NCBI GenBank assembly: GCA_963799485.1
Contig: CAWCXJ010000005.1
Span: 1 to 64,000 of the forward strand
DNA length: 64,000 nt
Source of the DNA: an uncultured Trueperaceae bacterium
Lineage (GTDB): Bacteria; Deinococcota; Deinococci; Deinococcales; Trueperaceae
Direction of reading: 5' to 3'
Below the pieces are notes generated by a model. It worked only from the letters and a program-made list of their open reading frames with translations. It searched no databases and was not told the DNA's origin. Positions 1 through 64,000 of the stretch are shown piece by piece. Every line of letters begins with the position of its first letter. Positions within the stretch are counted from its first letter, which is position 1. The position numbers were made by a program, and so were the translations under genes.

Positions 1-97
1 GCGTCGAACCTACCTGAATCGTGCCATGGACTGGCTTACTCACTTTTTGTCCCCGTAGTGAGGTTGCCGGGTCATAAGGTCATGTCGGCTAGCAACG

Positions 98-1153
98 TTA
101 CTGCGTTTTTACGGCGTTAGGGCGTGTCGCACCACACGATTCCCGGATGATGAGCTCGAGCTCGAGCTGAATCTCAACTTTACTAACCGGCTCACCGCGA
201 ATCAGGCTGATGAGCATTTCTCCGGCCAAGCGACCATGCTCCAAAGCCGGGGAACGCATGGTAGTCAGCGGCGGCGCAGCGTAGGCTGCTACCGGAATGT
301 CGTCATAGCCGACCACCGCCACATCTTCGGGGACGCGTAACCCGTGCTGACGGAGCGCCGCCATCGCGCCCAGGGCTACCGTATCGTTAGAGGCAAAAAG
401 GGCCGTAAAGTCTGCACGCGTTTCTAAAAGCGAGGTCATGGCGGCGAACCCGCTCGCGGCACTGTAGTTGCCGGCGCGTAAAAGCGCCGGGTCGTAAGGG
501 AGACCTGCCGTTTCCAGAGCCTGCTTATAACCCTTAAAGCGTTCGTCGGCCCCCTGGTACTCGAGGCCCCCGTAACTGATATGCGCGATGTGGGTATGTC
601 CCAGCTTGATGAGGTGTTCGGTCAGCCGTTTGGCGGGTACGGAGTTGTCGTCGGTCGAAACCGTGTATGCGTGCGGCAATTCGGACGCGCCCATGATAAC
701 GAGCGGCAGGTTCTCTTCAGCGAGCCTGGTGAGCCCCTTGTCTCCCTTTCTGGGGTTTAACACGACGAGTCCGTCAACCTGTTTAGCCCGCACCAGCTCG
801 AGGTAAGCGTCCGGTTGTGTGGGGTCTTCGACTGCCTCGACGATGACCTTAAACCCGTACTTGTGACTGACCTCGTTAAGGCCGTAGAGCGCCCCGGGAA
901 TAAACGCGTCAACTTGCAAGTGTTCAGCGTGACAGATAAGCAGACCCAGCGTGTGGGTGCGCCCACTTGCCAGGGTGCGCGCCGCCGCGTCCGGGGCGTA
1001 GCCGAGACTACGGGCCGCGTCTAGTACCCGCATCTGCGTCGCCGCGCTGATATTGCCCGCAGCGACGCCGTTCATCACCAGCGAGACGGTGCTGCGAGAA
1101 ACGCCCGCGAGTTCGGCAACTTCAAAACTCGTCGGGCGTTTCCCTTTTACCAT
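98..1153 (-). CDS. LacI-family transcriptional regulator of the alpha-galactoside operon
   Basis: N-terminal HTH (PTSFEVAELAGVSRSTVSLVMN), sugar-binding domain (DVAVVGYDD...PPLTT); last gene of the sugar operon. Confidence 0.92.
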   Translation of the reverse strand: MVKGKRPTSFEVAELAGVSRSTVSLVMNGVAAGNISAATQMRVLDAARSLGYAPDAAARTLASGRTHTLGLLICHAEHLQVDAFIPGALYGLNEVSHKYGFKVIVEAVEDPTQPDAYLELVRAKQVDGLVVLNPRKGDKGLTRLAEENLPLVIMGASELPHAYTVSTDDNSVPAKRLTEHLIKLGHTHIAHISYGGLEYQGADERFKGYKQALETAGLPYDPALLRAGNYSAASGFAAMTSLLETRADFTALFASNDTVALGAMAALRQHGLRVPEDVAVVGYDDIPVAAYAAPPLTTMRSPALEHGRLAGEMLISLIRGEPVSKVEIQLELELIIRESCGATRPNAVKTQ

Positions 1154-1222
1154 GTCTTTTTTACCATGTCTTTCTACGGCGTTTCCTTTGGGTGAGAATG
1201 CACGTCACTTCAAAAGTTTACG

Positions 1223-2638
1223 TCAGTGCGCCAGCTCCCGCTGTCGTGGACTACGAAACGCTTCGGGCACCATGTCGCCGTGCGCTTCTAACAGGTCATC
1301 GACGAGGTTGTGAATCTGCTCCAAGTCGAGTTCGGCGCTCGTATGCGGATCGAACATCGCCGCGTGATAGAGGTGGGTTTTATTGCCCGTCAAGATGGCT
1401 TCAACCGTCAGCGCCTGCACGTTGATGTTGGTTTGCATCAGCGCCGCAAGTTGCGGCGGCAACGTACCGATGTGCGTCGGTTGGACGCCGTTTTGGTCGA
1501 CGACGCACGGCACTTCGACGCAGCATTCGGGCAGGTTCTCAATCAGGCCGGTATTCATCACGTTGCCGTAAATGACGCGCGGCTCTCCGGTTTCGCAGCT
1601 GTGAATGATGAGCGAGCCGTATTCGGGCGAGCGTTTGATGGTGAGCATCTGCTCTATCATCCGCGCCTCGTCGCGGACGCTGCCGTCGGTCGGGGCGTCG
1701 TCCGTGTGTTCGCTGTGGACGTCTTGGACGCGGAACTCGGTGGTGGGATCCTCGAGCTTGTCCCTTAAGCGTTCCCACCCCTGAATCTGAAACTCGCAGC
1801 GGCGCAGATATTCGTCGATGGGGATATTGAACTCGTCGATGAGTTCCGGCCGGTTACCTTTGATAAACCACGGCGTATATTCGGAAAAATGCTCCGAAGA
1901 CTCGGTGACGAAGTAACCCAAACGCTTGAGCATCTCGTAACGCACCCGGTTGGTATCGGGGACGCGGCCTTCGTCCAGGACACGCTGAAGCTCCGGGTAT
2001 AAGTCCCGACCGTTACGCTCAAACTTCAGGTAAAAGGCCACGTGGTTGATACCCGCCACGCGGTAGTTGATTTCGCCAACCGGTACGCCGATATCTTTAG
2101 CCAACTCGCCCGCCGTGTGGGGCACGCTGTGGCAGAGGCCGACGGTTTTAACGGTGCTTGCCCGGTTTAACGCCCAGCAGTTCATCGCCATCGGGTTGAC
2201 GTAGTTGAGGTGAAGCGCGTCGGGGCAGAGCTGCTCCATGTCACGGCTCATCTCCAAGAGAACCGGTACCGTCCTGAGCGCCCGCATGATGCCGCCGATG
2301 CCGAGCGTATCGCCGATGGTTTGCTGCAAGCCGTACTTTTTCGGGATCTCGAAGTCGATAACCGTACTTGGTTTGTAACCGCCCACTTGAATCATATTGA
2401 GCGCGTAGTCTGCGCCGTCTAACGCGGCTTCACGGTCGGTCGTGGCGGTGATGGTGGGTTTGGCCCCTAAAGCATCTGCAACCTTGTGTGCCACGATTTC
2501 CGAGGTTTTAAGGCGTTCGGCGTTGACGTCGAACAGGGCGATTTCAGCACCCGCAAGTTCGGGAAAACTTAAAATATCGCCGAGCAGGTTTTTGGCAAAT
2601 ACGGTGCTGCCCGCGCCGATAAAGGTGATTTTGGTCAT
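1223..2638 (-). CDS. melA: GH4 NAD+/Mn2+-dependent alpha-galactosidase
   Basis: KITFIGAGS, NYVNPMA, GLCHS and TESSEHFSEY motifs; AAGGAG RBS upstream. Confidence 0.88.
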   Translation of the reverse strand: MTKITFIGAGSTVFAKNLLGDILSFPELAGAEIALFDVNAERLKTSEIVAHKVADALGAKPTITATTDREAALDGADYALNMIQVGGYKPSTVIDFEIPKKYGLQQTIGDTLGIGGIMRALRTVPVLLEMSRDMEQLCPDALHLNYVNPMAMNCWALNRASTVKTVGLCHSVPHTAGELAKDIGVPVGEINYRVAGINHVAFYLKFERNGRDLYPELQRVLDEGRVPDTNRVRYEMLKRLGYFVTESSEHFSEYTPWFIKGNRPELIDEFNIPIDEYLRRCEFQIQGWERLRDKLEDPTTEFRVQDVHSEHTDDAPTDGSVRDEARMIEQMLTIKRSPEYGSLIIHSCETGEPRVIYGNVMNTGLIENLPECCVEVPCVVDQNGVQPTHIGTLPPQLAALMQTNINVQALTVEAILTGNKTHLYHAAMFDPHTSAELDLEQIHNLVDDLLEAHGDMVPEAFRSPRQRELAH

Positions 2639-2680
2639 ACAGCTCCTTAAGCTACTCTACATAAAGTTGTCTCTAAATTG

Positions 2681-2712
2681 CGTCCCGCTCGGCAAAGGCG
2701 CGGAGCGGGACG
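2681..2712 (-). terminator. Intergenic stem-loop after the solute-binding protein gene (mRNA stabiliser or partial terminator)
   Basis: CGTCCCGCTC (2681-2690) pairs perfectly with GAGCGGGACG (2703-2712). Confidence 0.55.
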
Positions 2713-2725
2713 GCGCTAAAGAAGT

Positions 2726-4045
2726 TTACTGGAAAAGCGCGTTGACCTGTTCGTTGGCCTGTGTGAGGGTCGACTCGACGTCGGCGTTGTTGGTAAAAAT
2801 GTTCTCGAGGGCGTTGGTCATGATTGCGGTAATCTGTGCGCCGTAGTCGGTAATCGGGAAGAGGAAGGTGCCGTTTTCAGCGGTGGCCTCTTCGGTAAAC
2901 GGTGTTACGTCGATGCCCCGCGAGCTGTACGTTTCAATTGCTGCGTCGACACCCGACTGAATGGCGGGGAACACGACGCCCGCTGCGCCGACGATGTTCT
3001 GGCACTCCGCCGAACCCAAGAACTTGACCCATTCCCAAGCAGCGTCTTGATTCTGGCTACCGACCCAGATGGAATCGGCGAGGCCGTTAAACATGGTTTT
3101 ACGACCTTCGGGGCCGACCGGCAGTTTGGCGATGCCGACCTCGAAGGGCGAGTTCCCGGTGTATTGCCCGATCTGCCACGACCCGTCGGTGACCAGTGCG
3201 CCCTGTCCGGCTGAAAAGAGTGCGTTCGCCCCGACACCCGCAACGTCCGAGGTGAGCGGTGAGAGGCGTTTGTTGTTGACGACATCTTGAAGCCAGCTGA
3301 TGGTCTCAATTAACGCGGGGTCGTTGTAGTTGTACTGGTCGCCCCAGATACCGTTGGTGGGTACCCAGCCGTTCGACGCGGCAAAGTGGCTCCACTCGGT
3401 CTGCCCGGCGGGGGCACCTGCTCCCGGCATAATAAAGCCGTACTGCACCACTCTATCCGGGTTAAAGTCGGGCGAAAGCGCGTTATTGCCGTTGTTGTCC
3501 AGGGTCAGCTTCGAGACGACCTCCTGGAAGGTGCCGCCGTCCTGCGGATTCCACGTCCAGTCTTCCATCACAGCCGGGTCGATACCGGCGGCCTCGAACA
3601 TCGCTTTGTTATAGAACACCGCAACCGTGTCCCAGTCTTTGGGCAGACCGTAACGCCCCTCGTCTTTGGCCCAGAGCGAGGCCAGCTCACCGATGTACTG
3701 ACCTGTATCAACGCCGTCGCGCTCGACGAGCGGCTGAATATCGACGAGCTGACCGTTGGTCACGAATTCGGGGTACTTGGCAAGGTGATCGGTAAACACG
3801 TCGGGCGCAGTGCCGGAGACGAAACCGGTAGTGATGGTCGTCCAGTAGTCGTCCCAGCCGATCTGCTCGATGTTGACGCTTATGTCGGGGTTTTGCTCCT
3901 GAAAGGCCACCGCGCACTGCTGGTAAGCCGGAAGCTGGTTGGCGTCCCAGAGCATGTACTTGATCTGGGTTTGGGCGAAGGCGGCGCTGGTGGTCAGAAG
4001 CGCACCGGTTACGGTACCGAGGACGGCGAGGCGGGATAATTTCAC
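2726..4045 (-). CDS. Carbohydrate ABC transporter solute-binding protein
   Basis: Signal peptide, SBP family 1 features (GTAPDVF, YGLPKDWD, VFYNKAMF). Confidence 0.9.
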   Translation of the reverse strand: MKLSRLAVLGTVTGALLTTSAAFAQTQIKYMLWDANQLPAYQQCAVAFQEQNPDISVNIEQIGWDDYWTTITTGFVSGTAPDVFTDHLAKYPEFVTNGQLVDIQPLVERDGVDTGQYIGELASLWAKDEGRYGLPKDWDTVAVFYNKAMFEAAGIDPAVMEDWTWNPQDGGTFQEVVSKLTLDNNGNNALSPDFNPDRVVQYGFIMPGAGAPAGQTEWSHFAASNGWVPTNGIWGDQYNYNDPALIETISWLQDVVNNKRLSPLTSDVAGVGANALFSAGQGALVTDGSWQIGQYTGNSPFEVGIAKLPVGPEGRKTMFNGLADSIWVGSQNQDAAWEWVKFLGSAECQNIVGAAGVVFPAIQSGVDAAIETYSSRGIDVTPFTEEATAENGTFLFPITDYGAQITAIMTNALENIFTNNADVESTLTQANEQVNALFQ

Positions 4046-4129
4046 GAAGAACTCCTTAAGGTCGAGGCTCGAGGTACAAACTAAAGGCTAGATGGTTGAG
4101 CAAACGGTGTGTGCGGCGGTCATCACCTC

Positions 4130-5056
4130 CTATTTGAGCCCACTAAAGGCGAGCGAATCGACGATGCGGCGGCCTAGAAAGATCATCAGCAAAAAAATCG
4201 GAATGATGCTAAGAAGCGTCGCCGCCGTCAGCCCGGTCCAGTCGGGGACGCCCTGCGGCGTCTGACTGCGAAAAATCCCCAGCGCAACGGTCAAGACCCG
4301 AATGTTCTCGTCACGCCCGACCAAGAAAGGCCAGAAGTAGTCGTTCCACATGTTGATGCTGGTGAGAATGGCGAGCGTTGCCAAAGGCGTCTGGCTAATG
4401 GGCAAAACGATACGCCAGAAGATACCGAAAGGACTCGCACCGTCCAGGCGGGCGGCTTCCTCGAGCTCTACTGGCAGCGACAAAAAGAACTGCCGTAAAA
4501 AGAACACCGCAAACGGCGTCATGAGTAAGTACGGCGCGACCATCCCCTGCATCGTGTTAAGCCAACCGAGTTGCCGAACCAGCACGAAGTTAGGAATAAA
4601 GAGCACGATGCCCGGAACCATCAGCGCCGACAGGTAGAGAAAGAAAATCACGTTGCGGCCCGGAAACTTAAGCCGCGCAAACGCGTAGGCGGACATTGCC
4701 GAGAAGAAAATCTGAAAGACGACAATCAGCCCGGTAAAGACGACCGAGTTGCGTAAAAAGAGCGGGAAGTTGAGCGTCTGCCCTGAACCGCCCGAAGCGA
4801 CCATCTCGTCTAAACTGACCAGGCCCAGCGCGCGGCGAAAATTGAACAAGGTGGGGTCGGCGGGTAGCAGCGAACCGGCGGTGCTAAAGAGCGCGCGTTG
4901 GCTCGAGAGCGACGTTTTAATCACGATCCAGATGGGCAGCAGGGTAATCACGATAAGCAGGATGAGCACAACCCAAGCGACGAGCTTGCCCCAGCTGAAC
5001 CCCGGCTTTTTGCGTTCCGGTTGCGTAGATGCCGTTGTTTGAGGTTGGGCTACCAT
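4130..5056 (-). CDS. Carbohydrate ABC transporter permease (MalG-like)
   Basis: EAA motif LEEAARLDGAS; transmembrane helices. Confidence 0.92.
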   Translation of the reverse strand: MVAQPQTTASTQPERKKPGFSWGKLVAWVVLILLIVITLLPIWIVIKTSLSSQRALFSTAGSLLPADPTLFNFRRALGLVSLDEMVASGGSGQTLNFPLFLRNSVVFTGLIVVFQIFFSAMSAYAFARLKFPGRNVIFFLYLSALMVPGIVLFIPNFVLVRQLGWLNTMQGMVAPYLLMTPFAVFFLRQFFLSLPVELEEAARLDGASPFGIFWRIVLPISQTPLATLAILTSINMWNDYFWPFLVGRDENIRVLTVALGIFRSQTPQGVPDWTGLTAATLLSIIPIFLLMIFLGRRIVDSLAFSGLK

Positions 5057-5066
5057 GACGCCTCCT

Positions 5067-5996
5067 TTAGGCGAGGTCGGACTGATCCGAGCGGAAGAAC
5101 CTGAGTTGCAAGAGCGTAATCACAATCAGGATGGCAAAGAGCGTCATCGACAAGGCGGTCGCGTAACCCATACGGGAGAACTGAAAGGCGTTTTCGTAGA
5201 TGTACCAGACCAAAACCTTGGTGCTGTTGACCGGCCCGCCGCCCGTCGTGACCGCCACGGTATCGAAAATCTGAAACGACCCGATCAGTGACGTAACCAG
5301 CACGAAAACCGTGACCGGGCGCAGGAGCGGCAAGGTGATGCCCCAAAACATCCGGTTCTCCGATGCGCCGTCTATTCGCGCCGCCTCGTACAAGGAGCCC
5401 GGAATCCCCTGCATCCCGGCGTAAAAGAGGAGCGCCGTAAAACCCATGTGCCGCCAGATATTGACAAACGCGATGGTCCAGATGGCCTGATCGGGCGAGC
5501 CGAAAAAAGGTTGGCGACTAAAACCCAAGCTCTGAATCACGGTGTTGACGTAACCCAGAAGCGGGTCGAGCATCCAGAGCCAGATCAGCGCGACGATGAC
5601 GTTTGAAAGCAGATAGGGCAAAATCATCACGCCGCGTACCAGCATCGAGGTGGTCAGGCGACTCATCAGCACGGCGAGCAGCAGCCCCAAGGCGGTTTGC
5701 AGCGGGATATTGGCGAGAACGTAGATACCCGTAATCTTGAGCGCGTTCCAAAAGAGCGGATCACTGATCATCTCCCGGTAGTTTGCCAGCCCGACCGGAT
5801 TCGGGTCGCGCAGGAGGTTCCAGTCGGTAAAACTGATCAGCAGGCCGCGAACGGCGGGGAGTGCGTAAAAAAAGAAAAAGCCAATAAAACTCGGCAGGAT
5901 AAAAAGCCACGCGGTGAGAGTTTCGCCGGTAAAGAGGCGTTGCCACCGGCTCCTTTTCGGGCGCTCTTGGGCTGGATACGTCGATACCGTGGCCAT
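5067..5996 (-). CDS. Carbohydrate ABC transporter permease (MalF-like)
   Basis: LYEAARIDGAS motif; start moved to the ATG at 5996 after a GGAGG RBS. Confidence 0.92.
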   Translation of the reverse strand: MATVSTYPAQERPKRSRWQRLFTGETLTAWLFILPSFIGFFFFYALPAVRGLLISFTDWNLLRDPNPVGLANYREMISDPLFWNALKITGIYVLANIPLQTALGLLLAVLMSRLTTSMLVRGVMILPYLLSNVIVALIWLWMLDPLLGYVNTVIQSLGFSRQPFFGSPDQAIWTIAFVNIWRHMGFTALLFYAGMQGIPGSLYEAARIDGASENRMFWGITLPLLRPVTVFVLVTSLIGSFQIFDTVAVTTGGGPVNSTKVLVWYIYENAFQFSRMGYATALSMTLFAILIVITLLQLRFFRSDQSDLA

Positions 5997-6071
5997 GTCC
6001 ACCTCCGCTAAGGGCACCCGCCAAACTTGAAGGCACCGGGAACCCCGGCGAATTCACGGTTCGCCCGTTGA

Positions 6072-6085
6072 CTAACACGTGTTAG
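6072..6085. promoter_or_regulatory. LacI-type operator palindrome
   Basis: Perfect 14-bp palindrome CTAACACGTGTTAG with central CG, just downstream of the predicted start site of the sugar operon promoter. Confidence 0.75.
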
Positions 6086-6094
6086 CTTTGCCCT

Positions 6095-6123
6095 AGAATA
6101 GGAGCCCGGCGCGCTTTTGTCAA
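6095..6123 (-). promoter_or_regulatory. Sigma70 promoter of the sugar operon
   Basis: Minus strand reads TTGACA-17 nt-TATTCT. Confidence 0.8.
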
Positions 6124-6369
6124 GCCGTAGCCGGTGACTTGTATTGGTGAGCTGTGACGCAAGGCTTTGTCGTCTGAGCTGTGCGCTGCTGAACCGGACG
6201 CTCTGCTTTGTCCGAGGCCGATATTGTGACCTTGACCAAGGGCTACTTAAGACTTTGAGCAGATTTCGGGCACTGCCTTGACCGACAATAAAACCGGTAG
6301 AAGGTTTGTAGCCGCTGCCGAGTCTCGAGTCCAAACAAGAAGTGGGTAAACGAGGCGCTACCCTAGTCG

Positions 6370-7167
6370 CTACCAGATATTCCCCCCACGCCAGAACACC
6401 ACCCCGCGTAAACTCAGCTGCGGGTCGTCTTTGGGACGTACCACCGGCGGACGTGCCGCGTTCGCCGGGTAGAGCACGATAAAGTCGCTTTCCGGCTCCT
6501 GCTCCTTAAAGAGTTTGACGATGAGCTTGTCTTCCTGGTGGTCGAAGCAGACCACGATGTCGTTATGTTGCGGCAACAGGCTCGAGGTGTCGTACGCTAC
6601 CTGATCGCCGTGCGCGATGCTTTTGGGGAGCCCGCGTACGCCCTTGCTGATCATGCAGTCGCCGTTAATGAGCGCCACCCGCACGTTTTCTTTGACGCGA
6701 CCCTTGAGGTGCGTTTTGGGGATGGCGACGACCTCGAGGTCACCCGGGTCAAGCTCGCCCGGTTCGGCAGACCCGGCGGCGGCTCCATCAAAAACCGGAA
6801 AGTATTCGTATTCGGGGTGGACGCTAAAACGCAGTAGCGGGTCGGGCAAGACGGCGCTCTGCAGGTGTTTGTGGGGAATCTCGAGGCCGTAGTCGCCCGC
6901 GAGCGTGCGCGCCTCGTCGTCGCCGAGTCGGTACGCTTTGAGGAGCGCCCAGACCCGGCCCGAGTTCCAGCGGCGGATGGTCTTCTCGAGTTTGCCGCTT
7001 TCGAAGTTGCTGATGTACGCCTGCGAAAACCCGAGTGCGTCGGCGACCGCCTGACCGCTAAACTCTTCCGGCGTGCCCCTGAGCGCTTCGCGGCGACTAC
7101 CGAGCAAGCGGCCCAGCTTGGCTTGACCTGATCTGGTTTGGTCTGGCCCTGACTTGAACTGCGCCAT
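6370..7167 (-). CDS. XRE-HTH plus S24 peptidase (CI/LexA-like) repressor
   Basis: HTH (SGQAVADALGFSQAYISNFESG), Ala-Gly cleavage site (AAAG), GDCM at the GDSM position, catalytic Lys in LIVKLF, C-terminal LRGVV. Confidence 0.82.
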   Translation of the reverse strand: MAQFKSGPDQTRSGQAKLGRLLGSRREALRGTPEEFSGQAVADALGFSQAYISNFESGKLEKTIRRWNSGRVWALLKAYRLGDDEARTLAGDYGLEIPHKHLQSAVLPDPLLRFSVHPEYEYFPVFDGAAAGSAEPGELDPGDLEVVAIPKTHLKGRVKENVRVALINGDCMISKGVRGLPKSIAHGDQVAYDTSSLLPQHNDIVVCFDHQEDKLIVKLFKEQEPESDFIVLYPANAARPPVVRPKDDPQLSLRGVVFWRGGNIW

Positions 7168-7233
7168 CTCGCCTCACGTCCTAACACCTTTACTCTATCA
7201 CATCCCTTATAAAAATATCGAAAGCCGACAGAA

Positions 7234-7262
7234 TTGACATAACTTTAATTATATTCTAGACT
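7234..7262 (+). promoter_or_regulatory. Sigma70 promoter divergent from the repressor
   Basis: TTGACA-17 nt-TAGACT in an AT-rich spacer. Confidence 0.75.
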
Positions 7263-7326
7263 AAAGACGGTTCGGTAGAAGTTCAGGTCGAGGTATTGCC
7301 CGACAAGTGACAGACAGGATCAGAAA

Positions 7327-7342
7327 TATAACTTTTGTTATA
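7327..7342. promoter_or_regulatory. Putative repressor operator
   Basis: TATAAC-TTTT-GTTATA perfect inverted repeat; degenerate copy CATAAC-TTTA-ATTATA at 7238-7253 overlaps the promoter. Confidence 0.6.
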
Positions 7343-7355
7343 GACGGAGAAGGCG

Positions 7356-7574
7356 ATGAACGAAATTGTAGTAGCAGCGCTGATTACCGGCGTGCTGGGG
7401 TTTTTAGGCGTTCTCCTTACGCTGCTCGCGCGCCGCACTGAAGCTGACGAATTGGCGCGCTTACGCGCCGAGCTTAGCGGGGCGCGGGCCGAGGCGGAGC
7501 GGTACAAGGCGGCGTATTTGGGACTGCTCGAGCTTACCCAGGGGCTTCTGGAAGAGGTCGGCCGACGGCCCTGA
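7356..7574 (+). CDS. Small membrane protein (single TM helix plus coiled coil)
   Basis: GGAGAAGG RBS, hydrophobic N-terminus followed by a heptad-like helix. Confidence 0.65.
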   Translation: MNEIVVAALITGVLGFLGVLLTLLARRTEADELARLRAELSGARAEAERYKAAYLGLLELTQGLLEEVGRRP

Positions 7575-7783
7575 TTCCTGCGTAAGCTACCCGGACGGCG
7601 GCGTGGACACTTTTGCAAGAAGGCGCAGCGGACGTACCGTAAAAGCCGGACAAAAGTCTTATGTAGAGACGCTTATGGAGAGTCTTTTATGTAGGGATGC
7701 GCGGGGTTTGACCGCCGTGTTCGTGTCAAGCTTGTGAGCGTGTGCTCGAGCGGTTTTGCCGCCCCGTATAAGGAGGCTGGATA

Positions 7784-8212
7784 ATGCGTTTACCCGTTGT
7801 GTGGGTTAAATCGTGGTTTTTGGTGGCTTTGCTGACTTTCGCTTTTGCTGCCCCACCGGGACAAGGTACGCTCGGCGCGCGTCTGGCGTTAGAGCAGACA
7901 CCGGGACTCGCAATTACCTTGCAAGAGAGCGGCGCATCAACGGCCCGCTACCGCGTCGCTACCCCCCAAAACGTTCCACTGGTCTCGGCGGCTATTAAAG
8001 CTTACCTGGTTGATTCGGGCTGGCTTTCGCACCCGAATGTGAGCGAAACTCCTGCGCCCAAACCGGGCGTGGTGCAGCGACTTACGAGTTTTGTACAGGG
8101 CCGTGATTTGTTAGAGCTACGTGCTTCGCGGGCGGCGCAGCAAGACGCGGTAACGCTCGAGCTGACGCTTATATCACTCGCGGCACCGCCACAGGTTGCC
8201 GCCGCACCCTAG
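7784..8212 (+). CDS. Hypothetical exported protein
   Basis: AAGGAGG RBS, signal peptide ending AFA. Confidence 0.7.
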   Translation: MRLPVVWVKSWFLVALLTFAFAAPPGQGTLGARLALEQTPGLAITLQESGASTARYRVATPQNVPLVSAAIKAYLVDSGWLSHPNVSETPAPKPGVVQRLTSFVQGRDLLELRASRAAQQDAVTLELTLISLAAPPQVAAAP

Positions 8213-8339
8213 TTATGTTCAGGCTTTGTTTGCCGCAAGTACAACTGGCTGCAGATACAACTGGCTACAAATACAACTGTAAGTGTAGCCGTAACCCAAC
8301 ACGACTACCGGGTCGGAACGACCTGAGAAAGGTAGCAAG

Positions 8340-10358
8340 ATGAACCCGTTTTTATCACGAGAAGCGCGTATTCCCTTTGCCCAGATGACGCCGGAAGCTG
8401 CCCTGCCTGCTATCGACGAAGCCCTAACGCAAGCACAGCGTGAGCTGGACGCGCTGCTCAGGTCTTCCGAACGCACTTTTGAAACGCTTTTAACGCTCGA
8501 CAATTTGACTGAACGCTTGGAGCGTGTGTTGGGTTTCGTGTCGCACCTGACCTCGGTCAAAGATTCACCCGAGTTGCGCGCCGCCTTTAACGCGGTGCTG
8601 CCGCGCTACACCGCCTTTATGACGCGCCTGGGCCTTAACCCCGAGTTGTGGCAAGTTGTTAAAGAGATCGCCGGCACGCCCGAAGCGCAGGCGTTGACCG
8701 GCGTTCGTGGACGTCACCTGGAGAAAACCGTGCAGGAATTTATCCGGGCCGGGGCCGAATTGTCCGAGCAAGACAAAACCCGCTTCGAAGAACTCAACAT
8801 CGAAGTGTCGCGGCTCGCCCAGAAGTTTTCCGAAAACGTCCTCGACGCGACGAACGCCTTTGAACTCCTCGTTACCGACGAGGCCGAACTGACCGGCTTA
8901 CCCGAGTCGGCCTTAAAACTCGCCCGGGCCAGCGCCGAAGCCAAAGGGCAAACAGGCTGGCGGCTTACGCTGCAGTTCCCGTCTTACTACCCGGTTATGA
9001 CCTACGCCGAAAACCGGGCGCTACGCGAGACCTTGTACCGCGCCTATACGAACCGCGCTGCGGACGGCGACCTTGACAACCGCGAAGTCATCATCCAAAT
9101 TTTGAAGCTGCGGCGCGAACGGGCCGAGCTTTTAGGCTTCCAGACACACGCGGACTACGCCTTGGAGCCCCGCATGGTCAGTTCCGGGGCGGAGGCGCTG
9201 GCGTTCGTTCAGGGCCTCGCTGAACGAACAAGGCCCTACTGGGAAGAGGAGATCGGGGCGTTAGAAAAGTTTGCCGAAACGCTTCAATTGACCGACTTAA
9301 AGCCGTGGGACGTCTCTTTCGTCGCCGAAAAATTACGGCAGCAAAACTTCGACTTCGACGAAGAGGCGCTCCGCCCGTATTTTCCCCTAAACGGTGTGCT
9401 GGAAGGGCTTTTTAGTATCACCGAGGAAACCTTCGGCGTTACGGTGACGCGCCGCGAGAACGCTGAAGTGTGGCATGGCGACGTCGAATACTACGACCTG
9501 CACGACCAAGACGGGACGCATCTGGGTTCGTTTTACGCCGACTGGTTTCCACGCGAAGACAAACGCGGCGGTGCGTGGATGAACGGCCTGATTACGGGCG
9601 GGCCGTCCCCCGAAGGCTTTGAACCGCATATCGGCCTCATCGCCTGCAACTTTTCGCCGCCCGAAGGAGACAAGCCCGCGCTCCTCACGCACGGCGAAGT
9701 CGAGACCATCTTTCACGAGTTCGGGCACCTCCTGCACCACTGCCTGAGCCGCGTCGAGATTCCGGCCCGGAGCGGGACGAGCGTCGCCTGGGATTTCGTC
9801 GAGTTGCCGAGCCAGATTATGGAAAACTGGTGCTGGGAAGAGCCTGCTTTGGCCCGCTTTGCCCGCCACGTAGCGACCGGTGAAGGGGTTCCGCACGCGC
9901 TTTTTGAAAAGATGCGCGCGGCGAGAACCTTTATGGGCGCGAACATGCAGATGCGTCAGCTCTCGTTTGCGACCGCCGACCTGATGCTCTATACCGCCTA
10001 CGACCCCGAAACCGGCGGCGACGTGGTGGCCTACACGCAGAAAATCATGGAACCCTTTGCCATCCGCCCGGAGTTTGCCCACAACAGCTTCGTGACGAGC
10101 TTTTCGCATATCTTTTCGGGCGGGTATTCGGCGGGCTACTACTCGTACAAGTGGGCCGAAGTGCTGGACGCCGACGCCTTTACCCGGTTTCAAAACGAAG
10201 GTTTGTTCAACCCGGAAACGGGCCGCGCCTACATCGAGACCATTCTCTCGAGAGGCGACAGCGACGCCCCCGAGGTCTTGTTTCACGATTTTATGGGCAG
10301 AGACCCCGACCAGGCGGCGCTCCTCAAACGCAACCTCGGCATCGACGAGGCGGCGTAA
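8340..10358 (+). CDS. prlC: M3 family oligopeptidase A
   Basis: KRGGAWM, HEFGH zinc motif, WDFVELPSQ, GGYSAGYYSYKW. Confidence 0.92.
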   Translation: MNPFLSREARIPFAQMTPEAALPAIDEALTQAQRELDALLRSSERTFETLLTLDNLTERLERVLGFVSHLTSVKDSPELRAAFNAVLPRYTAFMTRLGLNPELWQVVKEIAGTPEAQALTGVRGRHLEKTVQEFIRAGAELSEQDKTRFEELNIEVSRLAQKFSENVLDATNAFELLVTDEAELTGLPESALKLARASAEAKGQTGWRLTLQFPSYYPVMTYAENRALRETLYRAYTNRAADGDLDNREVIIQILKLRRERAELLGFQTHADYALEPRMVSSGAEALAFVQGLAERTRPYWEEEIGALEKFAETLQLTDLKPWDVSFVAEKLRQQNFDFDEEALRPYFPLNGVLEGLFSITEETFGVTVTRRENAEVWHGDVEYYDLHDQDGTHLGSFYADWFPREDKRGGAWMNGLITGGPSPEGFEPHIGLIACNFSPPEGDKPALLTHGEVETIFHEFGHLLHHCLSRVEIPARSGTSVAWDFVELPSQIMENWCWEEPALARFARHVATGEGVPHALFEKMRAARTFMGANMQMRQLSFATADLMLYTAYDPETGGDVVAYTQKIMEPFAIRPEFAHNSFVTSFSHIFSGGYSAGYYSYKWAEVLDADAFTRFQNEGLFNPETGRAYIETILSRGDSDAPEVLFHDFMGRDPDQAALLKRNLGIDEAA

Positions 10359-10425
10359 AACTGCGGTTTGGACGCAAGGTTGAGGAGGCTCGAGCCACAT
10401 CGAGCCACACCCGTTAGACTGGGGG

Positions 10426-11022
10426 ATGGACTCGAGCCTGCTTTTGTCGGCGGAGATCTACGAAGACAAAACGTTTGCGGATTTGTCGCTTGAAGAGAGA
10501 AGTCTCGAGGACTGCACCTTTTACGACTGCCGTTTTGAACGCTGCGTTTTGGGAAGTGCAAGCCTCAAGCGCTCACGTTTTGTCGGCTGCACTTTTTCAC
10601 ACTGCGATTTGAGTTTAGCCGACCTGACCGATACCGAACTGAGCGGCGCGCGTTTTGAACACACCGCGCTCGTCGGGGTGAACTTTTCGCTTCTAGCCCG
10701 GACTTTGGCACCGCTCGAGCTGACGTTCGACACGTGCACCCTCACCTACGCGGTGTTTAAGGGGTTGGGGCTAAGTGGCTGCACTCTGACGGACTGCGCC
10801 GCGCGTGAAGCTGTTTTCGGCGGTGTAGACCTGAGCCGCGCGGCGCTGTGCGGCTCAGATTTTGAGGGCGCGGTGTTGCGGGCGTGCAACTTGACGGAGG
10901 CCGACCTGCGGGGCGCGCGCAACTACAGCGTCAGCGTCAAGCAAAACGAGGTCAAAGGGCTTAAAGTCTCGTTTCCCGAGGCGTTGGGGTTGTTGGCGGG
11001 GCTCGGGGTCATCGTCGGCTAG
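10426..11022 (+). CDS. Pentapeptide repeat protein
   Basis: Tandem A/C-D/N-L/F-x-x repeats. Confidence 0.9.
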   Translation: MDSSLLLSAEIYEDKTFADLSLEERSLEDCTFYDCRFERCVLGSASLKRSRFVGCTFSHCDLSLADLTDTELSGARFEHTALVGVNFSLLARTLAPLELTFDTCTLTYAVFKGLGLSGCTLTDCAAREAVFGGVDLSRAALCGSDFEGAVLRACNLTEADLRGARNYSVSVKQNEVKGLKVSFPEALGLLAGLGVIVG

Positions 11023-11031
11023 AACTCGGCT

Positions 11032-11643
11032 TTAGGTTCTGTGACGCGTCGGCACGGTAAGCAGTGCGCTCAGCCCGACGAGACCGACGAACAGCACGAG
11101 ACTGGTGAGGGCAATCTGCCCGTAACTCTGTTCGCCGGCGTCAAGAAACGGGTAGGGATACCAGCCGACAAAGAGGCCGCGAAGCAAACTGTAGACCACA
11201 TAAGCCACCGGAAAAACGAGCCAGACCAGCGCCTGCCCAAACGTCACGCGCCGCTGCGGTGGTGCGACAAGCCAATCGACGAGTACGGCGGCGGGCATGA
11301 CGTAGTGCAGCACGGTATTTACCCACGGCACCGGGGTTTGCAAAGACGCCTCGAGCCCCCGCAACAGCAAAAAGTAGATGATGCCGGTCGTCGTCATATA
11401 GAGCGTCGCCGCGCCTCTAAGCAGCGCGAAGCGTTCGGTGTCGGCGAGTTGCAAGGCAGCAAAACCGGTGATTAAAAAGACAACTGCCGCGACCAGATTG
11501 CTCTCGATGGTAAAAAAGCTGAAAAAGTTCGCTACGATAAAATCATTTCGTTGCAAGCCGAGAACAAACTGTGTGCCCACGGCAGCGAGGGCGAGCGCGG
11601 CAAAAACCAGTCGAAAGACACCGAAACTACGCTGGGCGTTCAT
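11032..11643 (-). CDS. Pr6Pr / FAR-17a-like integral membrane protein
   Basis: FFSFFTIESN, LHYVMP, WYPYPFLD motifs; start moved to ATG 11643. Confidence 0.8.
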   Translation of the reverse strand: MNAQRSFGVFRLVFAALALAAVGTQFVLGLQRNDFIVANFFSFFTIESNLVAAVVFLITGFAALQLADTERFALLRGAATLYMTTTGIIYFLLLRGLEASLQTPVPWVNTVLHYVMPAAVLVDWLVAPPQRRVTFGQALVWLVFPVAYVVYSLLRGLFVGWYPYPFLDAGEQSYGQIALTSLVLFVGLVGLSALLTVPTRHRT

Positions 11644-11776
11644 GGGCTCAGCATAGAGCTTATCCAGAAACCCCGTAGCAGAAATGACCTGTTCCGAACC
11701 CGCCGGCACGTTTGCAGGGTGCGACCTTACTTTTTCTCCGCGGCTACCGTGACACGCTCTAACTCAGGAGGCAAAG

Positions 11777-12118
11777 ATGGCCGATACGACGATTAAAAAA
11801 GTCAGCTCTAAAACGTCCCCGCAAGGTGAGATGGGGCAGGTCTACCTGGCGTCGGGCAAAGGCGTGTCGATGCGGCTCTGGCGCAACGAACCCGCCGACG
11901 AAACCAAACCCGCAGAGCGCCGCGACTACGAAACGGTCGGGTATGTGATTGAAGGCGCTGCCGAGCTGCACCTCGAGGGGCAGATGGTGAGGTTGGGGCC
12001 CGGTGATTCGTGGCTCGTTCCCAAAGGTGCCAGCCACACCTACAAGATTTTAGAGGCGTTTACGGCGGTCGAGGCGACGCACCCACCCGCCGAGGTCAAG
12101 GGGCGCGACGAAGCCTGA
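11777..12118 (+). CDS. Cupin domain protein
   Basis: YETVGYVIEG...LGPGDSWLVPKGASH; AGGAGG RBS. Confidence 0.85.
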   Translation: MADTTIKKVSSKTSPQGEMGQVYLASGKGVSMRLWRNEPADETKPAERRDYETVGYVIEGAAELHLEGQMVRLGPGDSWLVPKGASHTYKILEAFTAVEATHPPAEVKGRDEA

Positions 12119-12133
12119 GCGCACGCCGTAAAA

Positions 12134-13476
12134 TCAGCTTATCCCCTCGAGCACTCTTGCCAGGGCCTCGAGGGGTTTGTTTTGTACCACCGACGCCGCG
12201 TAAAGCGCCGCTCCCACGGCCCCTTCTTCCTGATGCGGGGTCAGCGTCAGGGGCAACCCGAACGTCTCTTTTACCCGCTCCCGCACCAGAGCGCTCCGGC
12301 GCAGCGCGTTGCCGCTCCCGATGAGGTTCGTGACGCCCGCCGTCAGCCCCGCCGCCGTAAAACCCGACGACCAGAAGGTGTGCAGTTCGGTGACGACACC
12401 TTGCGCGAAGCCGTAAGCGAGATGTTCCAGCGTAAAGTTGTCCGGCGTGATGTTGCGAACTGCCCCGGCTTTTGCGCCGGCGCTGCTCCGCGACCCGGCG
12501 AAGCGTGTGTCTACCTCTAAGTAGGGCGGTTTGAGGGCTTCAAGGTCAACCTCGAGCAGCGCGTAGGGGTTTTCAAGCTGTTCGCCGGTCAGTCTGTAAG
12601 CAATTTCGCCCACCAGCTTTGCCAGCAGCTCCAGCGCTTTACCACCCGTCAGGCTTGCGCCGACGAGCAAAAAGCGGTTTCCGGGAAAAGGGCGGGTCTC
12701 GAGGCCGTCCGCGTGTTTGAGCTCGTGACTCACACAACTGACCTGACCGCTCGTGCCGAGCGTAAGCAAAGCCGAGCGTTCCGGGTCGCCCACACTGCCG
12801 ATAAAACTCGCCTGATTGTCGCCCAAAGCGGTAACGACGGGGACGCCCTCATACTCGCCTGCGACGCTGCCGTAAACGCTCACAGTCGGGAGTTTTACGG
12901 GGCCGGGGCCCAACTCTGCCCAGGCGGGTTTGAAAGAATGCTCGAGGCTAAAAAGACCCAGACTGTGCGCCAGGGTCGGGTCGGTTAGCGGGTGCGCGAG
13001 CCCGCAGAGGCGCATCACCAGATAGTCGGGGGCCGTGCAGAGCGACGCGGCGCTCTCTGGAACACGCCCGTTCTGAAGCTGCGTAAAGTGCGTCACCGCG
13101 CCGTAACCGTGGGGGACAGCTTCGCCGGTGGCAGCTTGAAAGCGCTCGCGGTAACGCTCTTCAGCTTCAGCCTGCCGGTCGAGCCAAGTGTAAAGCGGGC
13201 TGACGGCCTGCCCCGCCGCGTCTACATACAAAATCCCGTGCATCTGTCCGGTTACGCCGACGCCGGAAAAAGGGCCGAACGCTTGTGTGAGCGTCTGAAA
13301 AAACCCCTGCGCTTCTGCTACTAACACGTCGGGGTCTTGCGCGTGCGCGCCCGGTATGCCGGTAGCCATCTCCGCCTGATGAGGGCGGCTATAGGTCTTT
13401 GAACCTCGCCGGTTTGCAGGTCGATGACTGCCGCCGACACGCTCGTCGTACCGAGGTCTAAGCCCAGAAACCGCAT
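12134..13476 (-). CDS. FGGY-family sugar kinase (sedoheptulokinase/xylulokinase-like), frameshifted near 13400
   Basis: N-terminus MRFLGLDLGTTSVS starts at 13476 in a different frame from the 12134-13369 ORF (TGQMHG, LGDNQAS, TLGTSGQ); one extra A in the CAAAG run restores the frame. Confidence 0.8.
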
Positions 13477-13478
13477 GT

Positions 13479-15311
13479 TTACACCGCCACCGAGTTGTTT
13501 TGGGTAGGGTCGTAATCCGGCGACTGGTGCCGAAAATAGGTGGTATAAAGCTCGGCGTAGTGCCCGCCCGCCGCCATCAGCCCGTGGTGGTCGCCGTGTT
13601 CGATGACTTCGCCTTCCCGTAGAACGATGATGCGGTCAGCCGAGCGAACCGTAGACAGGCGGTGCGCGATGACGATGGCGGTGCGGCCCCGTAAGACGAC
13701 CTCGAGCCCCTCCTGAATCTGCGCCTCGGTCAGCGGGTCCACGCTCGCGGTCGCCTCGTCCAGAATCAGGATGCTGGGGTTTTGCAAGAGCGTCCGGGCG
13801 AGCGCCACGAGCTGCCGCTGCCCCACCGAGATACCTTTACCCGCCTCGCCCACGTCGGTGTCGAGTCCTTGCGGCAGCGCGTCCAACCAGTCGCCGCCGC
13901 CGATACGCCCCGCCACCTCGCGTACCTGTTCATCTGACGCGCCCGCCGCCCCGTAACGGATGTTGTCCCGCACCGTACCGCCGAACAAAAACGGCGTCTG
14001 CTGGACGATGCCCAGGTGTTTACGGTAGGAGGGAAGCTCGAGCGTCCGAACGTCCACCCCGTCAATCTTCAGCTCACCCCCCTGAAACTCGTAGAACCGC
14101 GCCACCAGCTTGCCGAGACTCGATTTGCCCGCCCCGGTATGTCCGACGAGCGCCACCGTCTCCCCGGCGTGGATGGTCAGGTTGAAGTGGTCTAAGACCT
14201 GCTCCTGCGCGGTATAGCGAAAGTCCAGGTTCTTAAACTCGATGCGGCCTTTGACGTTCTCCAAAACTTTTGCGTCCGTCTGCACCACGCGCGGCTCGGC
14301 GTCTACGAGCGCAAAGACCCGTTCACTTGCCGACAATCCCAGCTGAAACTGGCTCCAGAACGACGCGATGCTCGTCAGGGGTTGCCACAGCAAGGCGATG
14401 CTCTCGGCAAACAAAAACCATTGACCGGGCGTCACACTGCCCGCGACGACGCTCGTGCCACCGAAATAGACGATGAGCGCCGTGCCGACGCCGGCAATCG
14501 TCCCGAGTACCGGGAATATCCCGCTGAAAACCAGCCCTTGCCGCAGGTTGAGCGCATACGACTGCGCGTTGACGCGGCTGAACTCGCCGTAAATCGCGCC
14601 CTCTTGTCGAAATGTTTTCGCTACCGAGATGCCGGTAATCGACTCCTGTACGTTGGCGTTGACTTCAGCCAAGACGCGCCGCGCCTGCTGTGTGGTGCTG
14701 CGGGCAAGGCGGCGAAAGGCGAGCGCCGCCGCCACGATAAACGGCGCAATCAACAGGGCAATCAGCGCGAGCTGCGCGTTGATAAAAAACAGCACCCCGA
14801 CGACGATGGCGACCTGGACAAGCTGGCTCATCAGGTTGAGGGTCAGGGTGACGACGGTGGCAAAATCCTGCGTATCGGAGGTAACGCGGCTGACGATTTT
14901 GCCGGTCGAAAACTCATCGTAAAACGACATATCGCGTTCTAAAACCGCGTCGAAGGCGTCTTTACGGAGGTTGAGCACGACGTCGCCGACGACCCGCGCG
15001 GTATAGCTCTGCCGAAAAAAGTTAAAGCCCCACGACAGTGCGCCCGCACTGAAAATCGCGGCGAGCAGCCACACCGTACTCTGCCACCGCGCCGTAACCG
15101 CGCCCGTTTGGGTTGTTAGCGCGTCGATACCCCTTGCGATCAAAATCGGCAAGGCTGCGTCCATCGCCGCTGTGAGCAAAATCGTCGTGGCAACAAAGAT
15201 CATCAGGCCGAAAAACGGGCGAAAGTAACCGACGATGCGCCCTAAAAGCTGCCGGTCGGAATAGGTGCGGTCGTAAGCCTCCGCGCTGAGGCCGTCCATC
15301 ACAAAACCCAT
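13479..15311 (-). CDS. Heterodimeric ABC exporter, subunit B (TMD-NBD)
   Basis: Walker A GHTGAGKS, degenerate signature ISVGQRQ, LDEAT; ATG 15311 after GAGGAGG. Confidence 0.9.
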   Translation of the reverse strand: MGFVMDGLSAEAYDRTYSDRQLLGRIVGYFRPFFGLMIFVATTILLTAAMDAALPILIARGIDALTTQTGAVTARWQSTVWLLAAIFSAGALSWGFNFFRQSYTARVVGDVVLNLRKDAFDAVLERDMSFYDEFSTGKIVSRVTSDTQDFATVVTLTLNLMSQLVQVAIVVGVLFFINAQLALIALLIAPFIVAAALAFRRLARSTTQQARRVLAEVNANVQESITGISVAKTFRQEGAIYGEFSRVNAQSYALNLRQGLVFSGIFPVLGTIAGVGTALIVYFGGTSVVAGSVTPGQWFLFAESIALLWQPLTSIASFWSQFQLGLSASERVFALVDAEPRVVQTDAKVLENVKGRIEFKNLDFRYTAQEQVLDHFNLTIHAGETVALVGHTGAGKSSLGKLVARFYEFQGGELKIDGVDVRTLELPSYRKHLGIVQQTPFLFGGTVRDNIRYGAAGASDEQVREVAGRIGGGDWLDALPQGLDTDVGEAGKGISVGQRQLVALARTLLQNPSILILDEATASVDPLTEAQIQEGLEVVLRGRTAIVIAHRLSTVRSADRIIVLREGEVIEHGDHHGLMAAGGHYAELYTTYFRHQSPDYDPTQNNSVAV

Positions 15312-15313
15312 GC

Positions 15314-17104
15314 TTAGTCCTCCTCGTAACGGGCGAAGATACGCTGGTAGAGGCTGCACCGCCCCAACAGCTCGTCGTGACTGCCCTGGTCTACCAAACG
15401 GCCTTGATGCAAGACCAAAATCTTGTCGGCCTGCCGAATCTGCGAGAGCCGGTGGGTGATCAGGAGCGTGGTGCGGCCCTCTAAAACCTTGTCGATGGCC
15501 CGCTGAATCTGGTCTTCGGTGGCGCTGTCGATAGCGCTCGTCGAGTCGTCCAAAATCAGGATTCTGGGGTCGGTCAGGAGCGCCCGCGCAATCGCTAAAC
15601 GCTGCCGCTGCCCGCCGGAAAGGGTGACGCCGCGCTCGCCGATGACGGTCGCGTAACCGTCGGAAAAGTGTTTGATAAACTCGTGGGCTTGCGCTGCTTT
15701 CGCCGCTGCTTCAATCGCTTCAGGTGTCGCTTTGGAGCCTAACCCGAAAGCGATATTGGCCGAAACCGAACGCGAAAAGAGAAACACGTCTTGCTCGATC
15801 ACCGAAATCTGCGAGCGGAGGGACTCGAGGTTCCAGTCCCGCACGTCCACCCCGTCAATTGTGATGCGACCCTGGGTTACGTCGTAGGCGCGGTTGACGA
15901 GTTTGGTCAGGGTGCTTTTACCCGAGCCGGTCTGTCCGACAATGGCCACCGTTTGCCCCGGCGACGCCGTAAACGTCAGGTCTTGCAAGCTCAGCTTGTC
16001 GCTGCCGTACCCGAACGACACGTTCTCAAACCTTACTTCACCGTCAATCGGTGCGGCGTAACCGGCGGTGTTCTCGTCTAGGTCGGTGTCTTCGCGGATG
16101 AGTTCTAAAATCCGCTCGGCCCCCGCAAAGCCGAGCTGTACGAGCGAAAAGGTAAAAATGGAGATAAACGCCGGAAACCGCAGCGTCCCCATCAGGCCCA
16201 TGTAGGCGACCAAATCACCGACCGAAATGCGGCCCAGCGCCAGGAGATAAAGCCCGTGCGCGAACGCGCCGCTGATGGCTAAGCCGATTAAGAGCAGCGG
16301 CAGATAACGCGCCTGCACCCGGCCTTGTTCGGCAAACGCGTCGCGGTAGAGCGCTGCGTCCCGGACGAATTTGCGTTTCTCCTGTGCCTCTTGCGCCGCG
16401 CCCTTGACAACTTCAATGCCGGTAATCGCCTCGTTAAGGCCGGCGTTCATCACGCCGAAGCGTTTGCGGAGCGCCGCCGACACCGGCCCGAGCCGGTTCA
16501 TGTAGTGCCGGAGCGCAAACACAAAGGTGATGACAAACAAAACAGGGGAGATGAGCAGGGTAGGCTTGAGCACCCCGATAAACACGAGCGGGACGACAAT
16601 CCCGATAATCGATTCGGACAACAAGGCCACACCGGGGTTCATCATCGGGTTGAGCTGCCGCACGTCGTTCCCGGCGCGGGCCATGATGTCGCCGACGCGC
16701 TGCCGGTTGTGAAACGTCTGGCTTTTGCCGAGCAAGCTCACGTAGAGTTCATCACGAGCGTCGCGCTCGAGCCGTTGCCCCAGCGTTTCGACCGAAAAAC
16801 TGTTGATGATGTCCACCACGCCGCGTACCAAAACGATGCCCAAGATAATCAGCGCAATCGTCAAGAGTCGCCGTACACTCGGCTCAGGCCGCAACACCTC
16901 GTCAAACGCCGTTCCGGTCAGGCGCGGCACTGCTGAAAAAAGTACGTTGGTCAAGATAGCGGCAGCGGCAAAGCTGAAAAGCAGGCGCGGATAGCGCCCC
17001 AAATGCGACAAAATCCAGCGGAGTGTGCCGGTGTCGTCGTAGCGGTACGCGCCCTCGACGCCGAATTCACGTTTGCCTTCCCGCGGCGGAAGTGTAACAG
17101 CCAC
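15314..17104 (-). CDS. Heterodimeric ABC exporter, subunit A (TMD-NBD)
   Basis: GQTGSGKS, LSGGQRQ, degenerate Walker B LDDST; probable GTG start at 17104. Confidence 0.9.
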   Translation of the reverse strand: MAVTLPPREGKREFGVEGAYRYDDTGTLRWILSHLGRYPRLLFSFAAAAILTNVLFSAVPRLTGTAFDEVLRPEPSVRRLLTIALIILGIVLVRGVVDIINSFSVETLGQRLERDARDELYVSLLGKSQTFHNRQRVGDIMARAGNDVRQLNPMMNPGVALLSESIIGIVVPLVFIGVLKPTLLISPVLFVITFVFALRHYMNRLGPVSAALRKRFGVMNAGLNEAITGIEVVKGAAQEAQEKRKFVRDAALYRDAFAEQGRVQARYLPLLLIGLAISGAFAHGLYLLALGRISVGDLVAYMGLMGTLRFPAFISIFTFSLVQLGFAGAERILELIREDTDLDENTAGYAAPIDGEVRFENVSFGYGSDKLSLQDLTFTASPGQTVAIVGQTGSGKSTLTKLVNRAYDVTQGRITIDGVDVRDWNLESLRSQISVIEQDVFLFSRSVSANIAFGLGSKATPEAIEAAAKAAQAHEFIKHFSDGYATVIGERGVTLSGGQRQRLAIARALLTDPRILILDDSTSAIDSATEDQIQRAIDKVLEGRTTLLITHRLSQIRQADKILVLHQGRLVDQGSHDELLGRCSLYQRIFARYEED

Positions 17105-17304
17105 ATCTACCTCTTTTCCCGCTCTCCAAGCCGTTTTCAGCACATTTTACGGTACTGCTGTACGCCTGCTGCCGGCTACTATACCTTAAAAATTGAGGTA
17201 AAAGCTCGAGGCCAAATTGCATCTCACAGGCCGCTCACTATCTTAGCGGTTTTACGGTGTGTTTAGGGGCTCGAGTCCACCTGAACGCCGACGTCTAAAG
17301 CTTT

Positions 17305-17485
17305 GCCGTAAACCCGCGCTGTACAAACGCCTTACACCTTTTGTCCCCGCAAAACTCAAGCTGCCGTAAAGCTGCCGTAAAACCTACGCCGTAAAATCTA
17401 CGCCGTAAAACTCACGTCGTACTCAAGCACGTCAGCGTAAAAGCCTTTTAGATGCCGTAAAAAAGACAGCGTGCAAACCGTAAAG
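17305..17485 (+). repeat. Intergenic cluster of CCGTAAA repeats
   Basis: Seven CCGTAAA copies, including tandem GCTGCCGTAAA x2 and CTACGCCGTAAAA x2 (17360-17410). Confidence 0.8.
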
Positions 17486-17538
17486 CCGACGCGAGCTTTG
17501 CGCTACCGGGGCGCGGCGTACGTGCTAGAGTTACCGCC

Positions 17539-18447
17539 GTGCGGAACCTCACTTATCCCAAAACATTCGTTCAGTATCTCTTAGTCAGCGCCAAAGGGCT
17601 GGTCATGGGCGCAGCCGACGTCGTACCCGGCGTTTCGGGCGGCACGATGGCCCTCATCATGGGTATCTACGAAGAGCTGATTCACGCCATCACGCAGTTC
17701 TCCCGTAAAGACCTCTACGCCCGCATCTTTTCCGGCAAGCTGGGCAAAGCGCTGGGGCAGGTACATTTGGGCTTTTTAGTCGCGCTGGTGTCGGGTATCG
17801 CTGTTGCCGTCTTGAGCTTGGCAGGTGTTTTGGAATATTTGCTCGAGACTCGGCCGGTGTGGGTCTTTTCTTTTTTCTTCGGGCTTATCCTAGCCTCGGT
17901 CTGGGCAGTAGGCAAGCTGGTGCGGGGCTGGAACACGGTGACGGTGACGAGTTTTGCGGTCGGCGCAGCGCTGGCTTTTGTCATTGTCGGCCTGACACCA
18001 ACCCAGACGCCCGAAGCCTCGTGGTTTATCTTTTTGAGCGGCGCAGTTGCGATTTGTGCGCTCATCTTGCCGGGTATTTCGGGATCGTTTATTTTGCTGC
18101 TGCTGGGCAAATACGAGTTTATACTGGGCGCGGTCAACGATAGAAACTTGAGCGTCATCGTGGTGTTTGCGCTCGGCGCGGCGGTGGGATTGTTGGGCTT
18201 TGCCAAAGTGCTCAACTGGCTCTTGACGCACTACTACGACGTTCTGATCGCCCTCTTGTGCGGCTTTATGCTGGGGAGTCTGCGTAAAATCTGGCCGTGG
18301 AAACTCGAGCTGGAGGGCGGACTACTTACCCGCAACGTTTTGCCCGGGGGCGGGCTCGAGCTACTCTACGCGCTGCTGCTGGCTTTGGCGGGCGTGGTGC
18401 TGGTGCTGCTGATTTCAAAGCAGGGAGAGCGGCAGGAAGCTCGCTAG
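17539..18447 (+). CDS. DUF368 family protein (undecaprenyl-phosphate translocase type)
   Basis: KGLVMGAADVVPGVSGGTMALIMGIY and ILPGISGSFILL signature motifs. Confidence 0.9.
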   Translation: MRNLTYPKTFVQYLLVSAKGLVMGAADVVPGVSGGTMALIMGIYEELIHAITQFSRKDLYARIFSGKLGKALGQVHLGFLVALVSGIAVAVLSLAGVLEYLLETRPVWVFSFFFGLILASVWAVGKLVRGWNTVTVTSFAVGAALAFVIVGLTPTQTPEASWFIFLSGAVAICALILPGISGSFILLLLGKYEFILGAVNDRNLSVIVVFALGAAVGLLGFAKVLNWLLTHYYDVLIALLCGFMLGSLRKIWPWKLELEGGLLTRNVLPGGGLELLYALLLALAGVVLVLLISKQGERQEAR

Positions 18448-18487
18448 GCCGGTTTGTTGAGAGATTTTTAACATCGCGGCCCGTGTT

Positions 18488-19303
18488 ATGTTAAAAAGTA
18501 CTCATGCGCCTACAGATTCAGCTCATCCTTTTAGCATAAAACGTATGACAAACCTCGAGCAGCTCTACTGGCAGCTACCCTACGAACTGCGCCGTACCCT
18601 TTTGAGAACGGCTTTTCCCGCTCGTTATCACGAACTGCAACTGCTGCGGCAAAGTGCGCCTGAGGGTAGGGCTACCCTTCGCCCTTTTGTCGAGAACAGG
18701 TGCATCTTCGTTCACATCCCTAAAACAGCCGGGGTTTCTGTCAACACGGGGCTTTTTGGTAGTAAAACCGGGTTCCACCGAAAAATCTCGAGCTATCAAG
18801 CTATCTTTAGCCAGCGTGAATACAACGACTACTTCAAATTTGCCTTTGTGCGTAACCCCTGGGACCGCGTCGCTTCAGCTTATCTTTTTCTCAAACAAGG
18901 GGGTTTGCACAGTACCGATCGGCACTGGGCCGAGAAACACCTGGCACCCTACGCTACGTTCGACGCTTTTGTCCGGGGTTGGTTGAAACCTGAGAACGTC
19001 CGTTTGAAGCACCATTTTATACCTCAGGCCGAGTTTATCTGTTTGCCGGGTAAAGCTGACACTGAACTCGATTTTATCGGTACTTATGAAAATCTGCGCG
19101 CCGACTACGACCACGTGCGGGATGTTTTAGGAACAGGCAAGGCGTTGCCGGAGAAAAACGTCACGGCGGGCAAACAAAAGGACTTTCGCTCGTACTACAC
19201 GGCTCAAACGCGGGCCATCGTCGCGGACGTGTACCGTAAGGATATCGAGCTGCTGGGGTACACGTTTCACGAGTATCTGCCGGTGCAGGCCGACAAGCGG
19301 TAG
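18488..19303 (+). CDS. Sulfotransferase family 2 protein
   Basis: 5'-PSB FVHIPKTAGVS, 3'-PB FAFVRNPWDR, HFIPQ; start may be a later Met (MTNLE). Confidence 0.85.
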   Translation: MLKSTHAPTDSAHPFSIKRMTNLEQLYWQLPYELRRTLLRTAFPARYHELQLLRQSAPEGRATLRPFVENRCIFVHIPKTAGVSVNTGLFGSKTGFHRKISSYQAIFSQREYNDYFKFAFVRNPWDRVASAYLFLKQGGLHSTDRHWAEKHLAPYATFDAFVRGWLKPENVRLKHHFIPQAEFICLPGKADTELDFIGTYENLRADYDHVRDVLGTGKALPEKNVTAGKQKDFRSYYTAQTRAIVADVYRKDIELLGYTFHEYLPVQADKR

Positions 19304-19549
19304 CAGCTCTGCGCGGTCGCCCGTGCTTACCGGGTCAGACCCCAAGCTGCAGCTACGGTGTCACGACCTGAGCGCTACCGCAACCGAACTCGAGCTGCTC
19401 CGTCTGTAGCGCTTTGGTGCTGCGCCAACCCAAGCAGATAGCACCTTGTCGAAGCCGGGTTGCCAAAACCCCTCAGCCGTTACCGCGTGCAAATCCCGGT
19501 TGGGCACACGAACTTCAAACCGCTTTGTGTCTGAACACCGCCCCTGCCC

Positions 19550-20707
19550 TTACCCAAACCCGCGCAGCCGCAGCGGTATTTGAGGAAATCCGTGCGCCAC
19601 TACCGCCGCCAGATAACGGCTGAAGTCTTGGGTCGTCTCACCGAGTTGCAGTGCGTGACCAAGCTCGGTGACGCGCTCCTGGGCGGCGGGCGCAGCGAAT
19701 TCGCTGAGTCTGCGGGTGAGCTGAGCCGGGGTCGGCACGTAAGCGCCGAGGGTGCTGCGTTCTAGAAACCGTACCAGCTTGGCCTCGTTGAGACCGGCGT
19801 AGCTCGAGACCAACACCGCCCTACCGACGGCGAGCGCCTCTGCGACCGACGCCGGCCCCGCCTTCCCGACCACCAGGTCGCACGCTGCCAGATAGTCGGC
19901 TACCCGGTCGGTCAAGGCGAGCGCGCAAACGTTCTCCAGTGTGTCCAGGCGCGCTTTAAGCGCCTGGTTACGCCCCGTCATAACGATCACCTGCGGACTC
20001 AGGGGATGACTCAACAGTGTTTCGATAACCCTGTCGGTGTGCTGCCCGACCCCCTCACGGCCTAACGACACGAGGCACGTCAGGCGGTCGGCTAAACCCA
20101 GCGCACGCCGCGCCGCTTCTTTGGTCGGTGCGCGCAGATACGCCTGCTGTACGGGATAACCGATGAGGTCTATCTTGTGCCCCGCGACGCCTAAACGCTC
20201 GAGATCGCGCAAGGCGCCCCGCGAGGGTACCGCCACGCGCTCGGCGTCGGGCTCGGCCCAGAGCGCGCTCGCGTCGAGCACTTCGGTCATAAAGGTGAGA
20301 ACAGGTAGCCTCAGGCCGTAGCGCCTTTGCGCCCGCGTCAGGGCGATGCTGACCCAGGCGTGGTTGGCTACGACCAAAGCCGGCCCTAAGGCGCTGAGGT
20401 GAGCGGCGGCGCGTCTGGCAAACGCGTCCAGCAAAAGGCGATGACCGTGGTTGGTCAGGCCCGGAAACGTGTCGAGCAGGCGCTGTCCGTAACGCGCGCT
20501 CCACGGATGGGTCAGCATCCAGGCCCAGCTCGCCTTGTGCCGCGCGTCGCGCTCACGTAGGCCCAGGTCAAGCATATAGTCTGAAATCGTCGTCTGGAAC
20601 GCGCCGGGATAATAGGTTTCCAACCCTTCAGCCATCGCTTTAGCCGTAGCGACGTGCCCACCACCCGCGGCAATCGTGGCGAAAAAGATATGGGGTTTGG
20701 CGTTCAC
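19550..20707 (-). CDS. MGDG-synthase/UgtP-like glycosyltransferase (GT28)
   Basis: GGGHVATAKA at the N-terminus, GRN, DLVVGKAGPAS; start overlaps the upstream stop. Confidence 0.82.
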   Translation of the reverse strand: MNAKPHIFFATIAAGGGHVATAKAMAEGLETYYPGAFQTTISDYMLDLGLRERDARHKASWAWMLTHPWSARYGQRLLDTFPGLTNHGHRLLLDAFARRAAAHLSALGPALVVANHAWVSIALTRAQRRYGLRLPVLTFMTEVLDASALWAEPDAERVAVPSRGALRDLERLGVAGHKIDLIGYPVQQAYLRAPTKEAARRALGLADRLTCLVSLGREGVGQHTDRVIETLLSHPLSPQVIVMTGRNQALKARLDTLENVCALALTDRVADYLAACDLVVGKAGPASVAEALAVGRAVLVSSYAGLNEAKLVRFLERSTLGAYVPTPAQLTRRLSEFAAPAAQERVTELGHALQLGETTQDFSRYLAAVVAHGFPQIPLRLRGFG

Positions 20708-21675
20708 TTTAAGCTTGCGACCGTTCGCGCCAGGCCTTCTTGCCAGCTGAAGCGGGGTACGTAGCCGAGTTCACGCGCCGCCGCAACGGTGGAAAAATGC
20801 ACGTCGCGCCGCATCAGCGCGCCCCGGTAGCGGGTCAGGGGAGGTTCCGACCCTATCCCCAAAAGCCCGTAAGCCTGTTCTACGGTTTCGCCTAAAGGTT
20901 CGCTCAAGGCTCCCGGCAGGCTCAGGCGTGGCGGGGCTGCGTGTAAGAGCCGAGTGAGTTCGGCAAACATCTCGTTCCAGCTCGGCGCACCCTCGTCGGC
21001 CAGTACATACGTTCGGCCCGCAGCTTCCGGTACCGTCCCCACCAGCCACAAACCGTCCACCAGATTTTCGCTGTAGGCCGTGTTGAAAACGGCACTACCG
21101 CCGTCTACCAGCGGAAACAGCCCCTTTTTAAGTGCCCCCGCGACGCGCACGAAATTGGGGTCGCGGGGGCCGAAAGGCCACAAACCGGGGCGGACGATAA
21201 CGGTTTCCAAAGCTGCACTCGTCAAGACATCTTCAGCTGCAATTTTTGAACGTGCGTATGCATTGATAACGCCGTCACGCGGTCTTTGCCGAGGGTCGGC
21301 GTCCCGGAAGCCGCTGTAACGGTGGACGGCGACGCTCGAGACCAGCACCAACCGCCCCACCCCGGCTTGTTCCGCCTCACGCAAGACGTTTCTTGTGCCC
21401 TGCACGTTGACCTGCTGAAAGGTCTTTGCGGGGCCGTAATCGGCGACCTTGGCAGCGGCGTGATAAACCAGCGCTACACCGTCAAACATACCGCCCAGCG
21501 TTTCAGACTTGCTGATATCGGCGCGGACAAGCTCGAGCCTGTCCGCGACACCCGCCAGCTTGTCCAGCCGCCCCCAAGGACTGACCAGAGCCCGCACCGC
21601 CGCGCCCTCAGCGAGCAGCTTTTCGACCAGGTGGCTGCCGATAAAGCCGTGTGCGCCCGTGACCAGCACCTTCAT
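20704..21675 (-). CDS. NAD(P)-dependent extended SDR / epimerase-dehydratase; candidate ceramide reductase (CerR-like)
   Basis: VLVTGAHGFIG, HAAA, YARSK catalytic motif; context next to spt and the GNAT. Confidence 0.8.
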   Translation of the reverse strand: MKVLVTGAHGFIGSHLVEKLLAEGAAVRALVSPWGRLDKLAGVADRLELVRADISKSETLGGMFDGVALVYHAAAKVADYGPAKTFQQVNVQGTRNVLREAEQAGVGRLVLVSSVAVHRYSGFRDADPRQRPRDGVINAYARSKIAAEDVLTSAALETVIVRPGLWPFGPRDPNFVRVAGALKKGLFPLVDGGSAVFNTAYSENLVDGLWLVGTVPEAAGRTYVLADEGAPSWNEMFAELTRLLHAAPPRLSLPGALSEPLGETVEQAYGLLGIGSEPPLTRYRGALMRRDVHFSTVAAARELGYVPRFSWQEGLARTVASLK

Positions 21676-21699
21676 ACCGTCACCATACACGCCGTAAAG

Positions 21700-22380
21700 T
21701 TACCAGAGTAAGCCTTGCCGTCCCAACACCGACGCGTCCGTCACCAGCCCAATCACGAGGTGGAGCAAAATAGGCCAGACCAAAGACCGGGTACGGAGCG
21801 CTAGAAAAGCGAACAAAAAGCCAGCCGGGAACGCCGCTAGTACCTCGGTCGGCGGTTTACCGACGTGAATCAGGGTGGAGAGCAGAACTTGCGCCCAGAC
21901 GGCGGCGGCGAGTCCCCAGCGGGGCTCGAGCACGCTCAGCATAAAACCCCGGTAAAAAAACTCGAACGCCGCGTAGTAGAGCGCGTACACTCCGGCCCAC
22001 GCCACAAAATGCCAAACCGACAAGCCCGGCCACGCTCCGGCCCAGGGATACGTTGCCTGCAAGCCTGGGTTACTGCTCCCCAGATAGATAACCCCTGCGA
22101 GTAGCACCCCAAGTCCTATAGTCAGCGGCAGGCCGACACGCCATCTGCCGAAGGTCAGCGGAATACGTTTCAGGTCGCCGCGCCAAAAGAGCAGGGCAGC
22201 CGGGATGAGAAGCAAAAAAAGGAGCGCCCAGCCGATATTGACGAGCGCCGCCGGCAGCGTTCGCGGCGCGTTACTTAGGAGCGCCGGCCCCGGGCTGCCG
22301 AGGTACCAGTAGCCCACCTGAACGAGCACGGCGGCGCTCAGGTAAAGGTTAAGAGACGAAGCGTAGCGGCGCACGAACAC
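21700..22380 (-). CDS. CPBP (CAAX/Abi) intramembrane protease family protein
   Basis: EFFYRG, HVGKP..E, RTRSLVWPILLH; GTG 1 nt after the upstream stop. Confidence 0.8.
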   Translation of the reverse strand: MFVRRYASSLNLYLSAAVLVQVGYWYLGSPGPALLSNAPRTLPAALVNIGWALLFLLLIPAALLFWRGDLKRIPLTFGRWRVGLPLTIGLGVLLAGVIYLGSSNPGLQATYPWAGAWPGLSVWHFVAWAGVYALYYAAFEFFYRGFMLSVLEPRWGLAAAVWAQVLLSTLIHVGKPPTEVLAAFPAGFLFAFLALRTRSLVWPILLHLVIGLVTDASVLGRQGLLW

Positions 22381-22381
22381 G

Positions 22382-23509
22382 CTAGAGCGGTTTTTGAAAA
22401 AGCCGGTAGGTCTTGTAGAGCGTCGCGCCCGCCGCCGCAATGCCTTTGTTGATACCGTCGTTGTCTTCTAGAATCCACGAGCATTCGCCGCGCATGTAAC
22501 CTTTGGCCCGCGTCCGTTTGATGACCTCGTCGATCAAGACCAGCTCGAGCCCCTTGTTCCGGTGTTCGGGGACGACGCCCAAAATCGGCAGCCGCGCCTG
22601 AGTGATGAGGCGTTTGCGGTTTAGGTAGTGAACGAAGCCGAACGGCAGCAGCCGCCCGTTCATCTTCTTGAACACCTGATTGGCGTCGGGCAAGACGAGC
22701 GCTAACCCGGCGACCTTCCCGCCCAGCTCCAGAAAGATCACCACGTCGGGATCGATGATCAGTTTGAGTTCGGCGGCGAGGTGATCGAACTCGGCTTCGG
22801 TGTAGCGGACAAAGCCCCAGTTGTGCTCCCAGACCTCGTTATAAAAATGCTTGAGCACGCCGAGTTCAGCGCCAAAGTGGTTTTTAAGGTCGGGCGTGCG
22901 AACCGTCAAGGGGTAGCGTTTGCGGGCGCGTTCGGCGAGGCGGTGCAAGCGGGCAAAATCGCTCTCGCAGTGGTCGAACAGCCAGGCGTAGAGGTCTTTG
23001 ACCTTGGTGTAGCCGGCAGCCTCGGCGTAGTGCGGATAAGCGGGCGGGCTCGAGGGCATCATCACATAGGGGTCGGTGCCAAACGCGTCAATTTGAAACC
23101 CCGAACCGTCGTTCATCGACGGGTTCACCGGCCCACGCACCGCGCTCCGGCCCCGGCCCTTTGCCCACATTTCCACAGTTGCAAAGAGCGCCTGCGCGAC
23201 TGCCTCATCTTCGGCCTCGAAAAATCCAAAAAACGCCAGATTGTCCTTGTGCGTGGCGTTGTGGTTGTCGTCGTCGATGGTGGCGACGCGCCCGACGACC
23301 CTTCCTGAACGCTCCGCCAAGAATAAGTCGACGACGGCGTGCTGGTAAAAAGGATTTTTTTTCGGGTCGAACCGTTCACGCTCCGACATACGGAGCGGTG
23401 GCACCCAGTGCGGGTCGTTCTTGTAAAACGCGTAAGGGAAACCGATAAACTTGTCTAGATCGCGTTTGCTTGCGACTTGATGAACCGCGACTTCGGCTGT
23501 ATTCGTCAC
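22382..23509 (-). CDS. GNAT-fold N-acyltransferase; candidate bacterial ceramide synthase (bCerS-like)
   Basis: FPYAFYKNDPHWVPPL...PKKNPF, GRVA, FGFFEA, GPVNPS, NWGFV, SWILEDN, KTYRLF; 375 aa; immediately downstream of spt. Confidence 0.78.
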   Translation of the reverse strand: MTNTAEVAVHQVASKRDLDKFIGFPYAFYKNDPHWVPPLRMSERERFDPKKNPFYQHAVVDLFLAERSGRVVGRVATIDDDNHNATHKDNLAFFGFFEAEDEAVAQALFATVEMWAKGRGRSAVRGPVNPSMNDGSGFQIDAFGTDPYVMMPSSPPAYPHYAEAAGYTKVKDLYAWLFDHCESDFARLHRLAERARKRYPLTVRTPDLKNHFGAELGVLKHFYNEVWEHNWGFVRYTEAEFDHLAAELKLIIDPDVVIFLELGGKVAGLALVLPDANQVFKKMNGRLLPFGFVHYLNRKRLITQARLPILGVVPEHRNKGLELVLIDEVIKRTRAKGYMRGECSWILEDNDGINKGIAAAGATLYKTYRLFQKPL

Positions 23510-23512
23510 GTT

Positions 23513-24823
23513 TTAGACGACCCCGAGCGAACGCCCAACACGGTGAAACGACTCGAGCAGCCGCCCCAGCTGCTCACCCGTGTGGTTCGCGTTGACTGAA
23601 GTGCGGATGATGCTGTGACCGGCCGGGACGCTCGGCGGCAGGGCGGGTGTGGTAAATACGCCGTCGTCCCACAAACCTTTCCAGAACGCCATCGTCAGCT
23701 CGTCGTCGCCGGTTAAGACCGGGACGATCGGGGTTTCCGAGCCGAGCGTATCAAAGCCCAGCGCGTTCATCCCGTCCCGAAGCTGCGCGACGTTCCGCCA
23801 CAGTTTTTTGCGGTGCTCCGGCTCGGCGTCCATGATTTCGAGCGCTTCTAACGCCGCCGCCATCTGCATCGCCGGCAGCGCCGCCGTAAAGATAAAGGGG
23901 CGCGCCTTATGCTTGATGTAGTTGACCACTTCGCGCGGCCCGCTGACGAAGCCGCCGACCGAAGCGAATGATTTGGAAAACGTCCCCAGAATCAAATCGA
24001 CTTCGTTCTCGAGCCCGTAATATTCGGCGGTGCCGCGCCCGGTAGCCCCCAAAACGCCCGTCGCGTGGGCGTCGTCGACAACCACGCGCGCCCCGTAACG
24101 TTTGGCGAGCTTGACGATACCCGGCAGTTTGGCGATATGTCCGGTCATCGAAAAAACGCCGTCGGTCACGATCAAACGCCCGCCCGGTTTGTTGGCGTCA
24201 CGCTCTAGTAAAGCCTCTAACTCGTCTAGACTGTTGTGTTCGTATTTACGCAGCGTGCCGTAAGAGAGCCGCGCGCCGTCGTACAGACAGGCATGGTTTT
24301 CGCGGTCGAAATAAAAAATATCGTGCCGTCCGGCAATCGCGCTCAGCACTGCCAGCGAGCCCAAAAATCCGGCGCTAAAGGTCAACGCGGACTCGGCTCG
24401 TAAAAATTCGGCCAAGCGGTGCTCGAGCGCTTCGTGCAGCGTCAGCGTCCCGGTTAAAAAGCGCGACCCCGTACACGACGTGCCGAAGTTGTCCAGAGCT
24501 CCCCGTGACGCGGTTTTAAGCCGAGGGTCTTGCGTCAACCCCAAATAATCGTTCGACCCGGTGATAATCATTTTGCGCCCGTCGACCACGACGCTGCCGC
24601 CGTGCTGTTCGGCAATCGGCTTAAAGTACGGGTGCATCCCGGCGGCGACCGCTTCGTCGGCGCGGGTAAAACTGTAGGCCTTGCTGAAAATATCGCCCGG
24701 TTGCTTTAGGTGAGTAGCGCGTTTGGGCTCCAAGACCCCGACCTGAGGGGGCGCTTCTGAAACTTCGGGGGCAACATCTACATCTATAGGTGCGGTACCT
24801 AGGGTATTCGCTGTGTCTGACAA
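23513..24823 (-). CDS. spt: Serine palmitoyltransferase-like alpha-oxoamine synthase (PLP)
   Basis: GSNDYLGL, GTSCTGSRFL, DGVFSM, DDAH, Spt-type GTFSKS lysine motif, RPFIFTAALP; TTG start after GGAGG. Confidence 0.78.
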   Translation of the reverse strand: MSDTANTLGTAPIDVDVAPEVSEAPPQVGVLEPKRATHLKQPGDIFSKAYSFTRADEAVAAGMHPYFKPIAEQHGGSVVVDGRKMIITGSNDYLGLTQDPRLKTASRGALDNFGTSCTGSRFLTGTLTLHEALEHRLAEFLRAESALTFSAGFLGSLAVLSAIAGRHDIFYFDRENHACLYDGARLSYGTLRKYEHNSLDELEALLERDANKPGGRLIVTDGVFSMTGHIAKLPGIVKLAKRYGARVVVDDAHATGVLGATGRGTAEYYGLENEVDLILGTFSKSFASVGGFVSGPREVVNYIKHKARPFIFTAALPAMQMAAALEALEIMDAEPEHRKKLWRNVAQLRDGMNALGFDTLGSETPIVPVLTGDDELTMAFWKGLWDDGVFTTPALPPSVPAGHSIIRTSVNANHTGEQLGRLLESFHRVGRSLGVV

Positions 24824-25035
24824 AATATCCTCCAGAGCGTCGGTACAAAGAAACTGCAAGAGAACCCGTTAGCTAAACCTCGTTGTCAAGACCTCCCCAA
24901 GGTCTAGTTGCGGCGCTCTCAGTAGCGTCTATCTCTGCACCTCAGCCGGTAGCTACAACTCACCGCCAGCCTCGATAAGCTAAAAATCCGGTGAGGGTAC
25001 CTTTAAGCTGCCTTCACCGGCAGCTTAACCTGCGC

Positions 25036-25065
25036 ATTCTAACCCAAGGGGCTGCCAAACGCCAA
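25036..25065 (-). promoter_or_regulatory. Putative promoter of the spt operon
   Basis: Minus strand TTGGCG-18 nt-TAGAAT; start site near 25030. Confidence 0.5.
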
Positions 25066-25200
25066 CGGTACTACCTTCCGACTGCTCGAAATCTGACACT
25101 GAGCTGACAGCAGGACTTCCGATTCGTAAGTTGCAGACGGGTTTCAACGCACGCCAACCCAGTTCCGAAAAACCGCAAAACCACGTGCTAGGGTAAGCAG

Positions 25201-25275
25201 ATGAACGGTTTTCTGGAGCCTTTTCCGAACCTCTTACCCGGCGTTGCTCGCGCGTCAGCCGCGGGTCGCCTGTGA
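25201..25275 (+). CDS. Putative 24-aa leaderless leader peptide upstream of purQ
   Basis: TG-c-TAGGGT extended -10, 6 nt, then ATG; TGA stop overlaps the purQ GTG. Confidence 0.4.
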   Translation: MNGFLEPFPNLLPGVARASAAGRL

Positions 25276-25988
25276 CGGCGCTCCCCGGTACCGGCGTGCA
25301 CGCCGTTGTCGTCCGTTTTCCCGGTTCGAACTGCGACGAGGACACCGTGTTCGCGCTCGCCTCACTCGGGGCACACGTCACGCAGGTGTGGCACACCGAT
25401 AAGCTCGGTAACGCCGACCTCGTGGTACTGCCCGGCGGTTTTTCGTATGGCGACTACCTCCGCAGCGGCGCTATGGCGGCCCTCAGTCCGGTGATGGCGG
25501 ACGTAAAGCGGTTTGCCGAACGCGGCGGGTTGGTTTTAGGGATTTGCAACGGCTTTCAGCTCTTGACCGAAGCGCGGCTGTTGCCGGGGGCGCTGGCCCG
25601 CAATACCGGACTACATTTCGTCTGTGAACGCGTTCATGCACGGGTTGAACAGACGTCTCCCTTCACTTCAGCTTGCAAACCCGGCGAGGTGTTGACGTTG
25701 CCGGTAGCCCACGGTGAGGGGCGTTTTGTTGCTGACAAAGAGGTATTGGAGGGGCTCGAGCACAACAACCGCGTCGTCTTCCGCTACTGCACGCCAGAGG
25801 GTGAGCTTACGGACGCCGCCAATCCGAACGGCAGCTTGAACCATATCGCCGGAATCGTCAACGAACGCGGCAACATCTGTGGGCTGATGCCGCACCCCGA
25901 ACGGGCCGTTGATCCGCTCTTGGGCGGTACGGACGGGCAGAAGGTATTTGAATCGGTATTTCGGGCGTTGGTGGGGGCTCGAGGCTAA
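25272..25988 (+). CDS. purQ: FGAM synthase glutaminase subunit
   Basis: FPGSNCD, PGGFSYGDYLR, GICNGFQ, GLMPHPER. Confidence 0.96.
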   Translation: MTALPGTGVHAVVVRFPGSNCDEDTVFALASLGAHVTQVWHTDKLGNADLVVLPGGFSYGDYLRSGAMAALSPVMADVKRFAERGGLVLGICNGFQLLTEARLLPGALARNTGLHFVCERVHARVEQTSPFTSACKPGEVLTLPVAHGEGRFVADKEVLEGLEHNNRVVFRYCTPEGELTDAANPNGSLNHIAGIVNERGNICGLMPHPERAVDPLLGGTDGQKVFESVFRALVGARG

Positions 25989-26125
25989 TCCAAAAGAAAA
26001 GATAATCCCAAACTTTTGCAGTGTAAGCTGCAGCTCTGTCATGTTTCAAGCAAGGAAAAACCCCATTGAGGGCTGTTTAAGGCGAGTGAACGAGCTAGGA
26101 ATACAACCGAATCGGCAAGAGCGCT

Positions 26126-27349
26126 TCAGGTTTCCGCTTCGACTCGTTTCGGGAAAACCACTTCTCCCCACGACAGCAAAACCACTAATACCAGCACCAC
26201 CAGCGCAATCACACCACCATAGAAAAAGGCACGGTTGCCGGTCTGTGAGCTGAGTAGACTCGCCAAAGGATAAGCGAACGCCCACCAGAAATGGCTCCAG
26301 GCAAAGTGTGCGCCGTACACCCGGCCCTGGGCGCTTTCGTCGGTGCGTTCAGCCAGCAGCGTTTCAGTCGGCAGATTCACCCAGTTCTGCCCAACGCCCG
26401 CCAGCAGCCAGAACGCCATGAGTGGGGCGAGGCCCGCCACATCGCCCGGCAGGATGGCCAGGGAACTCAGCAGCGCCCCGATAAAGATAAACAGCGTGCG
26501 GGGGATACGCCGACCGATACCGCCGACGACCAACGAAGCAAGGGTAGCCCCCAGGCCGTAGAGCGCCATGACCCAACCATATTCGGCATCTCCAAACCCT
26601 AGCCCCCCTTTGACGCGCACGACGGTAACCACCAGAATCAGTGCGCCGGTGATGGCGGCAACCAGTTCCATCAGGAGGGCGAAGCGCACGGGCGGGTCAC
26701 GCCAGAGCCGGGCGGTGCCGTCGCGCACGTCGCGCCAGCGGTTCGCCTGCACCTCGCCTGTTCGGGCAGCCCGCAAGCTCGGCAGGGTGAGAGTCAAGAG
26801 GCCCGCCAGGACAAATGAGGCCGCATCGAGATAGAACAGATTGCGACCGCCGAAAAATGCTGCTAGCACCCCGGCGAAACCGGGGCCGATAATGCCCAGC
26901 AACTCGGTCGTGGCGCTCGACAGCGAAAAGGCTTGGCCCGCATCGCCGCGCCCGACAACCAGCGGCACCGTCGCTTGGTTGGTCGGCGTAAAAAAGGCCG
27001 TGAGCGCATTGAGCGCAAACATCAGCACGTAAACCTGCCACACCTCCGTGACGAGCGGCATCAGGCCGATCACCACGGCGCGGCCAAAGTGGGTGCTGAG
27101 CAGGATGGTTTTACGTTCCAGCCGGTCGGCCAGCACGCCAGCCAGCGGCGAGAGCAGCACAAAGGCCGTAACGCGCAGCGTCAGCGCGGCCCCGAGCACC
27201 ACGGCGGCATTTGTACCCGCCAGCTCATACGCTAGGAGCGCCAGCGCGACCCAGGTAAAGGCGTCGCCTATCTGGGAAATGGTCTGCGCGGCGTAGAGGC
27301 GAGCAAAGCGGCTGTTGCGGAGCGCGCCAAAGGGCGCGAGCAGGTTCAT
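26126..27349 (-). CDS. MFS exporter, NreB/NrsD-like (possible Ni/Co efflux)
   Basis: Multi-TM MFS, AGVLADRLERK motif A, His-containing GAHFAWSHFWW segment. Confidence 0.7.
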   Translation of the reverse strand: MNLLAPFGALRNSRFARLYAAQTISQIGDAFTWVALALLAYELAGTNAAVVLGAALTLRVTAFVLLSPLAGVLADRLERKTILLSTHFGRAVVIGLMPLVTEVWQVYVLMFALNALTAFFTPTNQATVPLVVGRGDAGQAFSLSSATTELLGIIGPGFAGVLAAFFGGRNLFYLDAASFVLAGLLTLTLPSLRAARTGEVQANRWRDVRDGTARLWRDPPVRFALLMELVAAITGALILVVTVVRVKGGLGFGDAEYGWVMALYGLGATLASLVVGGIGRRIPRTLFIFIGALLSSLAILPGDVAGLAPLMAFWLLAGVGQNWVNLPTETLLAERTDESAQGRVYGAHFAWSHFWWAFAYPLASLLSSQTGNRAFFYGGVIALVVLVLVVLLSWGEVVFPKRVEAET

Positions 27350-27702
27350 GCCGTCACCTCGTCTGCATCGGTGTGATCGGCTAACCCCAGGCGCTCGTGT
27401 TGCGCGTGAGAAAACGCTTCGGTGAGCAATGCTCCCAGGTGAGCATCCGTCAGGCGGTAACGCACGCTTGCACCTTCCCGCTGAAACTGCACCAGCGCGG
27501 CGGCGCGAAGGCTGGCGAGATGGCGTGACACCGTGCTTTGCGGCAAGTCGAGCGCCGTCACCAGCTCGTTGACGCTACGCTCGCCCCGGCCGAGCTGAAG
27601 CACGAGCTGCACCCGTACTGGCTCTGAGAGCGCCTTAAACACTTCGGTGACGCGGGCTAGGTCGTCGGGCTGCGCCTCGGTAGGGATAGGGTGATGCTTC
27701 AT
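27346..27702 (-). CDS. ArsR/SmtB-family metal-sensing repressor
   Basis: FKALSEPVR, SVNEL, QSTVSRHLASLR; His-rich alpha5 region (DAHL...HAQH); stop overlaps the MFS start. Confidence 0.9.
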   Translation of the reverse strand: MKHHPIPTEAQPDDLARVTEVFKALSEPVRVQLVLQLGRGERSVNELVTALDLPQSTVSRHLASLRAAALVQFQREGASVRYRLTDAHLGALLTEAFSHAQHERLGLADHTDADEVTA

Positions 27703-27862
27703 GGTATTATCCTTGCATCCGCATAAACAGATACACGTAATCGAAATGACATAACCAGCTCAAAGACAGTTTCAGTGAGAGCGTTATGTGTCACGAGAGG
27801 CTTACTTTTCAGTTGCGCACGGTGTGGCAGCACTTTTTACCAAATGGCCTTACAATAACCCC

Positions 27863-30118
<2,256 letters not shown>

Positions 30119-30152
30119 CTGACAACCATATGACCGACAGCTCTACAAATCC

Positions 30153-31586
30153 GTGAACGACTTCGAGCTGGACAAACCCCGTGAAGAGTGCGGCGTCTTC
30201 GCGGTCTACCAACCCGAACCCGCCGACATCGTGCGGCTCTGCCACTTGGGGATATTTGCCTTGCAACACCGGGGACAGGAGTCTTGCGGCATCGCGGTCT
30301 CGAACGGCGACGAACTCATCATCGAAAAAGACATGGGTTTGGTTGCCGAAGTATTTGACGAATTACGGCTCGAGAAGTTGCAGCGTCCGGGTTTACGGGT
30401 CGGGGTCGGTCATACGCGCTACGCGACGACCGGCGCGTCGCTGCGGTTTAACGCGCAGCCGCTCACCGTCCGCTCGAACAAGGGGATTCTGGCGCTGGCG
30501 CACAACGGCAACTTTACCAACGCAAAATCCATGCGGCAGAAGATGCTCGACGACGGCGCGGTGTTTAACACCACCAACGACACCGAAGTGATGATTAACC
30601 TGATTGCGCGCTACAGCAAACTGTCGTTGGAGGACGCGACCGCGCAGGTTATGAGCGAGTTCGAGGGCGGTTTTGCCGTCGTTATTATGGACAAGGGAAA
30701 GATTTTGGGCCTCCGTGACAGTAACGGCGTCCGGCCTCTCGTTATCGGTGAGCTGAACGGCGGGTATGTCTTTGCGTCGGAACCCTCGGCGCTGCACGTT
30801 ATCGGTGCGACGTTTTTACGGGATGTGCGCCCCGGCGAACTGGTGATTGCGGATGAGCGGGGACTGCACTCGAGACAAGTCCTTAAGCCCAAACCGACCC
30901 CGTGCGCGTTCGAGTGGATTTATTTTGCCAGGGGTGATTCCGTCCTCGACGGGGTAGATGTTCACGCCGCACGTCTCCGGATGGGCGAAGTTCTAGCCGA
31001 AGAAGCGCCCGTAGACGCCGATGTGGTCGTCGGCGTCCCCGAATCCGGGTTGACCGCAGCCGTCGGGTATGCAAGAGCTTCAGGTATTCCTTACGATTTA
31101 GGGCTTTACAAATCACCTTACGCGGGCCGAACATTCATCAATCCGACGCAAGATTTGCGGAAACTCAAAGTGCTTCTCAAACTTGCGCCGACCGGGGCCG
31201 TGCGCGGTAAACGCGTTGTTTTAGTCGATGATTCCATCGTGCGCGGCACGACCTCGGGGCATATCGTGCAGCTTTTACGGGGTGCAGGCGCGACGGAAGT
31301 ACATTTCCGGGTTTCATCGCCGCCGATTCGTTACCCGTGCTACTACGGCATCGATACGGCGGCCCGTAAAGAGCTGGCCGCGGCGACCATGACCACCGAA
31401 GAAATCCGCGACCTCATCGGCGCGGACTCGCTCGCGTATATTTCCGAACCGGGGTTGGCGCGGGCGGTGGGGCTCCCTACTACCTGCCTGGCGTGTTTCG
31501 ACGGTTCGTATCCGGCGGGTCAGCCGGAAGAGGCGGCTGCGGACGACGAGCAGCTTGCTTTACCGGTCTTTAACGCGATTGCATAA
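30153..31586 (+). CDS. purF: Amidophosphoribosyltransferase (propeptide, Fe-S type)
   Basis: EECG after a short propeptide, QHRGQE, VDDSIVRGTT, PCYYGID, CLACF. Confidence 0.96.
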   Translation: MNDFELDKPREECGVFAVYQPEPADIVRLCHLGIFALQHRGQESCGIAVSNGDELIIEKDMGLVAEVFDELRLEKLQRPGLRVGVGHTRYATTGASLRFNAQPLTVRSNKGILALAHNGNFTNAKSMRQKMLDDGAVFNTTNDTEVMINLIARYSKLSLEDATAQVMSEFEGGFAVVIMDKGKILGLRDSNGVRPLVIGELNGGYVFASEPSALHVIGATFLRDVRPGELVIADERGLHSRQVLKPKPTPCAFEWIYFARGDSVLDGVDVHAARLRMGEVLAEEAPVDADVVVGVPESGLTAAVGYARASGIPYDLGLYKSPYAGRTFINPTQDLRKLKVLLKLAPTGAVRGKRVVLVDDSIVRGTTSGHIVQLLRGAGATEVHFRVSSPPIRYPCYYGIDTAARKELAAATMTTEEIRDLIGADSLAYISEPGLARAVGLPTTCLACFDGSYPAGQPEEAAADDEQLALPVFNAIA

Positions 31587-31598
31587 GGCACTGGCAGC

Positions 31599-31626
31599 AA
31601 AAAAATCGCCCGGCGTGAAACCGGGC
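31599..31626 (-). terminator. Intrinsic terminator between convergent purF and the reductase gene
   Basis: GCCCGG/CCGGGC stem with a nearby A7 run (U-tract on the minus strand). Confidence 0.55.
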
Positions 31627-31647
31627 AACCTGTCTGGCAAAAATCAG

Positions 31648-32505
31648 TTAGTCGGGAATGTAATCGAACACATCCGGGTTCGGCCCGGTGCGGCCCTCTT
31701 CGCCTTTGTCTAGCGCCGTAATCTTGTCCACGTCGGCGGCGTCAAGCTCAAAATCGAAAATCCGGTAGTTTTCCTCAATGCGTGAGGGCGTGACCGATTT
31801 AGGGAAGATGATGTCGCCACGCTGCACGTGCCACCGTAAAACGACCTGTGCAGGCGTTTTGCCGACCTTTTCGGCAATCTGCGTAATGGTGGCGTCGTCC
31901 AAGACTTCGCCCTGGGCAATCGGCGACCACGCTTCGGTAGCGATATTGTGCTCGTGACCGTAACGGCGCACGTCGTCGTTGACGAAGTAGGGGTGAACCT
32001 CAATCTGGTTGACGGCGGGTACGGTGTTGGTTTCTTTAGCTAAGCGCTCCAAATGCTCAACTTGAAAGTTCGACACGCCGATAGACTTCGAGCGACCGTC
32101 TTTTTGGAACGCCTCGAGCGTCTGCCAGGTCGAAACATAGTCGCCGTCGTACTTCGTCGGCAGGGGCCAGTGGATCAAAAACAAATCCACGTAGTCGAAC
32201 CCGAGCTCTGAGAGCGTTTTGTCGAAAGCTTTTTTCGCGTCGTCGGGCCGGTGAAAACCGTTGTTGAGCTTGCTGGTGACAAAAATCTCACTGCGCTCCA
32301 GACCGGAAGCGCGTACCGCTTCACCGACCTCACGCTCGTTGCCGTACATCTCGGCGGTGTCGATGTGGCGGTAGCCGACCTCGAGCGCCTTGAGCACAGC
32401 CTCTACGGTATTTTCCGGTTTGATCTGAAAGACTCCGAAGCCGAGTTGCGGGATGGTGTTGCCGTCGTTTAGCGTGATGTCAGGTACATTCATCGTGGTT
32501 TGCAT
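31648..32505 (-). CDS. Aldo/keto reductase, 2,5-diketo-D-gluconate reductase A-like
   Basis: IPQLGFGVF, IDTAEMY, LIHWP, IGVSNF, FPKSVTPSRIEEN. Confidence 0.88.
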   Translation of the reverse strand: MQTTMNVPDITLNDGNTIPQLGFGVFQIKPENTVEAVLKALEVGYRHIDTAEMYGNEREVGEAVRASGLERSEIFVTSKLNNGFHRPDDAKKAFDKTLSELGFDYVDLFLIHWPLPTKYDGDYVSTWQTLEAFQKDGRSKSIGVSNFQVEHLERLAKETNTVPAVNQIEVHPYFVNDDVRRYGHEHNIATEAWSPIAQGEVLDDATITQIAEKVGKTPAQVVLRWHVQRGDIIFPKSVTPSRIEENYRIFDFELDAADVDKITALDKGEEGRTGPNPDVFDYIPD

Positions 32506-32625
32506 TGTTACAGTCCTTTCGTTATCAAGCAAGGAGTCGCTTGGTTTGTCACAAACAAACACCATATTTGCACGGTCTTTAACAAAAGAACGTCAAGCTC
32601 GCCACGGTTTGGGTTCGTAGTCGTA

Positions 32626-34404
32626 TCAAGCTGCGGATACGTCCTCTTGCCACACAAGCTCCGGTTCGGGGTGTTGCGTTTTGACCAACCGGGCATAAAG
32701 GCCGTTCTGCCGTAAAAGTTCGTGGTGGGTGCCGCGCTCCTGAATCCCGCTTTCACCGAGCACCGCAATCTGGTCGGCCTTGCGGACGGTTGAAAGCCGG
32801 TGGGCAATCACGAGCGTGGTGCGCCCGACCATCAGGCGCTCGAGCGCCTCCTGAATCAGCCGTTCGGTGTGGGTGTCTACAGCAGAGGTCGCTTCGTCCA
32901 AGATTAAAATTGGTGCGTCCCGTAAAACCGCCCTGGCGATCGCCAAACGCTGCTTCTGCCCACCCGAAAGCTTGACGCCGCGCTCGCCGATGAGCGTGTC
33001 GTAGCCTTCCGGCAGGCTTGCAATAAACTCGGTGGCATTGGCAACTTTTGCGGCCTCCTGCACCTCCGCGTCCGAGGCGTCGGCGCGCCCGAAAAGGATA
33101 TTGTCGCGCACGGTGCCGTGAAAGAGGAATACGTCTTGCAGCACGGTGCTGATCTGGCTTCTGAGGCCTGAAAGCTCGAGGTCGCGCACATCATGCCCGT
33201 CTAACGTAATGCGTCCGCCGTTCACATCGTAAAACCGGGGGATGAGGCTGGCGAGCGTGGTTTTGCCGGCCCCGGTTGCGCCGACGAGCGCAAGCACGGA
33301 GCCTGCCGGAACGTCTAGGTTAATCCCTTCAAATACCGGCCTGTCGGCTTGATACGAGAAACTCACGTTCTCAAATCGGAGATGCCCCCGGGCGCGGCCC
33401 GGTAACTTTACGGCGTTCGGCGCGTCGGCGATGTCGGGTACTTCGTCTAAAAGTTCGGTGACGCGCTCGGCTCCGGCGACCGCCTCTTGCAACTGTTCCC
33501 AGGCGTTACTGAGCTGACGCACGGGTTGATAAAACAGCTCGAGAAAGAGAAAAAACGTCACCAAGTCGGCGACCGGCAGCGTTCCGGCGAGCGCCATTCG
33601 CCCGCCGAAAAAGATCACGACGATAACCCCGGCCCCGGCTGCCAAGTTGACGAACGGTTCAAACGTCGCCATCAGTTTAAGCGCCCTTAAGTTCGAGTCT
33701 CTAAACCGGTAGATACGCGCCCCGACCCGTTCGGATTCGGCGTGCTCGCGGGTAAAGGTCATGATTTCGCGCATTCCCGAAAGGTTGTCTTGCAGCGTCG
33801 CGTTGAGTTCGCCCAGGTCTTTTTGCCGTCTTCCGAATGCCGGGTGCCGAGCCGGGTGGACGAAGACCGCAAACCCCCACATCGAGAGCAAAATCAGCGG
33901 AATCGGCAGGAGCGTCAAAAACATCAGCGTCGGGCTCATCCAAAAGAGCGCCACGCTGACGCCCAAAAGCATAAAGACGTTGACCAGCACGTCCGGCAGC
34001 GCGTGGGCGATGAGGCGCTCGCGCAAATCCGAATCGTTGACGGTACGCGACATGAGCTGTCCGGTCTGTTTGTCTTCGTAAAACCGGAGCGAGAGTTTTT
34101 GCAGGTGATTGTACATGGTGCGGCGCACATCGGCGACGACGCCCCAGCCCGCGACGTGCGCCATGTATGAGCGGATGAACTCGAGCCCTGCTCTTGCCAG
34201 ATAAATCGCCAGCGCCACGAGCGCGAGCTGGGTGACTAAGCGGTAGGAAGATGGGCTCGAGTCGCCTTCTTGAACCGTCTTAATCAGCTGCCGAATCAGA
34301 AACGGCGCGACGAGCTGCACCCCGACGAGCAGCATCATGCTGAGGACAGTCCAGCTGAGGGCGGTGCGGTAGGGGCGGGCGAAGGTGAGAAACGATTTGA
34401 GCAT
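32626..34404 (-). CDS. ABC exporter, fused TMD-NBD
   Basis: GATGAGKT, LSGGQKQ, LDEATS; probable start ATG 34404. Confidence 0.88.
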   Translation of the reverse strand: MLKSFLTFARPYRTALSWTVLSMMLLVGVQLVAPFLIRQLIKTVQEGDSSPSSYRLVTQLALVALAIYLARAGLEFIRSYMAHVAGWGVVADVRRTMYNHLQKLSLRFYEDKQTGQLMSRTVNDSDLRERLIAHALPDVLVNVFMLLGVSVALFWMSPTLMFLTLLPIPLILLSMWGFAVFVHPARHPAFGRRQKDLGELNATLQDNLSGMREIMTFTREHAESERVGARIYRFRDSNLRALKLMATFEPFVNLAAGAGVIVVIFFGGRMALAGTLPVADLVTFFLFLELFYQPVRQLSNAWEQLQEAVAGAERVTELLDEVPDIADAPNAVKLPGRARGHLRFENVSFSYQADRPVFEGINLDVPAGSVLALVGATGAGKTTLASLIPRFYDVNGGRITLDGHDVRDLELSGLRSQISTVLQDVFLFHGTVRDNILFGRADASDAEVQEAAKVANATEFIASLPEGYDTLIGERGVKLSGGQKQRLAIARAVLRDAPILILDEATSAVDTHTERLIQEALERLMVGRTTLVIAHRLSTVRKADQIAVLGESGIQERGTHHELLRQNGLYARLVKTQHPEPELVWQEDVSAA

Positions 34405-34578
34405 CCGGTCTCCAGGTTCGTTTACCTTACCGTGGCGACGTTTCTGTGAACGTGTCGCTACGTTTACAAATCCTGCTGAGACAGCTTGAAGCCGGTTGTC
34501 GCGCCTTTGTGTAACGCTGCGTTCACCCACGCTGAATTTCGGGGTTGAGTGACTTTTGGTGCATAGGTGGTTCTGTTT

Positions 34579-35136
34579 TTAGACCCTTAGCGAGCCACGA
34601 AATCCTCTGGCGGCGTAGTAAGATTCTGCCCCGTTGTGATACACGAAGACACGACCGTAGCGGTAATCAGCAAATACGGCACCGCCGAGTTCTCTAATAT
34701 CGGCGGGTGTTTGCAGCCAGCTCGAGGTTTTCGTATCGAACGCCCCAAGTTGCTGCAACTCCCGGTACTGCGCTTCGGTTAAAAGTTCAGTTACCATAGC
34801 CGTCGCCACATCAACTGCGCTATCTTTCGGTTTGTTCTGTTTCCTCGACTCGAGCGCGTTGCGGTCGTAACAGAGACTTCTGCGACCTTTGGGGCTTTCC
34901 GCCGAGCAATCGTAAAAAACGTATTCGCCTGTCTCTTCATCAAAACCCATAACGTCGGGTTCACCGCCGGTTTTTTCCATTTCGTAGAGCGACCAGAGTT
35001 TTTCAGGCTGAGCTTCCAGCTTTGTTTGTACTGCGGCCCACTCGAGCCCTTTATGGCGATCCAGATTTTTCTCAAACCGAGTTTCCAAAGTATCGAGCAG
35101 GTTTTTACGCTGTTCTGGTGACAGTTCTTTTTTCAT
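34579..35136 (-). CDS. DUF4256 family protein
   Basis: RFEKN..RH, EMEKTGGEPDV, ESPKGRRSLCYD, YHNGAESYYAARGFRG. Confidence 0.8.
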   Translation of the reverse strand: MKKELSPEQRKNLLDTLETRFEKNLDRHKGLEWAAVQTKLEAQPEKLWSLYEMEKTGGEPDVMGFDEETGEYVFYDCSAESPKGRRSLCYDRNALESRKQNKPKDSAVDVATAMVTELLTEAQYRELQQLGAFDTKTSSWLQTPADIRELGGAVFADYRYGRVFVYHNGAESYYAARGFRGSLRV

Positions 35137-35325
35137 GGTGTCCTTCTTGATACTTTCCCCTATCACTTTGCAGTTGAGCTAGATTTTCTGCTATCAGTTC
35201 GGCACTTCTTGCAACACAGGCATGAGAAAGAGGACGAGTGGTCGCTTGTTCAAGAAAATTCTCCTCCGGTCGGGCTTGCTACCCGCGACAGAACCGAAAC
35301 AGGGCTCGCGGCGTAAAGGGGACTA

Positions 35326-36144
35326 CTAGGGCGACCCTCTCAAAGCCTCAAACATCACCCCGACAGGTGCGTCCCGGCCCGTCCACGCGGAGAACGCCTC
35401 CGCACCCTGATAGACGAGCATCGCCAGACCGTTTTGCGTCCTTAAACCGGCGGCGGCGGCGGCGCGCAGGAGCGGCGTTTCGGCGGGCCGGTAGACGATA
35501 TCGACGACCAGCTCGCGGGGCAAGCTGCCGGGGGGCAAAGGCGAACTGTCCGGGTCATACGTCTCATGACCGACCGACGTGGTGTTGACGACCAAAGACG
35601 CGCGCCGCACCGCGCGGCCCAGGTCTTCTGGTTTGATAGCGGCGACGTTACCAAAACGCTCCAGGTCGCGCGCCAACGCTTCAGCCTTGACCGGTGTGCG
35701 GTTGGCAATACCTAAATTTGCCCCCGCGCGCAGCAGGGCGAGCCCGACCGCCCGCGCCGCGCCGCCCGCCCCCAACATCACCACGTCTTGGTCTGCCGCG
35801 TCGTAACCGCCGTCTTCGGTCAGCGCGCGCGCGAACCCGCCGATGTCGGTGTTGTGCCCGACTAGGGTACCGCCCCGGTTAAAAATCGTGTTGACCGCGC
35901 CGACTGTTTCCGCCTCGGGACTCAGCGCGTCCAAAAAGGGAACAACGGCAAGTTTGTAAGGAATCGTTACATTTGCGCCGTAAACGTGCGCCTCACGGAG
36001 CCGCCGGACGACGCCGGGCAACTCGGCCTCCGTCACCCCCAGCGCCTCGTAGTGCGCGCCCAGACCGAGCGCCTTAAACGCGGCGTTATGCATAACCGGG
36101 CTGAGGCTGTATCCGGCCTCTTCGGTGAGCAGATAGGCGTTCAT
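35326..36144 (-). CDS. aroE: Shikimate dehydrogenase
   Basis: SLSPVMHN, NVTIPYK, GAVNT, NTD, GAGGAARA, GLAMLVYQG. Confidence 0.93.
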   Translation of the reverse strand: MNAYLLTEEAGYSLSPVMHNAAFKALGLGAHYEALGVTEAELPGVVRRLREAHVYGANVTIPYKLAVVPFLDALSPEAETVGAVNTIFNRGGTLVGHNTDIGGFARALTEDGGYDAADQDVVMLGAGGAARAVGLALLRAGANLGIANRTPVKAEALARDLERFGNVAAIKPEDLGRAVRRASLVVNTTSVGHETYDPDSSPLPPGSLPRELVVDIVYRPAETPLLRAAAAAGLRTQNGLAMLVYQGAEAFSAWTGRDAPVGVMFEALRGSP

Positions 36145-36160
36145 AGGTCTTAGTCGAGGT

Positions 36161-37192
36161 TCAAGCCGAAACAGCGCTCGAGACCTGCTCGGCGGCGCTG
36201 AGAGTACGGGCGATATCGTCGTCGGAGATTTCATAGTGGGTCACGAACCGCACCGTCTCCGGCCCGAGCGCCCCCACGCGTATCCCGAAAGACTCGAGCT
36301 GTTCGGCAAAACGCGGCGCGTCCGGCACGTGCAGATAGACCATGTTGGTCTGTACCGACTCGAGGTCGACCGATACACCCGGCAGTTCCGCCAAGCCTTC
36401 AGCGAGCCGCCGCGCGCGCCTGTGGTCATCGCCAAGCCGTCCGGACATCTCCTCAACCGCCACGATGCCCGCCGCTGCAATCACCCCGGCCTGCCGCATC
36501 CCGCCGCCCAGCATTTTACGGTAGCGGTGCGCCTCCTGAATAAACGCCCCTGACCCCAACAAAACCGTGCCGACGGGGGCAGCCAACCCTTTGGAGAGGC
36601 AGAGCGAAACCGAATCGAAGGGCGCGCACAGTTCAGCCAAGGTAGTCCCCAGCGCAGCGACCGCGTTAAAGCCTCTGGCCCCGTCCAAATGAAGCGGTAA
36701 CCCTTCTGCCTTGGCGAGCTGGCCGATTTCTCGAAGCCGTGCTAACGGCACGACCGTTCCCCCGGCCTTGTTGTGCGTATTTTCCAGCACGATTAAACCG
36801 GTCGGAGCCTGATGAATGCTGCGGTGAACCGCCGCCTGAATATCCGCGACTTCCGGCACCCCGAGCGGCGCAGGAACAGTTCTCGGCAAAACGCCGCTGA
36901 TAACCGCCATGCTGCCGAGTTCATACTCGTAGACGTGTGCGCCCTCAGGAATGATGACCTCTTGACCGCGCGTGGTGTGAACGGCAATTGCGACCTGATT
37001 GCTCATCGTCCCGCTCGGCATCAGCAGCCCGGCTTCACATCCGGCACGTTCAGCAAGCAAATCTTGCAGGCGGTTGACGGTCGGGTCTTCGGCGTACACG
37101 TCGTCGCCGACACTGGCCCGGGCCACCGCGCGGCGCATCGCGGGCGTCGGGCGGGTTACGGTGTCGGAGCGCAAATCAATAACGTCTGGCAT
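36161..37192 (-). CDS. ltaE: Low-specificity L-threonine aldolase
   Basis: [30 protein letters not shown]. Confidence 0.93.
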
Positions 37193-37208
37193 GGTCTACT
37201 ATACGCCG
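37193..37208. promoter_or_regulatory. Overlapping divergent -10 boxes
   Basis: Plus strand TACTAT 37197-37202; minus strand TATAGT 37203-37198; only 16 bp between the two start codons. Confidence 0.65.
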
Positions 37209-38936
37209 GTGACGCACTCCGCTCCTATCCGGTTCGACTTTGCGGGCGAGACGCTGTTTGGTAAACCCCTCGAGACCATCCAAGCCACGCGTCTAGCTGA
37301 GGTTTTAGGCGCGCTGCGGGCCGTGCAGAGGGCGAGCGAAGCGGGGCTTTACGCCGCGGGTTACGTTGCTTATGAAGCCGCGCCCGCGTTCGACAGCGCT
37401 CTCGAGACTCACCCCCCGACCGGGCAGCCGCTGGTATGGTTCGGTCTCTTTGAACGTGCGGAGCGTCCCGAGCATCATGAGGCTGAAGTTACCGGCACCG
37501 AACTGAACGACTGGAAACTCGATACTTCCGAAACCGACTACCACGCCGCTATCGCCGCCATCCGTGAAAACATCGCAGCGGGCGTGACCTATCAGGCCAA
37601 CTACACTCTCAGGCTCCGAAGCCCGAACGTCTGCCTGAACCCTTACGCCCTTTACGGCGCGCTCCGAAACCGGCACCGTCCGCCCTACGCGAGCTTTCTC
37701 GACACAGGCGAACTAAAACTCGTGTCACTCTCACCCGAACTGTTTTTTTCGCTCGCGGGCCGCACCGTAACAACTCGCCCGATGAAAGGCACGACTGCGC
37801 GCGGACGCTTTTTAGAAGAGGACGAAAGGCTCAAAACCACGCTCCGGCAGAGCCCCAAAGAACGTGCCGAAAACGTGATGATCGTCGATATGCTCCGCAA
37901 CGACCTCGGCAAAGTTGCCGTTCCCGGTTCTGTTGCCGTACCTGAGCTATTGACCCTCGAGACCTACCCGACTTTTCACACCCTGACCTCGACGATTACC
38001 GCCGAACTGCCTGAAAACGTGGGGTTGCTCGAGCTTTTCCGGGCGCTTTTCCCGTGCGGGTCGGTCACAGGCGCGCCGAAAGTCAGCACCATGCGCGTTT
38101 TACGGGGGCTCGAGGCTACTCCCAGAGGTGTCTACTGCGGCGCACTCGGTTACGTCAAACCGGGCGGCGACGCGGTATTCAGCGTTCCTATCCGCACCCT
38201 GGCGCTGACCCCCGGTGGTGCTGAATACGGCGTTGGGAGCGGCGTCACCTGGGATTCTCTGGCGGCGGCTGAATACGCAGAGCTCGCCGTAAAAGCGGCG
38301 CTCGTCACCACCCCGAGGCCGGATTTCAGTTTGCTGGAAACGCTGCGCTGGGACGGACGGCAGTTTGTCGGGTTGGCGCGTCACCTGGCGCGCGTTGCGG
38401 CGTCGGCGGCGTTTTTCGGCGTTCCCTTGCAGCTTGACGCGTTGCGCCAAGCGCTAGAGCAGCACGGTTTGGGACATCTCGGTAACACTAGACGGGTGCG
38501 GGCGCTCGTCTCCCAAACGGGCCGGGTTTACGTCGAGAGCTTGCCGCTCGCGCTGTCTGACAAATCACTTACGGTAGGGCTGGCGAAAGAGCCGGTCAAC
38601 AGCCGGGACGTATTTCTCTTTCACAAAACGACGCACCGGGCCGTTTACGACCTGCGCCGCCAGGACGCCCCGGAAGCTGACGACGTGCTGCTCTGGAACG
38701 AACGGGGAGAACTTACCGAGTTTACGGTAGGGAATCTGGTCGTCGAGCTAAACGGTGAACGACTGACGCCGCCGCGTGAGGCGGGTCTTTTGGGGGGTGT
38801 TCTGCGGCAAGCGGGGCTCGAGACCGGCGTCCTCAAAGAGAAAATACTCTACCCTGTAGACCTGACGCGGGCGACAAAGGTCTGGCGTATCAACAGCTTG
38901 CGCGGTTGGCAAACTGTGCTTATAACCGGCTTATAA
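37209..38936 (+). CDS. pabB: Aminodeoxychorismate synthase component I fused to an ADC-lyase-like domain
   Basis: [43 protein letters not shown]-terminal LLETL...HKTT...GLLGGVLR. Confidence 0.9.
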
Positions 38937-39951
38937 CCGTGACCCCGCGCTGGGCAAACGACCCCATCGCCGCAAGTTCCGCCCCTGCCTCGGCCAGCGT
39001 GATGGTTTTGGCGATAAGCTTTTGCGGGTTCAGCACGCCGGCGGTAATCAGCTCTAGAAGTGCCGGGTAGCTGCGTGCGGGCATTCCGTGGCTACCGAGA
39101 AGCTCGAGTTCTTTAGCAATCACCTCAGCGAGCGGGAGCGGTACGGGTTTGCCCTCCCCGAGCAGCAGCCCGACCTGCACGTGCCGCCCCTTTTTGCGTA
39201 AAGACCGCACCGAATTGCGGCAGGTTCCGGCGCTCCCGAGCGCGTCGAGCGAAAGGTGTGCGCCGCCGCCCGTCAGCGCCAAAATCTCTTTTACCGGGTG
39301 TTTTGACAAGATGGTGTGTTCAGCACCCAAAGCCTCAGCCACCACCAGTTTTTCCGCGTCGATGTCAACAGCAATCACCCTGGCCCCCAGCGCGGCGGCG
39401 ATCATCACCGCCGACAGCCCGACGCCGCCGCAGCCGTGAACCGCGACCCATTGCCCCGCCGTTACGCGTCCCTGCGCGGTAAGCGCGTGAAACGCCGTCA
39501 TAAAGCGGCAGCCCAAGCTCGCAGCTTCAGCAAAGCCGAGCGTATCAGGAAGTCTGACCAGGTTGGTCTCAGCGTAGGGAAGCGAAACGTATTCGGCAAA
39601 CCCGCCCCAACCTGAAAAGCCCGGTTGATACTCATGGTGGCAGAGGTGTGAGGCACCCTCGGCGCACATCTCGCAAAGGCCGCAGCCACAGCAAAACGGC
39701 ACCGTCACGCGCTCCCCGACCCGCCAGCTTGTTACGCCGCGCCCGAGTTCGGCGACCGTTCCGGCGAGTTCGTGACCGGGAACGTGCGGGAGCTTGACCG
39801 TCGGGTCGTGCCCCCTCCACGCGTGCCAGTCGCTCCGGCAAACGCCGCACGCCTCGACCTGAATGACAACCCCGCCCTCCGGCGGAACGGGATCGGGAAC
39901 GGTTGTAAGCTCGAGGGGTTCCCCGAACGCGTGCATCACAGCGGCTTTCAT
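38920..39951 (-). CDS. Zinc-dependent alcohol dehydrogenase
   Basis: [19 protein letters not shown] structural zinc site, GCGGVG. Confidence 0.92.
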
Positions 39952-40040
39952 GGGTAGTGTCTCCTAGAGGGTCGTATTAAAACCGATTAGACTGTGCGAA
40001 CAGGCAAAAAATCATGGCGGAAGAGCGCGGCTCGAGCCCC

Positions 40041-40706
40041 TCAGCTCGTTTCGGTTGCGCCCCGGCGAAAACGCTGTGCCATCACCCTTTGAAACGTCTC
40101 GGTATCGTTTACATGCGGAAACGGCGTCTCCGGCACCGCTACCCCCAAAAAGCGGCAGAGCGGTTCCCAACCCTCTTTAACCTCGTAAACGAGCAGCTTT
40201 TCAGGCGGCACGGCGCGCTTGACCTCTGCGATATGCCGTTCAAAGACCGCGATGGCGTGCGCTTTGTCGTGTTCTTTACCGCCAAACGTTCTTCTGGAAA
40301 TCAAACGGATGACGACCCAGAGCGAGCGCCACATCCGGGGCGTCGTCAGAAGTTGCCAAAGTTGCCTCGGCCCGCCGCGCGACGCCGTAAAAATCGTCTC
40401 GCTGGCGCTCTTGTACCAGCGCTCGGAATCGCGGACGCTCAAGACGACCTTGGCGTCCGGATACTGCGCCATCAGTTCCCGGTAAAAGGTGCACCCGGGC
40501 CAGTCTACTATCGCCTGATAGCCGCTAAACAGCTCGTCCCACGCGACGTTTTTGCCCTTTAGCGCGGCGTCCCAGTAGCGCGCGTGTTCGGGGTGTTCCA
40601 TAAACTCGAACATGTGGTAGCACCTGCTAAAACCGAGGGTCTCGAGGGCCTCTTTCAAGGACGCCGTACCCGTTCTGCCGAAACCTGCACCGATAACTTT
40701 CACCAT
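40041..40706 (-). CDS. Sulfotransferase-like P-loop protein (Sulfotransfer_4 type)
   Basis: KVIGAGFGRTGTASL, CYHM, DWP, YPDAKV, GWEPLCRFL, PFPHVN. Confidence 0.85.
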   Translation of the reverse strand: MVKVIGAGFGRTGTASLKEALETLGFSRCYHMFEFMEHPEHARYWDAALKGKNVAWDELFSGYQAIVDWPGCTFYRELMAQYPDAKVVLSVRDSERWYKSASETIFTASRGGPRQLWQLLTTPRMWRSLWVVIRLISRRTFGGKEHDKAHAIAVFERHIAEVKRAVPPEKLLVYEVKEGWEPLCRFLGVAVPETPFPHVNDTETFQRVMAQRFRRGATETS

Positions 40707-40805
40707 GTACCAAGTCTGCTTCAATAAACAAGTGTGCGTATAGGTGTGCGCTACGCTCCGCTTTACGGGCAACCACAAACCAGCCGCTCAGGTAGAGTAG
40801 CGGAG

Positions 40806-41819
40806 ATGAAACTCGCCATGCTCGCGCCTATCGCGTGGCGCGTCCCGCCCCGGCACTACGGCCCGTGGGAACGCGTCGTCTCGCTCTTAACCGAAGGGTT
40901 GGTCGCAGCGGGCGTAGACGTGACGCTCTTCGCCACTGCCGATTCGGAGACCCGCGCGACCCTCTCGGCAGTCGTGCCGCGCCCTTACGAAGAGGACAAA
41001 ACGCTCAACGTCAAGGTCTGGGAAGGCTTGCACCTCGCCAACGTGTTCGAGCAAGCCGGACAGTTCGATCTCATCCACAACCACTACGACTTTTTGCCGC
41101 TGACCTATAGCAGCCTTGTCTCGACGCCCGTGCTCACGACCATTCACGGTTTTTCTTCTGAAAGCATCGTACCGGCTTATAAACGCTACGACGCTTCTAC
41201 CCACTACGTCGCCATCAGCGACGCCGACCGTCACCCCGAACTGACCTACGCGGCGACCATCTATCATGGTATCGACCTGAGCGAATTTACCTTTCGTGAG
41301 GTTCCCGATGATTATCTGCTCTTTTTCGGACGTATCCACCCCGACAAGGGCGCAGCGGACGCCGTCGGCGTCGCAAAGCAGACCGGCAAACGGCTTATCC
41401 TTGCAGGCATCGTCCAAGACGAGGGTTACTTTGCACGCGACATCGAGCCGCACCTTAACGAACGCGTTCGCTACGTCGGGTCGGTCGGCCCGGCTGAACG
41501 CGACCGGCTTTTAGGCGGCGCTACCGCGCTTTTACACCTCATTCATTTCGGTGAACCGTTCGGCCTCAGCATGGTCGAGGCGTTAGCGTGCGGGACGCCG
41601 GTCATCGCCACGCGGCGCGGGTCGGTGCCGGAGATCGTGCAGGACGGCGTCAACGGGTTTACTGTGCACAATGTAGACGAGGCAGTCAGAGCCGTTGAAA
41701 AGTTGGGCGAAGTGTCCAGGGCTCGAGTCCGCGAGTACGCCGAAGCGCATTTCAGCCGGGAGCGGATGGTCAGAGATTATCTACGGGTGTACGAAAAGAT
41801 TTTGGCGCGTAAAAACTGA
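40806..41819 (+). CDS. GT4 family glycosyltransferase
   Basis: PPRHYGPWE, GRIHPDKG, EPFGLSMVEALACGTPV. Confidence 0.92.
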   Translation: MKLAMLAPIAWRVPPRHYGPWERVVSLLTEGLVAAGVDVTLFATADSETRATLSAVVPRPYEEDKTLNVKVWEGLHLANVFEQAGQFDLIHNHYDFLPLTYSSLVSTPVLTTIHGFSSESIVPAYKRYDASTHYVAISDADRHPELTYAATIYHGIDLSEFTFREVPDDYLLFFGRIHPDKGAADAVGVAKQTGKRLILAGIVQDEGYFARDIEPHLNERVRYVGSVGPAERDRLLGGATALLHLIHFGEPFGLSMVEALACGTPVIATRRGSVPEIVQDGVNGFTVHNVDEAVRAVEKLGEVSRARVREYAEAHFSRERMVRDYLRVYEKILARKN

Positions 41820-41837
41820 AACGTTCAAGCCAAAACT

Positions 41838-41955
41838 ATGCCGGAGCCGATTCCATAGCAGGTGCGTACGGTACTCACGGATAACGGCACGCCGCTTACC
41901 AACCGTCAAAAAGACCAGCTTGCGTTTGCCCACAGCTGCGGCCGGGTGTGTGCAA
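41838..41955 (+). mobile_element. Degenerate IS481-like transposase fragment
   Basis: Reads IP*QVRTVLTDNGTPLTNRQKDQLAFAHSCGRVC, resembling the IS481 integrase-core P-Y-x-I-x-T-V-L-T-D-N-G segment, with an in-frame stop. Confidence 0.6.
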
Positions 41956-42160
41956 CACGACCGGTGGCAAACCGCCCCATCACAACGGCGTGTTTTACAT
42001 GGTCTACACCTTCGCCGAACGGCTCCGGGCTTTGGACGCTGAAACCGGCAAAGTCTCGTCTTTTGCCGAAGAACCTGCCTACAACAAGACGGGTACTATC
42101 CGCCAACGGTCAAATTCTCGTCTGGGGTGACGACTTGACAGCCTGTAAACCTGTTCGCCG
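41956..42160 (+). pseudogene. Possible remnant of a PQQ-like beta-propeller gene
   Basis: NGVFY...LRALDAETGK in one frame and NGQILVWGDDLTA in another. Confidence 0.3.
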
Positions 42161-42394
42161 GCAGTTTTCGGCAAGGCTCGGTGTTGTTCGGCTGTACCTT
42201 GCCGATTTCGAAGGTTACAAAGCGGCGAGAACGGTACAGCGCCGTAAAAACAGTTGGGTGTACCTGAAAAGGTAGAGCCGGGTCGAGGCCCGGAGCTCGT
42301 CTCGGCTTGTGCTTTTACGCCTCATGAAAAAGCAGAGGTTTACGGAAACCGCACAAGCGGGTGCTTTCAAACTTCCGGTGAGCTACACTGTCGC

Positions 42395-43408
42395 GTGGCT
42401 AAGCCGACCCCTAAAGTGACGATGGCGGACGTGGCGCGCGCGGCGGGCGTCTCGAAACAGACGGTCTCGCGGGTTCTAAACGGCACCGGCTATACGAGCG
42501 CAGCGACCACCGCCCGCATCGAACGGCTGATCCGTGAACTTGGCTATCGCCGCAGCGGGGTGGCGCGGAGTCTGGCGACGAACTCGAGCCTGACTTTGGG
42601 CCTGGTCGTTCCGGCGCTCGACAACCCTTACTACGCCGAAATCGCGCAGGGTGCGGAGTGGGCGGCGTGGGCAGGCGGCTACAACCTGTTTTTAAGCAAC
42701 GCGTTTCACGACGCGGCGCGGGAAAGGGCGGCGCTCGAGTCGCTGCAAGACCGGGGCGCGGACGGCGTGATTGTAGATACCCCGAGTTTGCCGGACGACC
42801 CGCTTTTTGGGCTCTTGGCGGGGTTCAAGGCGGCGGTCGTTATCGGGCGGACGGTGCCGCCGGAGGTCGCCGGGAGCATCACCGTAGACGACGCGGCGGG
42901 TGTCCGGCTGGCGGTGCGGCGGCTGGCGGCGGCGGGGCGGACAAGGCTGGCATTTCTGGCGGGGCCGGAGCGGTTTGGTAGCAGCCGGGTACGCCGGGAA
43001 GCGTTTATCGAGGCGGAAACGGTGCGCGGGACGTTCTCCGGTACAAGGGTTTTGCAGGCGGACTCGAGCGCCGAAGCTAGTTATGAGCTCATCACCCGGC
43101 TGGCAGACAAGGGCCTCTTGTTCGACGCGCTCGTCTGCTTTAACGACGTGATGGCAGCAGGGGTACTCCGGGCCCTTGTCGACGTTGGGGTACGGGTGCC
43201 GGACGACGTCGCCGTAGTCGGACACGATGATATTCCGATGGCGGCGTGGCTACAGCCGCCTCTAAGCACGCTCCACATCGCCAAACGCGAACTTGGTTTG
43301 AGCGCGGTGAAGACGCTGCTCGAGCGCCTCAACCTCCAAAACCGCGAACCGACCGTACTAAAGCCCGAGCTTAGCTTGCGGGGCAGCACCGGCCCTTTAC
43401 CGGATTAA
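42395..43408 (+). CDS. LacI-family transcriptional regulator
   Basis: VTMADVARAAGVSKQTVSRVLN; DVAVVGHDD; GTG 5 nt after TACACT. Confidence 0.92.
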   Translation: MAKPTPKVTMADVARAAGVSKQTVSRVLNGTGYTSAATTARIERLIRELGYRRSGVARSLATNSSLTLGLVVPALDNPYYAEIAQGAEWAAWAGGYNLFLSNAFHDAARERAALESLQDRGADGVIVDTPSLPDDPLFGLLAGFKAAVVIGRTVPPEVAGSITVDDAAGVRLAVRRLAAAGRTRLAFLAGPERFGSSRVRREAFIEAETVRGTFSGTRVLQADSSAEASYELITRLADKGLLFDALVCFNDVMAAGVLRALVDVGVRVPDDVAVVGHDDIPMAAWLQPPLSTLHIAKRELGLSAVKTLLERLNLQNREPTVLKPELSLRGSTGPLPD

Positions 43409-43442
43409 AGCTGCGCAAACAGCGGCGGTGCTAGAGTAGAGC

Positions 43443-43715
43443 ATGTTTTTTCGTCGAAACCCCAACTTCAAGCAAGAGGGCAGTTTCTTGCTGGCCCGCG
43501 TCCGCACCGACAAACACGGCGAGATAATCCCCGTGCGGCTCTCGAAAACCAGCGAGATGAGTTTGCAGGGCAGCGGCTACTTCGTTCGGAAAACCTTGGT
43601 CGGTTCAAACAGCCTCGACCAGGCGGTTTTAGAGGTTTCACTCAGTCGGGGCCACCGCGTCAAAAATGCGACCGTCGACGGCGGCGAGCTGATTCCCGTA
43701 AAAGAGTGGGAGTAG
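43443..43715 (+). CDS. Hypothetical protein
   Basis: Clean 90-aa ORF filling the intergenic gap, TAGAGT 5 nt before the ATG. Confidence 0.7.
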   Translation: MFFRRNPNFKQEGSFLLARVRTDKHGEIIPVRLSKTSEMSLQGSGYFVRKTLVGSNSLDQAVLEVSLSRGHRVKNATVDGGELIPVKEWE

Positions 43716-43909
43716 CTTAAAGTAGCCCAGCAATACAGCTCAGCAAACAGGATGTCGTTTGTACCGGTAAGCTGGTCGGTTTGCTGGATTTTGGCCTCGA
43801 GCCTGACCGAGTAGCGTTTTGGGTTGGTGGCACGTCCTTCGCGCCCCCCGTAAAATCTACAATGGTTTTGAAAGAAGTTGACTTTGAACAAACACGCTTT
43901 TGAAAGCCG

Positions 43910-44818
43910 GTGCAAATGCAGCTGAGCGCAGCGGAAACAGCCGCGCGCCTCCCATACCCGGAACTGGCGGACGCCATCGCCACGGTGCTTCTCAAGCGTC
44001 ACGAAACGACCGCGCCGGAGCGCAGCACGCTGGCGTTGGGGTGTGGCAGTCTGCTGCTGATGCCCGCCGCAAGCCGTGAGCTGACCATCACCAAACTCGT
44101 CACCGTTCACCCGGACAACCCGGGGCGGGGTCATCCAACCGTTCAGGGCGAGGTCGTTGTGATGCGTACCGGCACCGGGGTTCGGTTGGGTATTTTAGAC
44201 GGCGTGGTTACCGAACGGCGCACGGCGGCGCTTTCACTGCTCGCAGCCAAAACGCTCGCGCCGCGTCCTGAAGGCCCGCTACTTATTTTCGGGGCCGGGG
44301 TTCAGGCGCGGGCACATTTAGAGGCGTTTCGCGTCGGTCTGGGTGTCGAACAAGTATTTATCGCCTCAAGGACGCGGGAGAAAGCCGCCGACCTCGTAAC
44401 TTTCGCGCGTTCTCTCGGGATGGACGCACATTTTACCGAAAACCCTACCAAAATTTCAGCCGACGCCTCTCTTATCGTCACCGCCACGACGAGCCGGACG
44501 CCCGTCGTGAGCGGCCCCGTCAGGCGTGACGCGTTCATCTGCGCGGTCGGGTCGTTTCAACCCGAAACCGCCGAGGTTTCAGCCGACCTTATCGGCAAAA
44601 GCCGAGTGGTCGTCGATACCTTGGAGGCTGCCCAAACCGAAGCGGGCGACCTGATTCAGGCTGTGGCGGCAGGTCGTTTGCGCTGGTCTGAGGTCGTGGG
44701 GCTCGAGACTCTCCTGACCAACGCTACCCAAGTAGACCAGCCGACCGTATTCAAGAGCGTCGGTCACGCGCTCTTCGACCTTGCGGCGGCGCATGTAGCA
44801 TTTGGCGTTTCTATCTAG
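43910..44818 (+). CDS. Ornithine cyclodeaminase/mu-crystallin family; likely delta1-pyrroline-2-carboxylate reductase
   Basis: LLMPA, KLVTV, RRTAA, GAGVQA, EAGDL, FKSVG; T3LHyp dehydratase nearby. Confidence 0.8.
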   Translation: MQMQLSAAETAARLPYPELADAIATVLLKRHETTAPERSTLALGCGSLLLMPAASRELTITKLVTVHPDNPGRGHPTVQGEVVVMRTGTGVRLGILDGVVTERRTAALSLLAAKTLAPRPEGPLLIFGAGVQARAHLEAFRVGLGVEQVFIASRTREKAADLVTFARSLGMDAHFTENPTKISADASLIVTATTSRTPVVSGPVRRDAFICAVGSFQPETAEVSADLIGKSRVVVDTLEAAQTEAGDLIQAVAAGRLRWSEVVGLETLLTNATQVDQPTVFKSVGHALFDLAAAHVAFGVSI

Positions 44819-44905
44819 AACAGCTATACCTAGAACAGCTATACTGAACACCTCGCTTTACGGCTACGCAGCGTAATGTAATAACGAACTCAGGAAGGGG
44901 CACAC

Positions 44906-45763
44906 ATGATTCCGACGCACGTTTTTGGTCGTACCGGACACGAGAGCAGCCGCACGATTTTCGGGGCTGCCGCGCTAAGCCGGGTCAGCCAAGCTGAAGC
45001 CGACCAAACGATGGAACTTTTTCTCGAGTACGGCCTCAACCATATCGACGTTGCGGCCAGTTACGGTGACGCCGAGCTGCGGTTGGCCCCGTGGCTGGGG
45101 CAGCACCGTAAAGATGTCTTTCTCGCGACCAAAACGGGTGAACGGACGTACAAGGCGGCGTATGAGCAAATCAGGCGTTCGCTCGAGCGCCTGAACGTCG
45201 AGCAAATCGACCTGATTCAGCTTCACAACCTCGTCGACCTCAGCGAGTGGGAAACGGCGCTCGGCCCCGGGGGGGCGCTGGCGGCGTGTGTAGCAGCCCG
45301 CGACGAAGGGCTGGTGCGTTTTATCGGCGTGACGGGGCACGGGCTCGAGGTCGCCGCGCGGCACAAGGCGAGCCTGGAGCGCTTCGATTTCGATTCGGTA
45401 CTCCTGCCTTACAGCTACGTTCTAATGCAAAACCCGCAGTACGCCGACGACTTTGAAGCTTTGGTCGCGTTATGCGAAAAACGGAACGTCGCGGTGCAGA
45501 CCATCAAGGCCGTGACCCGCGCACCGTGGGGCGACAGGTCGCAAACACGCGCGACCTGGTACGAACCGCTAGAAGAGCAAGCCGACATCGATACCACCGT
45601 TCACTGGGTTCTCGGAAGAGACGGATTTTTCCTCAACACGGTAGGTGATATTCACCTCTTGCCGAAAGTACTGGACGCTGCGAGCCGTTTCGACACGCGG
45701 CCCAGCGACGCCCGGATGCAGGCGGTGGTAGAAAAGCAGCAGATGTCGCCGCTTTTTACCTGA
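44906..45763 (+). CDS. Aldo/keto reductase family protein (atypical C-terminal half)
   Basis: Tetrad D48-Y53-K76-H107; IGVTGH; QTIK; TWYEP. Confidence 0.85.
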
Positions 45764-45820
45764 GCCGCGCTGTTTGTTCACCCTTTGTGATAGATAATCA
45801 GGACTCGAGGATACGACTGA

Positions 45821-46621
45821 GTGAAAGAGACTGCAGATTTAACCCCCTTTCAGGCGTGGTTCGCCGACTGCCCCGGCGCGCTCGTGGCGTTTTCGGGTGG
45901 CGTGGACAGTTCGCTGGTGGCTTTTCTGGCGCGGACGCTGCTCGGCCCGGAACGCGTCGTCGCGGTGATTTCAGCCTCACCCAGCCTGAAGCTGAGCGAC
46001 CTCGACGCTGCCAAAACCTTTTGCCTGAGCCACAACGTCCCGCTCCGGGTGATTCGCACCGCCGAACTCTCTAACCCCGACTACTACACCAACCCGGCGA
46101 ACCGCTGTTACTTTTGCAAACACACGCTCTACCGCGACCTGGACGCCTACGAAGAATTTGCAGGCTGGTGGATTTTGAACGGCACCAACCACGACGACCT
46201 GGGCGATTACCGCCCCGGTATTCAGGCCGGGAGTGAGTTCCAGGTACGCAGTCCGCTTGCCGAATGCGGGTTTGGGAAACCGGCGGTTCGGGCTTTGGCC
46301 GCCGCGCTGGGTCTCGAGTGCTGGGACAAACCCGCCAGCCCCTGCCTCAGCTCGCGCATCCCCTACGGTCAGCGCGTCACCGAACAAAAATTGCGGCAGA
46401 TCGAGGCCGGTGAACAGTTCTTAAACGAGCTGGGATTCCCGGTCGCGCGCGTTCGACATAACGACGGTCGGGCTGTCGTCGAGGTACCGGGGGAGCGGTT
46501 GGCTGACCTTGGGCGCGTCGCTGATACTGTCAGCGCACAGCTGCTGGAACTCGGGTTTCAGGCTGTAGAAATTGACCGGGAAGGTTTCGTGTCCGGTAAA
46601 CTCAACCGCGCGCTGTTGTGA
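45821..46621 (+). CDS. larE: ATP-dependent sulfur insertase for the NPN cofactor
   Basis: PP-loop SGGVDS, NRCYFCK, GDYRPG, SPCLSSRIPYG. Confidence 0.92.
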   Translation: MKETADLTPFQAWFADCPGALVAFSGGVDSSLVAFLARTLLGPERVVAVISASPSLKLSDLDAAKTFCLSHNVPLRVIRTAELSNPDYYTNPANRCYFCKHTLYRDLDAYEEFAGWWILNGTNHDDLGDYRPGIQAGSEFQVRSPLAECGFGKPAVRALAAALGLECWDKPASPCLSSRIPYGQRVTEQKLRQIEAGEQFLNELGFPVARVRHNDGRAVVEVPGERLADLGRVADTVSAQLLELGFQAVEIDREGFVSGKLNRALL

Positions 46622-47343
46622 GCGGTGCCGACAGGGACCCAAGCAACGCGCTTGACGAAGGGACGAACACAGACAACTGCGGCACAGATAGCAGCGATGT
46701 CACCCTCGACGTAACCCGCGAAGTACGGCTCGGGTTTCCCGAAGTCGTCTACGGACAGCATAAATCGCCCGCGCAGCTGAAGCGCATTTTAGCGGCGCAG
46801 CTCGAGGGCCAAAAAAACGTCCTCATCACCCGGCTCCAACCTGAAAAAGTGCCGCCGCTGCTCGAGGCCGCGCCCAACGCGCACTATCACGACGACGCGC
46901 GCACGCTAAGCGTGGTCTTTAGTCCGCCCACAGCACGACCGGGAAAAGTCGGTATCGTCTGCGCCGGAACCTCGGATATGCCGGTCGTGCGCGAAGTCGA
47001 AACCACGCTGGCGTTTTTAGGCGTCGCTACGGAAAGTTACAAAGATGTCGGGGTGGCGGGTATCGGGCGGCTGTTTAACGTCTTGCCGCAGCTTAGGGAA
47101 TGTGACGTCATCGTCTGCGCGGCAGGCTTTGAAGGGGCGCTCGCCTCGGTATTGGGCGGATTGTTGCCGCAACCCCTGATCGCCGTGCCGACCAGCGTCG
47201 GGTACGGCGTCGCAGAAGGTGGTCACACGGCTCTCAACGCGATGCTCGCCAGCTGCGCCAACGGCATTACGGTCGTCAATATCGACAACGGTTACGGCGC
47301 GGCCCTCGCCGCGTTCAGAATTTTGCAAAGGATGTTCAGGTGA
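46618..47343 (+). CDS. larB: NaAD carboxylase/hydrolase for the NPN cofactor
   Basis: GFPEVVYGQHK, AGTSD, DVGVAG, PTSVGYG, VVNIDNGYGAA. Confidence 0.93.
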   Translation: MSGADRDPSNALDEGTNTDNCGTDSSDVTLDVTREVRLGFPEVVYGQHKSPAQLKRILAAQLEGQKNVLITRLQPEKVPPLLEAAPNAHYHDDARTLSVVFSPPTARPGKVGIVCAGTSDMPVVREVETTLAFLGVATESYKDVGVAGIGRLFNVLPQLRECDVIVCAAGFEGALASVLGGLLPQPLIAVPTSVGYGVAEGGHTALNAMLASCANGITVVNIDNGYGAALAAFRILQRMFR

Positions 47344-48542
47344 CCGACACGCACATGAAAAACAAACAAACCGTGCTCAAAATCGAACCCTTTTCGGGCC
47401 TCAGCGGGGACATGTTTCTGGGTGCCCTGGTCGAGCTTACGGGCGGCGCGGACAAGTTGCGCGCGCTGCCCGAACAGCTCAACTTGCCCGAAGCCGAAAT
47501 CGACGTCGCGCGCGTCTCGAAGTGCAGCATCGATTGTCTCAAGGTCACCGTAAAAGACCGCTCGCCGGAGGCTGAGCGACCGCACCGGCACCTTAAAGAT
47601 ATCCACAACCTTCTCGACGCCTCGAGCTTAACTAACCGGGTGAAAGCGAGAACCAAAGACATCTTTCAGCTTTTAGCGGAGGCCGAAGCCGCCGTTCACG
47701 GGGTCGGCCTCGAGCGGGTGCATTTTCACGAAGTGGGGGCGGTCGATTCGGTGGTCGATATTACCGGCGTGGCGCTGCTGCTCGGCGACCTTACGTTTAC
47801 GCACGTCTACTGCGACCCCATCTGTACGGGTTACGGGTTTGTCAAAACCGACCACGGCAGGCTGCCCGTCCCGGCCCCTGCCACGCAGAGACTCCTTCAC
47901 GGCATGCCGACCTACAAAGGCCGAACCGCCTCGGAGCTGATTACGCCTACCGGCGCGGCTATCTTACGGTTTCTGAAACCCGACTTCAGCGACCCTGTTT
48001 TGTCGTTGCAGCGGAGTGCCTACGGTGCAGGTTCTAAAGACTTCGAGCACCCCAACTGCGTGCGAATCAGTATGGGCGAAACGGGGGAGACCGGGCCAAA
48101 CGACGCGCCTGACGCGACCCACACCCTGATTCAAACGAACATCGACGACATGCCCGCCGAACAGCTCGGCGCGGATTTTCAGAGGCTCCTGCTTGAAAGC
48201 GGCGCACTCGACGTTTACCTGACCCCTACGCTGATGAAAAAGTCTCGTCCAGGGCTGAAACTCGAGGTACTTTGCCGCCAAGCCGACGCCGAGCGCCTCG
48301 CCGAGCTGGTGCTCGAGTACACCACGACGCTGGGGGTACGGTTTCTGCCCTGCCGCCGTAAAGAACTGGCGCGTACCGTAACCCCGGTCACGACGCCGTT
48401 CGGTGAAATCAGTGTCAAAACCGCCACCTTGCCGTCGGGCAAGCTCCGGCACAAACCGGAATACGAGGCGTGTCAGGCTGCCGCACGAAAACACCGGGTC
48501 GCGGCGTCTGAAGTGGTGCTCGAGACCTTGAAGTGCCTGTGA
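47340..48542 (+). CDS. larC: Nickel insertase (cyclometallase) for the NPN cofactor
   Basis: GLSGDMFLGAL, VHFHEVGAVDS, HGRLPVPAPAT, TPTGAA, NIDD, MKKSRPG, TTLGVR, KPEYE; start may be ATG 47355. Confidence 0.93.
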   Translation: MTDTHMKNKQTVLKIEPFSGLSGDMFLGALVELTGGADKLRALPEQLNLPEAEIDVARVSKCSIDCLKVTVKDRSPEAERPHRHLKDIHNLLDASSLTNRVKARTKDIFQLLAEAEAAVHGVGLERVHFHEVGAVDSVVDITGVALLLGDLTFTHVYCDPICTGYGFVKTDHGRLPVPAPATQRLLHGMPTYKGRTASELITPTGAAILRFLKPDFSDPVLSLQRSAYGAGSKDFEHPNCVRISMGETGETGPNDAPDATHTLIQTNIDDMPAEQLGADFQRLLLESGALDVYLTPTLMKKSRPGLKLEVLCRQADAERLAELVLEYTTTLGVRFLPCRRKELARTVTPVTTPFGEISVKTATLPSGKLRHKPEYEACQAAARKHRVAASEVVLETLKCL

Positions 48543-48761
48543 AGTGCCTGTAAAAATGGCTGTCGCCATCAAGTTGTCGCGTGCAGCACCACGGTGAAAA
48601 ACAGGGGTCAAGGCAACGGTAGCGGCGACGCGCGACGCATCGGCGTTTAGGAGCGGACCGTTGATGTGGCACTAGCGGATAGTGAAGACGCGCGCAGGCA
48701 CAGCGTTGCAAAGTGATTTTCTGTAACGGTCGGCGTTTTGGTGGTTGAGCCGGTGTCCGAA

Positions 48762-49796
48762 CTATCTGAGAAAAAACCCCGCCCCTACCGGGTCGTCCGG
48801 GTCGATAACCCACTGATTGAAGCCGGTGATGGCTGCGCTGCCACTCACTTCCGGAATTACGGCGTCAAACGCACCGACTTTGGTGTGTCCGACCACGCGT
48901 CCCGTAAAAATCGTGCCGATGATGCTCTCGTTGACGAGCACCTCATTTTCTTTAAGCTGGCCCCTGGCGTAAAGCTGCGCGACCCGTCCGGCGGTACCGG
49001 TTCCGGTCGGTGAGCGGTCTACTTCGCGGTCGGCGAAGATGCAGACGTTCGCCTGCGTTGAGTCCCGGTTTTGCGGCGGCCCAGCTATGATGGTGCCGTA
49101 AAGCGCTCTGAGTTCGGGGACGAGCGGATGCTGAATTGTGGCCTCGGCGCTCACGGCTTTTTTAACCTCGTCACCCAAAACGGTGAGCAGGCGGTAGTTT
49201 TCGGGGCCGACGGCAAGCCCGACCTGCGCGCCGTCCAGATACGCGTAAAACGCGCCGCCGAAAGCGATATCGACCGTCACCGGACCGAACGAAGGTGTGT
49301 GAACCGTCAAATCTTGCTTATAAAGAAATGAGGGAACGTTGTTAAACCGCACCCGACCGACTTTAAGACCGTCCCACGCGGCAAACGCCTCGATAAACCC
49401 GGCAGGCGAATCGATCCCGATGCGGGTTTCCGGTTCGTTGACCTTAACCAAGCCCTGCGCGACGGCGACTGTGGCAAGCGCGATGACGCCGTGCCCGCAC
49501 ATATCCGAGTAGCCTTCGTTGTGCATAAAGATGACGCCTAGGTCGGCTGCTTGTGTAACCGGCTCGGTAAGGTAAGCGCCGTACATGTCGGCGTGGCCCC
49601 TGGGCTCCCACATCAGCGCCTTACGCACGTCGTCCAGGTTTTCGTTGACCCAGCGGCGTTTTTCCAGAACTGTGTGACCGGGGATTCGCGGAATACCGGC
49701 GGTAACGATGCGGAGCGGTTCGCCTGCGGTGTGAGTATCGACGGTGGTGTAGGTGCGGCTGAAGTTCATCTCTTGCCTCCGGTTACGCTGGGCCAA
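48762..49796 (-). CDS. Proline racemase family, Cys/Thr type; likely trans-3-hydroxy-L-proline dehydratase
   Basis: HTAGEPLR, EPRGHADMYG, MCGH, DRSPTGTG (Thr instead of the second Cys); true start probably the second Met (MNFSR). Confidence 0.85.
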   Translation of the reverse strand: MAQRNRRQEMNFSRTYTTVDTHTAGEPLRIVTAGIPRIPGHTVLEKRRWVNENLDDVRKALMWEPRGHADMYGAYLTEPVTQAADLGVIFMHNEGYSDMCGHGVIALATVAVAQGLVKVNEPETRIGIDSPAGFIEAFAAWDGLKVGRVRFNNVPSFLYKQDLTVHTPSFGPVTVDIAFGGAFYAYLDGAQVGLAVGPENYRLLTVLGDEVKKAVSAEATIQHPLVPELRALYGTIIAGPPQNRDSTQANVCIFADREVDRSPTGTGTAGRVAQLYARGQLKENEVLVNESIIGTIFTGRVVGHTKVGAFDAVIPEVSGSAAITGFNQWVIDPDDPVGAGFFLR

Positions 49797-49813
49797 ATAG
49801 TATATACTGACCT

Positions 49814-49905
49814 TCTCACCAGGGGTGCCGAAAGGCTGAGAGAGCCCGCGTTATGCGGCTCAACCCTAGAACCTGAACCGGGTCATACCGGCGGAGGAAG
49901 TGTGA
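49814..49905 (+). ncRNA. TPP riboswitch
   Basis: AGGGGTGC...CTGAGAG...ACCC.AGAACCTGA.CCGGGTCATACCGGCGGAGGAAG core, upstream of thiamine salvage genes. Confidence 0.93.
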
Positions 49906-49925
49906 CGCGCACTCAGCCTAATTGC

Positions 49926-49956
49926 GCCTCCTGGTGAAGTTACTGGGAGGTTTTTT
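49926..49956 (+). terminator. Riboswitch expression platform hairpin (terminator and/or RBS sequestrator)
   Basis: GCCTCCTGGT pairs with ACTGGGAGGT (contains the GGAGG RBS), followed by a T6 run just before ATG 49958. Confidence 0.7.
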
Positions 49957-49957
49957 A

Positions 49958-50638
49958 ATGTCTGTAAACACAGCTTACGGCGAGGGTGTCGGCACAGGGT
50001 TTTTAGCCGGGTTGAGCACTCAAGACCTGCGCCCGAAACAAGAACTGCTCCTCAACCATCCGCTCTGGAAGGGTATTCAAACGCAAACGACGACCCGTGA
50101 ACAGCTCGCCCGGTTTGCCCTGCAAGATATCTTTTTAATCCGTGAGGTGTACCGTTTGGACAGCCTCGCCATCGCCAAGGCGCCCACAGCTGAAGCGGCA
50201 GACGCGCTGATTGCCAAGCTGACGCCCAAGTCGGGTGCAGCCGACACGCTTTTACGGTTTGGTGAGGCGGTCGGCTTGACGCCGGAAGACTTTGACGCCG
50301 TAAAACCCCTTGCGCCCTGTCTCGCCCTTACGGCGCAGTTTTACTACCATCTGGCGCGGAGTTCGTTTGCCGAGACCGTAGCGTGTATCGGCGCGAGTGA
50401 AACGATATTTCTAGAAATCTGCGGGCGCATCGACGCTCCGCTCCGGCAGTACGGCTTTTCGGACGAGGCCGTAGCGTTCTTCAGGTTTCATGAAGCCTTG
50501 GAGCCTGCCGAACGCGCCACCACCGAGATGCTCCGCCCATTTGTGACGACCGACGCGGAGAAAGAGGCCGTCACTAGGGCCGCCGAAGTGTGCTACGACT
50601 TTGAACGGCTGTTTTACGACGCGGTGCTGACCGGGTGA
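49958..50638 (+). CDS. TenA/THI-4/PqqC (heme-oxygenase-like fold) protein, thiamine salvage
   Basis: LNHPLW...FALQD...FYDAV pattern; first gene under the TPP riboswitch. Confidence 0.7.
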   Translation: MSVNTAYGEGVGTGFLAGLSTQDLRPKQELLLNHPLWKGIQTQTTTREQLARFALQDIFLIREVYRLDSLAIAKAPTAEAADALIAKLTPKSGAADTLLRFGEAVGLTPEDFDAVKPLAPCLALTAQFYYHLARSSFAETVACIGASETIFLEICGRIDAPLRQYGFSDEAVAFFRFHEALEPAERATTEMLRPFVTTDAEKEAVTRAAEVCYDFERLFYDAVLTG

Positions 50639-51381
50639 AGTTCAGGAGCGTCCTGGCACCGCTCGTTGCGGGTGCTCTGATTCTGGGCGTGTGGCAGCTC
50701 GGCGTAGCACTGAGCGACGTTCCCGCGAGTTTTTTGCCGTCGCCGTCGGCTGTTTTTGCGACGCTGCTGGGGCAACGCGGCCTGCTGTGGCGTAACAGCC
50801 TGACCACGCTCTCCGAAACGGCGCTGGGGGTCGTTCTTGCCGTGGTTGCGGCGCTTGTCTGGGCGCTGCTGCTCGACCGCTTCGAGCTTTTACGGCGGGC
50901 GTTACTGCCCTTTCTCGTCGCCTCGCAAACCGTGCCGATTATCGTCTTGGCCCCGCTGATGCTCCTCTGGTTCGGGTTTGGACTTTTGCCCAAAGTGCTG
51001 CTCGTCGCGCTCTTCGCCTTTTTTCCTATCGTCCTCTCGACGCTTTCGGGTCTCGCAGAGACGCCGCCTGAACGTGTTGACCTGATGCGTTCGCTTGCGG
51101 CGTCGCCGTGGCAGACCTTTTGCCTCTTGCGTTGGCCCGGCGCGCTGCCGAGTTTTTTCTCGGGTCTGCGGATTACGCTGACCTACAGCGTCACCGGCGC
51201 CATCTTTGCCGAATATGTCGGGGGCTTTTCGGGTCTCGGGATTTTGCTGCAAACTGCCGCCAACTCACGTGCTACCCCTTTGGTCTTCGCTACCATCGTC
51301 GTCATCGCCCTCTTAAGCTCGCTGCTCGTCGCCGGAGTGCGGCTCTTAGAGCGTCTCACCATGCCCTGGAGGTTTCAGTGA
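50635..51381 (+). CDS. ABC permease, ThiX/SsuC-like
   Basis: LPSPSAV, QTVPIIVLAPL, ALPSFFSGLRI, IFAEY. Confidence 0.88.
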   Translation: MKFRSVLAPLVAGALILGVWQLGVALSDVPASFLPSPSAVFATLLGQRGLLWRNSLTTLSETALGVVLAVVAALVWALLLDRFELLRRALLPFLVASQTVPIIVLAPLMLLWFGFGLLPKVLLVALFAFFPIVLSTLSGLAETPPERVDLMRSLAASPWQTFCLLRWPGALPSFFSGLRITLTYSVTGAIFAEYVGGFSGLGILLQTAANSRATPLVFATIVVIALLSSLLVAGVRLLERLTMPWRFQ

Positions 51382-52352
51382 AAGTTCTTTTTACGTTTTT
51401 TGCCATCGTTTTTACCTCAGCTTCAGCCCAAACCCAGACCGTTCGCCTGGCCCTCGACTGGGTACCGAACACGAACCACACCGGGATTTACGTCGCGCTC
51501 GCCAAGGGCTGGTACGAAGAAGCCGGTGTGAACCTGCAAGTTTTGCCGTATGGCAGCGTGTCGCCTGAAGCGCTCGTAGCCAACGGTCAGGCCGAAGTTG
51601 CAGTTTCAGGTAGCGAAGGGGTGCTGACCTCGGTCGTTACCGAGGAACCGATTGTCTCGGTAGCGGCGATGCTGTCAACGAACACTGCGGCGCTGGCGGT
51701 GCTCAAAACGAGTGGTATCACCCGCCCGCGCGAACTCGACGGCAAAATCTACGCCGCCTACGGGGGCAACTACGAGGACGCGGTGGTCGGGGCCGTTATC
51801 CGGCACGACGGCGGTGAGGGAAATTTCAAGAGCGCCCTGCTGAACGTGGCAGGTTTCGACGCGCTCCTGGCGGGCCGCGCCGATTTCGTCTGGATTTTCG
51901 AGGGTTGGCAGGGTGTACAGGCCAAACGTGAAGGTATTGACCTGACGCTATTTAACTTCAACGACTACGGCATCCCCGACTACTACACGCCGGTACTGGT
52001 CAGTAGCGCCGCGACGATTGAACAAAACCCCGAAGCGCTGCGCGCATTTCTCGAGGCCACCGCTCGCGGCTACACCTTCGCCGCCGAGAACCCTGCAGAG
52101 GCAGCCGAACTCCTCATTGAAACTGCACCTGAGGGCAGCTTTCCCGACCCCGACCTGGTACGTGATTCGCAAAAACTCGTCTCGAGCTTTTATATTGCCG
52201 ACGGTGGAGCGTGGGGACAGCAGCGCCCGGAGATGTGGCGCGGCTACCAAACGATGCTTTTAGATGCCGGGGTTTACGGCGATAAAACCGCCGCCTTACG
52301 CAAGGCCGTCGAGAACGGGGCGCTCTTTACCAACGAACTGCTCCCGCAGTAG
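51378..52352 (+). CDS. NMT1/THI5-like (ThiY) substrate-binding protein
   Basis: LDWVPNTNHTGIYVA, PDYYTPVL; GTG start overlapping the upstream TGA. Confidence 0.88.
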   Translation: MKVLFTFFAIVFTSASAQTQTVRLALDWVPNTNHTGIYVALAKGWYEEAGVNLQVLPYGSVSPEALVANGQAEVAVSGSEGVLTSVVTEEPIVSVAAMLSTNTAALAVLKTSGITRPRELDGKIYAAYGGNYEDAVVGAVIRHDGGEGNFKSALLNVAGFDALLAGRADFVWIFEGWQGVQAKREGIDLTLFNFNDYGIPDYYTPVLVSSAATIEQNPEALRAFLEATARGYTFAAENPAEAAELLIETAPEGSFPDPDLVRDSQKLVSSFYIADGGAWGQQRPEMWRGYQTMLLDAGVYGDKTAALRKAVENGALFTNELLPQ

Positions 52353-52466
52353 GGCGCGCGAAGCAACGAGCGGCGAAGAAAAACGCGTTGCTTGCTATCA
52401 CTTCTCTTTACCGCCTTGCTTTGGTACCGCTTTTTACTGTGCGCTCACCTTACTGTACGCTCCACC

Positions 52467-52847
52467 TTACTGTGCGCTCACCAGGTCGGGGCGCAATTTT
52501 ACAGCCTCACGCAGATAGATATGCCGCATCTCGCGCTGCGTTTTGGTGGTATTGACCTGGAGCATCACCCGCACGGCCCGTGGCAAACGGTTCGGTACCG
52601 GAATCTCCTGATTGCACATTAAAGGCACCAGGTTCATCCCGAGTGCCCGCGCCGCCTCTGCCGGAAAGGTGCTCGTCAGGTCGGGCGTGGTGGTAAAGAA
52701 AATGGCTGCGATGGCCTCGAAATCGCGGATTTCGTTTTCGCGGAGCATGGTCGCCAAAAGCTCTTTGGTCGCCGTCAAAATCAGTTCGGGTTCGTCTTGT
52801 TCGACCGTCGTCGCGCCGCGAATACCGCGCACCCAGGTTGGTTCCAT
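52467..52847 (-). CDS. aroH: AroH-type chorismate mutase
   Basis: VRGIRGATTV, FTTTPDL..FPAEAAR, HIYLREAVKLRPDL. Confidence 0.93.
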   Translation of the reverse strand: MEPTWVRGIRGATTVEQDEPELILTATKELLATMLRENEIRDFEAIAAIFFTTTPDLTSTFPAEAARALGMNLVPLMCNQEIPVPNRLPRAVRVMLQVNTTKTQREMRHIYLREAVKLRPDLVSAQ

Positions 52848-52999
52848 GAGGAGAGTGTAACACTGCCCCCGGGCAAGGTCACAAAGTTCTCTCAACACCC
52901 GGTTTACGCCCGGACGTTTTACACCCGGACATTCTCGAAGGATTTTCAAGCGCTTGCTCCGTTACCGTCTTGCTGAAGGTTGTTTTATAAACTGTAAAG

Positions 53000-54481
53000 A
53001 TGACGCGTGGGGTTTTGTATGCGGTTTTCGCTCTGGCGCTCGGGCTCGCCGGTTGTCTGCCGATTCCCAACTTGCGCGCCGACCTGAACCTTCCGGTAGC
53101 GCCGCAGCGGATAGAGGCAGAGAGGGTTAAAACGCAGTACGTTTCGCTGCCCGGTGACAAAGCGCCGGGGACGCCCGAACCGCTTAACCGTAGCTATTAT
53201 CTGCGCTACTACGCACCGGACGCGGCGGGCAAAGACCCGGATACCGTTCTTATCTTGATGCCGGGGATTTTCGGCGGGGCGACGAGTTTCGATGTTTTGG
53301 CGCGGCAGCTCGTCGCCAGCCGCGCGGGGCTCGAGGTCTGGGCTATCGACCGCCGGGCGAACGGGCTCGAGGACGCGAGCGCGCTACAAGAAAGCCTCCG
53401 CACCCGTAATCCGAACATCGCCTACCGCTACTACGTTCAGAACGCCGGGACACCCGCCGGGTTCAACGCCGTTCCGGACGAAGACTTGGGTTTTATGCGC
53501 CGCTGGGGGCTCGTCACTCACCTCCGCGACCTGCACGAGGTCGTCAAACGGGCCAACGAACGGGCCGAAACCGTCGTGTTGGGCGGGCATTCGCTGGGCG
53601 CGAGTATCGTCGGTCTTTACGCGGCGTACCGTTTTCCTGAAGGTCTGGGTGACGCGCAGTTAGATGGGCTTTTACTGCTCGACGGGACGCTCGGGCGTAC
53701 CGGCGCGTTTGGTCTTACCGCCGGGCTTTCTCTCGGGAATCTCGAGCTGATCCCCGCCGCAACCGGCTACGACGCAGGGCGGGGCGCACCGTTTTTGTCT
53801 TTCGGGTTGGGGCCGGGGTTTTACGCGGCGCAAGAGGCGCGGGCGCTGCTCGCCCGCTTTCAACCTGACGAGCTTGCACCCGACGCGGCGTTTCCGGAAA
53901 CGAACCTGGCGTATGTAGGCGTTCGCGCCGACGAGGATTACGCCGTTTCAGCGACCTTCGGCGCATCTTTGGGCGAAGCGGTCGGGGCGCGTTACGGTGG
54001 CAATTTGCTCGCTTTTCTGATCGACGGCACCGGGAGTAGCTCGAGCCGCACCGTGGCCGGGGTCGCCGCCGGTTTTGACGAAGTAAGCTGGAGCCCCGGC
54101 GACCCGGGCCGCGAGTACAGCGATATGTCTGCTTACCTCCGCGCCCGCGTCACACCGGAAAGCGACTTCAACGAGTGGTATTTTCCGCTCCGGCTCCTCG
54201 TCGATATGAGCGAGCTGCCGCTCGATCTCTCCGGTCGGGCCGACTTTGCCCCTCACAGCGACGTGACGGTGCCGACGCTGGCCATCGGGGCGGGGCGCGG
54301 GTTGGTCACAAGTCTGGACGGATTTTCGGCGTACAGCAACCTGCGGGCGAGCGCGCTGTTCTCGAGCTACGTCATTCCCGGTCTTACCCACATCGATATC
54401 GTCACGGCCCGCGACAACCCGGTCGTGCCGCTGTTCGACCGCTGGCTGGCGCAGATTATGCAGCTGCGGCGAAACGAGTAG
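53000..54481 (+). CDS. Alpha/beta hydrolase lipoprotein
   Basis: Lipobox LAGC, nucleophile elbow GHSLG, C-terminal THID. Confidence 0.8.
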   Translation: MTRGVLYAVFALALGLAGCLPIPNLRADLNLPVAPQRIEAERVKTQYVSLPGDKAPGTPEPLNRSYYLRYYAPDAAGKDPDTVLILMPGIFGGATSFDVLARQLVASRAGLEVWAIDRRANGLEDASALQESLRTRNPNIAYRYYVQNAGTPAGFNAVPDEDLGFMRRWGLVTHLRDLHEVVKRANERAETVVLGGHSLGASIVGLYAAYRFPEGLGDAQLDGLLLLDGTLGRTGAFGLTAGLSLGNLELIPAATGYDAGRGAPFLSFGLGPGFYAAQEARALLARFQPDELAPDAAFPETNLAYVGVRADEDYAVSATFGASLGEAVGARYGGNLLAFLIDGTGSSSSRTVAGVAAGFDEVSWSPGDPGREYSDMSAYLRARVTPESDFNEWYFPLRLLVDMSELPLDLSGRADFAPHSDVTVPTLAIGAGRGLVTSLDGFSAYSNLRASALFSSYVIPGLTHIDIVTARDNPVVPLFDRWLAQIMQLRRNE

Positions 54482-54523
54482 CTTTGGTTGGTCGAAATAT
54501 ATGAGGTTGGGCTAAACTGCGGG

Positions 54524-55315
54524 ATGTTCGACGTTAAAGAGCAGTACAAAGACGCCTCGAATCTGGACGCCCGCGCCGCGCTCCACAGCCGCTTCAGCCT
54601 CAACCGGGTGAACTGGCACCGCTGGGTGTTCGAGCATTTCACCTTACCCGGCGGGGCGAGGGTGCTCGAGCTGGGCTGCGGTTCCGCTAAACTCTGGTGT
54701 GAGAACTTGGCGCGAATCCCTGAAGGCTGGAACATAACGTTGACCGATTTTTCAGCCGGGATGATCTCCGAAGCCGAGGCGAACTTGCCGGACTCGTTTA
54801 CGTTTGCCGTCGCCGACGCGCAAGACCTGCCCTTTGCAGACGCCGTATTCGACGCGGTTGTCGCCAACCATATGTGCTATCACGTGCCGGATTTACCCCA
54901 AGCTTTGGGCGAAGTGCGGCGCGTGCTCAAACCCGGTGGGCGACTTTTTACGGCGACGAACGGCGAAAATCACATGCGTGAGCTGGACGACCTGTCCCAA
55001 GACTTGGTCGCAGGGGGCGTCGTGAGGCTCTTCTCTGAGACTGCTCACGTGACCGACTTTACGCTCGAGACCGCCCCGGATTATCTTCGCCCCTACTTCT
55101 CCGACGTAAAGTTGCACCGTCCTGGAGGCGACCCCGCTTTGCTGGTGACTGAAGCCGACCCCATCACGGCTTATATCTTGTCGGTGACGCCGGACAAGCT
55201 TAAAAACGACTCCGAGAAAATGGCGGCTTTACGGGAACGCGTCAACCGAGCTCTGGCTGAAACCGGCGGTGTGCGAATTACGAGAGCGGTAGGGCTTTTC
55301 GAGGCTCGAGTCTAG
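54524..55315 (+). CDS. Class I SAM-dependent methyltransferase
   Basis: VLELGCGS, DFSAGM, DAQDLPF, RVLKPGG. Confidence 0.9.
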   Translation: MFDVKEQYKDASNLDARAALHSRFSLNRVNWHRWVFEHFTLPGGARVLELGCGSAKLWCENLARIPEGWNITLTDFSAGMISEAEANLPDSFTFAVADAQDLPFADAVFDAVVANHMCYHVPDLPQALGEVRRVLKPGGRLFTATNGENHMRELDDLSQDLVAGGVVRLFSETAHVTDFTLETAPDYLRPYFSDVKLHRPGGDPALLVTEADPITAYILSVTPDKLKNDSEKMAALRERVNRALAETGGVRITRAVGLFEARV

Positions 55316-55348
55316 CCCCGTTCTCAAACTTTCAGGTACGCTTGAAAA

Positions 55349-56628
55349 ATGCTCGATCTACGGCTTATCCGCGACAACCCCGAGGCAGTGCGGCGCGCGG
55401 TTCGCGCCAAACAGCTGCCGAACGTACTGGGAACACTCGACCAGGTAATTTTGCTCGACGAAGAAAACCGGCTTTTACGGAGCGACTTGGAAGCCAAGCA
55501 AGCGACGCGCAACGCCAGCAGTAAAGAGATCGGGCTGCGTAAAAGACGGGGTGAAAACGCCGACGACCTCATCCGCGAGATGGGGACGGTCAGCGAAGAG
55601 GTCAAGCGCTTGGAGGAAAAGAGCCGCAGCTTGGACGCACAATTAAACGCCTTGTTGCTCGAGCTGCCCAACTTGCCCGACGAGAGCGTCCCCTACGGCG
55701 AATCCGAACACGACAATCAGGTGGCCTTTGAGCGCGGCAGCAAACCCGAGTTCGACTTCGAGCCGAAACCGCACTGGGAGCTCGCTTCTGAGCGCGGCTG
55801 GCTCGACCTTACGGCGGGCGTCAAAACGAGCGGGGCCGGGTTTCCCATCTTTAAGGGCGTCGGCGCACGGTTTTTGCGTTCGCTGGTGCAGTATTGCCTC
55901 AACGCGGTGGTGGACGCGGGCTATACCGAAGTCACGGTACCGCTTTTAGTCACGCCCGAGAGCGCGAGCGCGACCGGACATCTGCCCGACAAAGAGGGGC
56001 AGATGTACAGCGTCACCGACGGGTTTTATATCATCCCCACCTCGGAACTCGTGCTGACCGGCATGCACCGGGATGAGATTTTGGACGCGGCGGCGTTGCC
56101 GCTCAAATATACGGCGGCGAGCGCCTGTTTGCGCCGCGAGGCGGGAAGTTACGGCGCACACGTGCGCGGCATCAACCGCGCCCATCAGTTCGACAAGGTA
56201 GAGATGGTGCAGTTTACCAGCCCGAAGACTCTTACGCGGCGATGGAAGAGATGACGGCGCTCTCCGAAGGGCTATTAGACGCGCTGGGTCTCCCTTACCG
56301 CAGGCTCGACATGTGTACCGGCGACATCGGCTTTACCCAGGCAAAAAAGTACGATTTGGAGGTTTGGAGCGCGGGGCAGGGGCGGTGGCTCGAGGTCTCT
56401 TCAGTCTCCAACATCACCGACTTTCAGGCGCGGCGACTGCAAACCCGCTTTCGTGAGGGCGGTGCGCAGGGCAAGGGCAAAACCGAGTTGGTGCATACGC
56501 TTAACGGCAGCGCGTTCGGCATGCTCCGGATGGTAGCGGCGCTGTTCGAGCACTATCAGGAGGCGGACGGCAGCGTCGTCGTGCCGGAGGTGTTACGGCC
56601 CCTTGTGGGTAGGGAGAGGCTCGAGTAA
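55349..56628 (+). CDS. serS: Serine--tRNA ligase, frameshifted near 56222
   Basis: MLDLRLIR, PTSE, RREAGS, HQFDKVEMV in the first ORF; KKYDLEVW, EVSSVSN, HTLNGS in the second; one extra C in AGCCC restores TSPEDSYAAMEEM. Confidence 0.93.
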
Positions 56629-56653
56629 ATAGCAAGTAAATAGCAATGAGTGC

Positions 56654-56703
56654 CGAGCAATGAGCAACGCGTCGAAAAGCTTTTACGCGTTGCTTATTGC
56701 TCG
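56654..56703. terminator. Long hairpin between convergent serS and the lipoprotein gene
   Basis: CGAGCAATGAGCAACGCGT / ACGCGTTGCTTATTGCTCG 19-bp inverted repeat with one G-U pair. Confidence 0.75.
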
Positions 56704-57227
56704 TTGCTGTCCTTCAAAAACCGGGCGTTCAGCTCGGCGATAACGCTCCGCATCAGCCTGGTGCCGTCGTTTGAAATCGTTCCGTCCGGGCCTTGCGCCG
56801 AGTAGATTAACGACGCGCCCGCTGCGGTCGGCCTGATGACCACGGTGATGATGGTTTGTTCGGGGTTGGAGCGTTGCACCGGTACACTGAACGCGAGCCC
56901 TAGACCTGAAAAAAAGCTGTACGAGCCCCGGTGTTCACCGATATCGGCGTTTTCAGGAAAACGGTAGCGGTACTGGAGGTTGGTTGAAGGCCCGCGTTCG
57001 TTACGTACGGCGGTGATGAGGCCGGTTTGGGGGTCGGCCTGCGTGACCGAAAAGGTGAGGCGGTCGAGGCCGACGGGGACATAAGCGGCGGTCAAGGTTT
57101 GCAGGGTCGTATCGAACAGGTTGCGGTAGCTCGTCGGGTAGAGAACCGGGGTGTCGGGTGGATAGAGGCGCGTTGCCGGAACGCACGCGCTAAGGAGAAC
57201 GAGTAAGAGCAGAAAGGTTCGTTTCAT
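56694..57227 (-). CDS. Hypothetical lipoprotein
   Basis: MKRTFLLLLVLLSAC lipobox after a GGAGG RBS. Confidence 0.75.
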   Translation of the reverse strand: MKRTFLLLLVLLSACVPATRLYPPDTPVLYPTSYRNLFDTTLQTLTAAYVPVGLDRLTFSVTQADPQTGLITAVRNERGPSTNLQYRYRFPENADIGEHRGSYSFFSGLGLAFSVPVQRSNPEQTIITVVIRPTAAGASLIYSAQGPDGTISNDGTRLMRSVIAELNARFLKDSNEQ

Positions 57228-57348
57228 GACGCCTCCACAAAAGTATTTACGGCAAGGTTTACGGCAAGGTCCATGCCTGTGTGTAGCGCCCCTAAGCCTA
57301 CCCACCGGAGCGATGAAAAGTCCTTAAGTTTCATGAACTGTTCTAAAT

Positions 57349-57642
57349 CTACTCACCACTTTCGACAGTACGCGGCACCTTGAAAAAGCCGTTTTCAGCC
57401 TCGACTGCGAGGGTTTTGTCGTCTTTTTGCGCGAGCCCCGAATGAACCGTGTCGTCGCGAAAGACGTTACGCAGCTCGAGCGGGCGGACGAGTTCTTCAA
57501 CCCCTGCGGTATCTAGTCCCGACAAACTCTCGAAATAGGTCAACAGCGAATTGAGGTCGCCTTTAAGACTCCGGGTTTCCGCGCCGGAAAGCTCTAAACG
57601 GGCGAGCATTTTGAGATGCGCCATTTCAGCGTCGCTAAGCAT
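57349..57642 (-). CDS. gatC: Asp/Glu-tRNA amidotransferase subunit C
   Basis: HLKMLARLEL, NVFRDD, GFFKVPR. Confidence 0.9.
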   Translation of the reverse strand: MLSDAEMAHLKMLARLELSGAETRSLKGDLNSLLTYFESLSGLDTAGVEELVRPLELRNVFRDDTVHSGLAQKDDKTLAVEAENGFFKVPRTVESGE

Positions 57643-57745
57643 AGGGCAGTTTACCGTGTCGGCTGGGTTTTATAACAGCCATGGCTCCGGCAGTTGGGCG
57701 TTTTCACTACGGTTAAAACGTGCACTTGTACACTATGATAGCGCT

Positions 57746-58504
57746 ATGAGCATCGAGTCCCTTCTCGCAAACGAAAAAATCAAGCAAATCCTCGTTCTCG
57801 TCGTGACCTGGGTCGGTATCATCGTCCCGTTTTTTACGGCGGTAAATAACTTTACGCCCGGCGGCCCGGCGGATACTTACGGGCTCGAGCCTCTTGTCAC
57901 CCCGTCCCCCTACGCCTTTTTGATCTGGGCCCCGATCTATCTAGGGCTGCTCGCGCTCGCGGTCTATCAGGCGCTCCCCGCCCGGGAAGACGACCCCGTG
58001 TTAAAAAAACTCCGTCCTTGGCTGGCGCTAACGGCAATTCTCAACGCAGTCTGGCTTTACGCCGTCGCTGCCGGAGGTGTCTGGCTCCCTGTCCTGACGA
58101 TCTTCGCACTTTTAGCGACTGCGCTGGCGCTACGCTACGCTTTTGGTATCGGCGTTAAGCACGAGGGCGTCATGCGCTGGCTCGGGTATTCGGTCAGCCT
58201 TTACGCCGGTTGGCTGACGCTGGCGACGATTGTCAACACGTCTAGCGCGCTGCTCCTGTCCGGTTGGACGGGCTGGGCGACCTTTTGGGCTATCGTGATG
58301 CTGCTCGTCGGCACCATTATCGGGCTTACGGTGCGCGTCAACTGGCGCGACCCGGTTTACGGCGGCGTCTTCGTCTGGACGCTTTTGGCGATTGCTACCG
58401 GGCAGTGGGGACACCCACTGGTGATTATCGTCGCGCTCTTGCTGATGCTCGTTTTTGCCATGACGTTGTTGCCGCCTGTTCTCAGGGGCCGCAAAGCGGT
58501 TTGA
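57746..58504 (+). CDS. Tryptophan-rich TspO-like integral membrane protein
   Basis: TPSPYAFLIWAPIY, LNAVW, SLYAGWLTLATIVN. Confidence 0.7.
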   Translation: MSIESLLANEKIKQILVLVVTWVGIIVPFFTAVNNFTPGGPADTYGLEPLVTPSPYAFLIWAPIYLGLLALAVYQALPAREDDPVLKKLRPWLALTAILNAVWLYAVAAGGVWLPVLTIFALLATALALRYAFGIGVKHEGVMRWLGYSVSLYAGWLTLATIVNTSSALLLSGWTGWATFWAIVMLLVGTIIGLTVRVNWRDPVYGGVFVWTLLAIATGQWGHPLVIIVALLLMLVFAMTLLPPVLRGRKAV

Positions 58505-58652
58505 CATCGGTTTGACATCGGTTTGGCACCGCGCGTACCCGGGTAACCGAGTGCACTTGAACCTGTCGGGGCCTGCGCCGTAAACGGCTGCTTTTAAGAA
58601 CTGTCCCGTTTGTTTGCCCAAATGATGGGGCGGCGGAGGTACCGTATCTTGG

Positions 58653-59384
58653 TTAGTACAGCTGTAAACCCAGATAGTAAAGCGCGACGACCAGTAAAAG
58701 CGACGGCAGCAAACTCGCCACCCGAATCTGCTTGATTTCCAAGAGATTAATCCCGAGCCCGATAATCATCAGCCCGCCGACGCCGTTAATCAGCAGCACC
58801 CGCGGGTCATTCGCCGGGTCGGGGATAAGGTTGGCGAACAGTCCGGCGGAAAGCGAAAGCGTTCCCTGATAGAGCGCAATCACGACTGCCGAAAAGATCA
58901 CGCCGAACCCGAAAGTAGCAGATAAAGCGAGCGCCGCAAAACCGTCTAAAGTTGACTTCAAGACCAGAAACGAATCATCCCCGGTAAGACCGTTTTGAAT
59001 CGACCCGATCAGAGTCAGCGGCCCGACGCAGAAGAGCAGGCTGGCCGCAACGAAGCCTTCGGTAAAGCGGCCTTGCCCCTTAAAACGGCGTTTGAGGGTT
59101 TCACCGAGACGCTCGAGCCCCTCTTCCAGCCGCCACCATTCGCCTAAAATCCCGCCGAGCGCGAGCGCGATGAGCGCCACGATAATCCCCGGCGGGCGGC
59201 TCACTTCGTTTAGGTCGAAGGCGTTGTCGATGCCGATAAAAAGCGTGGTCAGACCGATTGCCTGCATGGTCGTGCGAACGATGCGTTCAGGCAGGCGTCC
59301 GCGCAAAAGCAGCCCGAGCGCCGACCCGACGAGGACGGTGACGAGGTTGACAAGCGTCCCGGAGGTTTGTTCAAAAAGGCTCAC
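58653..59384 (-). CDS. DUF554 family membrane protein
   Basis: GTLVN, GFVAASLLFCVGPLT.IGS, KSTLDG, IRVASLLP. Confidence 0.88.
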   Translation of the reverse strand: MSLFEQTSGTLVNLVTVLVGSALGLLLRGRLPERIVRTTMQAIGLTTLFIGIDNAFDLNEVSRPPGIIVALIALALGGILGEWWRLEEGLERLGETLKRRFKGQGRFTEGFVAASLLFCVGPLTLIGSIQNGLTGDDSFLVLKSTLDGFAALALSATFGFGVIFSAVVIALYQGTLSLSAGLFANLIPDPANDPRVLLINGVGGLMIIGLGINLLEIKQIRVASLLPSLLLVVALYYLGLQLY

Positions 59385-59966
59385 TTATGAGGTCGGCTTA
59401 CCGGGTTTTGCAGAGTTCGCGGGCACTTTTCCGGGCGTTTCTCCGTTGCCGCGCGTCAGCACCAACACCGTCACGAGCAGCGCGGCGACAAGCGGCAGGC
59501 CGATTAGCCACAGCAGCCAGGTACGCCACCCCGCCGCGCCGGTCGCCGCCGGCGGAAAATTGAAGTCCTGCGCGGGATTCGCGCTGCCGACGCGCAGCGG
59601 TTCGGAGAGCGGGGCGTTCGCTTCTTCTTGCCGGTAGGTCTGGTCGCGGAGTAAAACGCGGTATGGGCCGGGTTGCAGGGGCGCTACAGCACCTTCGTAA
59701 ACCCCGGCAGTGTCCGTCTCGGTAAACTCGGCGCGGACGGGTTCAGCGTCCGGGCTCCAGGCGGGTTGCAACTCGGCAAAAACGACGGCAGCTTCGATAG
59801 GAACTTGGGTGGGGTCTTCAAGCTTCAGCCGCAACGTAAAGGGTACGCCCGCTGCGGGGCGCGCCGGTTGCACCTCGAGGTGACCCAAAACAATCGTCGC
59901 GTGCGCCGCAGCCGTATGCGTTCCGGTGAGGCCCAGCAAAATCAACATCAAAAGGGTGACGCGCAT
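59385..59966 (-). CDS. Exported, C-terminally membrane-anchored protein (YtkA/FixH-like beta domain)
   Basis: Signal peptide ending AAA-H, GVYEG...PGPY beta-sandwich pattern, C-terminal TM helix. Confidence 0.6.
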   Translation of the reverse strand: MRVTLLMLILLGLTGTHTAAAHATIVLGHLEVQPARPAAGVPFTLRLKLEDPTQVPIEAAVVFAELQPAWSPDAEPVRAEFTETDTAGVYEGAVAPLQPGPYRVLLRDQTYRQEEANAPLSEPLRVGSANPAQDFNFPPAATGAAGWRTWLLWLIGLPLVAALLVTVLVLTRGNGETPGKVPANSAKPGKPTS

Positions 59967-60107
59967 TCTTTACGATACGCTTTTTGGGCTTCGGGAGGCC
60001 GTTTTAGCGGCGGCGAGGGCGGCTCCGGACGCGCCGCTGAAACCGTGTAACTATCGCCCTCTTGTACAAGGGCGATGTGTTAGTGTCGTGAGCGGTAAGG
60101 GGTAATT

Positions 60108-62012
60108 ATGCCGCACGACACCGACGATCCAGCTCACTTGAAAACACCCAGAGGCCGTTATCTTTACCTCCTCGCACTCGGCGCGCTAGGCGTCGTTTAC
60201 GGCGACATCGGGACGAGCCCGCTTTACGCCTTTCGCGAGTCGCTCGGTGAGAACTACGGGCTGTTGCCGACCCCCGGCAACGTTTTGGGTATCTTGTCGC
60301 TGATCTTCTGGGCGCTGATTATCGTTATCACCATCAAATACATCAGTTTCGTCACCCGCGCCGACAACCACGGTGAGGGGGGTATTCTGGCCCTGACCTC
60401 GCTGGTAACACCCCTTCAGGTCAAACGCGGCGGCGGTCGCTGGCTGCTGGTGATCCTCGGACTATTCGGCGCGTCCTTACTTTACGGTGACGGGATGATC
60501 ACCCCGGCGATCTCGGTCTTGAGCGCCGTTGAAGGGCTGAGCGTCGCGACGCCGCTCTTCGACCCGTATATCATCCCCATCACCATCGTAATTCTCGTAC
60601 TCCTCTTTTTGACCCAGCGCTTCGGTACGGGCAGCGTCGGTCGGGTGTTCGGTCCCGTGATGATCTTGTGGTTTTCGACGCTCGCGGTTTTGGGTCTCGT
60701 CCAGATCGTACAGCGGCCCGACGTGCTGGTCGCTGTCAGCCCGCTGTACGGCCTCCGCTTCTTTCTGCAAAACGGGGCGCTGGGTTTTTTCGTACTCGGT
60801 TCGGTTTTTCTGGTCGTGACCGGCGGCGAGGCGCTCTATACCGATATGGGTCACTTCGGCAAACGCCCTATCCGTTTGGCTTGGCTCGTACTGGTGCTGC
60901 CTGCGCTGCTACTTAACTACTTCGGTCAGGGAGCGCTGATCTTGGCCGACCCTGACGCCGCCCATAACCCTTTTTACCGGATGGTGCCTGAGTGGGGACT
61001 TTATCCGGTCGTGATTCTTGCAACGATGGCGACGGTGATCGCTTCGCAAGCACTTATTTCGGGGGCTTTTTCACTGACGATGCAGGCGGTGCAACTCGGC
61101 TATATTCCGCGCCTGGAAATCCAGCACACCTCCTCACGCGAGTTCGGTCAGGTCTATATCCCCGCCATCAACTGGGTGCTGATGATTGCGTGTATCGGCC
61201 TCGTCCTGGGGTTTCGCTCGTCGTCGAACTTGGCAGCGGCTTACGGTGTCGGCGTCTCAACCGATATGGTGATCACGACGATCCTCTTTTTCGTCGTCGC
61301 CCACGAACGGTGGCGTTGGAAGCTTCTGGGTGCCGGGCTACTCGCAGGACTTCTCCTTATCGTCGACCTGTCTTTTTTCGGTGCGAACATTCTCAAAGTG
61401 CCGCAAGGGGGCTGGTTCCCGCTCGTTATCGCCGTCATTGTCTTTACGCTCCTGACGACCTGGAAGCGTGGCCGCCTGATCCTCTCGGAGCGTCTCGACG
61501 AACGCGTCGAACCGTTAAGTCAATTTTTGGGCGAGATCACCGAACATCCGCCCAACCGTGTACCGGGTACGGCAATTTTTATGTTCCGCTCGCCGGTTCA
61601 TACGCCCTATTCGCTCGCCCAGAACCTCAAAACCAACAAGGTGCTGCACGAACGGGTGATTTTGCTTTCGGTCGAGACCGAAGAGAAGCCGCGCGTCAAA
61701 CGTTCGCAGCGCGTCACGTTGACACCTTTGGGGAACGAGTTTTATCAGGTGGTGATGCATTTCGGTTTTATGGAGCAGCCCAACGTCCCGCGGGTGCTTC
61801 GGAGCGTGTGGCCCAACGGGGCCGAGATCGCGCTTTCGGACGTGACGTATTTCGTCGGGCGAGAGACGGTCTTTGCCACCAAACGTCCGGGGATGGCGCT
61901 CTGGCGCGAGCAGCTTTTTGCGGTGATGTCGCGTAACGCGCTCTCCGCCTCGTCGTTTTATCACTTGCCCCCCGGGCAAGTCGTCGAGCTTGGCGCACAA
62001 GTCGAACTTTAA
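60108..62012 (+). CDS. kup: Kup potassium transporter
   Basis: GVVYGDIGTSPLY, ADNHGEGG, TPAISVLSAVEG, EALYTDMGHF, FGFME. Confidence 0.95.
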   Translation: MPHDTDDPAHLKTPRGRYLYLLALGALGVVYGDIGTSPLYAFRESLGENYGLLPTPGNVLGILSLIFWALIIVITIKYISFVTRADNHGEGGILALTSLVTPLQVKRGGGRWLLVILGLFGASLLYGDGMITPAISVLSAVEGLSVATPLFDPYIIPITIVILVLLFLTQRFGTGSVGRVFGPVMILWFSTLAVLGLVQIVQRPDVLVAVSPLYGLRFFLQNGALGFFVLGSVFLVVTGGEALYTDMGHFGKRPIRLAWLVLVLPALLLNYFGQGALILADPDAAHNPFYRMVPEWGLYPVVILATMATVIASQALISGAFSLTMQAVQLGYIPRLEIQHTSSREFGQVYIPAINWVLMIACIGLVLGFRSSSNLAAAYGVGVSTDMVITTILFFVVAHERWRWKLLGAGLLAGLLLIVDLSFFGANILKVPQGGWFPLVIAVIVFTLLTTWKRGRLILSERLDERVEPLSQFLGEITEHPPNRVPGTAIFMFRSPVHTPYSLAQNLKTNKVLHERVILLSVETEEKPRVKRSQRVTLTPLGNEFYQVVMHFGFMEQPNVPRVLRSVWPNGAEIALSDVTYFVGRETVFATKRPGMALWREQLFAVMSRNALSASSFYHLPPGQVVELGAQVEL

Positions 62013-62189
62013 GCGCGCAGCTGCTTAGCCACGCGCTTTGTTTCCTTGCCAGAGCGTCTTAAGCAGGGCGCTGCTGCACATCAGGTTGTGCAGTCACGCC
62101 GGTACCGCATCGACGCGCTTCGATGCGAAGATGCGACCTCTGGCTAAAGGCTCTTCCTCGGTTCGGTTCTAAACCGATCATGATTCGTA

Positions 62190-64000
62190 TCAGTTGATCA
62201 GCGCGCTTTTACGTTCGGTTTTGAGCAGGCTGTTTCGGTTGAGCGGCAAGAGTTCCCGAACCTCGCTTTCGGGCAGGGGACGGGCAAAAAAGTAGCCCTG
62301 CGCCAGGTGACAGCCAAGCTGTTTGAGCATGCGGGCAGTCTCTTCGTTTTCGACGCCTTCGGCGACTATCTCGAGGTCTAAAGTTTCAGCCACCGACGTG
62401 ATAGCCCGGACCAGCGCTACGGCGTAGTGCGGCGCAAGGCGGGGCTCTGCGAGGTCTTTGACGAACGAGCGGTCGATCTTGATGGTGTCGAGCGGCAAGT
62501 CTCTAAGGTAGCCCAAAGACGAGTAGCCGGTACCGAAATCGTCGATGGCGATGCGTACTCCTAGTTCCTGAAGCTGATGAAGGACGCCGACAACCTCCTC
62601 GGTGTTATGCAGCACGGTACGTTCGGTGATTTCAAGCTCGAGGTCGCTTCCCGATAAACCGTTGGCGCGCAAAATACCGGCAACCTCGGCAAAAAAACCA
62701 GCCTGCGCGAACTGCACCGGCGAGATATTGACGCTCATAACGACCGGCGCAAACCCGGCCCGTCGCCATGCGGCGAGCGTTTGACAGGCACTTGCCAGAA
62801 CCCAGCGCCCGAGCGCGACGATCTGCCCCGATTCTTCAGCCAGGGGGATAAAAACGTCCGGTGAAACCCCGCCCCTCAGCGGCTGGTGCCAGCGTAAAAG
62901 CGCCTCGACCCTGACGAGCTGCCCACTTTGCAGGCTGTAAAGTGGCTGGTATACGAGGTCGAATTCACTGCGCTCAAGCGCACCCTCCAACTCTTTCGCG
63001 AGGGCGCGCAGGCGTTCGGTATCGGCGTCTTTGGGGGAGAAGCGGCGGAGGCCGTCACGTCCGGCGGCCTTGGCGCGGTACATCGCGCTGTCGGCGTGCC
63101 GTAAAAGCGTTCTGGCGTCGTCGCCGTCTTGCGGGTAGAGACAAAAACCGACACTGGCGGTGAGATGTACGTTCTGCCCGGCAAGCTCGAAGGGTGGCTG
63201 AAAGGTGCCGCGCAGCTTTTGTGCGGTCTTCGAGCGCCGCTTGCTCAGCTTGCACCCCGTGCGCGAGCAAGACGAACTCGTCGCCGCTCACGCGCGCCAG
63301 GGTGTCTTGAGGCCTAACGGCGCGGCCTAAACGTTCGGCAACCCCGATCAGTAGTTCGTCGCCCGCAGCGTGTCCCTGGGTATCGTTGATCCGCTTGAAG
63401 CGGTCGAGGTCGATGAATATCACGGCGAACGGCTTTTTGGCGCGTAGTGCGCGTTTGAGGGCCGTCTCGAGGCTTAAACGGTTCGGTAAACCCGTCAGCG
63501 TGTCGGTGTGAGCCAGCTGCTCCATCGCTGCGCCGTGATCTTGTACCTGGGCAAAACGCGACTGAAAAAGGGCGAACGAACGCGTCAGCAAGATCATCAC
63601 GACGTTGGCGAGGTTAAACTGCGTGAGGGCGTAAAAGACTTTGAGTTCGACCGGCCCGGCAGGTTGTGTCAACACGTAAAGCGCGCTTAGAGCGGGCGTC
63701 AGCACTCCGAACAAAATGACGCCGAAACGTCCCCAGCGGACGCCGGGAATCCAAAAAGCGGCGATGTAAACGATAGGCGTCCAGAAAAAAGACTCGGTCA
63801 ATTCTCCCAGCAGGTCGCTGCTCGGGGGGGCCAAAAAGAGCACGAAGACGAACTTGGCGAGCAAAAAGATGCTGACACAGCTTATCAGCAGCGCCACCAG
63901 CGCGCTGAGGCGGTTGGGATAAAAGAGCAGCAAGAGCTCGAAGCCGGTGAGCGCTGCGATGCTCAAACTATACGCCACGAGGTCGAACAAGCTGGCCTGA
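62190..64000 (-). CDS. Membrane-bound GGDEF-EAL protein, frameshifted near 63230, 5' end probably beyond the window
   Basis: TM region, DTLTGLPNR, DLDRFK, SGDEF; shifted frame gives LTASVG...ADSAMYRAK, then EALLRW and DDFGTGYSSL. Confidence 0.85.

Follow-up and report, generated by a model that had tools for sequence, protein, structure and literature searches.

A probable glycosyl-ceramide operon in a Trueperaceae bacterium (Deinococcota), a lineage-specific variant of the known bacterial pathway

A minus-strand run of five genes, located at positions 19550-24823 of the window (the whole 64,000-nucleotide stretch of DNA analysed here, from an uncultured Trueperaceae bacterium), is probably a glycosyl-ceramide locus and would represent a lineage-specific variant of the known bacterial pathway. 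Open reading frames and domain searches identified, in the direction of transcription, an alpha-oxoamine synthase (AOS), a GNAT acyltransferase, a CPBP-like membrane protein, an extended SDR and a GT28 glycosyltransferase (Table 1). We consider it likely that the five genes form a single operon for a sugar-bearing ceramide-type lipid; the chemistry of the pathway is proposed from homology and gene context. The initial annotation had described five tightly spaced minus-strand genes, and all five reading frames were found, separated by gaps of 3, 7 and 9 nt and, between the SDR and GT genes, by an overlap of 4 nt. The motifs that it had listed are all present in the translations (GTFSKS in the synthase; DPHWVPPL, KKNPF and SWILEDN in the GNAT; YARSK in the SDR), its guess of a Deinococcota host was correct, with Truepera radiovictrix among the GNAT homologues, and domain and NCBIfam profile searches bore out its statement that the cluster holds no dedicated ACP gene.

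Table 1 Features of the putative glycosyl-ceramide operon and its upstream region (positions in the window)
Feature	Position	Strand	Details
Spt-like alpha-oxoamine synthase (AOS)	23513..24823	-	436 aa from TTG at 24823
Tandem-GNAT N-acyltransferase, bCerS/YghO family	22382..23509	-	375 aa
CPBP (Rce1-like) fold membrane protein, non-canonical motifs	21700..22374	-	224 aa
Extended SDR ('type A'), predicted 3-ketoreductase	20704..21690	-	328 aa
MGDG-synthase-like GT28 lipid glycosyltransferase	19550..20707	-	385 aa
Promoter-like site 5' of the operon	25036..25065	-	TTGGCG-18-TAGAAT
Structured 5' leader, possible part only	24824..25030	-	fold energy

The longest reading frame of the synthase (23513-24859, 448 aa) starts from the first TTG, and the second TTG is preceded by GGAGG 5 nt upstream. 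For the CPBP-like gene the longest frame is 21700-22440, and the start listed in the table follows the protein-database entry. No family match was obtained for the one other reading frame in the vicinity (25025-25396, 123 aa). A scan for promoter-like sequences returned one site in the scanned region, where ~ 1.1 would be expected by chance, so that the scan alone is no evidence of a promoter; the -10 region of this site (GGGTAGAATG/GGGTACGATG) aligns in six of six relatives. The 5' leader has a fold energy of -83.7 kcal/mol (z -4.2) and contains a block of ~ 55 nt that is near-identical in three members of the genus, with no match in Rfam.

An important question is whether such a gene order could be due to chance. 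From 125 genomes with a GNAT match, 20 Deinococcota loci were chosen, long contigs being favoured. The order AOS-GNAT-CPBP-SDR-GT was present in eight of these loci and AOS-GNAT-CPBP-SDR, with no adjoining GT, in three more; the AOS and GNAT genes were adjacent in 16 of the 20, and the remaining GNAT genes (4/20) had no other operon genes nearby. Given this recurrence across Deinococcota loci, the five-gene arrangement is beyond chance. In separate searches extending over many phyla, 26 of 42 loci had the AOS and GNAT genes side by side.

The synthase carries an Aminotran_1_2 domain (PF00155, 198.9 bits) and had initially been taken for Spt, not BioF or Kbl, a view with which its position in the tree, the ranking of solved structures and the gene content of the genome agree. 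Among PDB chains, its best relative is the SPT of Sphingobacterium multivorum (3a2b, 8guh; 361 bits), followed by the best chain of the BioF/KBL type (284 bits) and E. coli KBL (270 bits). The alignment with the S. multivorum enzyme, an ACP-independent type that uses acyl-CoA, spans residues 43-430 of 436 and the GTFSKS lysine motif is common to both, although the window synthase has an N-terminal extension of ~ 40 residues. In a tree of 30 rows, which included no ALAS or CqsA rows, 24 rows formed an Spt-like clade with 97/95 support. This clade contains the window synthase, every bCerS-linked synthase, the Sphingomonas Spt and the synthase of the E. coli yghO cluster, while outside it lie BioF and Kbl from E. 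coli, as well as four proteins of the Kbl/BioF type from Deinococcota (Thermaceae-type proteins and Trueperaceae second copies). Clustering with BioF or Kbl had been named beforehand as the outcome that would speak against an Spt, and the tree placed the synthase apart from both; it groups with Acidobacteriota and not with the Bacteroidota/Ignavibacteria branch. The synthase reaches no NCBIfam equivalog cut-off, its top match being NF047600 SerpalmtaseCFB (428.6 bits, under the cut-off of 640), with 375.3 bits against the bioF model (cut-off 426.45). Membership of the CFB-specific equivalog was dropped on this score, and the wider Spt-like clade was kept. The place of the synthase in this wider bacterial clade is supported, and condensation of serine is the predicted activity.

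Could the synthase instead be a housekeeping BioF or Kbl with unrelated neighbors? It is the sole AOS of a 99.99%-complete genome, in which partial matches to the Tdh model came from several medium-chain dehydrogenases, as might be expected in that case. However, the same genome has no bioB above the cut-off (best 27.7 vs 225 bits), no bioD and no Tdh at the cut-off (best 251 vs 458 bits); moreover, many Trueperaceae hold a separate second AOS copy of the Kbl/BioF type, and synteny with the GNAT gene is conserved. Taken with the tree, these observations make a housekeeping role very improbable. Across the phylum, AOS identities are bimodal, reaching at least 56% in the families designated f1, f3 and f6 and at most 44% elsewhere.

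Another question concerns the amino acid that is condensed, a choice that is not readable from sequence. If glycine, alanine, cysteate or another non-serine amino acid were taken, the product would be a deoxy-ceramide-like, sulfonolipid-like or other N-acyl amino lipid. The scores below the Spt equivalog cut-offs are compatible with such a substrate, as is the clear relationship to cysteate-C-fatty acyltransferase in the PDB search (252 bits), and environmental 1-deoxy-ceramides are mentioned in the Black Sea study. Nevertheless, it is the characterised SPTs that score highest, the Sphingomonas Spt belongs to the same clade, and the glycosyltransferase of the operon requires a free hydroxyl, as would be supplied at C1 by serine. 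We regard a non-serine substrate as quite unlikely, and serine remains the predicted one.

The second gene had been proposed to encode a relative of bCerS, and this proposal gained full-length homology (32-33% identity, E 1e-50 to 1e-57). It shares 33% identity with YghO of E. coli (E 9e-57) and 32% with the N-acetyltransferase of the Sphingomonas sphingolipid locus (E 3e-50), with 98% query coverage in each case; the hit is reciprocal, and the contents of these loci, which were checked, also include spt, ACP, reductase and lptF/G genes. A preprint (bioRxiv 10.64898/2026.04.12.717747) describes loci so arranged in Caulobacter, S. wittichii and E. coli UTI89, and the window GNAT is tied to Caulobacter CCNA_01212 (CC_1154) by way of this preprint and of its homologues in Sphingomonas and E. 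coli. Acetyltransf_1 is matched weakly (20.9 bits), and sequence searches returned no NCBIfam and no PDB match. The structural model (mean pLDDT 86.3) has a tandem-GNAT fold, and its best matches, 2wpw, 7q3a, 5kf1 and MshD 1ozp, are all tandem GNATs (E down to 3e-15). Membership of the bCerS/YghO family is supported, and N-acylation of a sphingoid base is predicted.

The identity of the reductase is less straightforward. An Epimerase domain (88.3 bits), the Rossmann motif TGAHGFIG and a catalytic YARSK (YxxxK) are present, and the top NCBIfam profiles are OleD (139.8 bits) and HpnA (135.5 bits), both under their cut-offs; the same two profiles are the best for five other cluster-linked SDRs. 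In reciprocal searches, the window SDR is the best match to the SDRs encoded in the E. coli and Rubrobacter clusters, although its similarity to the E. coli protein is weak (28.6% identity, 70.9 bits). Its type forms a separate clade with 100/100 support in a tree whose base lacks resolution. In the translation, TGAHGFIG begins as early as residue 11, too close to the N terminus for a signal peptide to precede it. Of the initial annotation as CerR, the CerR-like position and the shared best profiles stand, and the protein may or may not be a CerR orthologue; owing to the missing periplasmic export signal, we did not assign the protein to the CerR family and describe it as CerR-like in its working.

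The CPBP-like gene has a non-canonical appearance and is the lineage-specific part of the operon, two points that the initial annotation had missed. This subfamily was found in Trueperaceae only, and according to the coordinates the gene adjoins the GNAT gene in 80 of 86 genomes. The label 'CPBP protease' given previously holds as far as family and fold are concerned: PF02517 (Rce1-like) is matched with 45.8 bits (cut-off 22.4), and the top folds for the model (pLDDT 83) are Rce1 (4cad; probability 1.0, TM 0.47, E 0.02) and S. aureus SpdC (6u0o). The fold match is modest, however, and this protein is set apart from Rce1 and SpdC by its altered motifs, its restriction to one family and its position within a lipid operon. 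Canonical CPBP motifs are EExxxR, FxxxH and HxxxN/D. A canonical CPBP protein of the same genome has EELFFRG, LLHP and HFLIN, whereas the operon protein has FEFFYRG, LIHV and HLVIG; the first Glu of EExxxR is replaced by Phe and the Asn of HxxxN by Gly in 13 of 13 orthologues, among which F159, E160, H192, H227 and G231 vary little or not at all. On the basis of these replacements the protein was not classed as an active CPBP protease, and, since two canonical protease residues are missing, a membrane partner or lipid-handling subunit appears likelier. SpdC of S. aureus is itself a non-proteolytic CPBP protein, which partners the enzyme SagB.

The last gene of the operon encodes a protein with a Glyco_tran_28_C domain (PF04101, 28.1 bits, cut-off 22). 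Arabidopsis MGD1 (4wyi) is its top PDB match (E 4e-23, residues 13-357), and the GT-B likeness to this enzyme and to UgtP-type diacylglycerol glucosyltransferases is full-length, these relatives using membrane-lipid acceptors. From operon membership and co-distribution across the phylum, we infer that the GT28 enzyme glycosylates ceramide, a predicted acceptor that differs from the diacylglycerol of MGD1 and UgtP-type enzymes. The proven ceramide glycosyltransferases of Caulobacter belong to a GT family other than GT28.

The first genes could also produce plain (dihydro)ceramide, with the GT28 being an ordinary diacylglycerol glycolipid synthase that shares the operon. Among solved structures, this enzyme is closest to MGDG synthase and to a processive diacylglycerol glucosyltransferase, and the acceptors of the solved or characterised relatives that it matched (MGD1, diacylglycerol glucosyltransferases, MurG) are diacylglycerol or lipid I rather than ceramide; the three AOS-GNAT-CPBP-SDR loci have no GT in the immediate cluster, and in other loci it lies several kb away; a paralogue with 48% identity is encoded elsewhere in the same genome; and Truepera is reported to contain glycolipids (PMC3072082). 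On the other hand, the GT gene shares 4 nt with the SDR gene here, at the stop codon of the latter, and comes right after it in 8 of the 20 loci. Moreover, members of the GT family are confined, within the phylum, to f1 (96/127) and f3 (4/19), both of which belong to the three families that have a GNAT match; the 216 genomes of f2, f4 and f5 contain none. We consider the production of plain ceramide unlikely, and a glycosylated ceramide is the product that we favor.

Comparison with known ceramide loci shows both common features and differences. The Spt/bCerS (CerS, CC_1154 = CCNA_01212)/CerR system of Caulobacter crescentus and the Sphingomonas and E. coli yghO loci combine the same three chemistries in one locus, namely, condensation by a PLP enzyme, N-acylation by a large GNAT protein and reduction by a member of the epimerase family; the Sphingomonas and E. 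coli loci share with the window a full-length GNAT homologue and a synthase of the same clade. Unlike Caulobacter-type loci, the window cluster has no ACP, acyl-ACP synthetase or lptF/G paralogue, and it contains an interposed CPBP-like gene. Here spt is followed by the acyltransferase gene within one operon, whereas in alpha-, beta- and gamma-proteobacteria cerS is always found in a different operon, according to PMC11324152. In contrast to the CerR of Caulobacter, which is described as periplasmic in PMC11087976, the window reductase has no signal peptide and belongs to its own clade.

A further parallel was provided by plasmid 1 of Rubrobacter radiotolerans (NZ_CP007515.1), in which three genes follow the same order of PLP enzyme, GNAT and NAD(P) oxidoreductase. 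The synthase and the GNAT are 74% and 61% identical to the window proteins, respectively, and the plasmid synthase nests inside the Trueperaceae clade of the 30-row tree. The plasmid cluster differs in having another SDR type (32% identity to the window SDR), no CPBP gene and, in place of GT28, a gene of the LTA-synthase family as the one that follows.

Taken together, these similarities suggest the following pathway. Spt, the PLP enzyme, would join serine and a fatty acyl thioester in a condensation that yields a 3-keto long-chain base. With no gene for an ACP or an acyl-ACP synthetase present, the acyl donor is probably acyl-CoA; the chain is probably branched C15/C17, a type of fatty acid that has been reported for T. 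radiovictrix. The tandem-GNAT of the bCerS family would add a second acyl chain to the amine, and the extended SDR would reduce the 3-keto group, most likely on the cytoplasmic side since it has no signal peptide. The MGDG-synthase-like GT28 would then use a nucleotide sugar to place a hexose on the free C1 hydroxyl. The CPBP-fold protein would be a Trueperaceae-specific accessory that travels with the 'type A' SDR, and it would more probably serve as a partner in the membrane or as a subunit that handles lipids than act as a protease.

Our literature search agrees with the earlier remark that sphingolipids are not known to have been shown in Deinococcota, although Stankeviciute 2022 or the supplements of the Black Sea study may list the phylum. 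The operon would represent a known ceramide pathway, equipped with a reductase of its own and an unusual membrane protein, in a group from which such lipids have not been reported. A bolder and rather doubtful extension is that in most Trueperaceae the CerR-type reductase has been replaced by a two-part module, consisting of a distinct cytoplasmic extended SDR and a catalytically degenerate CPBP-fold membrane protein, with the whole pathway on the cytoplasmic face. If this were true, the CPBP-fold protein might dock the SDR on the membrane or pass on the 3-keto lipid, by analogy with SpdC and SagB, and the GT28 would have switched from diacylglycerol to ceramide. The '1,2-diol' peaks of T. radiovictrix were reported from chromatographic retention alone, and under the same assumption they could be derivatives of long-chain bases.

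The five minus-strand genes encode an alpha-oxoamine synthase, an acyltransferase of the GNAT type, a CPBP-like protein, an extended short-chain dehydrogenase/reductase (SDR) and a glycosyltransferase (GT). The initial annotation had proposed that together they form and glycosylate a ceramide, and every motif that it quoted was found in the translations of the five ORFs. No ATG or GTG lies ahead of the conserved core of the synthase; a TTG at 24823, taken as the operon end in that annotation, has GGAGG 5 nt upstream. The alignments of close relatives begin at residue 1-3 of the longer ORF, so the synthase may start at either site. The CPBP-like protein is recorded as 224 aa in the protein database, which places its start at 22374, and with these two starts the first four genes stand 3, 7 and 9 nt apart and the last two overlap by 4 nt, the spacing of a compact operon.

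Features of the operon and its surroundings
Feature	Position	Strand	Remarks
Operon of five ORFs	19550-24859	-	ORF calls and translations
Promoter-like site	25065-25036	-	Upstream of the operon; -10 region aligns in 6/6 relatives
Leader	24824-25030	-	~200 nt, from the promoter-like site to the synthase start
Sulfotransfer_2 protein	18488-19303	+	Convergent with the GT gene
PopT-like polyprenyl-phosphate transporter	17539-18447	+	
Pair of MsbA-like ABC half-transporters	13479-17143	-	

The leader has an unusually stable predicted fold (-83.7 kcal/mol, z -4.2), with a hairpin followed by CCGGTGA...TCACCGG and a U-run, an arrangement that looks like an attenuator. Within it, three members of the genus have a block of ~55 nt almost unchanged, which is unrecognisable in more distant relatives. 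The Rfam search of 19000-26000, leader included, gave zero matches, and the terminator scan returned three weak intragenic matches against 8.2 expected by chance, which were disregarded. A search for RNA sequencing runs that contain the operon listed none. An ORF of 123 aa (25025-25396) was taken as spurious, as it has no family match and overlaps the start of purQ.

The synthase was compared with serine palmitoyltransferase (Spt) and with BioF and Kbl, enzymes of the same family. The protein matches PF00155 of Pfam with 198.9 bits, and its best NCBIfam model is SerpalmtaseCFB (428.6 bits), followed by bioF (375.3 bits), both under their cut-offs (640 and 426.45 bits, respectively). Among PDB sequences, S. 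multivorum SPT tops the list with 361 bits, followed by the BioF/KBL-type entry 7poa (283 bits), Sphingomonas SPT (274 bits), E. coli KBL (270 bits), cysteate acyltransferase (252 bits) and BioF (~200 bits); of the 436 residues of the synthase, 43-430 align to 8guh, with GTFSKS common to both. The synthase is the sole alpha-oxoamine synthase in the 3.66-Mb genome (99.99% complete), of which the window is contig C5. A whole-genome profile search gave bioB 27.7 bits (cut-off 225 bits) and found neither bioD nor a Tdh that exceeds its cut-off. Because no bioB exceeds its cut-off and bioD is missing from so complete a genome, its gene content indicates that the organism probably cannot make biotin.

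Across 364 Deinococcota genomes (a set that takes in one unpublished genome, G325, and is divided here into families f1 to f6, f1 being the Trueperaceae), the identity of synthase matches is bimodal: values of at least 56% occur in f1, f3 and f6, and values of 44% or less in f2, f4, f5 and second copies within f1. In a maximum-likelihood tree of 30 rows, based on the conserved core and in which ALAS and CqsA have no rows, one clade (support 97/95) takes in every synthase of the data set that is linked to a bacterial ceramide synthase (bCerS) homologue. Its members come from Trueperaceae, f3, a Rubrobacter plasmid, Acidobacteriota, Ignavibacteria, Melioribacteraceae, Balneolaceae, a Bacteroidetes MAG, Nonomuraea and Solirubrobacterales, together with Sphingomonas Spt and the enzyme of the E. 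coli yghO cluster. The tree keeps BioF and Kbl of E. coli outside this clade, along with two of the second copies in f1 and two proteins of the Kbl/BioF type from f4 and f5. The clade, the PDB ranking and the lack of bioD and of a bioB above cut-off bear out the earlier assignment: as judged from its sequence relationships, the synthase is Spt-like rather than BioF or Kbl.

The GNAT protein (375 aa) has a marginal Acetyltransf_1 match and none in NCBIfam, and a sequence search of the PDB with it gave nothing meaningful. Its closest homologues are from Truepera sp. (85-87% identity) and other Trueperaceae, and one of 69% identity is from the named species Truepera radiovictrix, which bears out the initial annotation's call of a probable Deinococcota genome. 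A tblastn search of plasmid records matched 45 of them, and the context of three was examined. In E. coli, the homologue (yghO, 33% identity) lies among genes for a fatty acyl-AMP ligase, an epimerase-family protein, an ACP, a PLP enzyme, lptG and lptF; in Sphingomonas parapaucimobilis (32% identity), the locus holds genes for an NAD(P)H-binding protein, an ACP, a PLP enzyme, lptF/G and a desaturase. The sphingolipid operons of Caulobacter are described as extending from ccna_01212 to ccna_01226, where 01213 and 01214 encode LptG2 and LptF2, and matching operons are described in S. wittichii and E. coli UTI89 (bioRxiv 10.64898/2026.04.12.717747); CC_1154 has been named the N-acyltransferase CerS (PMC11324152). 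The best matches in the present genome to the proteins of the examined sphingolipid loci are the genes of the operon, and the AlphaFold model of the GNAT protein (pLDDT 86.3) has a tandem-GNAT fold. These findings place it in the bCerS/YghO family, in line with the bCerS-like role suggested in the initial annotation, the comparison running through the Sphingomonas and E. coli homologues. Full-length homologues of 29-31% identity, with no synthase nearby, also occur on two MAG contigs labelled Thermoplasmatota (L084, L085), as a result of either a binning error or genuine archaeal membership of the family.

The SDR matches Epimerase with 88.3 bits and the OleD and HpnA models with 139.8 and 135.5 bits, the latter two far under their cut-offs. 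It is the reciprocal best match of two cluster SDRs, that of the E. coli locus (a weak match, 28.6% identity and 70.9 bits) and that of Rubrobacter (32%, 98 bits). Five cluster-linked SDRs were scanned (E. coli, Rubrobacter, an Acidobacteriota MAG, an Ignavibacteriaceae MAG and a Trueperaceae genome with the type B enzyme): HpnA was the top profile of all five, and an OleD-type model (NF042422 or NF042423) ranked next except in the Acidobacteriota SDR, where it was third. For the SDR in the window, these two families likewise head the list. A tree of 24 rows sets the SDR of the window and its like (type A, 7 rows) in a clade of their own (support 100/100), apart from type B (Rubrobacter and three Trueperaceae); the base of the tree is unresolved. 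We therefore describe the SDR as a predicted reductase that works like CerR, the ceramide reductase named in the initial annotation, and claim no orthology. The Rossmann motif begins at residue 11, too early for a signal peptide, whereas Caulobacter CerR is described as periplasmic (PMC11087976). The order and place of the reduction step are debated in Caulobacter; here the reductase looks cytoplasmic.

The CPBP-like protein gives an Rce1-like Pfam match (45.8 bits), and the best fold for its model (pLDDT 83.4) is Rce1 (4cad), followed by SpdC (6u0o), which we take to be non-proteolytic; a PDB sequence search with a 13-row profile gave no meaningful match. Aligned with a canonical CPBP protein of the same genome, it reads FEFFYRG, LIHV and HLVIG against EELFFRG, LLHP and HFLIN, and the Phe and Gly that replace canonical residues are kept in 13/13 orthologues; by the definitions of the canonical CPBP motifs it is non-canonical. 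Matches (E <=1e-15) were found in 86 of the 364 genomes, all Trueperaceae, and by their coordinates lie beside the GNAT match in 80; the exceptions are G264-G266 (genes dispersed), G251 and G244 (different contigs) and G275 (no GNAT match). Among 5.8 billion proteins, a profile search yielded only 166 relatives at E <=1e-5, and the 120 matches listed carry as source names Trueperaceae, Deinococcales or a generic protease name. The gene stands directly upstream of the SDR in all 11 type A loci of a 20-locus sample (see below), is absent from the three Trueperaceae loci in which GNAT adjoins a type B SDR and from the Rubrobacter plasmid locus, and among 42 loci from many phyla occurs only in the seven of Trueperaceae. 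A complex prediction for the SDR and the CPBP-like protein scored 0.00, gave no verdict and carries no weight for or against binding. The protein is a possible new accessory of bacterial ceramide synthesis.

For the glycosyltransferase, a GT28 C-terminal domain was detected (28.1 bits), and its closest solved relative is Arabidopsis MGDG synthase (E 4e-23, residues 13-357). The family is present in 101 of the 364 genomes (f1 96/127, f3 4/19; none in f2, f4 and f5), GNAT matches occurring in three families, f1 and f3 among them, and the gene directly follows the SDR in 8/20 loci. The enzyme is a candidate ceramide glycosyltransferase. On contig C4 of the genome, a paralogue (48% identity) has as neighbours an LPG-synthase-TM protein, a GT2 and an MMPL transporter; this region (125784-132248), which also holds a DUF512 radical-SAM-like protein, may be a separate glycolipid locus, and a second, shorter MGDG-synthase-like ORF lies ~9 kb away.

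GNAT matches were found in 125 of the 364 Deinococcota genomes (f1 104/127, f3 19/19, f6 1/1) and were absent in f2 (0/125), f4 (0/23) and f5 (0/68). In 20 loci chosen from these 125 genomes, with long contigs favoured, all five genes stand in order in eight, and three have four genes without the GT. One locus has synthase, GNAT and CPBP-like genes, one has synthase and GNAT only, three add a type B SDR to synthase and GNAT and have a GT close by, and four have GNAT alone, with an Spt-type synthase elsewhere in the genome. Synthase and GNAT genes are adjacent in 26 of the 42 loci from many phyla. The operon is real and conserved. In G264-G266, three genomes of one genus (g16), the Spt-type synthase, GNAT, CPBP-like and GT genes are all kept, scattered over the chromosome; that the genes persist although unlinked fits a shared function and is no proof of one. 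The sulfotransferase, PopT-like transporter and two MsbA-like ABC genes, which lie just downstream of the operon, were considered as operon parts and rejected, since none of them accompanies the cluster in the 20 loci of relatives, two of which are from the same genus.

Truepera is a radiation- and salt-tolerant genus. On plasmid 1 of the actinobacterium Rubrobacter radiotolerans (L002; NZ_CP007515.1, 14230-17597), the synthase, GNAT and SDR genes are found in the order PLP enzyme, GNAT homologue (61% identity) and NAD(P) oxidoreductase, and the synthase nests inside the Trueperaceae clade with 74% identity. This placement looks like the outcome of horizontal transfer from one radiation-tolerant lineage to another; a survey met the two together on rocky shores.

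The texts covered by our literature search hold no report of sphingolipids or ceramides in Deinococcota, Truepera and other Trueperaceae included, in agreement with the initial annotation. The polar lipids of T. radiovictrix are described as an uncharacterised mix of glycolipids and phospholipids, and two of its acyl compounds were called 1,2-diols on equivalent chain length alone (PMC3072082). Spt-like genes have been described in MAGs of 38 phyla, taking the candidate phyla from 9 to 40 (PMC11334938 and preprint); the main text of PMC11334938 nowhere mentions Deinococcota.

With its own reductase clade, degenerate CPBP partner and GT28 head-group enzyme, the operon is a lineage-specific variant of a known pathway and not a new kind of system. 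Since the core pathway is no longer new and predictions of it exist for dozens of phyla, the finding adds to present understanding and does not overturn it. We infer the product and every enzymatic step, the product most likely being a hexosyl-ceramide-type lipid. The cultured T. radiovictrix probably carries an operon of the same five genes, and the operon predicts a lipid class for the whole family Trueperaceae.

Follow-up and report, generated by a model that had tools for sequence, protein, structure and literature searches.

Which enzyme is served by a set of nickel-pincer cofactor genes that stands directly behind an aldo/keto reductase (AKR) gene? The question is raised by a 64,000-nucleotide stretch of DNA from an uncultured Trueperaceae bacterium (hereafter, the window), for which an earlier note had described an intact larE-larB-larC cassette following an AKR gene on the same strand, with no larA, and had suggested that the AKR might use the nickel-pincer cofactor instead of NADP(H).

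The AKR-larEBC locus

The open reading frames (ORFs) and the NCBIfam equivalog scores confirmed the arrangement. The first gene (44906..45763, + strand) encodes an NphT-type AKR-fold protein of 285 aa, assigned from its ORF, a Pfam AKR match and a match to PDB chain 9yeb_A. It is followed after 57 bp by larE (45821..46621, +), larB (46618..47343, +) and larC (47340..48542, +), which encode the ATP-dependent sulfur insertase, the NaAD carboxylase/hydrolase and the CTP-dependent nickel insertase with LarC1 and LarC2 fused, respectively. All passed their equivalog cut-offs: LarE with 273 bits (TIGR00268, cut-off 150), LarB with 264.5 bits over residues 30-237 (NF033503, cut-off 175), LarC1 with 200.6 bits (cut-off 90) and LarC2 with 139 bits (cut-off 50). 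The Pfam profile PF01969 matched LarC over positions 2-374 of 375 (E 2.9e-124). The overlapping stop and start codons ascribed to the cassette are present as 4-nt overlaps if the longest ORFs are taken, but the starts are uncertain: the profile matches begin only at residue 30 of LarB (NCBIfam) and residue 14 of LarC (Pfam), so the real larB and larC starts may lie downstream.

LarE contains the PP-loop SGGVDS at residues 25-30 and the cysteines C96, C99 and C175 of a CXXC-C motif, whose meaning is treated in PMC9283937. By sequence, these cysteines suggest a [4Fe-4S] cluster and a LarE of the non-sacrificial type. A Shine-Dalgarno-like AGGAAGGGG lies 5' of the AKR ATG. Neither promoter-like sites (2, with 1.0 expected from shuffles) nor terminator-like sites (9, with 7.5 expected) gave a signal that would define an operon; we infer co-transcription of the AKR gene with larE, larB and larC. 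A Pfam scan of 45 further ORFs in the window found no nickel transporter.

The AKR as a relative of NphT

The AlphaFold2 model of the AKR adopts the TIM-barrel AKR fold with a pLDDT of 95.8. Its top Foldseek matches in the PDB are all AKRs (probability 1.00), sharing the fold and the Asp/Tyr/Lys/His tetrad at a TM score of ~0.7 and ~20% identity. Since the PDB copy used by Foldseek ends at 2026-04-08 and does not hold 9YEB, this search could confirm the AKR fold only. The Pfam AKR profile (PF00248, E 7e-23) matched residues 18-202 only, corresponding to profile positions 3-191 of 291; in contrast to conventional AKRs, coverage therefore ends at two thirds of the profile. A phmmer search of the PDB returned 9yeb_A as the best match (E 8e-76, 258 bits, AKR residues 4-264), with 122 of the 261 positions in the printed alignment identical (~47%). 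The next chain, an L-galactose dehydrogenase, reached E 1e-10, and all others were that weak or weaker.

9YEB is the structure of NphT from Alicyclobacillus cellulosilyticus with bound nickel-pincer mononucleotide (NPMN; Semersky et al., Nat Chem 2026, PMC13524815). That paper describes NphT as an NPMN-dependent hydride transferase with an AKR fold and a covalently held cofactor, a kind of enzyme first in print in June 2026. Nickel is coordinated by His144, while Lys200 forms the thioamide through which the cofactor is linked; the K200A exchange abolished loading, and the covalent NPMN adduct adds 450 Da. NphT moves hydride between sugar molecules, and NPMN was needed for this, NAD+, NADP+, NADH and NADPH yielding no product. 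The paper lists as cofactor contacts T142, I199, W218 and Y219 and, through their backbone, A20, A21 and G248, and counts 427 AKR-larBCE co-occurrences and 798 homologues with the His/Lys motif (PMC13524815).

The residues singled out by the earlier note are all at their positions in the window AKR, namely the tetrad D48/Y53/K76/H107, H145 within IGVTGH and K201 within QTIK. H145 and K201 align with the ITGH and TIK motifs of 9yeb_A, that is, with NphT His144 and Lys200, which supports their proposed role as ligands. Allowing for two one-residue gaps, the NphT tetrad D47/Y52/K75/H106 corresponds to D48, Y53, K76 and H107, and the contacts T142, I199, W218, Y219, A20, A21 and G248 to T143, I200, W218, Y219, A21, A22 and G247. 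Eleven of these positions (D48, Y53, K76, H107, T143, H145, I200, K201, W218, Y219 and A22) are invariant in all 80 orthologues from other genomes; A21 is alanine in 73 of the 80, and G247 is at least 90% conserved in a 34-sequence alignment. Sequence comparison also bore out that the NADP-binding segments of the ordinary AKR in the window (31648-32565, - strand), which has SIGVSNF and PKSVTPSRIEEN, are missing here: unlike conventional AKRs, the protein has the His/Lys pair but neither of the cofactor segments GVSNF and PKS...RIEEN. The NphT family is also marked by a shortened cofactor cavity that leaves no space for the AMP half of NAD(P); in the window AKR, the C-terminal third outside the AKR profile and the missing NADP segments bear on this feature only indirectly.

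The window AKR and NphT thus share an AKR TIM barrel of ~290 aa, the nickel-ligand His and thioamide Lys in ITGH/TIK motifs, the catalytic tetrad, the cofactor-contact residues and adjoining larB, larC and larE genes, with neither a signal peptide nor a LarA nearby. They differ in phylum, NphT coming from Bacillota and the window AKR from Deinococcota (Trueperaceae), and in surroundings: the sugar-metabolism neighbours of NphT are absent at the window locus, where the block lies between hydroxyproline-pathway genes. A further difference is that the window genome also has a LarA homologue. A search for "Truepera" and "Deinococc" gave no match in 12 of the 17 supplementary files of PMC13524815.

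Judged by its sequence, the product of 44906-45763 is very probably a cytoplasmic NphT-family AKR barrel that no longer uses NAD(P)(H) but carries NPMN made by LarE, LarB and LarC. The results obtained here are the homology to NphT, the fold, the conserved residues, and the adjacency of the genes with its recurrence in other lineages. By analogy with NphT, at ~47% identity, the window protein would be expected to bind its cofactor covalently, to work independently of NAD(P) and to shuttle hydride. The use of a nickel-pincer cofactor in place of NADP(H) and a role as hydride transferase, both anticipated from the letters of the window, are supported by homology to NphT, for which hydride transfer is demonstrated in PMC13524815. 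The AKR-lar pairing itself is not new, being already in print in the same paper; the sequence reading alone had recovered a discovery published only months before, down to the two ligand residues. A gene that an annotation pipeline would label as an AKR thus most likely encodes a nickel enzyme, which gives the adjoining lar cassette an identified client.

In the proposed mechanism, LarB would carboxylate and hydrolyse NaAD, LarE would insert two sulfurs, probably using an iron-sulfur cluster because it is of the CXXC-C type, and LarC would insert nickel. The finished cofactor would be joined to Lys201 as a thioamide, and His145 would complete the coordination of nickel. Hydride would pass to or from the pincer ring while the AKR tetrad moves a proton, with Tyr53 as the acid/base together with Asp48, Lys76 and His107, so that the enzyme would shuttle hydride between carbonyls and alcohols with no need of a diffusible nicotinamide cofactor.

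A probable second client and genomes without lar genes

The absence of LarA holds for the 64 kb and for the whole contig of the window, where no Lar_N match was found, but not for the genome: a LarA-family gene lies elsewhere, a possibility that the earlier note had raised. The whole-genome Lar_N search gave a single match, a LarA-family gene of the GntE2 (D-gluconate 2-epimerase) type on contig C13 (L001 811-2115). Its product scores 77 bits against Lar_N (Pfam, cut-off 23.3) and matches 4nar_A over residues 26-430 (E 1.4e-60). Its GTHQ, PHEV, GFSGGAK and STHW segments align with the corresponding LarA segments, and it combines the Lar_N match, the two catalytic His, the cofactor Lys, the nickel-binding His and the 4NAR similarity of the GntE2-type LarA superfamily. 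We take the four segments to hold the equivalents of LarA H108, H174, K184 and H200. H108 and H174 are named in PMC11770544, and 4NAR is identified as GntE2, an NPN-dependent D-gluconate 2-epimerase, in PMC7583248. Neighbouring genes encode UxaE, a dehydrogenase of the short-chain type and a small protein resembling sugar kinases.

LarA and related enzymes, among them GntE2 (Thermotoga maritima, 4NAR), use the same cofactor, made by the same LarB, LarE and LarC and held by a Lys thioamide and a His-Ni bond. Their fold, however, is unrelated to that of the AKR, which has no Lar_N match in Pfam, and they catalyse intramolecular racemisation or epimerisation of 2-hydroxy acids, whereas NphT transfers hydride between molecules. 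Because of the gene on C13, the larEBC cassette probably has two clients, and would probably supply the GntE2-type homologue too.

Across the family, clients and cassette are distributed very differently. An orthologue of the AKR is found in 61 of 128 Trueperaceae genomes and larB/larC in only 7 of 128; LarC is absent from 55 of the 61 AKR-bearing genomes, and LarB occurs in no family genome outside the LarC-bearing set. The AKR-bearing, lar-less genomes include some that are 96-100% complete in 1-9 contigs, and in five such genomes LarE above cut-off is absent too. Their orthologues are intact, with every cofactor-binding residue kept, and within a lar-less genus show dN/dS of 0.06-0.10; since they are both intact and constrained, a strict dependence on home-made cofactor cannot hold clade-wide. 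Lar_N matches occur in 96 of 128 family genomes, and the GntE2-type homologue is intact with its motif in all five lar-less relatives checked. The reading that follows involves two unrelated client families, AKRs of the NphT type and LarA homologues of the GntE2 type, both of which persist intact and under strong purifying selection in genomes without lar genes; in G081, moreover, the cassette is caught decaying behind an intact AKR.

We tentatively consider, as a possibility that falls short of an even chance, that Trueperaceae are largely nickel-pincer auxotrophs which obtain the cofactor or a late precursor from community producers, or else that the His/Lys pocket takes a different ligand. 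Under community supply, the genome of the window may be one of the rare producers. Neither community supply nor an alternative ligand was found in the accessible parts of the nickel-pincer literature cited here, nor were orthologues in lar-less genomes found as a topic in that of PMC13524815. If the orphan enzymes are active, either a labile organometallic cofactor would have to be shared between cells or the pocket would have to be more permissive than the work on NphT implies. In both cases the prediction of nickel-pincer enzymes from genomes would change, because current pipelines require larBCE adjacency.

The same distribution bears on a further explanation, in which the AKR is conventional or cofactor-flexible, its His and Lys serve another ligand, and larEBC exists for the GntE2-type homologue on C13. 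That gene could alone justify the cassette, and the AKR-bearing genomes without LarC, the low dN/dS in the lar-less genus and a His/Lys motif that is invariant in all 21 orthologues from LarC-less genomes all fit such a view. However, NphT, with the same motif, was inactive with NAD(P)(H) and needed NPMN according to PMC13524815. Moreover, the GntE2-type homologue is equally common in lar-less relatives, which makes it no better an explanation of the cassette than the AKR. It is also the AKR, and not the LarA homologue, that stands beside the lar genes both here and in three other genomes (G087, G157 and G189). We regard a conventional AKR as unlikely.

Insertion site and linkage to lar genes

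DNA searches of relatives showed that the AKR-larEBC block (44816..48761) is absent between the same flanks in the same-genus genomes G085 and G081. Homology to G085 stops at window position 44815 and restarts at 48762, which makes the block a 3.95-kb insertion between a pyrroline-2-carboxylate (Pyr2C) reductase gene and a trans-3-hydroxyproline dehydratase gene. These flanking genes abut in both same-genus genomes that have them, and only 14 bp separate them in G085. The left one (43910..44818, +), outside the module, belongs to the ornithine cyclodeaminase/mu-crystallin family (NF005603, 327 bits, cut-off 266), has ketimine and Pyr2C reductases as its best PDB relatives and, by sequence, most likely encodes a delta1-pyrroline-2-carboxylate reductase. 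The right one (48762..49796, -), also outside the module, encodes a trans-3-hydroxy-L-proline dehydratase (NF045511, 568 bits, cut-off 540).

The left flank offers another candidate client, since it lies 87 bp upstream of the AKR on the same strand and could be the, or a second, nickel-pincer enzyme, using NPAD, a form of the cofactor with an adenine dinucleotide that some ornithine cyclodeaminases reportedly employ. An NPAD-dependent ornithine cyclodeaminase is reportedly the subject of Desguin 2025, Int J Biol Macromol 330:147799. An enzyme of this kind, found by LarE adjacency, is cited in PMC13524815; it is a non-LarA client discovered through lar genes, and a member of the same superfamily stands directly upstream of our AKR. 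Unlike the NPAD enzyme, however, the upstream gene, judged from its synteny and its family scores, seems to be an ordinary Pyr2C reductase gene parted from that of its dehydratase by the insertion. In G085 and G081, which lack larB and larC, the same gene stands directly against the dehydratase gene, and its product in the window is 79% identical to the G085 counterpart, passes the NCBIfam Pyr2C-reductase cut-off and keeps the GAGVQA dinucleotide-binding motif. With the names given by NCBIfam, reductase and dehydratase together account for both steps of the known route that turns trans-3-hydroxyproline into proline. A nickel-pincer role for the upstream gene is thus very improbable.

Turning to the NphT-type AKR itself, we found larE, larB or larC within 6 kb of its orthologue in 5 of 80 loci (L011, L052, L054, L069 and L078), in varied gene orders and phyla. 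tblastn matched a LarA homologue in 6 of 80 loci (L026, L029, L052, L054, L063 and L069); a Pfam check, which left out the two ORFs of L063, confirmed Lar_N in L026, L029, L052 and L054, while the ORF over the matched stretch of L069 gave an AKR match only. Altogether, a lar-family gene of any kind lies near the orthologue in 8 of 80 loci, in several phyla and different orders. The other 72 of 80 have no lar-family gene within 6 kb, the closest relatives L003-L006 included; LarC is absent from 21 of the 80 orthologue-bearing genomes. Within Trueperaceae, genomes of three further genera (G087, G157 and G189) have an uninterrupted AKR-larC-larE-larB run, and in the sister genome G081 decaying fragments of larE and larB come after an intact AKR at another locus. 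As G081 keeps these remnants behind its AKR, the adjacency predates its split from the window genome.

That the adjacency is a by-product of rearrangement without functional meaning can practically be set aside: the block does lie between genes that belong to an unrelated pathway and adjoin each other in G085 and G081, and orthologue neighbourhoods are highly variable, but the AKR and lar genes move together, as the G081 remnants show, the association recurs across phyla, we estimate the chance expectation at well under 1% per locus (cassette of 3 kb, genome of 4-5 Mb), and 427 co-occurrences are counted in PMC13524815.

No conserved partner hinting at a substrate was found among the orthologue neighbourhoods, whose ORFs come from a GC3-filtered caller that joins or divides certain genes, as at L069 and L063. 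The commonest neighbours, in 14 of 81 loci (the window counted), are unrelated ABC ATPases, those annotated being of the branched-chain amino-acid and phosphonate types; a second, canonical AKR occurs in 14 of 81, and phosphotransferase-family kinases in two. At the left edge of the block in the window, a perfect 15-bp tandem duplication (CTAGAACAGCTATAC twice, 44815..44844, +) begins at the upstream gene's stop codon; it may be an operator, or a scar left at the junction.

An NphT-type aldo/keto reductase ahead of larEBC

The + strand of the window carries four genes in tandem: an aldo/keto-reductase-fold protein (AKR; 44906-45763, an ORF of 285 aa) is followed, after a spacing of 57 bp, by the nickel-pincer cofactor genes larE (45821-46621), larB (46618-47343) and larC (47340-48542). 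This confirms the earlier note's placement of the AKR directly ahead of larEBC. LarE, LarB and LarC all exceed their NCBIfam equivalog cut-offs. The lar genes overlap by 4 nt each, provided that the longest ORFs are the true ones; since the profile matches start at residue 30 of LarB and residue 14 of LarC, the true starts may be slightly downstream. LarE carries the PP-loop SGGVDS and the cysteines C96, C99 and C175 of a CXXC-C set, the mark of the [4Fe-4S], non-sacrificial type (PMC9283937).

A sequence search against the PDB returned 9yeb_A ("Oxidoreductase", 291 aa) as the best match of the window AKR (E 8e-76, residues 4-264), the second-best chain being far weaker (E 1e-10). Counted in the search alignment, 122 of 261 positions are identical (~47%). 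The 9YEB entry is NphT from Alicyclobacillus cellulosilyticus, an AKR-fold enzyme discovered by mining LarA-free clusters for genes that adjoin larB/C/E (Semersky et al., Nat Chem, 17 June 2026, PMC13524815). As described there, NphT covalently takes up nickel-pincer mononucleotide (+450 Da) at its tether Lys200, loading being abolished in K200A, and His144 coordinates the nickel. Its activity requires the AKR tetrad D47/Y52/K75/H106, NAD(P)(H) gives no product, and hydride is moved between sugar or aldehyde molecules (PMC13524815). The same paper counts AKR-larBCE co-occurrence 427 times and lists 798 homologues that carry the His/Lys motif.

With the two single-residue gaps of the 9yeb_A alignment taken into account, the NphT tetrad D47, Y52, K75 and H106 maps to D48, Y53, K76 and H107 of the window AKR, T142 and H144 to T143 and H145, I199 and K200 to I200 and K201, A20 and A21 to A21 and A22, and G248 to G247, while W218 and Y219 keep their numbers. 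D48, Y53, K76, H107, H145 and K201 all occur where the earlier note had placed them. Together with T143, I200, W218, Y219 and A22, they are invariant in 80/80 orthologues from other genomes, a set of loci from many phyla that are 56-85% identical to the window AKR; G247 is conserved to at least 90% in a 34-sequence alignment. The AF2 model built from that alignment reached a pLDDT of 95.8, and its structural matches, in a PDB copy predating 9YEB, were AKRs only. The Pfam AKR profile matches the window AKR over residues 18-202 only. An ordinary AKR in the same window (31648-32565), credited in the earlier note with NADP-type segments, indeed contains SIGVSNF and PKSVTPSRIEEN.

From the homology to NphT and the matching residues, it follows that the mechanism previously proposed for the window AKR, use of the nickel-pincer cofactor with His145 and Lys201 as ligands, is what a homologue has been shown to do (PMC13524815), and the proposal is thereby supported. 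The window AKR very probably belongs to the NphT family as a new member, and its cofactor is probably supplied by larEBC. The finding of the earlier note is correct but already in print, and hence no longer novel.

Insertion site and a LarA homologue on another contig

On its upstream side, the block is flanked by the genes of a LacI-family regulator and of an ornithine-cyclodeaminase-family protein (43910-44818), the latter exceeding the cut-off of the pyrroline-2-carboxylate (Pyr2C) reductase family. Downstream, on the opposite strand, is a trans-3-hydroxy-L-proline dehydratase (48762-49796). The Pyr2C-reductase and dehydratase genes abut in two genomes of the same genus, G085 (14 bp apart) and G081, and larB and larC are absent from both genomes. 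Therefore, the AKR-larEBC block (~44816-48761; 3.95 kb) is an insertion in a hydroxyproline locus with which it has no relation. The simplest reading of the upstream gene is as the reductase of the hydroxyproline pathway rather than an enzyme dependent on NPAD, the adenine-dinucleotide variant of the cofactor; such a role for this cyclodeaminase-family gene looks unlikely. Perfect tandem duplications were observed at the left junction (44815-44844; 15 bp, CTAGAACAGCTATAC x2), beginning at the stop codon of the cyclodeaminase-family gene, and near the right end (48530-48551; 11 bp, GAAGTGCCTGT x2), spanning the larC stop codon.

The earlier note had reported no LarA homologue in the window. This holds there but not genome-wide: a search of the whole 3.66-Mb genome with the profile of Lar_N, the Pfam domain of the LarA family, gave a single match, on contig C13. 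The gene, a GntE2-type LarA homologue, occupies 811-2115 of locus L001 (C13, 163083-166568), and its true start is probably Met13. Aligned with LarA, it keeps the GTH, PHE, GFSGGAK and STH segments, which we take to be those of LarA's catalytic and cofactor-binding residues. It matches 4nar_A with an E of 1.4e-60, and 4NAR is GntE2, the NPN (nickel-pincer mononucleotide)-dependent D-gluconate 2-epimerase of Thermotoga maritima (PMC7583248). Its neighbours are UxaE (tagaturonate epimerase), a short-chain dehydrogenase and a small kinase-like gene, surroundings of a hexuronate/gluconate-type cluster.

A larA elsewhere in the genome that accounts for the cassette had been named as the finding that would tell against the AKR. 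Such a gene does exist, but the independent evidence for the AKR still stands. Given the LarA-family gene on C13, the larEBC cassette therefore probably serves two clients, the window AKR and the C13 homologue.

Elsewhere in the window, seryl-tRNA synthetase appears to be divided between two overlapping ORFs, with the N-terminal domain and the first part of the class II core in one (55349-56254) and the remaining core in the other (56242-56628), which points to a frameshift or an error of assembly.

Linkage of AKR orthologues to lar genes

Among the 80 orthologue loci, larE/B/C lies within 6 kb of the AKR in five (L011, L052, L054, L069 and L078), while 72, including the closest relatives L003-L006, have no lar-family gene within that distance. 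No conserved neighbour indicative of a substrate was found among the AKR-orthologue loci. Within the Trueperaceae, a contiguous AKR-larC-larE-larB arrangement is present in three further genera (G087, G157 and G189). In G081, an intact AKR (87% identical) is directly followed by two lar fragments (L083, 4088-4266): one covers larE residues 7-29, contains an in-frame stop and is fused to the other, a piece of larB (~residues 124-160) disrupted by a frameshift. The pair represents a lar cassette in the course of decay.

A tblastn match to the LarA homologue was obtained in six of the 80 loci (L026, L029, L052, L054, L063 and L069). Pfam confirmed four of them; the two ORFs of L063 were outside the Pfam scan, and the ORF spanning the matching stretch of L069 matched AKR only. 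In three loci, the gammaproteobacterial L052 (4650-8272) and L054 (4463-8213) and L029 (4589-6855) from Chloroflexia, the AKR is immediately preceded by a LarA homologue in the same orientation. Such LarA-AKR clusters would have been left out by design in the pipeline of PMC13524815. LarA-type epimerases act on 2-hydroxy acids, which hydrolysis of the aldonolactones made by NphT would yield, so that a pathway shared by the two proteins is conceivable. In L052 and L054, the protein after the AKR matches Lar_N weakly, and the L052 copy also shows a weak match to DUF362.

In 14/81 loci, the NphT-type AKR has a second, canonical full-length AKR (~320-350 aa) no more than 6 kb away, for example at L003 4641-5648, L015 4818-5825 and L078 1775-2800, which by a rough estimate is more often than chance. 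The four copies scanned matched the whole Pfam profile. In the actinomycete locus L069, an IS605 OrfB / Cas12f-like (TnpB-type) gene (3229-4458) lies between larCBE and the AKR region.

Clients without cofactor biosynthesis in the Trueperaceae

The part of these results that merits follow-up is the presence of clients without biosynthesis in the Trueperaceae. In a census of 128 genomes of this family, including one flagged as unpublished (G190), the AKR orthologue was found in 61, Lar_N in 96 and LarC in seven, the same seven that contain LarB. AKR and LarC occur together in six genomes (the window's own genome G000 as well as G084, G155, G157, G189 and G087), so LarC is missing from 55 of the 61 AKR-bearing genomes. 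This also applies to 34 of the 39 AKR-bearing genomes with a completeness of 90% or more and a contamination of 5% or less. Furthermore, no LarE above the cut-off was found in five near-complete lar-less genomes (G081, G088, G128, G130 and G158).

The AKRs of lar-less genomes among the 80 loci keep every cofactor residue (21/21), and within one lar-less genus the AKR dN/dS is 0.06-0.10 at a dS of 0.25-0.41. The GntE2-type homologue is likewise intact, with its motif, in all five lar-less genomes checked. Two client families, the NphT-type AKR and the GntE2-type LarA homologue, are widespread, intact and constrained in genomes without larB/larC/larE. Of the 80 genomes with an orthologue, 59 contain LarC, and at least nine of the other 21 are labelled Deinococcota or Trueperaceae; outside the Trueperaceae, the match between clients and biosynthesis is closer to expectation.

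The Results and Discussion of PMC13524815 do not address clients that lack biosynthesis, its main text gave no match for salvage, uptake or auxotroph, and the 12 of its 17 supplementary files that were covered gave none for Truepera or Deinococc. Client-only examples include genomes G081, G088, G127-G130 and G158, among others, and loci L083, L004-L006 and L091-L095.
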